DNA from: Raillietiella orientalis
Taxonomy: Eukaryota
NCBI GenBank assembly: GCA_036172245.1
Contig: JAYWIR010000046.1
Coordinates: 620,001-684,000 of the forward strand
DNA length: 64,000 nucleotides
Direction: 5' to 3'
In this document: positions 1-64,000 of the stretch, piece by piece
Numbering within the stretch: the stretch's first letter is position 1
Layout of the letters: every line of letters begins with the position of its first letter
Program-made: the position numbers and the translations under genes
Notes under the pieces: generated by a model
Database searches by the model: none
Told to the model about the DNA's origin: nothing
Seen by the model: only the letters and a program-made list of their open reading frames with translations

Positions 1-1649
1 TTCCTCTCCTCGCTTGCCGTGCTCAACTGCTGCGACTCAGAACAACATCATGACGAAGACCACCACTGCATTAGCTGCTGTTACACAAGCAGGAAACTTG
101 TTTCTTTGAAAACGAGGAAAGCACTTCTAGCTGACTTGAGAAGGGTGTCAGCCAGGAGTTCTGACGCCCTTTCAAAAGTTACAAGAAGCTGCACCTTTCT
201 TTCATTTCCGTTCTCACGGAGAGAAGATTCGACCCTTCTCTCTCAACAGTCACACAGCCATTCGTCTGCAGCGCCTACTTCTGCACAAGGGTGATTTTCT
301 TGTTTGACATAGTCACAAACGTATCTAGAGCTGAGGATATTTCTTTGAATGTTAACATTCGTTTCCTTTGATTTTTCCTTTGAGCTTGGGAGCTAAATGT
401 CATTTCACGTATCGGTCCGGTTCCCGAAGCTGGTGCTTGTAGTTCCGAGAGTAGCGTAACAGCGAGACCATTCCTTCAGTAAGGGAGATCTCGACCGCTG
501 AGATAGGATCGATGACTGGAGCAAACCACATGCTAGTGCCATATAATCGAGTATAATGGGCGTTGTCGAACCTCTGTTTAGGTAAACAAATAGAGGACGC
601 CTCAGCTACAGAGGTAGGCACTGAAATGATAAGCGCAGATCGATTCCAGCTTTCTGCATCAACACAGATAGACGCAACACCATCCTAGATACTGTTTTAA
701 ACAGCATGGCAACGGCGAATGAAGTCAGCTACTGTGTCTAATGGGAGGTAATGGCACCATTACGAGCTCGGCATATACGACTCTTGGTCTGGAGTTTCTT
801 GAAGTAGGCTTCGTCTTGGCAGTGCATCTCGCTTCGAAGCAGTGAGCACGGCCGCCTTCTGGCTAAGACCTTAGCATAGCAGTGTGTGCATAGGAAAGTT
901 CCCAGAAGGCTACCGAGGAACTTCGTTGCCCATTCCACCAGCAGACTGCACATGTCTTCTCGAGCATAGATGGAAGAAGTTAAAAGAATGGTGAGAACAA
1001 AATCAGTAATTTGTATCTGAGAGATACAAAGAACGGGGTTCGTGTACTGTGGATAAGTAGCTGAGACCGGAAGAAATGATGCTCTATCATGGCCATCGCA
1101 CATTCCCAGGAGGTACGGGATTCTGGAGGAAACGTCAACGATTTTTTCTAACGAAAGTCAGCCTTGAAGCACAAATGCCAAATCGTAAAAGGATGAAGGA
1201 GAAAAGACCACGAGTTCGTTTTTGTAGAATCTTGGGTTCCTTAAAAACATATTAGCAGATCAAGAACATTTCTCTCCTGAAAAGGCATACCTACTGTTGA
1301 GTGTCTTCTGATGTAAACCAAAAAAACGCCGGAGTACACGGAAACGTCCGTGTGTTACTGCAGATTAATCAAGAAAGAATGACAGATATCCTTTCGTCCT
1401 GAATAGTTTGGAGAGGATTTGGAGAAGACAGCCCATATTTACAATTACAGTGTAGTTTATAGTAATCAGACGAATGGAAGGGAAATTAACGACTCAGAAA
1501 AAACGAATTACCTTGGCTGTCGTGTGCAAAAAACCCTCCTTGACGAAGAATTGAAAATGCATTAGATATGATGGATGTGTTCTATCCGGGCAACTCACTG
1601 CCCGCGTCATTTATACGCTTCGCTTCCCTTGACTTCGTGCCGAATTGAT

Positions 1650-2640
1650 ATCTCGGAGGAATTATTTTAAAATCAACAACAAGTAATTCCAGAAATACAT
1701 AATATCCTGGCCCAAAATCAAGTGCGTTCCTGTTACGGTCTCAGACGTTTGATACATTTTCATAAAGTGGACGATAAAAAAACGTCCATTTCCTTGTACA
1801 TGCTTTGATGATAGTCTACAATAAATTTTGTATAGATCATTTCGTATAGATCCCTTCGTCTTCTGATAAGTCCTGTTTCTTGCTGGGAACGAATGCCATC
1901 CATAAAACACATTCCCACTAATGCCGATTGATTCTACTCAAACATTAAAATCATTTACTATGTAATCTGGGAGAATACGATTGCCATAATCCACCCCTTG
2001 CAATCCGAGGTGCTGGGAGCCGTGTAGTATCTGCTATCACATCGATTTACTGCAGTGCTGTTGAGGAAATCTTGCTTTTGGGCGTCCGAAGAGACCAATT
2101 CCTAAAGAATTTTCAATCGAATCATCCCCGTATCAGCACTAGCAAGGGTTAAGATGAAATTTTTACGTCAAAAATCTTCCCATTTTCGAAAATGTCACAC
2201 TCTTCAGAAGGAAGTTCAACCGAGTCTTAAGGGAGAACGATTAGAGATGATTCTATTTATTTTGTTCTTTTCAGTCTGCCTTTACCTCAGTGTCAGGAGT
2301 TTCCAGTCATAACAAGCTCTGTAATCGAGAGATGCTTCTGGAAAAACGATGGGGGCAGGAAGTGCATCTGTTTCGTTCCTCAAAACTGAATGGATGTTTG
2401 GCTGCCAGAATAATTAGCTAATGTTTACCGAGTTAGCTTCAAATTACGCTTGACGGACAGATAAATGCCACCTATACACCGTCCACTTCCTGTGAAAGCT
2501 ACGAAGCCTCCACTTTATACAGCATCCAGATTCCGGGATCGGATGTAGGGTCAATGTGCAAACAGTCTGACAGCTGGAAGCCATGACTGCAAAAGCACCC
2601 GTCGTGCATAGCAAAATTTTGCCCACTCAAATCCTCGCTG
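1650..2640 (-). mobile_element. Decayed DNA transposon fossil, PIF/Harbinger-ISL2EU-like DDE transposase
   Basis: Ordered fragments across frameshifts and stops: AMHDGCF (cf. IxDGTY), FVAFTGSGRCIGGIY (cf. GYI..GPY), QTEKNKINRII (cf. EANxSR), FPRL, RLSSKHVQG (cf. IQSRH). Recognised by eye only. Confidence 0.4.
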
Positions 2641-5600
2641 ACAGAGAACCACGGGTACGGGAACTATGTTCCGTATGCTAGCTCACGGCTGGACCTCAAA
2701 GAAACACCAACATGCTTACAGAGACTTTATTTTCCACGAATTTGAGATAACAGCATCGACTTTCAAAACGAACTATTAGCTTTGACTTTTTATAGATCAC
2801 TATATTACTAGATCAAAAGATTCGAAAAATGATACATGCACTACATACATTATTTTATAATTTATGAATTAAAATGAAGTTGCGGATAGTCAGTTTCAAG
2901 AAAACAACCACAGCTGAATCTGTGCATTTCATTTAGGGATACGCGGTTTGAAAATCAGAAGAAAGTTTAGACAACTGCCGTGCTTTACTTTTACAAATTT
3001 AAATAACCTTATCTTAGTACGGGTTTACTTGATATGCTGGTTACGCAAACTTTGTTAGAAACAACCTTGGCATTATCGGAGGCTATGTACAGTATGCATC
3101 ACATACCGTATTGAGCACGCTGCTTGCAAGTAAGTACATGCTCTCGTGAGGCGATTAAAAGCTACAAAACTACGTGTTTTGGTACGCGAACGTCCACTCG
3201 CTCTCAAGCAGGGTTCAAGTCAAAGATTTCGCTGTTTCGTCAGGGTGTGCAGGTAACTGGGTTTGCGGAGGAGATCTGCAACCAATGCTTGATTGTCTTG
3301 TGCGTGGCGTGTCAACGTGTGCTCTTCAGAAGAAATGGAGAAAACTCCACAGGATTGGAAAATAACGATGGGACATGCAAAATGTGAGATCGGGTGAAAC
3401 CGTAACCGATTGAGTTCCGACGAAGCTAAACGCTTCTTTCAAGATCTATGAGAAATGAAAATTCGAATCAGGTGAATCTGTGTGTAAAAGGAAACAGTCA
3501 TCAACAGCCATTAAATTTTGGAGCAAGAAGAAATGAAAGCATCAAAATTCCTGTTTCTCAGTCTTCCGAGTTTCCCCTTAAACGTTCATTCTTGTCAATA
3601 TCTTTCCATTAAGTCTCCACGGATGCGGTTACTGTGAGAATGAAGGGAACTCATCATACAGAAATCTGAAAGGTTACTAGCTGCATATTCTGAAATACAA
3701 GAAAAAAAAGTTGTAACAGCTGACAAAAACATCACTATCATCACCATCAGCAACAAGCACGACAAAAACGATTTCATAGACCACTGATTTTCGAGGTTGT
3801 TTCTTTAACGTCAACGAACGGAGATGCAAATAAACGCGAACGTTCCTTTCGTTGTGATTTCACGCATTTCTGTGACCCTCCCTCAGAAATAAGAAGTGCA
3901 AAAGAATTTCAAAAGACGGAGTCCTAAGGTTGGAGCAGCAGCAGTGAAAGAGGGATGCACGCTCGAGTCGCGTCAACGAGCAAGCATGAGAACGAAGGCT
4001 GCAAGGATCAAGTCTCTGGCCGGCGTCTCGTTTCTGCACACGGTGCTCACAGCTGGGTTTCAGAATTTGCTTGCCATTTAAATGGGATTGTGCAGATTTC
4101 CCTTGTCACACTGTTCACTGCCGGAAGCATTTTGGTCAACTGATTCAGTCAAGTTTCGGTCGGCTATCACGAAGAAACCGATGAGGCTTTCCTCCTGGTG
4201 AGTCAAAAGGGTACCATCCACGCTACCATCCGATGAACTCGCTCAAAAGAAGCCGAATAAACGAGAATTTTGCAGATATTTGCTTCTTTTTGCCACTGAG
4301 TGAAATCCTCTTCACCTCTTCCGAATTGTGGCTTCGCTGTCCAAACGCCTTGGTTTTCCCGGGTATTTTGCATGAGGCTTTTCCTTGTCAACGTGTGAGA
4401 GAACATACGGGTGAGCGAGTTCTGGTTCAGTTCCGTCTGCACACACGCTACCACGGATGTTGCGAAACGCCTTCTTCGGACACTACGGCATGCGGCGATG
4501 CTGAGAATGCAAAGTCCAACTCGCGAACCGAAGTTCGTGGGTGGGTTCGTCGGAGCGCGCTCGGCTAGCCAGAGAACGGCAAAACAAACTAAACTGCTTT
4601 TCCTCCGAAGACGAAGTGGAAAGTGAAGACAGTGTCAGAGGAAGAAACAAAATGAAAAGACAGGGGTAACACAGGCATCTGACTTTTTCATCATTAGACA
4701 ATTCTCGACTGACAAGTGCACCGGATGAAAAATTCTTCCTCTTCACCGGACGCCTCCGGAACGGTTTCTGCACAAAGTTTTGCCTTTCGCCTTTTCATTG
4801 TCGGTGCCCCGCGGCTGTCACGGCCGGGCTGCAGAAGCGCGCTCACTCTTGTGTCCGTCACCTCGCCCCGCCTTCCCGGGACTCGCTGCGGACAGAGAGT
4901 TTCTTACTGAGATGGACTGACTGCTGGTGATTCCACGTATTTTATCTGAACATGTAAATCTGCTTTTGGAGGAGGAAAACAAAGAAAAGACCGAACCATT
5001 TGCTGTGTAAAGATCACGGGGAGATACATCCCGCTAGTTCAGTGAGAAAACTGTGTTGATTTTCTTAACGGAACGCTTCAAAAGCAATCAGAAGATGAAA
5101 CAAGCAAGAATGAAAAGCTAACACGCTCGGATCTTCCAAGAGAAGAGAGACAGCATGAGTATGTCCGTCAGCAGATAGCAGTTATGTCAGATTTCCACCT
5201 GATCATGGCCGAAATTTCAGACTCCATGAAGCCATCCTGGAATCGGTTTGAAATGAGCACTTTCTTTGAGGCTAAGAGCAAGATGAGGTAGAAAAATTGA
5301 GGAAGGAAAATCCTCTTATATGGATGAGAGTATCGAGAAATCCCCGTTACTCTGGAAGACGGACAGAAACACCATGCCTTGTGCTGCTGCATGGCTCACA
5401 AAGCGAGGGAAAGTTTTCTTCAGATGATGGCAGGTTTCTGGCCCTGGGTGGAACAGGATCCTTATACTATGATTTCTCTCTTTCCTATCCGGAGAAAAGG
5501 GGAGGAAAAAAAAGAATAAAAAACAGGAAATCGCAACCCAACAACGCTGGCAAGAACTCAGGGCCAAACACGCAAATCTTACCTTTAGAAAACAGGCTGG

Positions 5601-8600
5601 AACTTCCTGGAGAATCTTGAATATGCTTCCCGAGGAATAATTCTTCCCTAAAATGCAATTCTTGTTAAAAGAATGAAAATAAAAAGTGCAAGACGACAAA
5701 TGAACATTCTGATAACACTAAAGGTGCCTCCGATAACATTAAAGGTGGTTTCTTCATGTGTAACAGATAATATCTTGGTTAAAAGCCGGATGCTGCATCG
5801 GCATTAAATGATCTATTGATGAAATCAATTAGCCACAAAATAAACTTTCTCGTAGATAGAAATTGCCAGGAATCATCTTCACAACTTTTCTCTCCCTTGA
5901 AAACTTTCATGCACAGATGGTGTCACAGTTGCCAAACATCAGGCGCAAAAATTCTGGTAATCTTCGCTGCAGAGTTTGCAGTTTGCTCGATGCAGGGTAA
6001 AGGTATCGTGAGAACTAGCCAAAAGGCAGGGATGATGCTGTGGATGAAGGAAAGGTTTGTGGTTTCCGACAGCTGTCTGAGGGGCACAAGAATCTCACCC
6101 TAGTGTTTCGAGATCCGAGCAAACGAAGGTGGTGGTCCGCACGTCGGCTTACACTGTTTGCAGTCTCACACACAAAAAGCTCGGCTTGGATGTGTTGAAA
6201 CTCACAGAGGCATGCCACGAATTCGAATCAAGACTCCGCAGTCAGAAGAATTTAACCCCATTTCACAAGCCTATGAATTGTAGCGACCTAAAAAATTGAC
6301 CAAAGAAAAAAAAAAACAAAGAGGAACAAATGCCATGAATGAAATGAGTCGTGTGAGATGAAGATCGAAAATTCACGTTTCGATCTCAGAATAGACAAAA
6401 CATCGCAAGTACTCTTAAATCTTCAGTCTCCTGTGAGATTCAAATCGATGGCCTGATATAGATATTCACAGATTCACAGATCTATATCCGCTACTGTGTT
6501 TCTCGTGCTCTGTAGACACACATTTTCTTGTTCAATGCGGTGGCTTTTATTTCGGTAGGGTCAGAATGCGTGGAAAATGGAAGGAAAATTGTGGACCAAA
6601 TAAACATGAGATTCGAAGGGGCAGGTTTGTTTTAGAGTAACTGACGTGCACTCAAGGAACAGATATGCGTTTTGTGAGACAACTTTATCAACTTTATCCT
6701 CGCCATTAACGCAATGCTCATTCCCTTTTCATCCAGCTCTTCATTTGCATGCTGATTGCTTGATCGCTGACTTCATCAACAGTACAGATCCTGTGTACTT
6801 AGAGAGATTCTGATATAGAATTTTTATCAAAGAAGAGTTATTTACAGAAGGATTACCCTGAAAGTATAGTTGCTACCAATAAATCGAGATAAGCAATTCA
6901 ATCTGATTACGGACGATTGTTTCCGGAAGCGTCCACTTGGAAATGCCATGGAAACTATCTCCAGACGCCAGCTGGATTCACGTCAGATTCCTTCTGCAAA
7001 GTTTGACCACAGTTTCTGTCTTCCTAATTCTCCATCAGTTCTTAAGGCTGCTCGCGATCCGTAACTTCTAAAAGTATTATTCAAAGTTCTTATTCCTATG
7101 TATCAACAGTTGAGTAGCATGAACAACCAGCCGCTCGTCCTATGATCACGAAACGACCGCTTCCGGGTAAATAAAAGACAGCTCCATGCAGATGTGCTGA
7201 AGAGACTCAAGGAGTGTGCAAACTTTAGAATTGGTGAGATGCAGGGGAGCAAGTTTTGCTGAGCACCCATGCCGCCTTCCCCTCCAGAAAGAGGATTAAT
7301 AGAGCAGTAGTGGTAGCTCACTCAGAGCGAATTGGGTCAAGCTGATTGGTGAAATTTGGTTGTAATGTAGGAAGAGTTGATGTTGCTCAGTGAGCCGAGT
7401 ACTGCGCGCGTGGTTCACTTGCTCGAGATCAAGTGGTTTTCGATGCTCTGTTGGAGGCTCTATCTTTAGATCTCGAATTCATACGACAGTTTCAGAATCA
7501 GAGGTAGAGAGAAGACTCGAAAGGACCTGATCACAATTTCCACAATTCAGGAAACTCTTTTGATTTTCTGAACTCTCAGCAATTAAGTGGAACCCTGAAG
7601 GTTAAGGTACGGTGGAGAGATGCAGAGCTTCAGAGGAAACTTTGCAATTCAAAGAAAGATCGATGAGAATTTCTGCAGCATCAGACATGGACTGAGACAC
7701 TCATCCATCCGTACGGCGGTCCGAGTGTTTCACGAAGTGGAGTTTATTACTACGGGGTTCCGGAGCGTACAGGTAACACGCCGAATTGTCCCCATAACTG
7801 CAGAGATACACCAACAACCGTGAGAATCCCAGCGCTCAATGAACGAAGACTCTCCAATATGGTTTCTGGGAGGTCTGATTCAATGGTGGGACAGGTTCAC
7901 ATGAACAGGCTGAGACCCGGGCTGAGACTGACACGGGAGACTGTTTCACAGCTAGTCCAAAGGAGGAGAGCGGCTGACATCAAGAAGGGACTGCTTGAAC
8001 ATTTTGAGGAGCAGATTCCTGTGCAGGCATGCGATATTCATCGAGACGAGTTGAAAGCTTGGATATCTCGATTCTGGGAACCGATACGTTCGATCTTCAT
8101 ATGAAAAAAAACCCATCTAACTCTTTGGGTGGACAACGATCTATGAAGGGTTGTGAAAGAGCCGTGGCTACTGCAACGGATGAAGCAACGTATTTCCCCG
8201 AGTTTCGTGAGAATCACACTCTATCAAAGATCCTGATGAAGTATGATTTCCCCGAGTGCACGCATCTCATGGACGGTTAAATTCATCGACACATCACACT
8301 CTTGTTACGAAAGCCAGCAACAGGAAGAGCTTCACCGTAGTGCTCCCCTTCCACGTGTTCATTTCTGCTGCGGAACAGCACTGAGCTGTTGAACAACAGA
8401 ACCAGTAAATTGTGTGGTTTCTGAAGATATGAGGTGGACAGTGAGCTCTTACACAGCTTGCGTTCATCGATTCTTCATTCCCATGTGGGCAAGGTCACCA
8501 ACAACAACCTTCCTGTCAAGGATGAATAACGCCAAAAAGGGCGTTATTCATAGGACTGAATTCATAAGGACTGAATTCCTGTAGCATTTTCTTAAAAGAC

Positions 8601-11600
8601 CGACTTGTCTTTTGATCGTTAACGGAACCAAGGTGGTGGGAGCTCAACGATTCATGCGACAGGCAAGAAATTGGGAAGCGCAAAGTGAAGGAACGGAAGT
8701 TCCGTACTCACGGTGCAAGAACACGGTAAGAAAGGTAAAATCTTTCGTTAGCAGATGCTGCTTTCTTGCTTCTGCCTGAGAACTATTCTTTCTACCCAGT
8801 CTTTAGCGAAACAAACGACTTGATCTCTGCTCCCGAATCTTCCAAAAGCAAGGTTGAGGTGTGCGGTCAGTGGAATTCGTCGAAAGGAAGCTTTCGGCTG
8901 CAGCTTGTTTAAAGTGCTACGATCTGCAATTGCAGGGATAGCCACTTCAGGTTCTTGCATTTCCTTCTTCTCAGTTGTGCTCAAGTGATTGCAAGAGAAT
9001 CCGACAACGTTTGAGAGCGAAAAAGGTTGTTGGTAACACTGACTTTCTTCCAGAGAAGCGGCTTTCATCGATTTATCTTCCTTTCTTACATCCCTGAGGA
9101 AAATAAAAGGAAAACCGGTTCTGACTTTCGGTCTCAGTCTAGGGTAGAACCGAAGAGTGCAGCTATTCTTCGGTTCTACAGAAGTTCTTGCAGTTAACCA
9201 ACTGCAACTCTATCTTCATTCTTCCAGAGACAAGAAAGTTTCCCGGATGCCTTTTTTTTCCTTTTAGAAAACACTAACCGGAACTTCATAGTTTTTTCCT
9301 CACCCTCTTTACTTGTTCTAGGTCCTCTTCTCATCTTGCGGGAGTCGGATGAAATCCTTTTTCCACTATTCAGCTCTTCCTTCGTTCATCCTCTTCGCTG
9401 CTGCTGACACGTAGTCCACACTGCAGAAGGCTTCCGGTGTCTGACTTGCCTCTTATTTCCCCTGATGGTCTCCTGGGCAGAGTAGCCCACATCTCGATCA
9501 AATGGGAGTTGTGAGAATCCCCTGACCACGGCCAGGCACTCAAGGCGTTTTGCACTTCGAGGAGAGGGGAGATGTCTAGGGAACATCCTTCTTTCCTTCC
9601 TCCCTTGCTCCTTTCTCCTTTTCCTCAATCCGATATGATGCTGTTTGGCTTGCAGGTCCACAGATGATGAACATCTCTGCCAGTTACGCGGTTCGGTCGC
9701 AATGAAGACAGAAGAAAGCAATCGCAGGAGCTCTCTGAGCTCAAGAAAGATCAGTTGCGAGGACGCTGGTTCCAAACAACTTGTGGATGGCACAGATCAT
9801 TGAAACTGAAAGCAACAACGTCAGCAACACTTTCCGTGGATGACTGATGGAGATACTACAAGAGGCCTTCGAGTGAAGAGGAACGGAAACGCAGAGAGTC
9901 CTTTCAATAGCAGAAAGCTGAGGGTGAGTGTTTCGACCTCCTTGGCTCGAACAGCATCAGCACCGCGGACTCTCTCTCCCGGAGATTTCGCTCGAGTCCA
10001 CGTAGGGCCTTTTTTTTTCCTGTTTTCATTTTATTGGCTTCCGGCACTCCAGGAAGTCGAGTGGCGCGCGGTTGGAAAGGCGAATAGTTTCCGCGTCTTT
10101 CGCATGCCTCCAGCCAGCATTCTCGCTGCGGGCGCGCACGCATCCCGAGAACGGGGTCCAAGACGGCACGGGTCACGGCACTCGCAATCCTCTCTTCCGC
10201 CTCCTTCTCTGCGTGACCTTCCAACTCTCTCTGATCTCATCTGTGACGGCCTCTTTCGGAAAGCTGCGCTGCTCTGGAGGGGATGCCTCGAACGATCCGT
10301 CACGGTGGAAAGCGAGCGTCAAAATGCAGTAGGAGTCCGGCCCTACCCCACAGTGTTCCTACTCCATCGTGCTGATCGCCTGCTTGTGATTTATTGTGAT
10401 CCGCAGCCATCGGAGAGCCCTTCTTCCTCCTTTTCCCATCCCCACCCCCCATCCTTAAAAGGAGCATTTCAGGAATTCGCTGGCCACTCGCTTGTTTGCT
10501 GGCATGTTTTTGCAGTCGTTTCCGGGATATCCCTCTCCCAACTTCCTGAACCTCCCAAGCGACTTAGCCTCGAGGCGCCACTGTTTCTCGCTAGCGTTCC
10601 ACATCGATCTCTACTGGTTTTCTTGCAGGGCACGGAGGGAGGAAAGCTAAGCGGAGGACGATGGTCGGTGAGGATTCCTTACCTTGATACCAAGGGAGAC
10701 AGCTCCGAGATGCTGCCAAGGGTGGCTGTGTACCTTTTAGAGGCCTGGGGGTCTTTGTTCGTCTCGTCCAGTAGGGAAAGAATGTTCTTCGTCGACTCTT
10801 GGTCAGCGCTGCGCAGGAGTTGCGGGTAAATCCTGTTCAGGAGGTTGGATTTCATCTCTGAAAGAGAATGGAGAAATCGGCTCATCTAGAGGAAGGGCAG
10901 CTTTTCCTACGCCTCATTCACCATGCCACTCGTCCCCATGGCAACGGGAGTCCGGTCCTGTTGGCTAGAGGATGGGACTCCCGCATGCTTCCCGTTCTCG
11001 CGAGCGTTGCGAAAGAGATTGGGCTGTCGGGTTGGGAATGCGCGGGAATCACCTCGTGAGGGAGAAGGAGAACGCAAGGGTGAAGGGAGTTTCCAGTTTC
11101 ATCCACAGGAAGCATCCTCCCGTGTTTGCTCCATCCGAAGGGGCCTGCCCATCAGATGAAGGTCGTCTAATCCGAGCCGAGGGAACTGATGACCCGAAAG
11201 AGCTCTGGTAGAGGCTGAGAGAATGCACCCTATCGGGACGCTCCCGGTCCCTCACATGCCTTCCGAAGGTATCACGAGCCTAAGGCGGAGGGCGACTTCT
11301 TTCGCGACGTATCATCCAAGTGAGGAGGAGCCAGCTCCGAGACGAGTTTCTCGAGGAGGAGAAGGGGAGCTCGCGGAAGAACGGCTCTTCCTGGGGGCTT
11401 TTCGGTTGTCCCCAGCCACGCAGATCGACACGCTGCGCCTTCTCGCCACCGCCCCGCCGGCAAGCACCACAGCCTCTCCTTGGCTGCCATTGGGCGCTCC
11501 TCTGCCCCTGGTGTCGACCTCGCAAGCTCCAAATCTGGGCCTCCAGACTCTTCCAGAGACGTCTCCCAGAGAGTGGCTGAGAAGACAAACACCGCATCTG

Positions 11601-14600
11601 AGCTCCTCCTGTTTCAAGGCTCAATCTCCGTCTCTGCACGGCTGCTGCTGCTTCTCTTCCCTCAGAGTCCTAGTCAGAAGCCGCATGGCTGCCGTCTCCG
11701 CCCCTGGCACCAAGCATCGCGGGTTCGAATCTCCCCCGGTGAAGGATCGACGTCGAGAACGGGAGGGTGAGTTATGGGTTTTGAGTTTCCCCTGCGAGAT
11801 GGCGCTAGTTGGGCTATGGGCTTCAGTCTCAGCAGTGGTGGAAGTCGGAAACCGGGTGCCGCCGTCGACTGGCCGGGATTGGAAGCTGACTCTCCGGTGG
11901 CCTCCCAGAAATCGAGGAACCCTTCGAAGTTCCTCTCCGGTTGTGTAACAATGGAACCGTTCCATCGCGTACTATGGAGCTGGTTGATGCCTCCCTCTCG
12001 AGGGTTGCCTCTGCAGAGTGTGAAAAAGCTTGCTGTTCCCTTCGGGGAGCGCCCTTCAGAGAAAATGGGAAGTGTCCCTTCGGGGTTGGGTTCCCTTCAG
12101 AGAAGAAATGAGGAGTACCCTCCCTTCAAGGCTCCCTAAGGAAGAAGTTTCCTTCGGGGTTCCCTCCCAAGCGTAAGAGGAACGGACTCCTTCTGCCGGA
12201 GCCCTTCGTGGATTCATAGGGTGGTATCCCTCCGGGGTGCCCTATGACAGAATGAAAAAAAAAAAAAACACGAAAGAGGTGGGCAAAAGACGAGGAGGAA
12301 TCCCCAGCAACATCCGTAGGCCGCTGTGGGAAGAGCTTCTCTATGTAGGCTTGCGCAAGAAGGGGCGCTGCGTTTCGGGGCAGCTGTCCCGGTTCGGCCC
12401 TGCACGTTGTCGCTGCCTGCAGTCCTCTTCGAATCTCTTGAGGCGCGCTTGGGAGGGAAGGCGTCTTGAGCGCCGTTTCTGGACGCGGCAGCTGGCGGCG
12501 TCACTGCCTGTGGTTTCCGGGCCGGCGGCTCCGGGAAGCGGGCGTCGGAGGGATCCCGGCAGTTCGAAAGGCGAGTTGCGCGATCCCAGTGCCAGATGCT
12601 GAGCTTGGATGTCCTTCCGCCGGAGCTGGAAGGAGGAGGTCACCCTTTTGACCATATGATCCGTGCTCGATCATCCTCCCTGGTCACCGCTCCGACTTGC
12701 CCACCGGAGCACCCGCTTCCTCTTTTCCTGCTGCTCCTCGAACTCTCGCGTGAGCGCGTGAGGGGGGTTCCCGGAGGCATGCGCAGTCCTTAAGAGACTT
12801 TGCACGTGATCTCTGACCAGAAACGTGTTCTCACAGGGAGCACACCAGCTACAAAGAAAAAAAAAAAAAAACAAGGGAGGAAGGAGACCCCCTCCCGCAA
12901 GAAGAAAAGGTTTGAAGCCCCCAAGGTAAACATGCTGCGTTTGATCGCTCCTCCTGCTTTGAGTGATGATGCTCCTCGGGCATCCTGACTGCAAAAATAA
13001 GGATGTTGTGGCGGCTGGTTGCAGTGGCAGTAGGGCTGAGACGAGAGAGAACGGTCAGCCACGGAAATGAAGGCGAGATCACAGGACACGCATCCTCTGA
13101 CGCTGAGCAAACATCACCGCTGTCAATGCCCTGGGACAAAGAGAAAACGCACCGCCCTTGGTGGACGGCATTTTGCTCCTTGATCCCGGGCACGGGCCAC
13201 GCTGCAAAATAGGTCCTGCCGCTGCTGGTGTGCATACACGGAGGGAGCCACTTTAAACCGGCTTGCAGGTTCCTCTTTCCTTGCCCTGTGCTGTTTTCCA
13301 TGGTGAGGTCACGCGGGCCTGGTTTTCGAGAAGCTTGTCCCATGCGACGAGCCCCTGAAGCTCCCTGACTCCTGGGGAGCGAGCAACCACCGCCCAGAAA
13401 GGCAAGGTGATCCCGGAACCGGGTGAAGACCTGCTGGGCAGCGGGATGAAGTGCATCAAAGAGTGGCGAGTGGAGGAAGGGGAAAACACGCGCTCCTCCT
13501 GTGCTTCGGTGTTTGCTAGCCATTAGAAAAGAGGGGCTTTTCAGACTGGGCTGCAACTCCACGAGGGAGGTTGAAGCCCCCACGGGGAACTTCCGGCGCG
13601 CTTTCGGGGCGCGGTGGAATGTGGCAGAGAGCAGCTGTCAATCATTTAAATCGCTGAAGGAGCAGAGAAGTGGAAAAAAAAAAAAAAAAAACAGAAGCAG
13701 TCCACTGAAAAGAAGGGGTTACTTCTCGAAAAGGCGCTACTTGCTGTTCCTGACTCCGTGACCTTCGCTCGAAGCAAAGAAACCGAAGATGGTGATTCGC
13801 GCTCGGTCACGGCGAGCTCGGAAGGTGCGAAGTGTTCCGGAAAGGGTAGGCAGCCGCCTGGGGTGAATCCCACTTCACGAATGTGGCGAGGGGACACTCG
13901 TTGTCATGGTAGGGGGCTCGGTCGCGCGTACAGGAACGCGGGCAGCCTCAATGGGCATTCTGACGCTAAGGAATGTCAACCGTGACTTCCCTGTTAGACT
14001 TCCTCCTGGTAAGTCAGGGAAATGCCCCGAGATAGCGCTGAGGGTGTCTGCGCCGAAATTCAGTTGGGGGGCTACCTGAAAGCTTCGATTCCGAAACCCA
14101 GGGCCCTTGCGGCAGTGAAGGGGACAGTCAACGCCAGGTTCAGGCCAGCAGCATTCGTGTGAGCATCCACTGAAGGGATTGCGTCTCCAGGAGCCAAGAG
14201 CTCTGGCCCAGAGGTGCACAAGTCGTTCGTTTCTGGCACCGGGATGCACCTGGATTTCCCTCTTCCAGGAAGCTCGTTATCCGGCGTGGGGTCGAAGGCT
14301 CGAGCCTCTTTTTTCCTCGCATCCTCAGGGCAAGAGAACCCTCTCCGTCTGTGGACCAGATACGCGCTTGATCACCCCCGATGGCGAGCCGGTGCTGATG
14401 TGCCTGCAAGTCGCTCCCGAGGTCTCTCGCCTGAGTGAGTGACCTCGCGCGGAGAGAGCATGGAAACCCAGGACGGGCGGGTTCTGCGCGTGCTATTCTC
14501 CGTCGCCAGGAAACGATGAGGGCGAGCTTACAACCAAGGGGGAGGCGCAGACGGGTCCTGAGCGTACCAGCCTGAGTATCCTGGGAGGTATGCAGTCACG

Positions 14601-14646
14601 TGACGCCTATGGAGGGGTGGTGAGAATGTCCTCGAGGCGGAGAGGA

Positions 14647-14990
14647 TCACTGGCGCGGAGGGGAATCGAGAATGCCCAAGTAGCCGGAACACCACGGCCG
14701 GAGAGGTGAAGGCGCTGCCGATGCGGTCGCCAAACCGGGTCGGGTCGCGACAGACCTAGTGGCTCCGGGAAGGGCGAAACCACCTCGAGAAGATTCACAG
14801 CCCTCCCTGAGGAGCACCTCGGGGAACCCCTTGCTCTCTGAGGAGGGAAATGCGATTATGCGGAGTTCAACTCGGCCTCTCCACCCCTGGAGTTCCTCGT
14901 GACCTCGTGTCAGGCTCCTTCGACGAGCGCCAAAAGCCGGGAAAGAGGGAACTGCCGTAAGGAGGCTCCCCGGGTTCCCGGGGGTTGCTG
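14647..14990 (-). CDS. Candidate exon 6 / terminal coding exon of the KHDRBS-like gene
   Basis: Long pyrimidine tract ending ctctcttgccag at 14991. A phase-1 join to exon 5 stays open (AATPGNPGS...SSRGGFALPGATRS...PPRQ*) to TGA at 14649-14647. No conserved motif; an alternative acceptor near 14807 is possible. Confidence 0.35.
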
Positions 14991-15580
14991 CTGGCAAGAG
15001 AGGACCCCAGGGCAGAAGCAGAAGGATCAGAGAGAGGTGAGCGCGTGACATCAGGCAGGCGACTGCCGCTGGGGGCGACCCCGACCCGCCTTCTGTCCGA
15101 GCCAATGGCCCGGTGCTTCGAAATGCGCCGACTCTCGGAGTCTCGGGCACAGCTTCCAGCCAGGGGTCTTCCCTACTACTAGGGGATGGTCTCTTCCCTG
15201 CGCAGGTAGCCCTCCTCTCTTCCCGACCACGCCCAGGGCATAGCTCACTCCGGCAAGATGAGCTCCCATGGGTCTCCCTCCCAAAGGAGGCGCCACGGCT
15301 TCGGGGAGATCAACCCCGTGAGATGTCCCCCTTGTGAGAGGGAGCCCTAGCTCCGGGGGGAAGGGACAGGACTCTTCTGGGTCCTATCTTTGCAGGAACA
15401 AAAGGCAAAGGTCACGCGCGTGAGGCACAAATGGCCCCGGAGCATGCCACAGGGGGCAGGTCGACAGGTGCGGCTGCAAGCGCTCCTGGGCGGCGTGCCC
15501 CTTTTCACGGCCGTCCTCCGATCTTCCTCCCTCGCCACTCCGCGGCTCCGGAAACGCTTCCGGAGGGGAGGCACCCTCAC

Positions 15581-15740
15581 CTAAAAGCTGACTCCTTGTC
15601 CTCGGCGGCTCCGCGCCGGCGGCTCCATAGCAGCTCCTGAAGGACTTGCGGGGGGAGACGGGGTCGTCGGAGCCCAGCTTGAGGTTGCTCAGCATCCTCA
15701 TCTCCCGCATCTGCTCCAGCCTGATGCCGTCATTGTAATC
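15581..15740 (-). CDS. KHDRBS: KHDRBS-like exon 5 (160 nt, QUA2 and linker)
   Basis: Acceptor ctgcttccccag|GAT, donor TTAG|gtgagg (phase 1); encodes [53 protein letters not shown], continuing the LVP-DxxDxIxxEQ motif. Confidence 0.9.
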
Positions 15741-18700
15741 CTGGGGAAGCAGAGGCGACGCCCTGTCGGGTCGAGGACAGGCATGAGCCCCGCGAGCGAG
15801 GGCCATCTGGGGCGCGGGGCGCTGAGGTCTGCTCGGGGAACCACCCACATCTCTGCGCGATCTCAGGCGTCTCCGTGCCCTCCGGTGGCAAGTCAGGGCG
15901 GCTGCGGGCAGGAGAACCCAGGCAGCCCTCACTCGCCCCGCGGAAGGCAGGTGAATTGCTCCCTCTCCTAGCCCAGAGGAGCGCGGAGGCAGGTTCTTGT
16001 TTTTCCCCTCTACCTCCTGAGGTGTTACCCCCTGGAAGAAAGGGCCATATCCCAACCCCTTTTGAGGGAAGCCCTCTCCCTTGCGCTCCTGAAAATGCCC
16101 TCCCTCTTCCCTGCGTGGACTGCTCTTTCGTTCGGGGGCTAGTAAATGGCACCCCACAAAGTTTTCTTCCCTCTTCTTTCCCCCATTCTGGAAGGGCTGA
16201 ATTCGACGCAGGCGGGCATCTGAGCCCCAAGGTCCCCGTGGGACTGGACTCCCGGGACTCTACACAGGATCGCCACCGGTCTCTTTATGTAGATCGGCCG
16301 GCAGCGCTGCCCCTCCTGCGGACCAGCGGGGGTCCGAACCCAGGGTGTGCCCTTTCGCCGGCGGAGGACTGAGCCAGCTGCTCTCGAGATGGGAGCTGGA
16401 GGGGAGAGAGGGGAGACGCCTGACAGCCAATTGCTCGCCGTAGGGCATCGCAGCACTGATCTCGGAGGCCACGGGCGACGTACTTCCCCGAGGGCCCGGC
16501 GTGGACCGGAGACAATACGGAGCCCTTTCCACCCGGGGCAACGACAGGCCGGAAGGCCGGGTCCCTCTCAGCGGATGGTGGCAGTGACTCCGCGCGCGAC
16601 GGTTTTGCGGTGGTGGAGGCGGGGGGAGATCCTCTTAGGCCGAGGGCGGCCTTCAGGGGGGCAGTGCCCTTTCGACGGCCGCAGCTGCCGCGGAGCTGCG
16701 AGAAGGAAGGGGACCACAGTCGGGGGCGGCCCGAAGATCCAGGGATGCCGGAGGGAGAGTTGCGCGCGCGCAAAGGAGAAGGTGGTCCTTGCGAGGATCG
16801 GATACGGACCCCGAACCGCCCGGGACCATGCGATGGGGATTCTCCCGACTCTTCTCGAAAAGGCGCATGGTCCAGAAGCGTCCTCAGGGACACTAGAGGG
16901 GAGAGCGGCGCGCTGGCAACTCCCTCTCCTGTCGCGCTCTTCGTTCCCATCTGTCCGGGCCTCTTGAAAGCGGTTGACGGTGTACGGGATCGAGAGCGGG
17001 GATGCCGCTCTCTCGGGAGGATCGGCCCTTCCTGGAGGACCTGAAATTTCAGGAAGAAGAGCGAGCGCGGACGAGGAGACTAAAACAGAATCTACGACTC
17101 CTGCACGGAGAATAACGGCTTCTGGGACTGCACCTCAGGGCACGAGGCACTCATGTCGTGCTCTTCGCCCCCGATCTTTCCATGCTGGTCCTGTTGCTCC
17201 TGGATGGCGCCGACGAACGAATCGAAATCCCAGCTCGCAGTACCGCCCGCGCTCCCTCCCCTGCGGGTACTCTGGCAGCCCGGCGGCCTGCCCCGGCGGA
17301 CTCGCTGGCACTCCGGGACCATCGAAGCTCCAGCGAAGGGTGGGCTGCGCTCGGGAGACACCCAGAGAATTCGCAAGGATCTCGGACGTCGGCTGGAGCC
17401 CGACTTCCGGACATCCGGGCGGTTGTTTTTGGCGCGAGGAATTTCCGCCCTCGGCGAATCCCTCTGCTGGTCTGGAGTCTCCTGAGCCCAGGACCTCGCA
17501 TCCTGAGTCACTGCAGACTCAAGAAGCCTCCTAGACAGAGACGCTCTGACGCCACTCCGCCTTCCGGGACGGCGCTCAGGAAACATCAGGAAACGATCCT
17601 CTTTGCCAAAGGAGGCCAGTGTCCACAAGAGCAGCAAAGGAAAACAATCAGGTTGCTCTTTCCCTCCCCTCCCTTCCTTTTTCATCCGCGTGCTCACGTA
17701 GAATTGAACCACTTTCCAGAGCCGCACCTGCAAAGACGGGTGGCGAGGGATCGGTGGTTCCAGACGAACCCAGAGGCCGCCGTGTGCCCTCTGGACTTTT
17801 CTCACCTTCAGGGTATCCTTCTGCGGTGCCACCGCCGATGCAGTGAGTTAGCAGCTGCGCCTCCCGCAGTGGATGACCACCCTAGGGAAGCGCAAAACTC
17901 CTTGCCTCCTGCGGGCCGATCGGGCTCAGTCTCTTGCTCTCGGGAAAGATATGCCACCACCCTGGCCACCAGGAAAACATGATCCACCCACACCCAGAGA
18001 CTCGGATGTCTCGGCGACCCAATCGACTTTCCTTGCATTCTTCTTTTCCCTCCAGATGGGCAGCCTGGATGGCGCTGAGCAAACTCTCTTCCTCCCTTCT
18101 TGCTCCCCTTTTTCCTCCTTTTCTTCTCTTCCTTCCCTCCTTCTGTTCCTCCTCATGAACCTCCTTTCCCCTCTTCCATCTCGGACGAGAGGAGCGGTTT
18201 GGTTCCCTGTTCCCCCGGAACTCCCCTCTGCGTCAGAGTTCCCACTTCTCCCTGCGCCGGCAGCGAGCCTGAGGCAGCTCCCTTCCATGGTCTCTCGAAG
18301 CCTCAGTCTCCTTCTTCTCGCTCTCCTTTCGCTCCCTACCGAACGTGCTGATGATCCTGGGTGCACAGCATTCCGGTCAGATGAGATCTCTGCGTTCAGG
18401 GATATCATCTGGCGGAAGAGGCTTCATTCGCCCGTTTGAGCATCGGTCAACCCGTCTCTCAGAAGGGAGACTCCCCTGTCCTTGTCCCTGCCCCCATGGG
18501 CCGTCTCCTTCTTCCGTATCTTGGAACATCTCCCCGAGGTCATGTACTGACGGACAGCCTCGCTGCCCACGGGGGCCACTCTGCTCAGAAGAATAGGCGC
18601 CAACCCTTCCTTTCGCCCCTCTCCTTGTGGAGCATAGTCAGCCGCTGCACGGCGCAGCCCTCTCAACTCTTCGCGCCCTGCTCCTGTCAGCTGCCCTGCG

Positions 18701-21700
18701 CTCACCCCTTAGGAAGAGCTGACCCCAGATCCAGCTGTGAACGGCAGGGACTGTCATCTGCGACCCCCACTGAGGTCCCCTCCGCCGCCTCCGCATTGGC
18801 AGGAGGTTTCGGAGTGATCCAACCTGAGCTCGCGGGCGCACCCTGTGGTAAGATGGCGGGGACTCTCACCGGGACCAGGTATCTGCGGATTTCGGACAGG
18901 GCGAGGGCGATGCGGGCGTGTGCCTCCGCTGGAGGGGCGTGGGCGCTGACTTCCACGTGGAGCTCCTCGTACAGGTGACCGTACCTGGGGTCGCGCGAAG
19001 ACCGGAGCTCTTCTTCCTGGGGACACACACAGAAGATGCCTCTCAGGAGGTCTGCCTCTCGCTTCGCCTCCGTTCCTCCTGGAGACGGGCAGCGCCCAGG
19101 GGGGAGGAGGGATTAGATCGGCACACCAGGTGGCGCGATCCCCTCTCGCCCTCTTTAGCGGCGGGTGGCCCGGAAACGCCTCATCCAGGGCGCTCAGGTC
19201 CCTGAAGCGTGTTTGTGGCTTCGGCGGAGACCAGGGCCCCGTGGGGTCACTAGGCTCACTTACGCTCGCTTCCGGGAGCCTCAGGAGCGGAAGTTGATTC
19301 CTGTCCGTTTCGCCTTGAGGGTCCGTGGCAGCAGAGGACAGGCTTCCCGGGAAGCACGGGGCAACCCAAGGGGCAGATCCGAAGGGAGGGTCTCCGGGCT
19401 TACCTTCTGCTTGTCCCTCATGGAGCCCCGCCCCAGAATGGCGATCCTCGTCACGGTGTCCTCCTGCAGCCTCTTCAGCGAGTTCCCGTTCGGGCCGAGC
19501 AGCTTTCCAACGAAGTTGAACTGCAAGGGAGGCAGGGAGGCGTTGGCGGGAGGGCGAGGAAGACCAGACCGCCGCCTCCGCGTTCTTCTCCCCCCTGCAC
19601 CTGTCAGCAGGAGGGGGGAAGGGGTCCCGGGTCTTCCGCCCGAGCGGAGGCAAGGGACCACGCGAGGACGAGGGCCGTGGCCGACGCCCCGCCCGGCTGC
19701 AGAGCCCCTCCAGGGAGGGTGCTCCCGTCTTCACGCCGGTCGGGCTCCCTCACCTCACCTTGGGGTGATCCTTGACTGGGACGAGCACTCGACAGGACAC
19801 TCGGATGTGCTTGTCCTTCGCCACGTCCACGAACTTCCGGTCCTCCTTGCTAAGCGGTTTCCCCCCGTTCTGGATCCTCTCGATCTCTGGAAGCAGAAGA
19901 GAGTATGGTAAGAGCAAGCATGGGAAGCATGAAGGAGCTCCTGGCGGGTCACTTGAGCCAGTGACTGCACTGCTCCTCCCCCAAGAACACTAGTAAACGA
20001 TCACGTCTTCATAACAGTATTCTCGTTCCCGTGCTTTTTTAGGAGAGCCAGGGAAAAGGGGAAAGAAGGGCGAAGAGTCGTGGACTGAAAGGGTCTTCAC
20101 CCATCCTCAGTACTCTTCTGCCACTGAGGACATGGAGCGAGCTACGTGAGGAAAGCAGAGGAAGGGAAGAGGAGGAGGAGGAAGGGAAGAGGAGGAGGAA
20201 GGGAAGAGGAGGAGGAGGAAGGGAAGAGGAGGAGGAAGGGAGGAGGAGGAGGAAGGGAGGAGGAGGAGGAAGGGAGGAGGAGGAGGAAGGGAGGAGGAGG
20301 AGGAAGGGAGGAGGAGGAGGAAGGGAGGAGGAGGAGGAAGGGAGGAGGAGGAGGAAGGGAGGAGGAGGAGGAGGAAGGGAGGAGGAGGAGGAAGGGAGGA
20401 GTCCCTTCCTTCCTCATCCATACTCAAGCAGGATGGGTCACGTGCGTCTTTCGTGAGCCGTCCCGCGTGAGGCACTCCCCGACTGAGCCCGTGCGCGCTG
20501 CAAATGGACTCTGCTGGAGCTCTGGTGCTCTAGTGCTCCGAGCTCGTGTTCCCGACCACGGCAAGGTGCTGAGGCCGTGTCAATGTCACTCCCCTGGGGG
20601 AGTTCCGCTTCGTGACCCTGCACGATCGCATTCTGACCTGGGACAGGGAGACTGGAGATAACCTTCCCCTTCTCCCTATCCCCGGAGCGGGTGGAGGCAC
20701 ACAGTGCGAGTGAGACTCAAATCCGAGACCATGATGCGCAGGTTGAGAAGAGCAGAACGTCCAAGTGTTTGCTCAGAGCTGGTCAAGGCAGCCTAGAGGG
20801 AGGGCAGAGCTCTCTGCATTTTTCCACGGCTCCCTTCGATCCCTAACGTTCTCGGAGCGCTTGTCCTATGGTGCCCAACTCCAGAGCAGGGCCACCGAGC
20901 CTGTCATTAGGCGATCGCCCCTTCCGCCGCGTCCTCCTTACGCGGAAGGTCGGATGCCGAGACCACGAGAGATAAAACTCCAAATGGGCGTTTCCCGATG
21001 TGGGTTCGTGGAGTGCACGGTCCTACCCCTGGCTATCGAGACCAGGGCGGCCACTCTACGGCTGATCATGTTGCGCCGTTCTCTCTGGTTCGAGGGCCCT
21101 GGGTGTGCTCACGGTGACTTTCCGCTCTCCCGTTCCTCCGTTCGGCAGTCATCCCAGAGAGGGCGCTGCCCACTCGGCTGCCGCGCTCGCCCGTGAATGT
21201 TCCAGGACATTCCTCTTCGATCGCGTCGTCCCCGCATCCGCGACTAAAAGCGAGCAAAGTTGCATCATCGCGTTCTGAAGATTTTATGAGGCCTCGTTTT
21301 CCTCTCCCGTTGCTCCGCGACACGCACTCTGTGCTAGGAAGCTCGCGGTCGCCGGGGCCAATCCGAGGAGGAAAAATTCGATTAAGACGGTACGTCCCCA
21401 TTTCGCAATTTATCGGGGTTCGTTCTCCTGTCAGTCGAACTTCGTGGCACGGGAGGCTGCTGGCGAAGCGTCTGCGGAGGGACAGCGGGAGCAGACCCAC
21501 GCTCCTCGCTATGCTGGGCGTGCTGCGGAAGATGCCAGATCCGAGACTGGGCAGTCGTGCCCCTACCGGCGGGGTTCTATGCTCGATAGAAATCCGGGAT
21601 CTCCTCGGGATCTTTCCAGCGTGGCCAACCCCGTGCTGGAAGCACCTGTCTTCGAGAGATTTCGCTTTCCTCCTTCGGGAGCAGGCATAAGTCTCGACCT

Positions 21701-24700
21701 TCATGCAGACGAGACATGGCGTGATTTCCCCCTCCCCGTCCCGCAAGTCGATCGCCAAAGGGAAGGTGAGAATCACGCCGGGTTCTCTTCGGAAGGAAGT
21801 CAGCCATTTTCTTCCTTCCGAACTCGCTTCGAGCGCCCTTCCAGGCATCCCCAAGATCGGGATCATTGTCCGTCCTGGCCACTCACAGACGGAACCGACA
21901 AAGGCGGCCTGCTAAGGGTCTGGGCTGGCCCAAGTCTCCGGTTTCGCGTCCTCACGAAAGCGTCGAGGTGCAGACTGCTCGCTCGGAGGCGCCTTCCCGC
22001 ACGGACTTCATCTCTCTGCGGGTGCCCATTCTCGCCAAAGAGGGGGCGTCGCGGACGTCTTTCAGCACCTTTCAGCACAGATAAGTAGTCGGACCCTGTG
22101 GGCGTGCCCTTCTTCCTCCCATGCAGCCCTCGGAGGGGAAGGTGGTGTGTAGCGCCTTGAGGGCGAACTCAGGGATCGCAGCAACTTGCGCCCGTGTCAT
22201 TGTGGCTTCAGGTGTCGCGTTGCGATCCCGGCGCGGTGCGAAAACGACAAGGGACGCTCTGGAGTACGATTCTCACGTGACCCGACTTTTTTGACAGCTT
22301 CTTTTGCGTGTCTTCGCTTTCTTTGTCCACTTTTTTTTGCCTGAACAAAACGAGGTCTAAGAGCTTCTCGATGCTTCCAGTTCTACGTATCCAACGCTTC
22401 ACTGTGAAACCAACCTTCATTTCTATTCTTCCACCGCTGAGTAAAAATGCTACTGCCTTTAATAGCAGATCTTTAATCACTTTTCTTCTTTTAATGTTAA
22501 TGTTATACAAAGTGCAGCGGTAAAGACTACTATAGTTTCTCCAGATGCAAAGAGTATATGAAAGGGAAGTTGGAGCAGTTGGCAGAGCGCGAGAATTTTC
22601 AGACTCTAGAGAAAAAGCGTGACCCTGGAATCAGGGATGCTCCGCTGATCCTCTGGTGGAGACTCTTTCTTGTGGCGCACCGGCCACCAAGAGTGCATTG
22701 TGCTTCAGACCGACCTGCAAGCGAGAAGAAATGAGGGGGGGAGGCAGGGTCGATGGGTGAGGTTCCGGACCTCCCCCTACACCGGTTTGGAATAGGAAGA
22801 CCCTCTTGGGAACCGGGGCTGAAGATCGACCAAAGACGAGAAGAAGGGAAAGAATTCGAGTAGGGAGGCCATGTGAAAAAAGGGAAGGGAGGAGGGAGGT
22901 CGACAAGAGAGAAGGCAGAGGAGTCCCAGGAGCAGCCGCAGTCACTCTCCTTGCTGCCGCCCAGGAACTCAGGGATGAAGGGAGCAGTATCGGAAGGTGG
23001 GAAGATTCAGGTGTTTCCTCCACGGCTTGGGAGGAGTCGGTATCCTCCTCGACAACCCCGTGCAGGGAAGAAGTCTAACCCGACGCCCGCAGGCGGCTGG
23101 TCCCCAGCGAGCTCTCCCTGCCGACCTCGGCAATCGCGATCTCCCACGGCATCCGACCAATGGCGAAATCATACCAGCTCTTCCCTATAAAGGGGGCCGT
23201 TGACCACAGGTCTGGATTCAGGCGCGCTCCAGACTCGTACCCCGAGCGGCCACGACCTCCTCTCCGCGAGGTAAGGGAGGGCGTGGCCTCTTCCTCCCCG
23301 GAAAGCGGTCACAGAATCGCGCGGTAGAGATCAGACCGGAGGCAGCTTCAGGTCGCAGACTCTGAGCTCGCCACAGCAAACATGGGACGCCCTTGCGCTT
23401 GGAAGGTGACGGCGCCAACAGAAGAGCAAACGGTAATCTCGAAGCCTCCTGGATTCGAGGGAGCGGCTGCCGTAGCGAAGAAGGGCATCGCTTCTTCCTC
23501 TCAGAAGTGACCCCCGTGGGCAGCGAGGCTGTCCGTCAGTACATGACCTCGGGGAGATGTTCCAAGATACGGAAGAAGGAGACGGCCCATGGGGGCAGGG
23601 ACAAGGACAGGGGAGTCTCCCTTCTGAGAGACGGGTTGACCGATGCTCAAACGGGCGAATGAAGCCTCTTCCGCCAGATGATATCCCTGAACGCAGAGAT
23701 CTCATCTGACCGGAATGCTGTGCACCCAGGATCATCAGCACGTTCGGTAGGGAGCGAAAGGAGAGCGAGAAGAAGGAGACTGAGGCTTCGAGAGACCATG
23801 GAAGGGAGCTGCCTCAGGCTCGCTGCCGGCGCAGGGAGAAGTGGGAACTCTGACGCAGAGGGGAGTTCCGGGGGAACAGGGAACCAAACCGCTCCTCTCG
23901 TCCGAGATGGAAGAGGGGAAAGGAGGTTCATGAGGAGGAACAGAAGGAGGGAAGGAAGAGAAGAAAAGGAGGAAAAAGGGGAGCAAGAAGGGAGGAAGAG
24001 AGTTTGCTCAGCGCCATCCAGGCTGCCCATCTGGAGGGAAAAGAAGAATGCAAGGAAAGTCGATTGGGTCGCCGAGACATCCGAGTCTCTGGGTGTGGGT
24101 GGAACACGTTGCTCTGGATGTTTCTTGTTTGAATTGCAGTGGGACGAAAATCCTCAAAGGGATATCCCAGTGAGGGGCGAAGATGGGGAGGCCGATGATT
24201 AGCTTCCACCGGATGATGGCGCCTCCTAGTTGTCGAAATCCATTCCGTTTTACGGATGCTGGGAGACATCCCGGAATTTCCTGAACACTGTGGAGGCGTG
24301 TTCTCATATGAGGATATTTCTGTCTCTTGTTTCTCGTGTTTAAAGACAGCTCTGACGCGTCCCATCCGCCGATTCCAATGACTGCTTTTTTTCCCTTCAG
24401 TTGAAAGAAAAGACAGAAGCGTGCTAGTCGCATGCTCAAGGCATCATTTGCATCAGTGGACCCAGAAAGACTTTTGTTTGACTTGCCTCACGCAAATCCT
24501 GCACACATCAGGGAACTCTGAAGCGTCCCAAGCTGCGCACCTGTTGCGGAGATGGACCCGTAACCGAAATGTATCTTTATGCGTGGTCCTTATCCACGCG
24601 GTATTTCCAGAAAATGGAAGCTGTGACCATTTCCAGAGCACTCCAGACATCGAAGTGCCTCCAGTCTTTCAGTGTGAGCAACGATGTGGAATGCTCTTTC

Positions 24701-27700
24701 CTTTCTATCCTTCCATCTCCCTACTTCCTCCTTATATTGCAGTCCAATCCTCTACTAGGGTGTGCTTTCCATCGGGACCATGAGATTCTCCACGGCTGCA
24801 CATAAGGAAAGAGGCGCACTTGCATCGATAGCTGTGACTTTCTGGCTGAATCTCTGAGTATCCCTTCCATCTGACAGCAGGTCCGCTAAGATTCGAAGTC
24901 AAAGGAATAATCTGTACTCTGGTTGTCATCTTCAGCGAAAGCAGGAAGATTCAAAGGAGCAGAAGAGAGTCGGCCGAGTTTCCCGATTCGAGATCTCTAC
25001 AGTAGTCTTGGAAACGAAACTTTACAAACAACGTGAGTGTTGGAGATTTGCCATGCCCCATTGCGCTCAAATTCTTCTGCAAAGGGTGCTTGCTCTCCAA
25101 ACAAAGGAAACGAGCAAATGGGTAGTTGATCCTGTCCAATACGGATGACCAAAGTCGTGTTGATTTTTACAGTGAAACAGTGAGTGTTAGTCGTGATGTA
25201 TCTGAAATTTGGGTGTTTGCCATGGTCCAAAAGTAATTGCTAGCGATTAAGAAAAACGCTCTTTCCTGGGATCCATAAATACAGATGAGAACAGCAGTAG
25301 CATTGCAAATGAGATTGCCGTGCTGAAGTGAACTGCTGTCTCTAAAAGAGGACAACTTGATAGACAGTTTTCCACTCGATGCCGTCCAATCTTCAAAGAG
25401 GAATTAGTGACATCGAGAGTCGCCTGAGGAACGCATATCTTTCGAATTTCCCAGTTTCCCTGCCGCCTCGCAAACAGAAACGAGAGCACCCTCAACATAA
25501 ATGAATAAACGAGAATGCTCTCAGTAAATTCCCTTGCTCTGTAGAGGAAGCGACAGACATGGATCTAGGGGTCAAGGACATTGGTTTTTGCCTTGATCCT
25601 GCAGTTTTCCATGTGCAACCTCATCGACTTGAAAAGGAGATAAGCCAGTACGATGCGTGTTGCGATTTTTGCATCTTCTCATTTGTTCCTTGGGTGGATG
25701 GTGATTGGAAAGCATTTTTCAGATCGCAACCTGAATGGAAGAAATCACCAAAAAAGCACACGCGACCAGCAGGTCGCGTTAGCTGCAATGGGAAGCACGC
25801 TATGGACGTAGGGAATTCTAGGAAGCGATTCCTTGTGATCTGCTGATCATACGTCAGTCAGTACATCATGAGTACATTATATTAAGGAAGAATCGTTTCA
25901 CATCATAGGGTGCAGTTTCCTAGACGATGGAGAAATTCCTTCTCGATAGTATTGGCAACAGGTAAGAAAAGAACAGGGGATACTTGAGGACGGAAAGCAC
26001 TAGTTATCCTCAGGGTGAAGTCGCTCACTCTGTTTACCGTGAAAAGGCTATGATGGTCTGTTCGTTTCCTCAGCATAATGTTTTCAAACCTTGGTACAGC
26101 TTAAATCCTCATATGATGTAGCATCATCTCAACGACTTTTTCTTTCATCTATGCAATTTCTTCAATCGACAGAGATTTAGGGAAACGTGAAGATCAGAGA
26201 TGTGGTTTAACTGCGGAGTCTACAGTTCCAGTGACTCCAGTGACCCCCATCTAGGGTAACCGTTTATTCTTGTGTAGAGATGTGGATAGCCGACCTTGGA
26301 GACGATCCCGTGGATCTTAGATCAGATAAATTTATATTTATCTGTCTTGCCGACAGATAATCTGTTTATCTGTCGGCAAGTGGAGCGTCCTGATTGGCTC
26401 CCGAAAGAGAATTCTCTAACAGGAAGCCCTTCTAGCTGGATCACAAGCCAAGCATCAGAAAGATTATTTGCGAAATAAACTTCTAAAGGAGCCTTGATTC
26501 AGAAGCTGTGCCAGATCACTTCGTCTCAGAAGACACAAAGATCTTGTGTGGGATTGGGAAAAGGAAAGCAGCGAAACGAAGAGGCCGTCAGCATCAGGAA
26601 TAAGATATACGAGGAAAGATGTCAGTGTCTGATCGGAGAGATGATGACCTGGACTCCACCAGGGACAAAGGGAAAACGCTCTCCACTGTGCTCGAACAAG
26701 TATTCAGGGTGACCCGAGAGAAGTGTGGTTCAAAGAATTGGGTTCTACCCTCAAGGAGAATGCGAAGTCGTTGCGAGGCCATATGGATACAGGAATGAAA
26801 ATATACATTTGCTTTCCTCCCCACTGAAACCCAGCTCTCCATCGGAGAATTCAGTAAAGCTGGATAGAGTCATAGAGGGACCATTGCGGTTCAAACACAG
26901 TTGGGGGACACCGAGAATGTTAGATCAGGCAATGTTGTTTCCTGAGACTCCAAAAGTCCTCCCAGTGCCTTTCTGCTGACAGCTCCCCGTAGAGAGGAGA
27001 GTGAGAATTCACTGAAGTAGGTCATCTGTTCCGGGACCTTGAAAAGTACCGACTGATGCGGCAGTCAGGCTTTCGCTCCGAGTGAGGGCCGTATGGGAGT
27101 AGGGTCCAGAGTCCTATAGCACAAACGAATGATGCAGCAGCTGCTTGCAACTTAATCTGCCTGAAAGGCAAGGCCATCTTGCTTCTCATTCAAGGATAGC
27201 CAATTTTTCAAAATTTTGCATTCCAACTCTCGTTCCTTATAGTTCTTCGTGTAAGCTACCAACTCTTTCCGCAACAACTGAAAAGCCGATGAGTCAATCC
27301 GTTGCGTTCACAATGGCATTTAAGGTCAAGTTGTTTTCCAGAGAGAGTCAGGAACAGAGATATGCAAAGCCCTAGGCTGATGCTCCACGTTTAGCTATGG
27401 CCAGCAGCAGGGAAGGTCATGCAAGAAGTCGCAATTCATCCTGCCTAAAACATCCTCACTACGCTCCGCAAGTTTTCAGATTAGAGGAGGATGCTCCGGC
27501 ACGTTCGGAAAAAGGCATTCAACTTGATCCAGGAAGAAATCCTGAAATCTACGGAATCACTCAAGGTAATCTTTTGGAGGGATGTTTGGGCGGGATGGCT
27601 CCCTAGATAGTTTCAGAGAAAGGAGTCCAGAAGGAGCGACAATAGCCGTCAGCATGGGATCAACGACCAATTTTCGCTGCAACCGGTGGGACTTTTTCTC

Positions 27701-30700
27701 CGGCCTCGGATCTCAAAAACGGCCTGGAGGCAACATAGTGCAGCCTTGTTGCTCGCTGACGAGGTCGGACGAGCGCATCTTCTTGTGGCAAGGGAGGAGC
27801 GGGATTTGAGCTTTCGGGGAAAAAAAAGAAATGGAACGAGCGGCTACGGGGCCGAGGCTGGGATGCGTGACCTGGCGTGGAAGAGCGCGAAGAGAGGACC
27901 GTGAGAACTTTCCGGACGTGCATGCAACGCTAGAGAGACTGCAAGGAAGAGCGTTGGCAAGCGGATGCGGAAACTGCGAGATTCGAGCATCGATCGAAGA
28001 GTCTACCACCGGCCGAGCACTTTGGATGCCCTCTGCGGCTTTGTTGCTTGAAGTGGTCCCTGAGAAACAGCAAAAGGGGTACAGTCAACCAGGTGCGCAA
28101 GCCACGTGAATTCTGGCAAAAACGATGCCACTTGGTTCTTTCCCTCGAAACACGGCTGGCTAGTGATGCCAATTACCGCGCAGCATCCGCGAGGAGATTT
28201 CATAGTTCTGAATCGATCTTTCTTCGCTTCTTAATCGTCTAGAGGGGAGTTTCTGGGAAGCAGAAAGTTTCTACTGACCAGAAACTACCTACAAAAATGC
28301 AGGAAAGAGGGAGAAGGTATGTATCCCCAAGGAAGGCGCGAGATCGGACCGTGTGGGAGCCGCAACATATACAGGTCACACGGTTGAGCCGCCCAGCTTC
28401 ACTCCCGAGAACCTACAGGGGCGTAAAATCCATTCTTGGATTCGTGCAGGATAGAATCAAAGCGCAGATGCCAATGCAGGAAGAATAGGAGTTTTTTTTG
28501 TCGCCTGAAGGGAAGACGCATGAGCCAGTCAAGGAAACGCAGAGAAAGCGAGGGAATTTTGGGGATAGATGGATCTTACCTGCCGACACCTAGGGAGAGC
28601 GTGTGATCTCGCAAAAAAAGTGTACGAGTGTGGATAGTCTACGAGACATGCCCACATTGAGAACCTCACTCAAAGGAAGCAGCCGGAAGGTAAGTAGGAA
28701 TACGGGAATAGGTTGTTCCCTGGAAACAAAAGCAAGGCAACAAAGACCGAGAAACCCATGAGGTCTTTGCTTTCGCGCCCAGTCCAAGTGGTTACCGAAG
28801 AAACCACTCGGGCTCGGTGCTAAAAACCTCAGAGTGGTATACGAGCAGTCCCGAAGGGGGAACAGAAACTGATGGTCTCCTCTCTTCAGCTCCTGCCTTG
28901 CTTCCTTAGCTTCTGCGACTGTGGGCAGGGATTCAACCGATGCTTTCAGCGGGCATCCCGGGAAGCCCTGTTTATCCAAGCACACCTGCACTTCCTGACG
29001 CCCCCTGCCTGCTTCTTCGGATTTTTGGATTCCCTCAATATTTCATTGCTTCTTAGGTCTCAAGGTGCCAGGGATTCTGCGACCATCTGCCCATCCCATA
29101 GCCGAGCACTTCTACAGAAGCGAATGGTGGTGCCTGTTTCCTCTCCTTCGTCCTAACCATTCGTGGGTGCGAGCGGCGCCCATCACGAGCAGCTTCCCTC
29201 CTCCCTGGAGCACTCGATCCAGCTTCCCATCTGATCAGTGCCCACCAGCTCCCGCGCTTGAAAGCAGCCTTCTTGACGTGAACCACCACCAGCCCGCCGT
29301 GGATCTCCGAGCACTTCCGTCCGGGAGGAGGCCGGAGAGTGCTCTCTCTTTCGAGTCTTCAACCGAAGGAAGGCAAAGGACACCTCAGGAAGGAGCCGAT
29401 GAGGAGGCTTGCCCATTTGCCACGCCCACCAGTTTCCTGTTTGAGCTCGCCACAATTTGGAGGCTATGGGAAGCTGCTGCCACCCTGGCTGGCGGTAGTG
29501 CAGACAGCAACTAGCCAGCTCGACCGTTCTCATGATGTGAGGAGGGACGTGGTGGTGTGCTGGTCATTCGAGGAGAGTGGCACTGAGAGGTGGGGGGGTA
29601 TCGGCTGTGGGACGGAGCGCGGTGGTGTCGGCAAAAAAAGCTGGCAGAGGAATTGTATCCGGATTATTAGTCTGGAACGGAAGAAAGGATGGAAGATGCA
29701 GTAGGAAAGTATTTCTAAAGGAAGAGCACGGTCACTGCTAAACCGGATGCGTTTATTCGTTTTGACTGGAGGGCTCCCAAGAACGGAGGTTCTTGTGCCG
29801 TGCCTTCTCTGCAGAGAAGTTCATCTCGATGATAAGTGCAGCGTGCCTGTCGTGCACAGGGCAGGCTAGGATCAGAGTTTCCGGTGGGAGACGTAGGCAT
29901 GAGGAATAGGGGGCACAAGGAAAGATTCCAGAGTCCGATCGGTGAGATGGAGACCTGGACTTGACCAGGAGACAAAGAGCTCTCCATGTGCTCGAGCAAG
30001 CATTCAGAATGACCCAAGAGAGGTGTCGTCAACATTGAAAGGGATGCCAGCATGGTGGGGACCTGCGGGGAATGGTTGAAAAAGAGGTTGGTGGGCAGAT
30101 GCTGTGGTTACTTTTTAGTGTATGCAGAGAGGCCAGGGTGGCGAAGATGTGGGCTTGGATGGAGGCTGAGCTCCATTGGAGAACTTCATGATGAAATAGA
30201 ACGTGTTGGAGGTTGGCGGGGATGCTTGTGAGTATGATGAGTATGTGGCTAGTGGTAGTGCTTAGTTTGAGTTGCAAAGATGAGGCCATGAGTTCTGAGG
30301 AATGGAGAGAATGATGATAGGGCTATTGGAGTTCCCTTGAGGATTGGGTGGGTTAGGAGTTGCGGAAGGTTTTGATTGGTGCAAAGAATTGTCTTCGTGG
30401 TCATAATGAGATGGCTGTTAATACGAGAGTGACGTGAATAAGCGGGCTGCTGATGGCACGTTGATGAAAGGCTCAACACGTGAATAGGGAGAAGGGTAGT
30501 AAATGGGGTAACGACTTTGCTTTTGCTGATGGCAATCATTGACGTTTCTGACGGCCTTTTCCGGTGGATAGATGAATTCGTGCAGTGATGTTGCGCATCC
30601 ACCCTTTCTAACACTTGTGCTTGTTATCTGATGCTGGTGGAGTGCTTGCGGCTGAGGTCACAACCCCCTGGCTGACTGTGTCACCTACATTTGCTTCCTC

Positions 30701-33700
30701 AAAGCTCACTTCCACCCGAACGATGACCATCGAAACACATCGCCCCTATGGCTGGAGGTAGGCAACTCTTCCCCTGCTGCTTCGGAAGATCGAATTGGGA
30801 TCAGGCTTCCTGCTTCCGTGCATGCGAAAGGACATCCTGTGCCATCTCCTTAACCCTTCTCCTTGCATCTTCTGAGTTCCTCCGTCTGCCACGTTTCCAT
30901 CGAGTAGACTCCTGAATATTTCATGATGCAGTGCATTTCTCCTTCTTTTCTCCTTGAGAATCCAGAAGAGCGTCTACAAATCCAGGGCTACCTCCGGCGA
31001 AATTTTTGGGTTCCGGAGGGGAAAAAAACAAGAAACAAAAAAAGCGAAAACACTCTTCCGTCAACGAGACATTTGATCCCTCGGTTCGTTCAGGGCCTCA
31101 GGTCTGGAGAAGAGCGGCGAGCACGGAAACTGGCGATTGTAGTCTCCCCCGGTCGAGGGCACCTCTCGCGTGCATGAGCGCGTGCGCGTGATTTCGAGGA
31201 TCAAGGTAGCTGCGACGCATCAGGGAGCACGTCACGAACCGGTAGATGAGGTTTGACGTTTCGCCGGCATGGAAACTGAAATGCGTCTCTTCGCCTTGCA
31301 CGCATATGTATTGATCCAGAAGGAAAAGGCTTCCAGGAACACACACGGGCGTGCGAAGGCAGCTGAAGTACGGTGAACACCGAAAAACGACCCCGGTAGT
31401 GACATGTGACAGGCTTCCTGGGTTTTCTCATTTTGTAGGCAACTGACATTCCGATCTGACAATTTTTCCTTGACAGGCATCCTCATTTCGTCGGCGAAAA
31501 ATCAGAATTCCATCTGCTCTGCTCGTCTCTTGGTTTGTTTTATTGGGCGCGTGTTAAATCCGATCTTTGCTGGCTATATGAGGTGTCGTTCGCCAGGATA
31601 CACGTGCATCCCTGCAGGTGCCATTCCACGAACAAAGTAAAGTATGGAGGACAGCTTTCATCAGAGCTCGGATTATTTAGACATTGGAAAGCTGTACGAG
31701 GATTCTGGAAAACTGCGCTCCTCCCGCTTAGCAAATAAAATACACACAAAAACGAGGACGTTCAGTGATTAATGAGTCACATGTATCCGACGAGAAAGGA
31801 TGGTGCACTTGAATGAGGGAGAGTGAATTGAAAAGCAGCGAATTCAGACAGCGTCTTCGTATCAGGAGCAGGACAGCACCGGAACAGGAAATTCACGTAT
31901 ATATGTCAAGAAAAAAAAAAAAAAAAAAAAACGAATTTAATTCACTACGGTTAGGTTGCGTAAGATTAGCACATCTCAAGCTCCGTCACGTTTCCTCTGC
32001 GATGCCAGGCGTGAAGCCGGCAGGTTTCGAGACGCTCAACCTATGTGTGTGGAGATGGTGCACGCACACTCACACACGCTCACAACAGTGACTCAGGCAC
32101 ACGTATGTTTCCGGTCGGAATGATCTAATTCGCGCATGCGTTGCAATAAGATGGTTCCAGCTACCACTGCTAGGTTAAGGGCATGCAAAATTGCTGTTTA
32201 GCTACCCAGCAAAGCCGCCTGAAACACCAAACAATGCACTTTGGTGTTCCCGTCGAAAGCACGAGAAATCCTAAGAGATTTCTGGACAGTCATACGCTCG
32301 CTAATGACCACTTCGCACATCTGGGTCGCAATCTGGTTTTCGGTTTTGATTTCCAATCGCTTTTCCATGATTTCTTTCTAAAAGGTGCGCCCCCGTTTAA
32401 TGTCAAGATTCAATTTTTCATAAACGATCTGGGTGCAATAAGGATTTAGACATTCGCATTTTCCCTTCCGCATCCCATTGCCTGTTACGGCGAAAGAAAT
32501 ATTAAAAACAAATAAAATAAAATGTAAGTGAGCGATGAGAACGTATCACGATGGAAGTGGCAAGATACGCTGAGCACAGTGGAGGGATCTCTCAGTTTGT
32601 GTTTTATTACTTGTTCAGTGTTTGTGCCTAGCTCAGAGAATAGAATTTGTGTACATCCGCCTTCTTTCAGGAACCTATTCTTGAATAGGAATGCAAAGAA
32701 AGCTGTAGGGAGGCCAGGGAGATAAGACTGTAGCTGGCTCTAGATCGAAATGTCTAAGAATCTGCAGAGGAAGTTTGCCGGCCGAGTTAAGGTAACCAAA
32801 TCGAATGACAGAACTGTCTCTTGAACCGTTTTTGCTTCTGACGAATTGCACCATTAATGCAAGACTTGAGCGATTCAGTGTTTGCAGAGCTTTGGTGTAT
32901 TCTGAATTCAAGGCTGTGCAAACGCGTATTCCACCCTGTGATTCACTTCGTACTTTTCGTTTCCTTGTCCCACTCTTGTCACGATCTGCTTCCTGCTCGT
33001 CTTTTTCCTTCTTTTTTGAAGTCAGGACCGGATCACTTCCTCCCCAAGTTCTATTTGCTCTTATCCACCGAATCCATTGTCATCCTCGAATAAGATTTAA
33101 CCACAAGTGCCCGTACAAAATTTGTTCTCCCAACTCTGTTCTCTTTGCATGCTTACGGACACTCATTTCAGCTAATCATTCTCAGCTCTGTGCCACCCAA
33201 ACAACTAGCTGATGAGGCGATCAACGAGCATTATCATCAGTTTATAGCAGTTTACTCAGCCTTTAATGGTCGTTCTTTTCTTTCTTTCTTTCTTTTTTTT
33301 TAACGTTGTCTTTATGCTCTGCATTTTCAATGAACAAGCCGATTAAAACCACAGAGAATTATTCCGAAGTGTTCATCAAGAACTCCTCAAGCTAATGGGA
33401 TCATCAAGAGATTAATGGAAAAATCTGGAATGGAAGCGCTACAGGACTCGTTGGCCATAAATCTGGAAGACAGAAAATACACTCGAGATCATGTTTTCGT
33501 ACGAATGTCCCCTGCTTCAAATCTCCTGCTGAAAAAGGCGAACCATCATTCACCTCACGAATCTCAAGTGTCCACTAACTAATGCAACGAGATTTTTCAG
33601 CATGTATCATCATGTATCATCTTCATTCGCTTGCTATATGTGATCACTTTTGGAGAGCAACGGATGCAATCCTTTGGGACCCTGTGATGCAGGGAAAAAA

Positions 33701-36700
33701 ACACAGCTCAAGACGACGGTTGCGTTCAAGAATGCACCCACGTGGGTAAACCGGATCAAAGTTAAAATGGATCAAACTTTGCGAATTTATAGTTCCCTTC
33801 ACAGTAATGATAGTTGCTATTTTTCCTCGAATTACTATGGAATTTCCACTCAGGAAATTAAATCAAAGCATTGCTATCCAGTCATCCAATGTTACTCACT
33901 GGGTGAAGTAGCCACATTCACCTCAAAGAGTGATAGTTGTTCTACTCTGGGCTGTGGAATGTCTTGCCATGAATTCATCCCTTTTATTATTCTTACTACG
34001 CTGCTAACGGCGATTCATGTATGCTCTAGGTTGCTGATATTAAACATCAGCATCTGACAGCTTCCGAACTACGCTGTTTAAAATGCACGTCGCCACTTTC
34101 CAAGCACCCTATGATCGTATTGCATTCTGTTGCTTTGGGCCATTCACAAATCACATTTTCGTCGTTACAGGCTTCAGTATCTTTAGGAAAAGTGATTCCT
34201 ACTTTGCTTCGTCATCGTACCGGGGTCCCCGAACGCTCTACGAAGGGGATAAGTTGCCCTTCTGTGAACTTGCTAAGCAAGGCGTAAAGCGCATTTCCTC
34301 ATCCTTTCATCTGTGTTTCACTGCAACTTCAAAATCATGCATCCGTGGGGAAGGAGACTCATGGAGCTGCCTCGCAGCAAGATTGCATACATATTTAAAG
34401 ATCTCTCGTATAATTAATGAGTGCTTATGTAACTGAAATACTCTTCCTTCGATTAAGTTCAAGAGTAATCCACGAAATTCAGTCGATGAAAATAGTTCTG
34501 AATTCACTAAAGTAAGGTGGCTTGAGATGATAAAAATATTTGGATCTCACATATTCAGCCCAAAATGCCTTGCGAACCTAAAAGGGGCATAGCTGAAAGC
34601 ATAGCTAAAAAGGAAAACGTCGTGCACGTTATCGGATGCACACAGAACGTAATGTCGCGAAGTGCTCCAATCACTCTCCTTGTCCTTAGCAAGCATGTAA
34701 TTAAATCCAGCGTCCGAATTAAAATTTCATGCATCTGTTAGCAAACATGGCTGGAATGTTTAGCTTGCCTCATGAAAATTGTTTCAGTTCTATTATTCGA
34801 ATACAGATTTTGCACACAGTTTAGATATTTCAAAGAGCTTCTTGCAATCTTGTTTTCGTAAAAGAACAAATGATTCAGTTTACCCTATTGAAATGTGACT
34901 GTGAAACGTTAGACACAGTGAAAATGAATTACCAACTTAGAAGTTATTTTCCAAAGAATAGGAATTGCTCCTTAAAATAGCTGCAAATTCTGACAAACTA
35001 TTTTACTGCATGTGTTGCAGACTTGATAGTTTCCTTCTCATCTCATAAACCTTAGTATTTGTCGACTAATGATCCCCACTAAAGGGTAAAGGACATTATA
35101 AAATAACATCAGCAGCATGAACTACTTATAATGAATTCATAATGTCTTAAGGATTCCCTCAATACTTTACTTTCTGTCATCTAAAGATTTCCTTTACTTT
35201 ATGATATAAAAATACCCTTTCCATTAAAAAAAGAAATTCCTACAAGCGGATCCATTCCCGGTTCCCTTCGGAGAAGTTGAAATGGAGAGGACCACCCCTC
35301 ATTGCGGGGGGTGTCCCTCCGGAGAGAATGAGAGAAAAAAAAAACCATTAAAAAAAGAAAGTGCAACACGTGTAACAGATATTCTTCAGGGATTGCAGAA
35401 ATTTTTGAGAGGATACGCGGATTTCGATTATGTTGGCTATTCTATATTCTATTCCTTCAAACAAAAAATCGAAATTATCTGCAATGTCATTTTAGCATTT
35501 TTTTATAAACTCAGGAAAGCTTGGGATTCAAATAAGTCACATGGAGTATATATATACATATGAATTCACATACATGCACTTTCAAGAACTTACTAGATTG
35601 AAAGAAAACAAAATTCCGTTTCAGGAGCAAACAATTTTGCCATATGTAGTTCGTATAAACTAATCGGTCTGGATAAAGGAAAATCGAGAAATAAGGATAG
35701 CATAGAGTTGCTTGCTCAAGTTTATGAAAGCATCTCCTACAGAAATTGTTCCAGCAATAGTTTCCTGAAATAGCAGATGGATGCTCACAACATAGCATAC
35801 ATAAGGAGTAATTCATTTGTGCATTTGAAGAAAAAATGAATAATTTCAGGGATCAGGAATGTATTAGATGTGCTCGTGCTATCCGTAGAAAAAGAAAAGT
35901 AGCTCCGAATAATATACTCACATACAATTAGCCGTCAGTTATCGCAGCTAATTTAAAATTGCTGTACCTGATATGCCCAATGAGCCTAAACGTTACACAA
36001 AATGCTTCCAAGCATTAAGGGATGGTAAATATTTACGTTCTCGAAGTACAAGAGCGACTAATGAAACAGCTCATAAATATTTGCGTACCTTTTTCGGTCA
36101 AATTATTTGTACAACAATTAGAAGATGATATCGAGTTCTTCTTTGCTTGGAGTACATAGAGAAAAAAAAATAAAGAAAGAGGATGATCATGTTATAACTC
36201 AACCATGTGGTTACTGCTGATCAAAGACATTACCAAATAAATAACTTGAGCATCGCATATTTCTGGTGGAGTAATCTAAATTAAGGGATTTAGAATGGGA
36301 TGCATCTTATGGTCTCCAGTTTATCTAACCTAACGTCACCGTGGTGTTGAAGAAAAACCAAGCGGCCATCTGCAAGTGATGCCAAACAACCTATTCTTCA
36401 TAATTTGTGGAAATATTGAGGAATCGAAGAACATAAAGAATTTTTTGACAACAATTGGTCGTTAATCTTTGCTACTTTGGCCATTTTCTCTAACAATCAG
36501 TCATTTAGAATTTAGCAGCTCTCTTAGTCACTTGTCTCTGCTTTCTCTCGAAAACAGTCATTCCATGGAAACATTTCTTGATTTATAAAAGGATCTCCAT
36601 CATTTTATTGGCCGAGTAAGTATCCGAGTTAAAAATGCATCGCTTTCAACAGACATCTTCCTTGTTTCCTTCATTTCCTTATCCGCCTGTTCCCAGAGTT

Positions 36701-39700
36701 TTCAAAACCAGCTTCATTTTTTTTTCTAATGTGGACACTTTAGAAACAATTTTTAATCTATTCACTCGCAATCTCTCGATAATTTCATGTTTTCATGCAA
36801 ATTGTTAACAAGGTGGATAAATGTGACGTCATTGCACATTTGTTGCAACATGAAAAATTAACACACGATATGCGTGTGATTGCACCCCACAATAACCGAA
36901 TTGCACCAGTCTAGCAGTATTGAGCCTTGGATATCTTCAGTTCATACTTTGTGCCTGAAATCTCCAGTCTCTTAGACGCGATCGTCCACTGTCTTTGCAC
37001 AGCGGAGAATGAGAAATCCTTTTACAACTCTATGATTTCCTGCCTATTCAAGACCTTGAATGCTGACTAGTTTCTCCTTCCCGCTCAGCACGTTCTTCAA
37101 ATGCTTCTCACTAAGACTGCTGCTGTCCTCAGTCAGAAGTTTTCGGAGAGAGCTCCTTTTAATGCTGGAAACAACATCTCCGGAAACCTTGCTGGTAACT
37201 TTTCTTATTTTCGGAATCGAGAATGGGTTTTCAATAAATAGAATTCTTTATGATAAGGAGCGAATTTCTTCCAGGATTCCAAGGTGTTCCAATTTCATCT
37301 TCAGGTTTTCAAACTGCTACCTTGTTTTCTTATTGAATTCTTCAAATGTCGTGAGTGAGCATGCGGTTGTGTCTCGGCGTATTATTTGTTAGATTGCTGA
37401 ATCGATTAATGCATGTGGATCATATGGGACGGAGAGTTTATGTCATCCGCAAATAGACCTCATCTTGACTTTCTTCAATCATAAATGGGATTTGGGGATG
37501 TATCTGCTGAAGTAATAGGTTTCTTTTGGGAAATTCGACACCGTTGATCAAGCAATTGTTTTAATCTACCAATAGTTTGAAGATCATGGATCTTCCATCT
37601 TTTGCACCGACATTTTGTTCTGCAAATGACTATAGTTAAGAATAGAGTGAGAGGAAAGAAAATGGCTTGCATTTTCTCGAATTGTCTACCTGACTATTTA
37701 GTATTAGGAAAATCAATCTACGAAGCATCGCGTTTCGCGACAGCTAAAGTGGTTTTGGAATACACCGCCATGTAACGGACAGAAGTAAACCAGGCAGCTG
37801 CGAAGGCTTCAGATGTTCGTTGCATTCTATTTGTCAAGTTTAATTCTGGTCTTTGCTTCCACCGTCCCCGAACTATCATAATTTGCTAGATGAAATGCTA
37901 CAAAGTGCTGACAAGCTTTTTCTGGATTGGTCTTTGCTTTCCCCTTTCTTAGTTTCTCCCGAGATCTGCATTTGTGAACTCCTCCATGGCTTTTTCCGCT
38001 CTCGGATTGCTCTTCAATGAAATCATGTACCAGTTCTTTCGTGTATTTGGGTTTTATTACAGGTGGTGAGTTCGTTTAGAGAAAATTGATAGAAAAAAAT
38101 ATCATGGCTGCTGGTTCTAGTCAGTTTGCTACAGATGCAGCAAATGGCATCCAGTTCAGCCCCAAGCACTTGGAAAATGATGGAAACGGAGGGCGAAACT
38201 TCGTGAAAATTTTTGTTCAGCCACCACTGCAAAGGCGTCATCTTCACGCAAGTTACAAGATGGAACTGCACGGGAGCACTCCGCTTGGATTCAGAGATCG
38301 GATTACAATAATAGCAGTGTCTTAGATTGAATGCTCCAAGTGAAGTAGAAGCAGCTAGATAAGAATAATCTGTAATTATTGAAGGCTCGCATGTGCACAC
38401 CAGATCACTTCCGTATCACGACTAATCCAAGCGTAAATTTCGAGTGTCTTATTGCCTGACGTCAGTGACTGTTGCTCGCCACTATGGGAGAGTACTGCAG
38501 TATGGACGGATCAGTTTTGAGAAGTGGGTTCAAACATTTTTATATGCTGAATCCGCTGTGACGACAAGACGGGAATCTTCGAAGATAATGTCGAGCTATA
38601 TTCTTGCGGAAATTGGCGAAAGCGAGGTTTTTAATAGCTCTTCCGCATCCATTTTATCCAGCTTTTACTCTTTTGCTATGCCGCTACACTGGTGCATACC
38701 GCTATTCAGAGGGGAGCATTATGGGAAAAGCTGGCGGTAACAGTCTGAGACTGTTTAGGTGCGAGAAGACTATCTGCTGTACCAAGTATTAGGGGGGCAA
38801 GTCAATTGCTGGAGCCGCCTATTGTGGCCGGTCTTACTAGGAAGATTACAGTTAAAGAGTGAACGATGATGATAATTGCACTTATCATCATCGTTCTGAG
38901 GGATGAGGGAAACTGGTTGGGAGAGTTCTAAACGGATAATGAATCCTAGAGAGGTGCCCATTTTTTTCTAGGATTTGTTTTTTTTTTTTCATGAAATATT
39001 TGAAAGCCGCAAATCCTGGTGCACGTGGAGCCTGGATATCTTGATATTGGGAAAGCCATTCGGCGTCTGCCTATTTTTCATGCTCTCATGCATTGCATCA
39101 CTTGTTTTGTTGGAGGATCTCGATTCCGGAGTGCTTGCACCACTTTATTTCCATCTACCACATGACTTCTGGTTCCATTCTTCTCATGCCTGTGACTTTC
39201 ATCTTGAACCACCATTGAATGCTGCCTACTGGGGAAGCTACAAGTGTGGCATGCTTAGCGGAATGTTCATAAGAGGATGACCATCTAGGATCCGAAATTC
39301 CGTTCTGAGTTTGAAATGGGTTTTCCTTTATCTCTCTCTTGCTGAATGTTCCCTGTTTATCTGGTTTTAAGATAAATTCTTCCCGGTCACTTGTGAAGGA
39401 ATCATCATCTTACAAAGCCAACATTTAGTACAGACGGCTCCCTCCCTCTAGTTTTGGCATTTGCGTTCTGGTGAATCATCTTGAGTTGATTTCACCGCAT
39501 AATGCAGTCACTCGTCCTGCATTCTTGAATTTCCACGTTCACTGAAAGGAAATTGTCCTCTTTCATGTACTCAGTTTGTTCTTATGTTATCTTGAATTCC
39601 ACAAGTATTCGTGAAATCTTGCTATTCTCTTTATCCGATAACTTACATGTGACCAAAATGTAACCCAAAGCAGTCCTTGCTGATGGAGTTTACCCACTCT

Positions 39701-42700
39701 TGAAAAAATTTCACGAATTAGAGTCGCGAATTTTCGGCACTCGGATTTGCAGTGCGTAAAGCCACTCGGCGTGTTATCACTTGAAACTTGAGTTTCACTT
39801 TTTCTTGCTGAGTGTTCATGTTCATCTCTGTTTCTCTGAAGTCCGCGTGCAGTGTTTGTAGAAGCCTGAATTTTTGTGACGGAAGGGATACATTTTCGAA
39901 ACAGTATCGTGGAAATCTTGATCTCCACGTTACTGTTTCGACTTCTCACCCCTTCAGTTTCACTGCCTTGCTTCCTAGGCAGGCATTTTTGAGCCTATTT
40001 TCGTTGCGAAGGTTCCACCTTAACGTATTGCAAGCACCGAAGATGTGTTGCTTCCATGACTCTGTTCATTAAGATGAAGGACAGTTTTATGAAACACGAG
40101 CACACAAACCATTTCCAGAGGAAATGCATTGTGTGCTCTCCATTTTGTATGGAAGAGCACTGTAAAATGGAAGCTGCCATAAGTTAACAAGAGTGGACAA
40201 CAGTCCTGCTTCACTAATCCGGTTAAACTGCAAGAATCCTGAATTGTGGCTGCTGATAAATGGATCCCTCCTCTTAGTACGCGAGGTGACATACAAGATT
40301 GAACAGGTTCCAGCAGTTTTTTTGATGGGTCATACGAGACTACGAGCTGTATAAACCAAACACGGAAGCTCGAAGTGTGTTCATGGTAGGCATGAACTGT
40401 CCATAACTAATTGACCGTCACTAGCTTATCACTGCTAGCTTAGAAATACTGAGAATTTATGAACCACTTGAAAGTTCCTCAGGTTTACTGTTTTACGGTT
40501 GTGAAAACATGACATGTTTCCTTGTTAAGGCAACCCAGAAGTTCTAATTCGATTGCAAATTCGAAATCATGGATAATGAGAAAGAAACGAAACTTATCAA
40601 TCATGGAAAGGCGCAAACTTTACGAGGCGGAAAGAGTAAGATAGGGAATTCGGAACGTAACCTTAAGAACTTAATTCACGATGCAACACACAAGAAAACT
40701 GAGATAAGATTGAGTTTATTCCTTTATTCCTTTTCAAGGTCTTGAAATTCGCTTGAAGCTGCAAAAATTGTTCCCATATCTAAATCTAATATGTCTTTCG
40801 TACAAACTTCAGCGAGGATTGTACACATGGCATTTGGGTCAAGGATTGGGTGACTGCTTGTGTTTCTTATCACTTATTTAGTTGGAAACATTATTATCAG
40901 GTAACATGAAACAACTAAATGCAGCTGTTCACAGAATTTCTTGAATTATTCGCACAATTATTTAGGAAGGAGTTGAAGGTGGTGGGAGGGTTTTCGTAAT
41001 TTCACATACGTGTTATGTAAAAAGTGTGGAACACTTCTAGAATGTTGTATCAGATAATCTCATTAGCACTGTTTTTTTTTTTTAAATTGTAATAATTGAA
41101 CCTAAATGATGAGACTTCAAATGAACAAAAAATAGATGAAATGAGGGGAGAACAGAAATATTGCGGACTTCATGCATCGGAAGGATTTCGAAATATCAAA
41201 CTGATTGCTCAAGTAATTTTCTGTTTTAGAGATAGCTCTTGTGCAAGCTTCGTGCACTATCAGTCCTCTGCATCAGTCCATCCCTCACTTCGTGCCTGTT
41301 TCGTGCATAGATTCATTTGTGCGAGCAAATTTTTCCCATTCAGCTTCGCTTGCAAAGGATATATTTTGCACCGGCTCAGTAAATGGCCAAATGTATTTCC
41401 AATGTGTGTGATATCAAAGATTTAAAGGATAAGGTAGCTGAAGGTGTTTCTTATAAGTTTTTTCCTCAACAAAGCAGGTGAATTCTTAGGAACGAGTGGT
41501 TAGCGGAAAAGTTTTGAAAGATGTACTTCAGTCAATTAGTACACAGTTTAGATAGTTCAAGTTGTACTTCGATCCATTTTCGGTCTCCCACAGAATCTCA
41601 TGCATCGATGCATTACAAGATTGACATGCATAATGCATATCTATTCATCCAATGTTCACATCAAGTGTACATTCGATGTACGTGCTACAAATGTATGTGT
41701 GCACACGTGTTTTTGACAATACTCCGTTAAGCTAATTTTTCGAACATTTGATTTGACGCACGCTGTCTTTGCAATATAAGGAGAGAGTTCATTTTTTCAT
41801 GATGCCTTCGTCTCTGCCCAAAAAGGTCTTTGCATCCAGATGACATGTTTACTCAGCATAAAATGCTTCTGATGTTTCTGGCACTAATGAGTTTTTGTAA
41901 GAGGCTCAGAGCTGAGGTCGGATTAACGAGAACTAGACGCCACACATTAGCAAACCGTCGTTCCAGGCACCACATGGAATTCAGGAGGAACAAAATACGG
42001 ACAAGAGGTGAGGTACATGAAATTTAGCACTGGTTTATGGTGGCGCTTGCACTCAGAGCACGGTTGCGTTTTCTCTCATCTCGGTTGTCAAGCATGATCA
42101 GAGACTTGCATAACGCCTCGCTAACATTCGTGCGCAAGAAAAGTCATCTTCACAAGCAAATGAAAAAGGGGAAGAAGGCACGGGTCAGAGCACCCTCTGG
42201 GTATGCAAAGCGATAGAAAGAAGTGGGAAGCTAGATCGGTCGCGAAAATCCCGTAACCGTAACGTCCGCTTCAAGGAAATCAGCCTTAGATGGACTGCGG
42301 TTGCGCTTGAAATTTCGTCTCCGTGAATCCCGAAGATTCCCACACATGTGATTGCTTTCCGTGATGCAAATGAAGTGAAACGAAAACGGGGAAATCCAAT
42401 CAGAATCGTTCATCCGGTCAGCTCTTACAGTCGGTCCACTCCAACAGCTCACGCCGGTTTCTCTTCACCTGTCCCTTTCATTAGGCGAAGTGCTTGAGAT
42501 TCTGGCCTTTTTTTCCCCTGTAATCAAGTCGCGCAAAGTTCGGCGAATCACAATCAAGTCAGCGGCTGCAGGTTCATGGGGTGCATGGAAAAGGCACGGT
42601 CGGTCAACGCGAATAGCAGGCGCGGCCAGATAAAGAAATCCAACTTGACTACTGCTGCTTGCTGCTCCGCTAACAAACTCGTTCCGAGGACGAAGAAAGT

Positions 42701-45700
42701 TTCCGTTTCCCTTCCTTGTGCCTACTGTCTCCTAGCAAAGCAAATTTTTGGGCTCGCGAGCTCAGGAAGGAGGGTTGATTGCTTGCGGTCCTGACGAGCA
42801 TCCTGAACACATCTCAAGTTCTCGACAGTCAACATTTTCCCCAGGTCCAACTGCGAACAGCCGATTCTGTTTGCCTTCTGCGAAAGTGACCTTAGGAAAG
42901 TCAAAGTCATCTGGTGATCGAGTTATCTCGATCCTTCCATCGACTGAAGCTGGGTTTGCCCGGCGCCGTGCCATCAGACTGTCGAGAATCATCTAGGAAA
43001 TGGATATCTCAACAGAGACTGCGGTACAAATCAAATAACAAATCGCTGCACTGATGGCACGGGAAGCCACTAAGTGGCTTCCCGTGTGCTTCCCAAGTGA
43101 GAGCATTTTTCTTGTGATGGAATGAGCTCAGTTGGCCTTCGCTCAACTCAGACCCATGAACTTTACGGTGCGCGTCCATCTGGCATGTGCTCACGTACAA
43201 GAAGGAAGGCATGCAAGTACATGCCTTCGCACCTCGCTTTGCGCATCCTCACAAGCACAAGCAATACGCATTCGTGGACAAAAGGTTTTGTACATCATTT
43301 CGCGTGTAAGTAATGCGTTCCACTGATAGTTCTTTGTTTCACGTATCAGCGCGAAAAAACGACCGAAAAAAAAAGGATACTTGTTGAAGAAATGACGTCC
43401 GGATGATGCTGCGTTTTGAATTTAATGTGCTAGCAGACAGAACATTTGTGGGATGCACTGCCGTGTGAACTCGAAGTTTGTGACACGGATACGGGAATAA
43501 GATGCTCGAGACGAGGTGGAGATGCAGACTGTAGGTGAAATTTAGCCCATCTTCGCACGTTTCCAAGTCATGAACTTTTCACATACTTCTTTCCTCCTTC
43601 TCTCTAGCCGAGACCAGCTTCTCATGGATAGAGGAAACAGACTGTCTGAAAAACTTCGCTCGCATTTGTTGCGCTAATTTCCCATCTTATCATGTCTTTG
43701 TATATACATACATGTATATATTTTTTAATTATCTATATCTTATTTCATTATGGGTTACAGAAGAAACCTTTCCTTCTTTCTCAACGTATGAGAATCGGTA
43801 TCACTGCCCATCACTTTCGACTTTTTGGTAGATACCAGCATGCAATACACCAGATTTTTGGAAATTGAAGCAACTCTTTGCAACTGCTTCCTTGGTTGTG
43901 ATTTTGCTTAATGGCTTAAGAACCAACAGAAAAAAATCTGTTCCCGACTGCGTCTCTCCGTTCCATGCTTGCTGCCTGGTGCGAACGGGATGCATCCTGC
44001 TTTATGATTTCAAAAATAAATCAAATCAACAGCGTCATCGCATCTCAATGGCAACTGGAGTGCCCGAGCAATGCATCCGTGGTCTTTCGAGCTGCTAATT
44101 TTGCAGCACGAAGGACCGAGAGTCTATTTGTTGTCAGGAACCGTGCCCATGATTTTCCCTTATGGAAGGCTTTGCAGCTCGTGGATGATCCTCGTTTGGC
44201 ATCAGGATGGGATCTCGGCCGTATTCCCACGATATCCTGGATGCCCAAACACTCCACGAACAGGTTTTCCAAAATCTAATTTTAGAATCTCGACAGAATC
44301 TCAGAGAGAAACGAGCGATGAAGCTGTGGGAATGCTGATATTCTTGTTTTTTTTTTTTCCTTGTTCGGGAAAGTAGCTGATATCTCATAGTGGTCCGAGG
44401 AGACATCGACCAAGAATCCCTAAGCATTTGAGTGATCACATTAATGGTTAAAATGCATGACACCTGCCTGATGCCACTCCACTATTCGCCTTTTCAAAGA
44501 GTGCGCACCATTAACGAAATCTGTGGTTCGCACCCACCGTGTCTTTGAGTTCCGTCTGGGAACGCAAACCACACAGCAGGACTGTCCTACCTGCCTTGTT
44601 GTACGCGAAATGATCGCGGGCTCCTCTCGATTACGAAGGATTTCAGTCTGAGTTCTCATCTTCATTCTCAACAAAGTTACCGAATGATTTTTTCCTCATG
44701 TCGCTGAGAATCCCCAAAGCTGCTTGGACCAGAGGAACAGGTACAATCAGATCTTTGCTGTTGGAGCAAATCTATTCTTGGCGAATCATTGCAAATCGAA
44801 TTAGGAGCAAAATAGTCTTGTTGCTTGTAATTCGATTTGCTAAAATTAAAAATCTGACTGGAGAGAGGCGTGCTTATGCGGCTCTCTTGCCTTGTTTCTG
44901 TTTTCCCTTGTACGTCTTTCATGAAATGCTTCTACGCATCTTCGAGTCCCGCCGCACTTCCAGCCTCAGTATCCTCAGTCTCCCGAATGCTGTCGGTTTT
45001 TCTCATTTTGAGTCTTAGAATTCATCCATGAGCAAGCACAGATGCGGGGTTGAGCACATAATGTGGCCAGGCGTTCATGGAAGAATGGAGACACGCATGT
45101 TTTTGGCATGTTCCTGTTCCATTCCTCAGAATTTCACTCGGAAAGACGTGGATCGAACATTCGGCCTTTGACACGATTTCTTTAGGGCATGATTTTTCCT
45201 TATCCACCCCTCCTTTTGTTGCTTTGCTCTTTTCGAGCTCTGCAACATGCTAAGAAAGAATTTCTAACATGAAAAGAGAAGGCTTATCTATGAGCATGGA
45301 CTAATATGCACTGACCATACGCATGGTTACAACATATTACATGTCAAGTGTGATGCAGGCAGAGGTTCTTGTGGTCTTTTGTGAGATCTTTGTTTTGGGG
45401 TTACAAAATTCATCTGTTTACAAGATACACGTCACTTAGTGTTCGAGTGCCCAAAGTCCTGTTAGGCATTAAAAAATACAACACGATTTACCAATCAAAC
45501 AGTTCATCAGTACGATTTTTCCGAGGCTGTAGCATACGCTGAAGAAGCAACAACACTATTGGAAGAAGCAAGTGCTGTTTGTAAAAAATTTGGATAAAAG
45601 CAAGGAGTGACTCGGTCAGCAAAGTGGTTAGCTCATTCGTGAACAAGAGATCACAAGAATGCAAGCTAGGCGAATCAAGGTATGCGCACATTAACGAAAT

Positions 45701-48700
45701 CTGCAGTTCGCATCTGTCGTGTCTTTCAGTTTCGTTTAGAAATGCGTCAACTACAACTGGACCATACTACCTATGCCAGCAAGAACAGGAAGGAGTTTCT
45801 CTGAGATGATCGAAAGAGGCGAGTACAAAAACAGAGGAAGAAGAAAAGTAGATGATATCCCAGTGGTCCGAGGAACCATCGACCAAGAATCCCTAAGCAT
45901 TTGAGCGATCACAGTAATGGTCAAAGTGCATGACGCTTCCTGGAAGAGGAAGATCACACACACAACAAGGCGACTTTTGTAGCCGAACTGCTTTGCTTTG
46001 GCTCCTTGACGCGTGGTGAGGTGCATTCAAGCGAAAACAAAAGTTAATGTGAGCCTTTTTTTCTTCCAGTGGAAGAGGAGCAAAGTGATTCTTGCAAATT
46101 CAGTTCCTGCTCACAAAGCTTCCTTCAAAGGATGATCACATTAATGGTCAAAATACACCGGCGGGGTGTGGCTTCCTTTTAGATTAATCGACCGCTCTTC
46201 TAGGAGACCAGTTCTGCCTTTATCTATCTTGCCCATAATCATTCACTTCTTTGGCAGTCTCTTGGCATCTCTCAGGACTTCGAAAACAAAGGCCTAAGAG
46301 AATGCACATCATTGCTGTTTCTTGCATGCTTCCCTTCAACGAAAATAACCGAACCTAAGCCTTTAAGAGAATCTTGCTTTCCGTTCTTCTTTGCGAGTTC
46401 CCATGCTCCTAGTGTTAAGCTGCTAAAGCATCACGTGCTTTTTGCGTCATCAGGAGCTGCGAAGAATTATTCGCAGTGTATGCAATGAACAGGAATGCAG
46501 TTGCGAGTGGTTCCATTTGGGGAAAACATGAGCTGATTCATAGAACAGCGAGGAAATTTGTGAAGCGGAAGTAAGGATCAGGTGTGAATCGCTGAAGAGC
46601 ACAGCAATTGCATTTCCTGACGGGTTCTTTCCCAAGCGGAAAAGTGCCGTGCAAACTATAATAAATACACCAGAGGTTTATCTCCCTAATTGAGGGTTTG
46701 TAACTCCTTGTTTACACACAGCAGGCTCCCTTGAGGAAATTTTCAGTGATCTCAAAACAGCACATTCTTCATGCAACAAATGGTGCAAACATCCTTCAAG
46801 GCTGCCAGCAAGGAAACGCCGCTTGCAGCACGGAAGACTATTATGGCATTTCAAAGAAATTCCTACGGCTGTTAGTGAGATCTAAGGAAAATCACACTGG
46901 AAAATTGGATGAAAACTTCCTTGCGGCTGGTTTCTAAGTTCTGCTGATTAACATGTGCAGTTTCTGAAAAGTTTGGTTAGGGCTTTTCGCAGTTTCCCAG
47001 ACCAAGATGGTTTCATGTTGGTTTTCAGAACTGGTAACTTAGCTCAGATTAGGGACCCTTCACTTGTCGGGGTGGTCAGGAACGTGCCGATGAAAGCAGG
47101 GTTTGCGAACAAGGTTTTGGAATCAAGGGGAATCATGCAGCCCATTTTCAACATGTCTCATCACGCAAATGGATCTAATGGCACCCGCAAAAGAGATCTG
47201 GTGCAAGAAGATCAAAACATTGGAATACCTAAAGAAGTTTCTGAAAAAATCAACTTTAGTAGCTAACGGAGATGTGTATTTTGCTGCTATTGGCCTACTG
47301 TTTCCGTTGTAGATGTAGCTGCTCTGGAGATGTGTTGGTTTCGTAGCTCTCAGTTAGTTCCTCTCTTTCGATGACACTGTCGGAGGCTTAGTAAAAAGAA
47401 GAAACGATAATTGTTCGGAAAACCTACAAGGACACAGACGGAATGGTTGTCTCCAGTGGTGAGTGTCAGTGTGCTGAGAGAACGCATGCTGACTCCGAGG
47501 TAACACGCAAAAGTTCCTGGCAGATCCAACAATCAAAAGCACAGAGTTTGTCGCAGTTCGTGGTAGCTTAGAGGATTTATTCCCCCCTCCCCCTCTCACA
47601 GTAGCGTTCACGAATTACATTCAAATATAATTGGATTTGTTGTGAACTATGAGGTATTGGTAATGTTCTGATTGGAGCCAAGAAGATGGATTCACAGTGC
47701 CTTCACAGTGGTTTCTCATGTGAATGCACTGAGTCTGAATTCTGAGCACGGCTAGGAGACCGAAGAGAATTCTTCAATTCTCTTACATGCTTGACTGATT
47801 CTTCTTCCATTGGAATCGCATTTCTGATAGTGAGAAAGTCCATTGAAGGTGAAGATTATCAAAGAAATAGTAGGCGTGCACTCAGAGTAACACTAGTGCC
47901 CATGGAAACTGATGTACACAGAACTAGACCGAAACTGAGGAGACAGCTAAGGATGCATGTTTAGCGTTAGAGGTGGCTGAAATGTAAGCTGAATTTCGTA
48001 TGAGAGTCTCTAAGAAATGCACATCCTTCATATGATGAATAACCACAAGATGTGTGTAATATAACACCAGAATAAGCATTTCATATGATGTCAACACCTC
48101 AATTTTCACGAGGAGGCTGTGCCTAGAATCCACATTCTTGGCTCGATCACGGAAAGATGTTTCATTTCTCTTCTATGTCATCATGGCTTCGAAATATACT
48201 CTTCGCGAAATTCCCTCTCTCTTGAGCAGAGATGGCTTCTTAGCAAAAACACACAGAGGAACCCTTTTTATCATGGGGGTGACTCATTGCTTCAAGATTA
48301 ACGAATGTCTAGGCAAACAACAGAACTCTTCATTCCCCCAAAACATCATAACTCGGTGTTTGCAGAACGAGCAGTCAGAAAATACGCTAAAAATTTGGCA
48401 GAATACGAAACGTCAAGCTCTATTAATATCACGGCAGTCCTTGGTGTCCGTGCATTCGGCTTGCCTGGATGTTCCAACTAGCACACCGGATGTCCTTATC
48501 TCTTTGAAAGCAGGAGCGACAATCCGCTCCTGGGTATAGAGAAGCTCGTTCGATTTACCGCCCAATGAAAATGGATGAGGACAGGCTGAAATCTGTCTAC
48601 ACGTGAATTCCCAGTTTTCCTCCCTCTTCGAGGAGTCTCGAAATTTCAAGATTTGTGATTCCTGATTCCCACATCACCTTCCTTCGTTGGATGGAGATTC

Positions 48701-51214
48701 TTGCTTTACTGGTGCTCTCAGCTACCGCATTGTTTTCGTGAACTTCCAGGACCGTATTCGTTTTCCTTGCCCTTCAGATAGTACACTGGATCTCCAGCTA
48801 CACTCGACACGACATTGGCCTGTTAGCAAGGACATTCCCTGGTGAGATCTAATCGTAATTATTATCAGGGCCGAATGCCGCTACGAAGCACACAGTTTCT
48901 AAAAAACGCATGCCCGAAACCCCGACCGAATCCACAAATCCATCATTATTGAGACATGGTAACCACAGGGCTCCTTGCTTCGAAGGTGCCCCCAATTATC
49001 GCTTCCGAATGTGTCGTGATGAGCCGGCATGGCTGTTCATCCGTGTTCACATCAAAACGGAGATTTATTCGAAGAAACCGACAAACCGACGCGGTGCGCT
49101 AAACCGCAATACGGATGAAATTACTGCTTTTATGTAAATGCCACTGTACTGATGGCCGGAAGCATCCGTTCTTTTATCAGGAGGTGGCACATCTGCTTTA
49201 GGAAGTTTCAAAATCAGTTTGAAATCAGCTGAGCTCAACTGAAAGTGTGTATACTGATCTTTGGGGTGCGAATATCTCCACCTCTCGAAGAGTAGCAAGA
49301 GCACTAAACACGCAGCCACGTCAAAACGCGTAGTATTGGTCGAACTGGTGCACGCGGAAGGTGGTCTTTCTCTCGAAAGTGCGTTCTATGTCGAAGGGAT
49401 GTGGATGCTGAGAAAGGGATGGGAAAATTTCATGCAGGGAGGTGAGCGAGGAAGATAAGAGTTCTGGAACCTCTCAGAAGTGCAGATCGTGGTGGATTCT
49501 GCGCCGGTAAAAGAAAGAGAACGTGTTTATCTTCCGAATGAAATCTTAAAAGATAAAAAAATTTTTTTTTGTGTGTTCCTCTACTTTTACTCATCTCAAA
49601 CCAACATCCATTCCTTTTGAGTTTCGATCACAAATCCCTTCAGAATTGCGCGTTCCCTGGAGCCCCCTGGATTACCAGAGATCTCTCTAAACACGTTTCC
49701 TCCCTGCGGCAGCCTGTCCTTCCTCATGCGCATTGCGACACAGCACATCGTGTCGGAGCGGCGATGTTGGATTCATCAATCCTTCCCCCAAAGCCTACTC
49801 GTGCCAAAGGGTCGAGTGAAGCGGCGACCTCCAAGCAAATCCGCAACCGCGCGGGTGGTCAGGTTCCCCCTCGCATTGAATCGACATCTCTTTCCGGATG
49901 AAAACGAAGCCTCATGCTCTTACAAATGGACTCTTACGGTCTCCCTGCCCGCAATCGTCCTTGTGAGTTTCGGGTGTTGCACTGTTTGGTCTATTCGAGG
50001 GGTGAACGTGCGGCACATGGGCTTTTCCGAAGAGCTCCACACTTCAGTAACCCCTGTTTTTCCAAGGAGATGTTTCTGTTTGCTGGACTGTCTGTCATTC
50101 GCGATTCGCTTCCTGAAAGAAAGATGAAACCGCTCAGCCTGCATCCAGCAGATTCACATGAAACTCCAAGCGCTGCTGAGAAAAGCAACTCTCTGGGCAG
50201 AAAGCATCCGCTGAAGGCATCCTCATTATGGGCGAGCTGCTGTCCTTTTAGAGAACCGAAATTCCAAGAACCTTGCCCTATTCTTGCTCTCTGATTTTAC
50301 TATGGAATGTAACAAATAGGCACGCGCTGACGTAGTAGACGAGAAGAGGTGAAAGACAGAGTCATGTTACGAGGATGACTTTCCCGTCTCAGGGCATAGC
50401 ACTCCCAAGCTGAATATCGTGCACTGTTCGTTTGAAGAGTTCTATTTCCACCGTGAGAATCCCCCTGGAAACGGAGACGCTCGTTTTAGGGAGCCTCGTT
50501 CGCATGTGAAATCGTGGGCTGATGGAGCCCTTAATCTACTGTTGTTTCCAGATGAAGAACCTCTCGCTCTGTTAATTTATTGCCGATGAGGATTACAGGG
50601 ACGTGCCTGCGAAAGTAGATGGGACAATTAGATTCACTCTGAGGATTTAAGGATGGCTGGAAACAGCGAAACTTGTTGAAAGGAGGGAAGGGGAGCAGCA
50701 AGAATCAATTTCGACCTCCCATAGGGGGAGTGAAATTTCCAGAACGAAGCTCCCAAAGTCAAACAGTTTTATGGACGAGTGCATGTTGAGCGTCCCAACA
50801 GAACGTGCCAATTATAAGCTTTTCGGGAAGTGCGATGAACAGGCAGAGCAGATCAAGGACGGGATAGACGAAAGATCTGGATGGCTGAGTGTTCCCGATT
50901 GGTATTTTCGAGTGGATGGCCGGTATTCTAAAGAATGAAACCAGGGCACGTTTTCTAATCTGCTCATTCGTTTCACTGTTGGTTATCGAAGAAAAGAAGA
51001 TTCCGCGTGCACTCTTTACTCTGCCGCTTTCTTTTGCGAAGAGCTTCAACGGCACTAATAGCGCAAGGAGCAAAAGCACGGTACCTTGACTGAGTAGCCT
51101 CTGAGCGTTGTCAAAGTTGCCCAAGGTGTTGAGCACGTATTTTTCTGTCAGCAGCTCCCTCACATAATCGGCATATTTGCGCATGAAAGCATGGGAGTCG
51201 ACGTCCTCAATCAT
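15581..51214 (-). CDS. KHDRBS: KH domain-containing, RNA-binding, signal transduction-associated (STAR family; Sam68/SLM/qkr-like) protein; spliced CDS join(51214-51085,19886-19759,19520-19404,19016-18870,15740-15581,...), 3' end unresolved
   Basis: Five exons splice in frame with GT-AG ends to give QUA1 (YVRELLTEK...AQRLLSQE), a KH domain ([33 protein letters not shown]...[17 protein letters not shown]...[13 protein letters not shown]) and QUA2 ([22 protein letters not shown]). This is colinear with the Sam68/KHDRBS STAR domain as I recall it. The paralog number cannot be assigned. Confidence 0.93.
17983..18575 (+). repeat. Inverted repeat arm A (593 bp), in intron 4
   Basis: Reverse complement of 23511-24103. 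Paired coordinates sum to 42086 throughout (no indels), and ORF translations are identical in both arms (18100..18351+ vs 23735..23986-). Confidence 0.97.
18870..19016 (-). CDS. KHDRBS: KHDRBS-like exon 4 (147 nt, KH C-terminal part)
   Basis: Acceptor tgtccccag|GAA, donor CCG|gtgaga; encodes [49 protein letters not shown]. Confidence 0.95.
19404..19520 (-). CDS. KHDRBS: KHDRBS-like exon 3 (117 nt, KH GxxG loop)
   Basis: Acceptor cctcccttgcag|TTC, donor AAG|gtaagc; encodes [39 protein letters not shown]. Confidence 0.96.
19759..19886 (-). CDS. KHDRBS: KHDRBS-like exon 2 (128 nt)
   Basis: Acceptor tcttctgcttccag|AG, donor AAG|gtgagg; encodes (E)[42 protein letters not shown]. This frame is not shown in the ORF track. 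Confidence 0.93.
20157..20401 (+). repeat. Purine-only minisatellite, ~17-bp unit AAGGG(AGG)4
   Basis: 245 consecutive A/G bases; the period is visible directly and as a 17-aa period in spurious ORF 20146..20661. Confidence 0.97.
23511..24103 (-). repeat. Inverted repeat arm B (593 bp), in intron 1
   Basis: Reverse complement of 17983-18575; no mismatches in the segments compared by eye. Confidence 0.97.
26627..30032 (+). repeat. Diverged ~100-bp direct repeat pair (about 26627-26733 and 29932-30032)
   Basis: gtctgatcggagagatg..gacctggact..ccagggacaaag..ctctccactgtgctcgaacaagtattcagggtgacccgagagaagtgt vs gtccgatcggtgagatg..gacctggact..ccaggagacaaag..ctctccatgtgctcgagcaagcattcagaatgacccaagagaggtgt. 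Confidence 0.85.
26650..27350 (-). mobile_element. Decayed non-LTR retrotransposon (CR1/L2-like) ORF2 C-terminal fragment
   Basis: Minus-strand fragments in the expected order: ENNLTLNA (cf. NxLxLN), [16 protein letters not shown] (cf. KxLGVxxDxxLxW), CYRTL..IRPSL..LPHQ (cf. LYxTLVRPxLEY..WxPH). Many stops. Confidence 0.4.
36900..37400 (-). mobile_element. Decayed hAT-like (SPIN/GTF2IRD2-type) transposase C-terminal fragment
   Basis: Stop-interrupted frame containing ILFIENPFS, followed by CKR/KGF...KDSGRSRL, resembling the hAT C-terminal CExxFS..KxxxRSRL motif. Confidence 0.33.
44370..46153 (+). repeat. Diverged direct-repeat modules A (44370-44470, 45845-45931, partial 46133-46153) and B (44502-44595, 45683-45778)
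   Basis: Shared strings gtggtccgagg..catcgaccaagaatccctaagcatttgag.gatcaca.taatggt.aaa.tgcatgac (A) and tgcgcac.cattaacgaaatctg..gttcgca....cgtgtcttt.agtt.cgt (B). Confidence 0.85.
51085..51214 (-). CDS. KHDRBS: KHDRBS-like exon 1 (start codon, QUA1 region)
   Basis: ATG in GCCGCCATGA context; encodes [43 protein letters not shown] plus 1 nt, matching the STAR QUA1 pattern YLxELLxEK...AxRLLxxE. Donor CAAG|GTACCG is phase 1 and completes GAG (E) with exon 2. Confidence 0.88.
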
Positions 51215-51560
51215 GGCGGCTCATCCGAGAATCCTCTTCCGCGAATGGGCTGCAGAAGATTCTTCCACCGAGCGGTAATCACCACAGGCTTAGCGGAGAG
51301 GGGCGTTGTGCAGCATGCGCAACCGATCTGGAGGAGCGATGGGAAGAGATTGTGAACGAACCGCGGAAACAGGTTGTTTTTCCACCTTGGAGCTACTGCG
51401 CAAATTCCCCCTTCTGTTACCAGATGCTTCGAATCGTTTTATCCGCTGCAACAGGCAGGCGTCACGCTCTCGATTAGAAGACGGGATTTAAATTCTGGAC
51501 GTTTATCAGTTTCGGCGAGGGGACTTTCCTGCCGTACTTGGAAGGGAAGTTCCGCTTCGT
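51215..51560 (-). promoter_or_regulatory. Probable 5' UTR / proximal promoter of the KHDRBS-like gene
   Basis: Directly upstream of the exon 1 ATG; locally CpG-rich, with a GC-box-like GAGGGGCGTTG near 51298-51308. TSS cannot be placed. Confidence 0.35.
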
Positions 51561-54479
51561 TTGCACCAGGAATCTTCGTCCATGAGTCTGGTTTGGCGTT
51601 CTTCTCATCTCAGTGAAGGCAACAATCACCCACCTGGAATTTCATTCAGCCACTCACTTTGAGAAAGACATCACAACAGTCCTTCGTGCTCGTGTGCATG
51701 TTTTTGATAAACAAACACCAGCGCATGTTTGCTCCAACAAGAAAAAGGAAAGTTGACGTGGTAGTCACACCAAAGAAAGTTTGGAATTCTAGAATGTCAT
51801 GCTAGCTGCAAAGTTAAAACGAGAATTTTCATGGAGATGATTGTATGTAAAAGCAGCCATGCTCATCATGAGATCTATAAGAGGCATAGATAAAATTCAT
51901 TTGTGTGTTTTGATACAGCATTTTGCTTGCTCAATTCTTTTCGAATTAGGCGTTCTTTTCTTGGCACTATTGGTAGGAAAAGAAGAACAAAAAAATCGTA
52001 TATTCACGCGTGTGAGTGCACTTTTGCCATTTTTATTTCCGTAGCAATAGAACTTCAACAGAATCCAAGCTCTTCTAGACTCTTCTGCAGTCTTCGTGAG
52101 TGCTACAAAGTGAATCTACTTTTTTTGCAGACGCTGCTTCAATTGCCGGTGTCGTTCCACCTTCCACGATCCCAATGTCGTCTGATTTCAATAAGAACAC
52201 TGTTTTTCCAGCGTAAATAAATTTTTGGAATAGAAAAAGCGATTCGCGTAATTATAAAGGATGCCTCTTTTAATGAACTGAACAGAGGAGGGACACGAAA
52301 GTACGAAATCTCTTCAATCATTTGTTCGTCTGAAAATTTCCATTTGCCTTTTGCAGCTCCCAAGGTTCCGTTCTTCTGTTAAATCTTGCACGCTGAAAGG
52401 GTGTGCCATCCTGCCAATGCGGCCTTAATCTACGGTTTGCTTCTTCCTTTTAATTTCTCGAGGTCAGCTGGAGCACAGGGGGAGGCTTCTTGAATTTTTA
52501 AAAGGACACCAGCTTGCTCATAATGAGGACTTCTTCAGCAGATGCTTACTCATGGTACCGTATTTTCATCATTTTTCTAAAGTGCCGACTTGCAGACTTC
52601 GATTACCAGCAGCGTTCCGGACTTGTTTGTTACCAACACGTTAGTGAAAATGAAGTGTTCAGGGAAACTTTATGCCAACAGACTCTCTCATTATAAAGTG
52701 ATAGTAAATTTTATGATAGTCAATTTTTAGTATCGCTCCTTTGAAGTTTCTTTTACTGTCCAGTGTTTTCAACTCATGCAGATAAACTGAAGATCAATCA
52801 GTCTTCATACTAAGCATCTTTGGCATTCCTAATCTCCATTTCTGTTTTTTTTTTTCCATTAGATGTGTTATCTTAATTTTTTTTTTAGAGAGTGTTTCAG
52901 ATAATGCAAGGAATTCAGCGAGTTCCCATTTTCTGCTTAATTGCTTGCGGGCATCACTCTGATCAAACAAGATCAATATCATATGTCGCAATACATATAT
53001 CCTAGACACTTTTATTCTCAATGCTTTTGTATGGTTTATTTCGTGTCCGATCCACGTAAGAACACTTGGGATACAGAGTTTTCCTATGCTTGAATCCTTC
53101 CCTGGACTTTTGCTTGTTGCTGGTTCACGGAATGCATGCGGAAATATGCAGTTCGATGCTGCACTTTTGAATTAGATAGGTTGTTAAAAACAGGTTTTTG
53201 TAAAGGAAAACATCATTTTAATTCCAAGAAAACATCATCTTGGAATAAGAACTTTTTCATTCTTCTTTGAGAGATTCCCCAAGAGCGATTATTGGCTTGC
53301 ATAGTCACAAGCATCAGAATGAATTCGTAGATGGAAAATACGTCATAACCGATTCAAAAATCATACGGAAAGCATATGGCTACCAATTGTATCAAAATCT
53401 GAAATGGATTCCTACCACACTTTGAGATCGTCCTCTGAAATGTTTAGAAAGGAATCTTGAAAGTGAAGACAATTCTATTTCTAATAATTCCAACAGGTAA
53501 TTTTTCACTAGAATAAGGTCTACGCAAAAAGCGAATAAGTGCTTAATCCGCGTCAATACATCCTTAGTGCTCCGAATTTAAAAAGTCGTCATCATCAGCA
53601 ATTCCGAGAAAATATTGACATATAATTTTTCGTGGTGGTCTAAAAGCTCTCTACAGGAAGATCAGCTTGCGGATTTCTGTTCGTCGGCTGTTAGACATTC
53701 AATAAGAAAGCTGATCGTGGCCACAAAAAATGGGTTACCTATGTTGCCAGTTTGTAGCATCGGTTGTCAGTCTTCGAATTTATTAATCGCGTATCATCTG
53801 CAGATCCAAAAAATCATTGCACTCAGTTTCATTATTTAATTGATCTCATTGAGGTTGCCATCAGAGCTGTTTTGTCACAATCGTGTGTGGACGTCTGAAA
53901 CCAAGCTGAAAGAATAATGGTAACGGCGGCTATGTATTCGTGAAGGCTGTTTCTCAACTCTGCAGTCCGTTTGCTGTTTATTCTTGCTTCTGCCAAAATA
54001 TCTATTCTTTGAGGTTTTCTTCCTTTCTTTTTGTCTGTTTTATAGGGTTCCTTTCTGCGTGGTGAGTTCGCTTCTTCCCACCTTCGAACGGCGCCAATGT
54101 TCATCTTGAGTCAGAGACACCAGAACTCATGAAGTTGTGCCCTGTGAACATGGAAAGACGTTTTCTTCCTCGATCGATAATGCAAAATTCGAAACCACTC
54201 CATCATGGATTTGTGTGCTTTCTCTTCCTGATGCGGTCACCATGCTTCAGTTATAGCACCCGCCCTCAGGTGGTTGCTCATTATGGAATCCTGTGGCATC
54301 TTTCTCCCAAAGGCTTCACCATGCCATGTTTCCTTCATTTACGAGATGGACAGCACGCCACTCATAACAGTCAGTATCAGCTTCATAAATGGGTGAAACT
54401 GCTTCTGCACTCAAAGAGTCTTTTCAGCATCTTTAGAGAGTAATAGCGTTCTCGAGGACTCGAATGGAATGTCCTTGAT

Positions 54480-55520
54480 GCTGAGGAGTTGGGCACCCTA
54501 TACATCAATGGTAGCTTCCTGGGTCGATGATCTCAAGAATAGCGATACAATGCTAGTCCCACTCTTATTTTATACAAGAAACCTACCCAACTTGCCCGAG
54601 CTATCGAAATGCCGTCAGGGAGCAACCTAGCTTGTTCCTCCCATACATGCTTGAAAATGGAATGGTTCGTCAGTCTTAAACGTCATCACCTTCATAACTA
54701 TGCTTTTCAGGAGCTCCTTCGAATCAGATGTCACATTACCATTGTTTCTTAATTTTGTCGTAGCGGAATGCAGTGTAGGGGCGAAGTACCCAAGGAGATG
54801 CGGAATTTTCCAAAATGGTGAAACGAGATGCCTTAAATCATCCGAAGACATCAAGACTCAGTTGAAGGACTGAAAGCACTAAGCAACAAAATGCTGATTT
54901 CGAGATCGAGTTCAGAATTGAGAAAGCAAACTTAATAAGAAGTTGCCACGCTTCAGATAGACAAGTGAATAAGCACCCAGGATACTTGACATGAGAAAAA
55001 GACGAAGTGAGTGAAGTGTAGGCCAAGAAGTACCTTAGTTTTTATTGCATACACTTTCTTCTGGAAAGAAAACCTGCACGTACGACACTCGACACCTATG
55101 CTCATGACTGATGCCATCACAAACGAGATCTGTGATAGCATCAGTCCACTCAAGTGCTCCATGAACCAAACAGTTTTGACGGCTATTAGCTCCATTTCCA
55201 GAAGGGTTGGCCTTCGTCAGTGTTCTCAGTCCGTTATAGATCATAAAAATAAATGAACTTTTCAGCCATAGCTGACACCTTCTTTGATGAGAGCAGCAAC
55301 AGAAGACCAAAATAAATAATGAGACCCACTGCCCTTGTCGATGAAATACCAAAGTTTATCGTTAGTGGCTACATGGAGTGTTATATGCATTTCATTTCCA
55401 TTCGTTCTGTCGACAGAAACACTGCATTCACAAATTTTTGCGAAAACTATGATCGCATTCACAATGGAGGCATGCCTACGCGGGTGGCCCGATTTCTCGC
55501 AGCAGCACACTCAACGAATC
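54480..55520 (+). mobile_element. Decayed MULE-like transposase fragment
   Basis: Ordered fragments ASWVDDLKN..PLLFY, FFWKENL..PMLMTDA (cf. PxxFMSD), ECYMHF..IHNGGMPTRVARFL, resembling arthropod MULE-type transposases. Frameshifted; by-eye match only. Confidence 0.35.
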
Positions 55521-58500
55521 TGTGAAATGTAGGTCAGACATTTTTGATTGCTACCGTTATTGATCAAATAACGTATTAATTCAGTTATACAGCTCCAGAA
55601 ACATCCTTTAGCCATTTTTTAACTTTATTCCAGTCCCCGGAAATCTTGTGTTCTTCATTGCAATTATAAGTGTAGCTTAAGGATTGTCGCCAGATTTTCG
55701 CCTGCCTCGGCTACACAGTCTTGGTCCCCTTCCCTCACTAAGAATTCAAGCTCACTTTGCAAAATGACGAGTGATGGTCAAGAAATCTGAACTGGACTCG
55801 AAATTCTACATAACCGTCCTAAGTCTCCCTAAAGCCAACGTGGTTTGCAGCTGATTTTCCGTTTACGAGCAGTTGGCAACGTTGCACAGCGGAAATGCTT
55901 TTCGTTTCGAAGATGGGCAGTTGGAACAGTATGTCATCTGCTGGAATCGCAAACTCGCGAATACACGGACACAAGGAATGGTTCTGATTCGGCGAGGCAG
56001 CAAATCGATTTATCATGCCTCTTCCACTGCCGCTGATTTCTTTGGACGGCTACATGACTTTTCAATGACTACTGCAGAAACGTTTGCCTTTTCATTCCTC
56101 AGAAAAGCCGCGTAATCTCAGTCGCGTCTGAGCTAGAATCCCTCTGATGCTGGTAAATGCATTCTAAAACCGACAAAGTTTTCCCATGATGCCCCTTCGT
56201 CCTCCGTGCTGCCAGAAAAAGTCCGAACCTTTCCATCTTTTCACCCTATGAAAAAATTTCCCATTCGTCGCCTATGGAAACCTTTTCCTAACCTCAAGCA
56301 TTTCTTCAAACAAGGCGTGTCCTTGAGCACCGGCTTTCCAATTACTTATATCTAGTTGGGCTAACCTGGAGATGCGGTTAGCTCTCGATAGATATCTTCA
56401 TACAAAGTTAAGATTCCATGAATCATGAGCGTGTTGTATCAAGGAAAGTCATATCATCTTCCCATCCTCTGTTTGCTTTGTCTCTGGGTCTGTCCCCAGA
56501 TTACACTTATCATCCAGCGTAGGTCGTGTTAGGGAGATCAGTTCATTGCTCCTCTTGATATGAGACGATGATGAGGAATGGTTGCTTCAACCATCCTTTA
56601 TTGTCCAGACGTACGGAAGGTTTGCAGCTGAAAAGCTCAGACCCAGGAGTTCAGCTGCCGGAGGGAACATTCATAACAGCAAAAGACTACTGTTGGAAGG
56701 CTTCGGTTTCACAGGGGAGAAGAAAAGGGTAGGAGAGGAAATAGCAGTTGCACTGCACAGAGCTATCCTGAACATCCTGGAATTCTTTCCAGAAAACAAA
56801 GTGCATGGACTCAAACCGGAAATGGACTCTGAGAGATCTCACAAGTCGATCCGTACATAACATCTGCAATTCGGAAATTTCTGGAACTTCAGAGCATGGC
56901 CACAGGAACTCAGGTTATTGGTGCCCTTTTTTTTCATGAGCTCCAAATTCTTACTGAGAGGATGATGAAGCATGAGGATGCAAGGGACACAAGAGAAACA
57001 ACTGTGATAGCCCTACCAAGTCTCCTCATCGTCTCCCAAAACCCTACATAAATAACTATTTTTCAATTTATTTATTTCTGTTTTCTTTCTCACCCGCACC
57101 TTTCCAAAGAGGACTCAACAGCCAGCAGGCTAGTCAAACAGCATCTTCCCTCTGATGTTTTGGACATGATAGGGCCTGAGATTCTACTAACGTTGCATGT
57201 TTATTGATAACAGTAAACGCCACAGGGAAAACTGGAGATCAAACTAAAGTCATATTGAAAACCTAGTTAGTGAGAGTGACATGCCTTCTCCAACGGCTTT
57301 TTTGGTGCAATTTGCAAACCAACTCGTGATACTGTCATCTTGCTTCTGGTTTTCAGCTCTTCCGTTTTCGATTCATCTGACTCACAGGCTGGTCTTTTGA
57401 ACTGGTCAGAAACTCCCTCTCAAAAAACCGGTCAATTTGAGAGCGTTCTACCATGTCTTTCGAGTTTGCGAAACACTGACAGACATAAACGGTTCTTCGC
57501 AAAATGATGAACCTTAAGGCTGTTTCTTTCTTTTTTTTCTTCTTTTGATGGAATTTGCTTTCTCATGTATCAGCTTTTCCCCATTCAATTTAACACAGCT
57601 CCCGTACTTAAATAACACGGCAAATTCATTTTCGGGAATACAACGCTCTGGTTCGTTGGGAACTTCGAGTCGCTGGCTAAAAACTCCAGCTCCCTTTCAA
57701 AATCCAGTAGGAGCATAAAATGCAGATTGAAAAAATGTATATATGCTCCCGTATAAATGGCTGGCGTGACTTTAACGAGTAAGTTTGAGTACACTGGATT
57801 GCCTTCTCTTAATGCTATCATGTGCCGTTAAGTCCTCCACTTGCGCTCGTGGTTTGCGTAAGCGGCCGTTCAGTGAGAATCTTAGAAACACGAATAATGC
57901 TGTAATAACTAAGGGAGGTTTGAGTCTGAAGAACTCCCTCGTCCTTCCTGAAGGAAAGGGACATTCAAAGTAATAATATGTCAACAAACTAGTATTAGAC
58001 CTCTTCCAAACCTTTTCATAAGCTGATGAACGATGAAAACTCTTGCTTCCTTTTCTGAATCCTTTTTTTTTTTTGGAAAAAAAAAAATGCATCTTGTTAC
58101 TGCGTGGTTTCACGGCCAGTTTTAAATCTAGAATGCCTATAGATCGTTTCTGTTTCAAAGATTTTAGTTTTTGTAGTTCCTCGGTTCTCGTTTTTCAGGT
58201 GATTCTGCAATTCTGCCTTGACCACATCGACTGTTTCCTTGCTGGTCCACTCTGCTACCTACGAATCGCGTTTGGTTTCACTAGGCACATCTAAAAACTG
58301 ATCACCGCTCGTACAAAGCCATGTGCTGGACTCCACATCACGTGTTTCCGTTTCCTTTCATGAAGCCGCCAAGGTTATTGTCCGATCTATCTGGCTGTAT
58401 CGATTCCCCCCTTCCTTCATTAATCCGTAGACTCCATCTCTATTTCATTTTTTGCCTCACCAGGTATGGATTTCCCAAGGATATTCTTAGTAAGGTCTTA

Positions 58501-59759
58501 AATTTGGCCACCTTCCTGAGCACCGAATACGAAACTATTCTGGCGCTTGGAGAGGGATTCTCCGAGACACGATTGCTTCTATGCAAACGTAGTTTAGTAT
58601 GTATCATGTATTGCTCGGGCGGAACTCTGGAGACAAGAACTTGCATTGTGTTTACAGGATCGTAGGCAGAACCCACTGCTAATCAGATTAATTTCAGTTC
58701 CGAGAAGGTTCGTAACATCATTAACAGTACAGAATACTCGCATGCCTTTCCTCGAGAAATCATGTACCACTTGAATTTTCTTCGCCAAGCTGCAAACCAT
58801 CTCGTGGACCCGATATCACTCCTACAGAGCGATCTCCTAGAAAGATATTCGACCTAGTTTTGCCGTCACAGATGGAAGGATCCTTTTGGATTTAAAGTTG
58901 TAGCGGTGCTTTGTATGGCATGGTAAGGTTGGCTTCGGTTCCGCGACCACCCTCATCCGCCAAACAGCATTCAGAGTCCAGTCACGAAAATTTGCTAATC
59001 TTGGCTCATCATCATGGAGAACACATCATTTTTCAGAATAAAAACAGAATTTGTATGTTCCCGTATAACGCGACGGATACGTTCTGCGATATACAAATCG
59101 CGTTATACCAGCCCTATGAGTTATACATGGGTATAGAATGCATCGTAAACGTTTTAGCAGTAGAACATTTATAATTTCACTATGAATTAATAATGATAGA
59201 AAAATCAGAAGTGTTTCTTTTTTCTGTTTAGATGTCTTTATTAGTCTGTGAATGGGATGGATTTCGTAGTAAGTCATACATGTGTGATTATGACTCCAGT
59301 TACTTCAGTTCCTTTTCCTTTTCAAATCTCCCCTGTGTATCGTGGGAAAAAAAAGTTTCGATTCCTTTTTATTTTCAGCTTTTCTCTTCTAAAGAGAAAA
59401 GCAATGCCTTGATTGAAACGACTTGGAATAGGATTGGCAATTTCAGTTTGGGAAGCGTTGCTTGGTAATAGCTTTCTGAAGTTCTGCCTCTATTTTTGGA
59501 CATCATTTCAGATTCATCTTAAATATTGCATTTCTTGTTCCTTTCAATTTTTCCCAAATCCTGAAGTTCACTCAAAGGTTTCACTTGCCTCCAAGCTGCA
59601 CAACTTAATCCTGATTCTTTTCCAAGTTAACAGCTACGATAGTATAAATAAGAACGGGAACTCTTCTTCATCTTCCAATCTTCCTTTCTGGTCATTGACT
59701 TTGTGTTACCAGGGATGCCACAACAGGTTTATAGGGATGTCATAGGGATGTCCGTCCTG

Positions 59760-60120
59760 TAGTGTGTATTTCGGCGTCGTCTTCTACGTCTAAGAGTTGC
59801 TCCTCCTCTTCGCGTGGTTGTCGCAGGTTTGGGCATTATCCGGTAATCACCCAAGCCGAAGTGTCCAATAAATGTCGCGAGTGTAGAGGATGCACTAGGC
59901 AACCACAAGTGCTGCTCCATTTTATCCGCATACGTCCAAACATCCGTGACATACCCAGTCAGAGGACTGCTTCATTGATGGGGTCCAAGTTCCCAACGGT
60001 CTGATGATGATGGCCAGCATTTGCTTCGATTCCTTTCTTGGATTGCTGAATGGCAACATCCCGGCATTTGGGCACTTTCTGATTCCTGACGATGCCGAAG
60101 GCTTTTCCCCCATTCTCAAA
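59760..60120 (-). mobile_element. Possible decayed transposon C-terminal SWIM-like zinc-finger fragment
   Basis: Frameshifted fragments CG*NGA / TCGC / LATFIGHFG resemble WYCxCxxGARTVGCCxHxASxIWYLG; weak. Confidence 0.2.
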
Positions 60121-63100
60121 GGCTTCCTTCATCCTGTTGCCCTTCTGGTAATCATTTTTGGAACATTACCGGATGCGTCACATAATACCAGAGCTGGCCT
60201 CAGAGTTCAGTCAAGACCAGGGGCGCGCTGATTTGTGGACACCAATTTCCACCGCTGTCATCGTGACCTTGTCTGCGATCGCATCGTGCTGGGTCGTATG
60301 CAGACGCAATTGCCTCCTCGTGCAGCGATTTGTGACGTGAGGCAACTTCTCGTCCCACAGTCCACAGCGACGACACGAGCGATCACTTTCCTCCTTCTGG
60401 CAGTTCCTCTTATGGAAGCAGATTTAGCTTTGCAGTGTGGATGAATCGGCAAATCTCAGGTAGTCGCATTCTCTATACAGGACTACGCAGCAAATGGCTC
60501 TCCCTTGATTCCAGATGCTTCTTTGTTAGGGATTGCCATGCTTTCTCGTGCTGTGCAGCTCTTGCAAAGTACGTTTTTCGACATTAATTTCACATCGCAT
60601 GTCTTGACCGTTTCAATTTTTACTGAGTCCTTTTCTTGGAGTTCACTCTCAGGTTTGTAATTCATGGCTACACTTGCCTCCTAGTGGCACAACGAAACCC
60701 TGATAACACCAACCTACCATTGTCCGTCAACTTCCTGTGGAAATTGGGATGCTGAATTTTTCCAAATTTGCAAGCTATGCCTTGGATTCTCGGATGTATG
60801 TTATAAGTTCGGGTGGGTTTTTGAATGCAAAGAAATAAAAATGCTCACGTTTAGTTCTTCGACGAAAACTCCACACTCGTCCATTCTAAATTTCTGGAGA
60901 CATTAGAACATTCCTTCATCCACAATCAACCTGTTGACAAGTCTTGTCTTGAATTCGAACACGATTCCGTTAATATTCAGCTCTTTCCAGAGGACTGGGA
61001 AGTGTGTTTTGAATCATCTCAAGATCGCTTTTTTCTGTAACGATCTTCCGCTCACATCACTCAGCATACATAGAAAACTTCACTTATTCAGAGCGGTTTG
61101 CTTTCTTCCATCGGGGCAGTGATCTGAAAATGACTTGACATCCGAAAGCTCAGACAAATCTATCAGGAAGAATTGCATCTAATAGTTACGACTTCAGTAA
61201 GGTTTTCGTATTTATGAATTGCACTTTGACTATCCATAGAATGGTTTTCAATTAATCGAAGGCAACAAACCGTGAAAAGAGCTGCTCTATGCGTTGTGAA
61301 AGAAACCGTTCAACGAGATCCGTCCTTAAAGGAAAGGAAGCAAAGTGTCATTTGATGAAAGAAAAGTCAAAGAAAGGAAAACTGAGCTTGATTACTCATG
61401 AAAACTGGATTTCCTTTTGATAATTTCTCATCTGCAGATGCATAGAGTAGAAGCATGTAATACAGGAAAGCATGGAACACAGCTGGGATGGAATACAGAC
61501 TAAACTTTCAGAATTCACTGGAGAATATTGGAGGAGAATTGCTAGATGAATGCTCTTTGCCACATTGGGAGTTGGCATCAGTATCTGTTAGGAGTATGTA
61601 CTACAGCAGAAAAAACCAGACCGCAATGTGGAGGGATTTTGGAAATCAAATCACTTCACGTCCTTCACAATGAAGACGGAAGAAAGAGTCTTTCAAAGCA
61701 GCACAATTTGTTTAGTGCATTCTTAACCTAACAGAAATGGCAACATTATCTATGTTGCCATTTTTTTCAAGTTGATAGTATTTATTCGCGAATATTTCTT
61801 ACAATGCCAATATTACTGATGTTGGAATCAGAAATGCATCCTTATCACGTAAGTGCACACCGACAGATATCGAAAAAATGAATTATTTTAGATCATTCCA
61901 ACGCGCGACGAAATTCATATGATTTTTTTTTAGAGATTCCTTATCGTGAAATTTCTTGGCGGAACCTGGAAAACCAGTTCATCTACAAAGAGAGTTTGAC
62001 AGAAACCAATTATTTTAGTTCCTAAAAATTGACGATAACGGATAGCTGGAAAAACTGCCTTTGAAATAGAAAGTGCTTTTCCACAGCCTCTCAAAAGAGA
62101 CCAGGTGGATATGACTTATAGGTCGGAAAATTAAGTGCGTATTAGATATAGCTGCTTTGCTCTAATATGAAGTACATTTATTAAGCTGAATCGATGCAAA
62201 CGACTCAAAAATGGGGGTACATTTCTGATTGAACGTTCGCCGTCTTGCAAAAGAAGATTAGCAGAAAATTCAAGGAACCTGATGCAAGATTTCAGTCTAG
62301 ACTGTCAGTCTACCAGCACAGAACTTAAGAAAAAATGGCTACGAAAAAGGCTCTGAGACGCTTGACAAGCCACTATGAGTCTTCTGAGAACGTCATTTAT
62401 TTGCATGCTGAGGCAAATTCTTACTTTAAGCACGGCATTACGGGAAAACTATCCCTGTCGATAAAGTCAGAAGTTTGTCGTAAGTCTTCATGAAGAACAA
62501 ATGATCTTTCTCTAGAAGAATTTCCGAATGCTTTGAAATAAAACTGCTCTCGAAATCTTTCAGAATTTCAGAATAAAAAATTCATATCTTGAATCAGTTA
62601 AAATCTAACAAAAATTGCGAGGAGGTGATGGTCATGACATTCTAAACCAAGCCGGGATATTCTCTGTCGCTTCATGTGGTTAGAGAACATACAACATTGA
62701 AGTGAATCCAGGATGAATTTTACAGCAAATCAAGGATGTGGCTTAGTGATGGGAAATAAGACTTTGAGGAGATTTGAATTATTCATAAAAAAAGGACCCT
62801 ATGAAATGCAACAGGACCTCAAACAAATAGAGAAAACAGTCACTGCATCCTAATTTAATTAAAAACAAACAGACGAATGAGCAGATAAAATCACTTTAGA
62901 TATTCTCTGAATCTTTTTATAGAAAGCTTTGGCAAGCTAGTTCCACCCGCTTGATTCTCCAAGGCACTGTTCTCATATCTGAAAAAGCAAACGCGCAGGA
63001 ACAGATTTCGATCCGTTGTTCCGTTAAGGCATCACTTGGTGAAGTTCATTCTCTGTTTCCGATTTCTGTTCCATTCTCTACATTGCTAAAAGTATTCTCT

Positions 63101-64000
63101 GGAGTTGTCAACTTGTCGAGAAGACTTTTCTCACTTCTTCGGGTTAACTTGCTAGCATGGGTTTTTGGCATCGCTCCTATTTGCATCGTTCCATCTTGCG
63201 ATCGGACACCACAAAATTCTTTCCAAGTCTTGCAAAGACAAAGATGTCGATGTTCTTGTTGGTCGTCTTGTTGAAACTAGGGAAGGAAAAGAAGCAGGAA
63301 AGCAGGCTTTCGGTTTGCTTGCGTAAGATCGGTATGTGTGTGATGCCGGTATTCCCCGATTACCTCCCCGGCTGGATCCATACTGACGAAAAAGATATTG
63401 GTAATTCGATCATGTATTAAATCCTATCTGATGCTAGCTTCCCTCAATTGAAGCTCCTATGCATGCAGCTTCCTCGTCACGGAGCAATCTCAATCAATTT
63501 AGCTCTTTTCAGAGAAGAAATAAATCCCGAACCCTTCTGAAAAAGAAATGGAAATCTGTTGTATCCTCAGAAATGCTTTCTCATGTCTGTGAGAACGCGG
63601 ACAAGATAAGCACAATTTTGATGTGGTCGTCTGCACTTTTAGGAACCCTGCCTTCATCCCCTCTGAATGGAGGGTTTCGCAATCAGCACATGGCTTCTAT
63701 CTCTATGCAACCAGGTCACCCTTGCCTCCGAAACCTGAATCTATGTAGATACCCTCGATTAGTTGGCCCAACGTTGCTAAACACGAACATATGATCATGA
63801 AGAGGTTGCAATACAGAGGCTGCCACATTGGAATGCACTCAGTATATTGTAATGTATCACCAACAAAAATGCAATACTGACGATGTAGGTTTCTCGGTCT
63901 TTTGGCTAAGATCAAAGTGTACAGGATTTTGAGTCTTAATGTAGATCATTGATTAGGATTTCGTTATTTCAAATTTGAGGGAATGCTAATGAAGAACAGA

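Follow-up and report, generated by a model that had tools for sequence, protein, structure and literature searches.

Perfect 593-bp inverted repeat arms around exons 2–4 of a KHDRBS-like gene in Raillietiella orientalis: a candidate locus for circular RNA

The window analysed here, a stretch of 64,000 nucleotides taken as a whole, contains an inverted repeat whose arms enclose three exons of a gene for an RNA-binding protein. With a little more than even confidence we explain it as an inverted duplication, specific to this locus, in which some 0.6 kb of intron DNA was copied within a KHDRBS-like gene, any RNA output being a by-product of a recent structural mutation and not an evolved regulator. 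Judged by predicted folding, canonical splice sites and the lack of a competing repeat, the arm layout is structurally able to loop out exons 2–4, and the locus is a plausible candidate for an exon 2-3-4 circular RNA.

The host gene

By sequence similarity, the gene carrying the arms is KHDRBS (Sam68/SLM/T-STAR)-like; KH/STAR matches to KHDRBS3 and Pfam agree with its earlier placement in the STAR family. The model comprises five exons on the minus strand, and exons 2 to 5 all have AG/GT borders. The coding part of exon 1 (51085..51214; ATG at 51214-51212) holds 43 codons plus 1 nt and is followed by a donor GT at 51084. In BLASTP it aligns with residues 41–68 of one insect homologue (P0001, E 2e-4) and 49–75 of another (P0007, E 7e-5), and the homologue residues it matches directly precede those matched by exon 2. 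Exon 2 (19759..19886; 128 nt), the first 2 nt of which finish the codon begun in exon 1, corresponds to residues 37–71 of human KHDRBS3 (E 1.3e-3) and is also matched to insect homologues by tblastn. The KH domain core is encoded by exon 3 (19404..19520; 117 nt, 39 codons), equivalent to KHDRBS3 residues 72–110 (E 4.8e-16); its scores against PF22675 (40.6 bits, cut-off 30) and KH_1 (22.6 bits, cut-off 21.5) identify a type I KH domain of the STAR kind. Exon 4 (18870..19016; 147 nt, 49 codons) supplies the C-terminal part of the KH/STAR domain, matching KHDRBS3 residues 111–159 (E 2.4e-11) and insect KHDRBS2-like/GRP33-like proteins with 73–76% identity. Exon 5 (15581..15740; 160 nt) covers the region after the KH domain and has an hmmsearch match to profile positions 194–219.

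Spliced together, the five exons stay open over 227 codons and are collinear with 25 homologues (best E 1.6e-72), showing 53–59% identity to insect proteins over about 180 residues. Among solved relatives, KHDRBS3 and KHDRBS1 match best, followed by GLD-1, Quaking and SF1. Exons 1, 2 and 4 encode extensions on both sides of the KH domain, the N-terminal one Qua1-like, in the same order as in the family; single exons gave no Pfam Qua1 match. Members of the KHDRBS group carry a C-terminal RG, proline-rich and tyrosine-rich tail. A regular-expression search for a C-terminal motif conserved among the insect homologues gave no match, and the gene is mapped as far as exon 5. Intron 1 spans 31.2 kb and intron 4 spans 3.1 kb, and exons 2–4 cluster within 1.1 kb.

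No identical or near-identical protein turned up in the collection searched, and a homologue search with exon 1 gave 3 candidates, none of them significant. Among at least 598 metagenome stretches matching a pattern, one related locus was confirmed (L001; 1593 bp, 71% identical, 41% GC), in which exons 3 and 4 are fused and which has no DNA in common with the window outside exon 4.

The inverted repeat and its origin

A repeat search of the window returned an inverted pair at 17969-18580 and 23506-24117 (612 nt, 99% complementary, 4925 nt spacing), all six mismatches of which lie at its two edges. The preliminary description had reported a perfect inverted repeat of 593 bp, and comparison base by base confirmed it: 17983-18575 is the reverse complement of 23511-24103 without interruption (593/593). 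The borders are sharp and the whole structure measures 6.1 kb, with about 4.9 kb between the arms. Neither arm is assigned a strand. Arm A (perfect core 17983..18575) lies 294 intronic nt beyond the exon 4 donor in transcript order, close to the ~295 nt first estimated, and is 65% purine in the pre-mRNA. Arm B (perfect core 23511..24103) precedes the exon 2 acceptor by 3624 nt and follows exon 1 at a distance of about 27 kb. Locating exon 5 (15740-15581) and exon 1 (51214-51085) places the arms in introns 4 and 1, respectively, as previously proposed. The enclosed exons 2–4 were likewise correctly named (128 + 117 + 147 = 392 nt, each with an AG acceptor and a GT donor), as were the letters of the putative back-splice junction, where exon 4 ends in ...CTGGTCCCG and exon 2 starts with AGATCGAG....

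The arms have exactly two copies by blastn (word size 11), a count that applies to the 64-kb window. They form its sole sizeable repeat, a self-megablast finding no other of at least 100 bp in the 64 kb. One 28-mer of the arm occurs twice in the window versus 0 times in 100 shuffles, and has 0 matches in the metagenome collection.

Homology between the two sides does not stop at the perfect core. Gapped blastn stretches the pair to 17969-18616 / 24117-23475, revealing a degenerate continuation on the inner side of arm A (18576..18616, no strand assigned; partner 23475-23510) with about 70% identity including gaps. Its anchored-extension score of 10 was matched by 2 of 2909 random pairs drawn from 10-23 kb. 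The outer side gave a non-significant score of 4 (P ~0.06), and unanchored local alignment of the arm flanks did no better than shuffles. When 12-21 kb was compared with 21-30 kb by sensitive blastn, to look for a larger, older palindrome around the arms, the known pair and low-complexity GA/CT sequence were the only matches.

The degenerate inner-border homology is easier to reconcile with a biological duplication that later diverged or underwent conversion than with an error of the assembler, and we regard as unlikely an artefact in which assembly or polishing inserted or duplicated one arm by mistake, arm B being the probable one. Such an error would yield exact identity over 593 bp, and the GC-rich domain of the region does fade near the outer border of arm B. 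Against this, the arms are separated by 4.9 kb of gene sequence that is unique and in the correct order, so that two separate switches would be needed, and the window contains 0 N letters. Known fold-back assembly artefacts are palindromes without a spacer, in contrast to the 4.9-kb spacer seen here.

Quite unlikely, too, is an origin from a mobile (non-autonomous) or dispersed repeat family, members of which would have inserted twice, recently and in opposite orientations. The discrete unit of about 600 bp with sharp borders is what such a family would produce; however, neither a third copy nor a diverged relative was detected in the 64 kb at word size 11, and the arm 28-mer is absent from the metagenome collection. 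Terminal inverted repeats, target-site duplications and an A-tail are lacking: the unit's ends match as an inverted repeat at 11 of 40 positions, and no direct repeats of at least 7 bp flank either arm or the whole 6.1 kb. Judged within the 64-kb window, the arms do not qualify as a terminal-inverted-repeat transposon (MULE/Pack-MULE, foldback, DIRS-like) or as two copies of a MITE or SINE, and the window shows no transposase or reverse-transcriptase domain. None of 24 ORFs taken from the arms, the spacer and their surroundings matched Pfam; among 61 further ORFs none reached the cut-off, DUF7866 scoring 17.1 bits against a required 27. Transposon or virus-like content was accordingly rejected, no Pfam family exceeding its cut-off in the 24 and 61 ORFs.

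Other features of the region can be listed briefly. A tandem array of 13.4 copies of a 17-nt GA-rich unit (20169..20401, no strand assigned) lies 283 nt upstream of exon 2 within intron 1; read in the pre-mRNA it is a polypyrimidine tract, and it is 68–75% alike to a GA-rich tract inside arm B. An AT-rich island occupies 22280-22580 inside the loop, where Sam68-type U(U/A)AA motifs number 7, versus 5.8 ± 2.4 in 1000 shuffles; a cluster of such motifs was rejected, the count lying within the shuffle range. Searches of the window returned 0 Rfam matches and, by tRNA scan, 0 tRNA genes.

Predicted fate of the transcript

The anatomy known to accompany repeat-driven circular RNAs is present. Reverse-complementary sequences occur in both flanking introns, the splice sites are canonical (AG before 19886, GT after 18870), and pairing across the introns is not out-competed by pairing within one intron: 42 kb of the gene (10-52 kb) contain three competing inverted pairs only, of 32–39 nt at 72–81%. 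Cofolding of the arms gave −1374 kcal/mol with 593 of 593 pairs intermolecular, compared with −183 and −203 kcal/mol for the arms folded alone. The duplex of about 600 bp envisaged earlier is therefore predicted at its full length of 593 bp.

Under the favoured explanation, an inverted duplication of intron DNA, the arm copies would have arisen very recently or been homogenised with each other by gene conversion, and their positions in introns 4 and 1 would have left the clustered exons 2–4 between them. During transcription arm B would be made first and arm A about 4.9 kb later, after which the arms could zip into a 593-bp perfect duplex that sets the exon 4 donor beside the exon 2 acceptor. 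Through the established mechanism of flanking complementarity, this duplex would favour back-splicing into a 392-nt exon 2-3-4 circle; it would also favour a linear exon 1–5 product with a stop at codon 47, and both would arise at the expense of full-length mRNA. Pairing would take place only if intron 1 were still unspliced when arm A is transcribed. Against such an outcome, arm B is 3.6 kb from the acceptor and intron 1 may be gone before arm A is made; editing, dicing or retention may also be the fate of so long and perfect a duplex.

All structural prerequisites that the preliminary description named for a circular RNA or exon loop-out module stand, whereas its word "module" is weakened on two counts, the "exact" bracketing and the perfect identity. 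Bracketing of exactly the KH exons is a weak sign of design, because any local duplication across the 1.1-kb exon cluster would enclose the same exons 2–4, and the complete identity of the arms (593/593) gives no sign of age or conservation. It appears improbable that selection maintains the repeat as an autoregulatory device committing a set fraction of transcripts to the 392-nt circle, possibly with the STAR protein aiding the arms. The anatomy fits throughout (arms, duplex, few competitors, distances), perfect identity beside diverged flanks could reflect long-term homogenisation, and published work offers precedents in Sam68 at the inverted Alus of SMN (PMC6954450), circKHDRBS3 in human brain (PMC8355340) and the Mbl-dependent circle (PMC4617980). 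On the other hand, the one related locus confirmed among the metagenome matches listed (L001, 1.6 kb, exons 3 and 4 fused) is uninformative on repeat conservation, U(U/A)AA motifs in the loop are not enriched, and the bracketing of exons 2–4 is expected from gene geometry.

It is highly unlikely that the main consequence is double-stranded RNA (hyper-edited, or diced to yield small RNAs in the manner of hpRNA loci) or arm recombination that flips exons 2–4 into null alleles: the predicted 593-bp perfect duplex, identical arms that we infer to be long enough for homologous recombination, and precedents in PMC10317233 (Drosophila hpRNA loci) and PMC8938519 (ADARs at circRNA-flanking introns) speak for it, but the arms match no protein family and nothing else in the window and so have no apparent small-RNA target, intron-derived siRNAs would leave the mature mRNA untouched, and the exons stand in functional orientation in the present assembly.

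If both arms are real, the locus would offer an exceptionally clean case, provided by nature, for testing how repeats drive exon circularisation: a single perfect non-transposon pair, no competitors, and three coding exons that cannot be lost without breaking the reading frame, in a gene whose own protein family is tied to circular RNA biogenesis. The locus could show both the cost of a young intronic structural mutation and the recruitment of such accidents into regulation. Were the repeat an artefact or devoid of any RNA effect, the locus would be a small intronic duplication and nothing further. We speculate, giving the idea only a very slim chance, that it is a naturally occurring equivalent of the engineered circRNA vectors, in which a perfect 0.6-kb repeat maintained by conversion circularises the KH exons at a rate set by the gene's own protein, whose Sam68 family is reported to promote circularisation at inverted repeats, placing an invertebrate splicing regulator under self-limiting feedback.

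Relation to known systems

The KH/STAR domain is common to the window gene, to KHDRBS1/2/3 (Sam68, SLM1, T-STAR) and to insect KHDRBS2-like/GRP33-like proteins, and the exon borders of the window gene coincide with residues 71/72 and 110/111 of KHDRBS3. Like muscleblind, the gene encodes a splicing regulator, and its own exons are possibly circularised at the expense of the mRNA. Formation of circMbl depends on Mbl binding sites in the flanking introns and is not known to involve a long repeat. According to PMC4617980 Mbl protein is needed for the Mbl circle, whereas the window locus has a long repeat and no U(U/A)AA enrichment.

Published work describes hpRNA loci of Drosophila as producing endo-siRNAs (PMC10317233) and ADARs as acting at complementary matches in circRNA-flanking introns (PMC8938519). 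An hpRNA locus is recognised by 21–22 nt reads and by arms that derive from a target gene and are complementary to it; the arms here showed no similarity to the rest of the 64-kb window or to Pfam families.

Mouse Sry and circRNA vectors resemble the window locus in their long, essentially perfect flanking inverted repeats and in the proposed stem that joins donor and acceptor, as set out in PMC4201285. The same paper reports inverted repeats of more than 15 kb flanking the circularising exon of Sry, and states for vectors that perfect repeats of about 800 nt suffice and that 30–40 nt can be enough. Sry differs in its arms of more than 15 kb, its single exon and its demonstrated circle; the window locus has 0.6-kb arms enclosing three coding exons of a multi-exon gene, with one arm 3.6 kb from its splice site and a circle that is predicted.

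The Alu-flanked human circRNAs of ZKSCAN1, HIPK3 and SMN, together with Drosophila laccase2, share with the window locus reverse-complementary intronic sequences on either side of the exons that are, or here would be, back-spliced. Their repeats are diverged copies of dispersed families, whereas the window pair is unique in the window, 100% identical and devoid of transposon features. At SMN a Sam68-family protein is implicated: according to PMC6954450, Sam68 binds near the inverted Alus and promotes circularisation.

Inverted repeat and host gene

The gene encodes a STAR family protein on the minus strand. Its exon 2 (19886–19759, 128 nt), exon 3 (19520–19404, 117 nt) and exon 4 (19016–18870, 147 nt), when searched individually, hit adjoining stretches of human KHDRBS3 (T-STAR): residues 37–71 (E 1.3e-3), 72–110 (E 4.8e-16) and 111–159 (E 2.4e-11), respectively. 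KHDRBS1 ranks next, with GLD-1, Quaking and SF1 lower, and exon 3 passes the Pfam cut-offs for both PF22675 and KH_1. Among full-length proteins, the nearest found were KHDRBS2-like/GRP33-like proteins of insects, with 73–76% identity over exon 4. Exon 1 (51214–51085, minus strand; ATG in a GCCGCC context, GT donor) aligns with the homologue residues directly before those matching exon 2, and exon 5 was located in this analysis at 15740–15581 of the same strand. A script-built five-exon model is open over 227 codons and collinear with 25 of the 25 homologues compared (best E 1.6e-72; 53–59% identity in the best long matches). Intron 1 is 31,198 nt long and intron 4 is 3129 nt.

The sole large inverted repeat of the window has arms at 17969–18580 and 23506–24117 (612 nt, 99% complementary, 4925 nt spacing). 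Base-by-base comparison reveals a perfect core, 593/593, between 17983–18575 (arm A) and the reverse complement of 23511–24103 (arm B); the 6 mismatches in 612 all fall at the two edges of the arms. Only two copies of the arm were found in the 64 kb by blastn (word size 11), self-megablast returned no further repeat of at least 100 bp in the window, and an arm 28-mer occurs twice there versus 0 in 100 shuffles. The copy number, the perfect core and the shuffles establish the repeat as real in this sequence, far beyond chance. In transcript order, arm B precedes the exon 2 acceptor by 3624 nt, within intron 1, and arm A follows the exon 4 donor by 294 nt, within intron 4. The anatomy put forward in the preliminary description thus holds: a 593-bp perfect inverted repeat in introns 4 and 1, one arm ~295 nt from the exon 4 donor, enclosing exons 2, 3 and 4 (128 + 117 + 147 = 392 nt), each with an AG acceptor and a GT donor.

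The window appears to contain a single gene, whose first intron spans 31 kb, and to encode no recognisable transposon protein. None of its 85 long stop-to-stop ORFs (1–64000) reached a Pfam domain cut-off, and it contains no Rfam matches or tRNAs. The 3′ part of the gene, from exon 2 onward, occupies a domain of 60% GC (10000–24100); GC is ~44% in intron 1 beyond arm B and at the left end of the window, and CpG observed/expected is ~0.8 throughout. This CpG ratio and the insect origin of the best protein hits suggest that the DNA comes from an invertebrate. Between exon 2 and arm B the GC-rich domain includes an AT-rich island of ~300 bp (22280–22580). At 20169–20401, ending 283 nt before exon 2 in the transcript, a 17-nt GA-rich unit is repeated in tandem (13.4 copies, 92% matches); in the pre-mRNA this array reads as a polypyrimidine tract of ~230 nt. 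It shares 68–75% similarity with the GA-rich tract within arm B, which makes its RNA partly complementary to that of arm A. Farther into intron 1 there is a small near-palindrome (39879–39958; 39-nt arms, 2-nt spacer, 74% complementary).

Predicted RNA pairing and its products

Co-folded as RNA, the arms are predicted to form a continuous duplex of 593/593 pairs at −1374 kcal/mol, versus −183 and −203 kcal/mol for the arms folded singly. Other inverted pairs in the 42 kb of the gene number only three, all trivial (32–39 nt), so that arm pairing has no competitor there. Pairing would set the exon 4 donor next to the exon 2 acceptor, and back-splicing of exons 2–4 would be the expected outcome. 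The arms could pair only if intron 1 has not yet been removed by the time RNA polymerase reaches arm A, ~1.3 kb past exon 2. The predicted circle of 392 nt, not a multiple of three, contains one ATG and a 112-codon frame across the junction, and the predicted linear exon 1–exon 5 product is frame-shifted with a stop at codon 47. Either product would lose the KH domain and so lower functional output.

The main fate of this duplex might be processing by ADAR or Dicer: complementary matches in the introns on either side of circRNAs are described as sites of ADAR action (PMC8938519), and hpRNA loci are treated in PMC10317233. At the DNA level, recombination between the identical arms might invert the exon-bearing segment 18576–23510 that they enclose.

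A selected module or gene geometry

The preliminary description interpreted the exons and arms as a candidate circRNA or exon loop-out module of a splicing regulator. Precedents make this idea biologically coherent: Sam68 is reported to promote SMN circularisation beside inverted Alus (PMC6954450), circKHDRBS3 is reported from human brain (PMC8355340), and Mbl protein is described as required for the Mbl circle (PMC4617980). However, the 593/593 identity of the arms gives no sign of conservation. Exons 2–4 lie within 1.1 kb between introns of 31 and 3 kb, and any local duplication across such a cluster would enclose them just as "exactly"; no design is needed to explain it. The one related metagenome locus among the matches listed, at 798–1257 of the 1.6-kb contig L001 from a distant organism, encodes a relative that is 71% identical over exon 4 and has the counterparts of exons 3 and 4 fused; not every family member therefore has an intron at this point. 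U(U/A)AA motifs are of the type bound by Sam68/T-STAR. On the transcript strand of the AT-rich island in the loop (22280–22580) they number 7 versus 5.8 ± 2.4 in shuffles, that is, they are not enriched. We therefore do not accept a selected module as it stands. The loop-out interpretation is partly supported, in its anatomy only: arms, splice sites and gene.

Origin of the repeat and comparison with known systems

Past the inner border homology runs on for ~40 nt at ~70% identity with gaps, an extension score matched by only 2 of 2909 random pairs in an anchored test; at the outer border the same test gave no significant extension (P ~0.06), and searches for an older, larger palindrome around the arms gave none. 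That a perfect core adjoins a diverged edge suggests either gene conversion between somewhat older arms or a duplication junction at low-complexity DNA that was already similar, as proposed by replication-based template-switch models (PMC2621351). Both origins are biological and count mildly against assembler error, and an assembly artefact is considered unlikely. If mutations are assumed to arise at ~3e-9 per site per generation, the absence of any difference across 593 bp would make the duplication, or the last conversion, younger than ~8e5 generations.

The repeat does not resemble a mobile element. Its unit lacks both terminal inverted repeats (11/40 positions) and an A-tail, no direct repeat of at least 7 bp flanks either arm or the whole 6.1 kb, and Pfam matches were obtained for 0 of 24 ORFs in the arms, spacer and vicinity, with the cut-off reached by 0 of another 61 ORFs in the window. 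Judged from the 64 kb, it is unlikely that the arms belong to a dispersed repeat family.

Most likely, then, the repeat is a local inverted duplication, young or homogenised by conversion, and it is predicted to be capable of causing exons 2–4 to be circularised or skipped. Back-splicing is an established consequence of complementarity flanking exons. The flanking repeats of mouse Sry are given as >15 kb, perfect repeats of ~800 nt as sufficient in a vector, and 30–40 nt of repeat as possibly enough (PMC4201285). Repeat-flanked exons are already known, and the KHDRBS-like locus described here would add an unusually clean new case.
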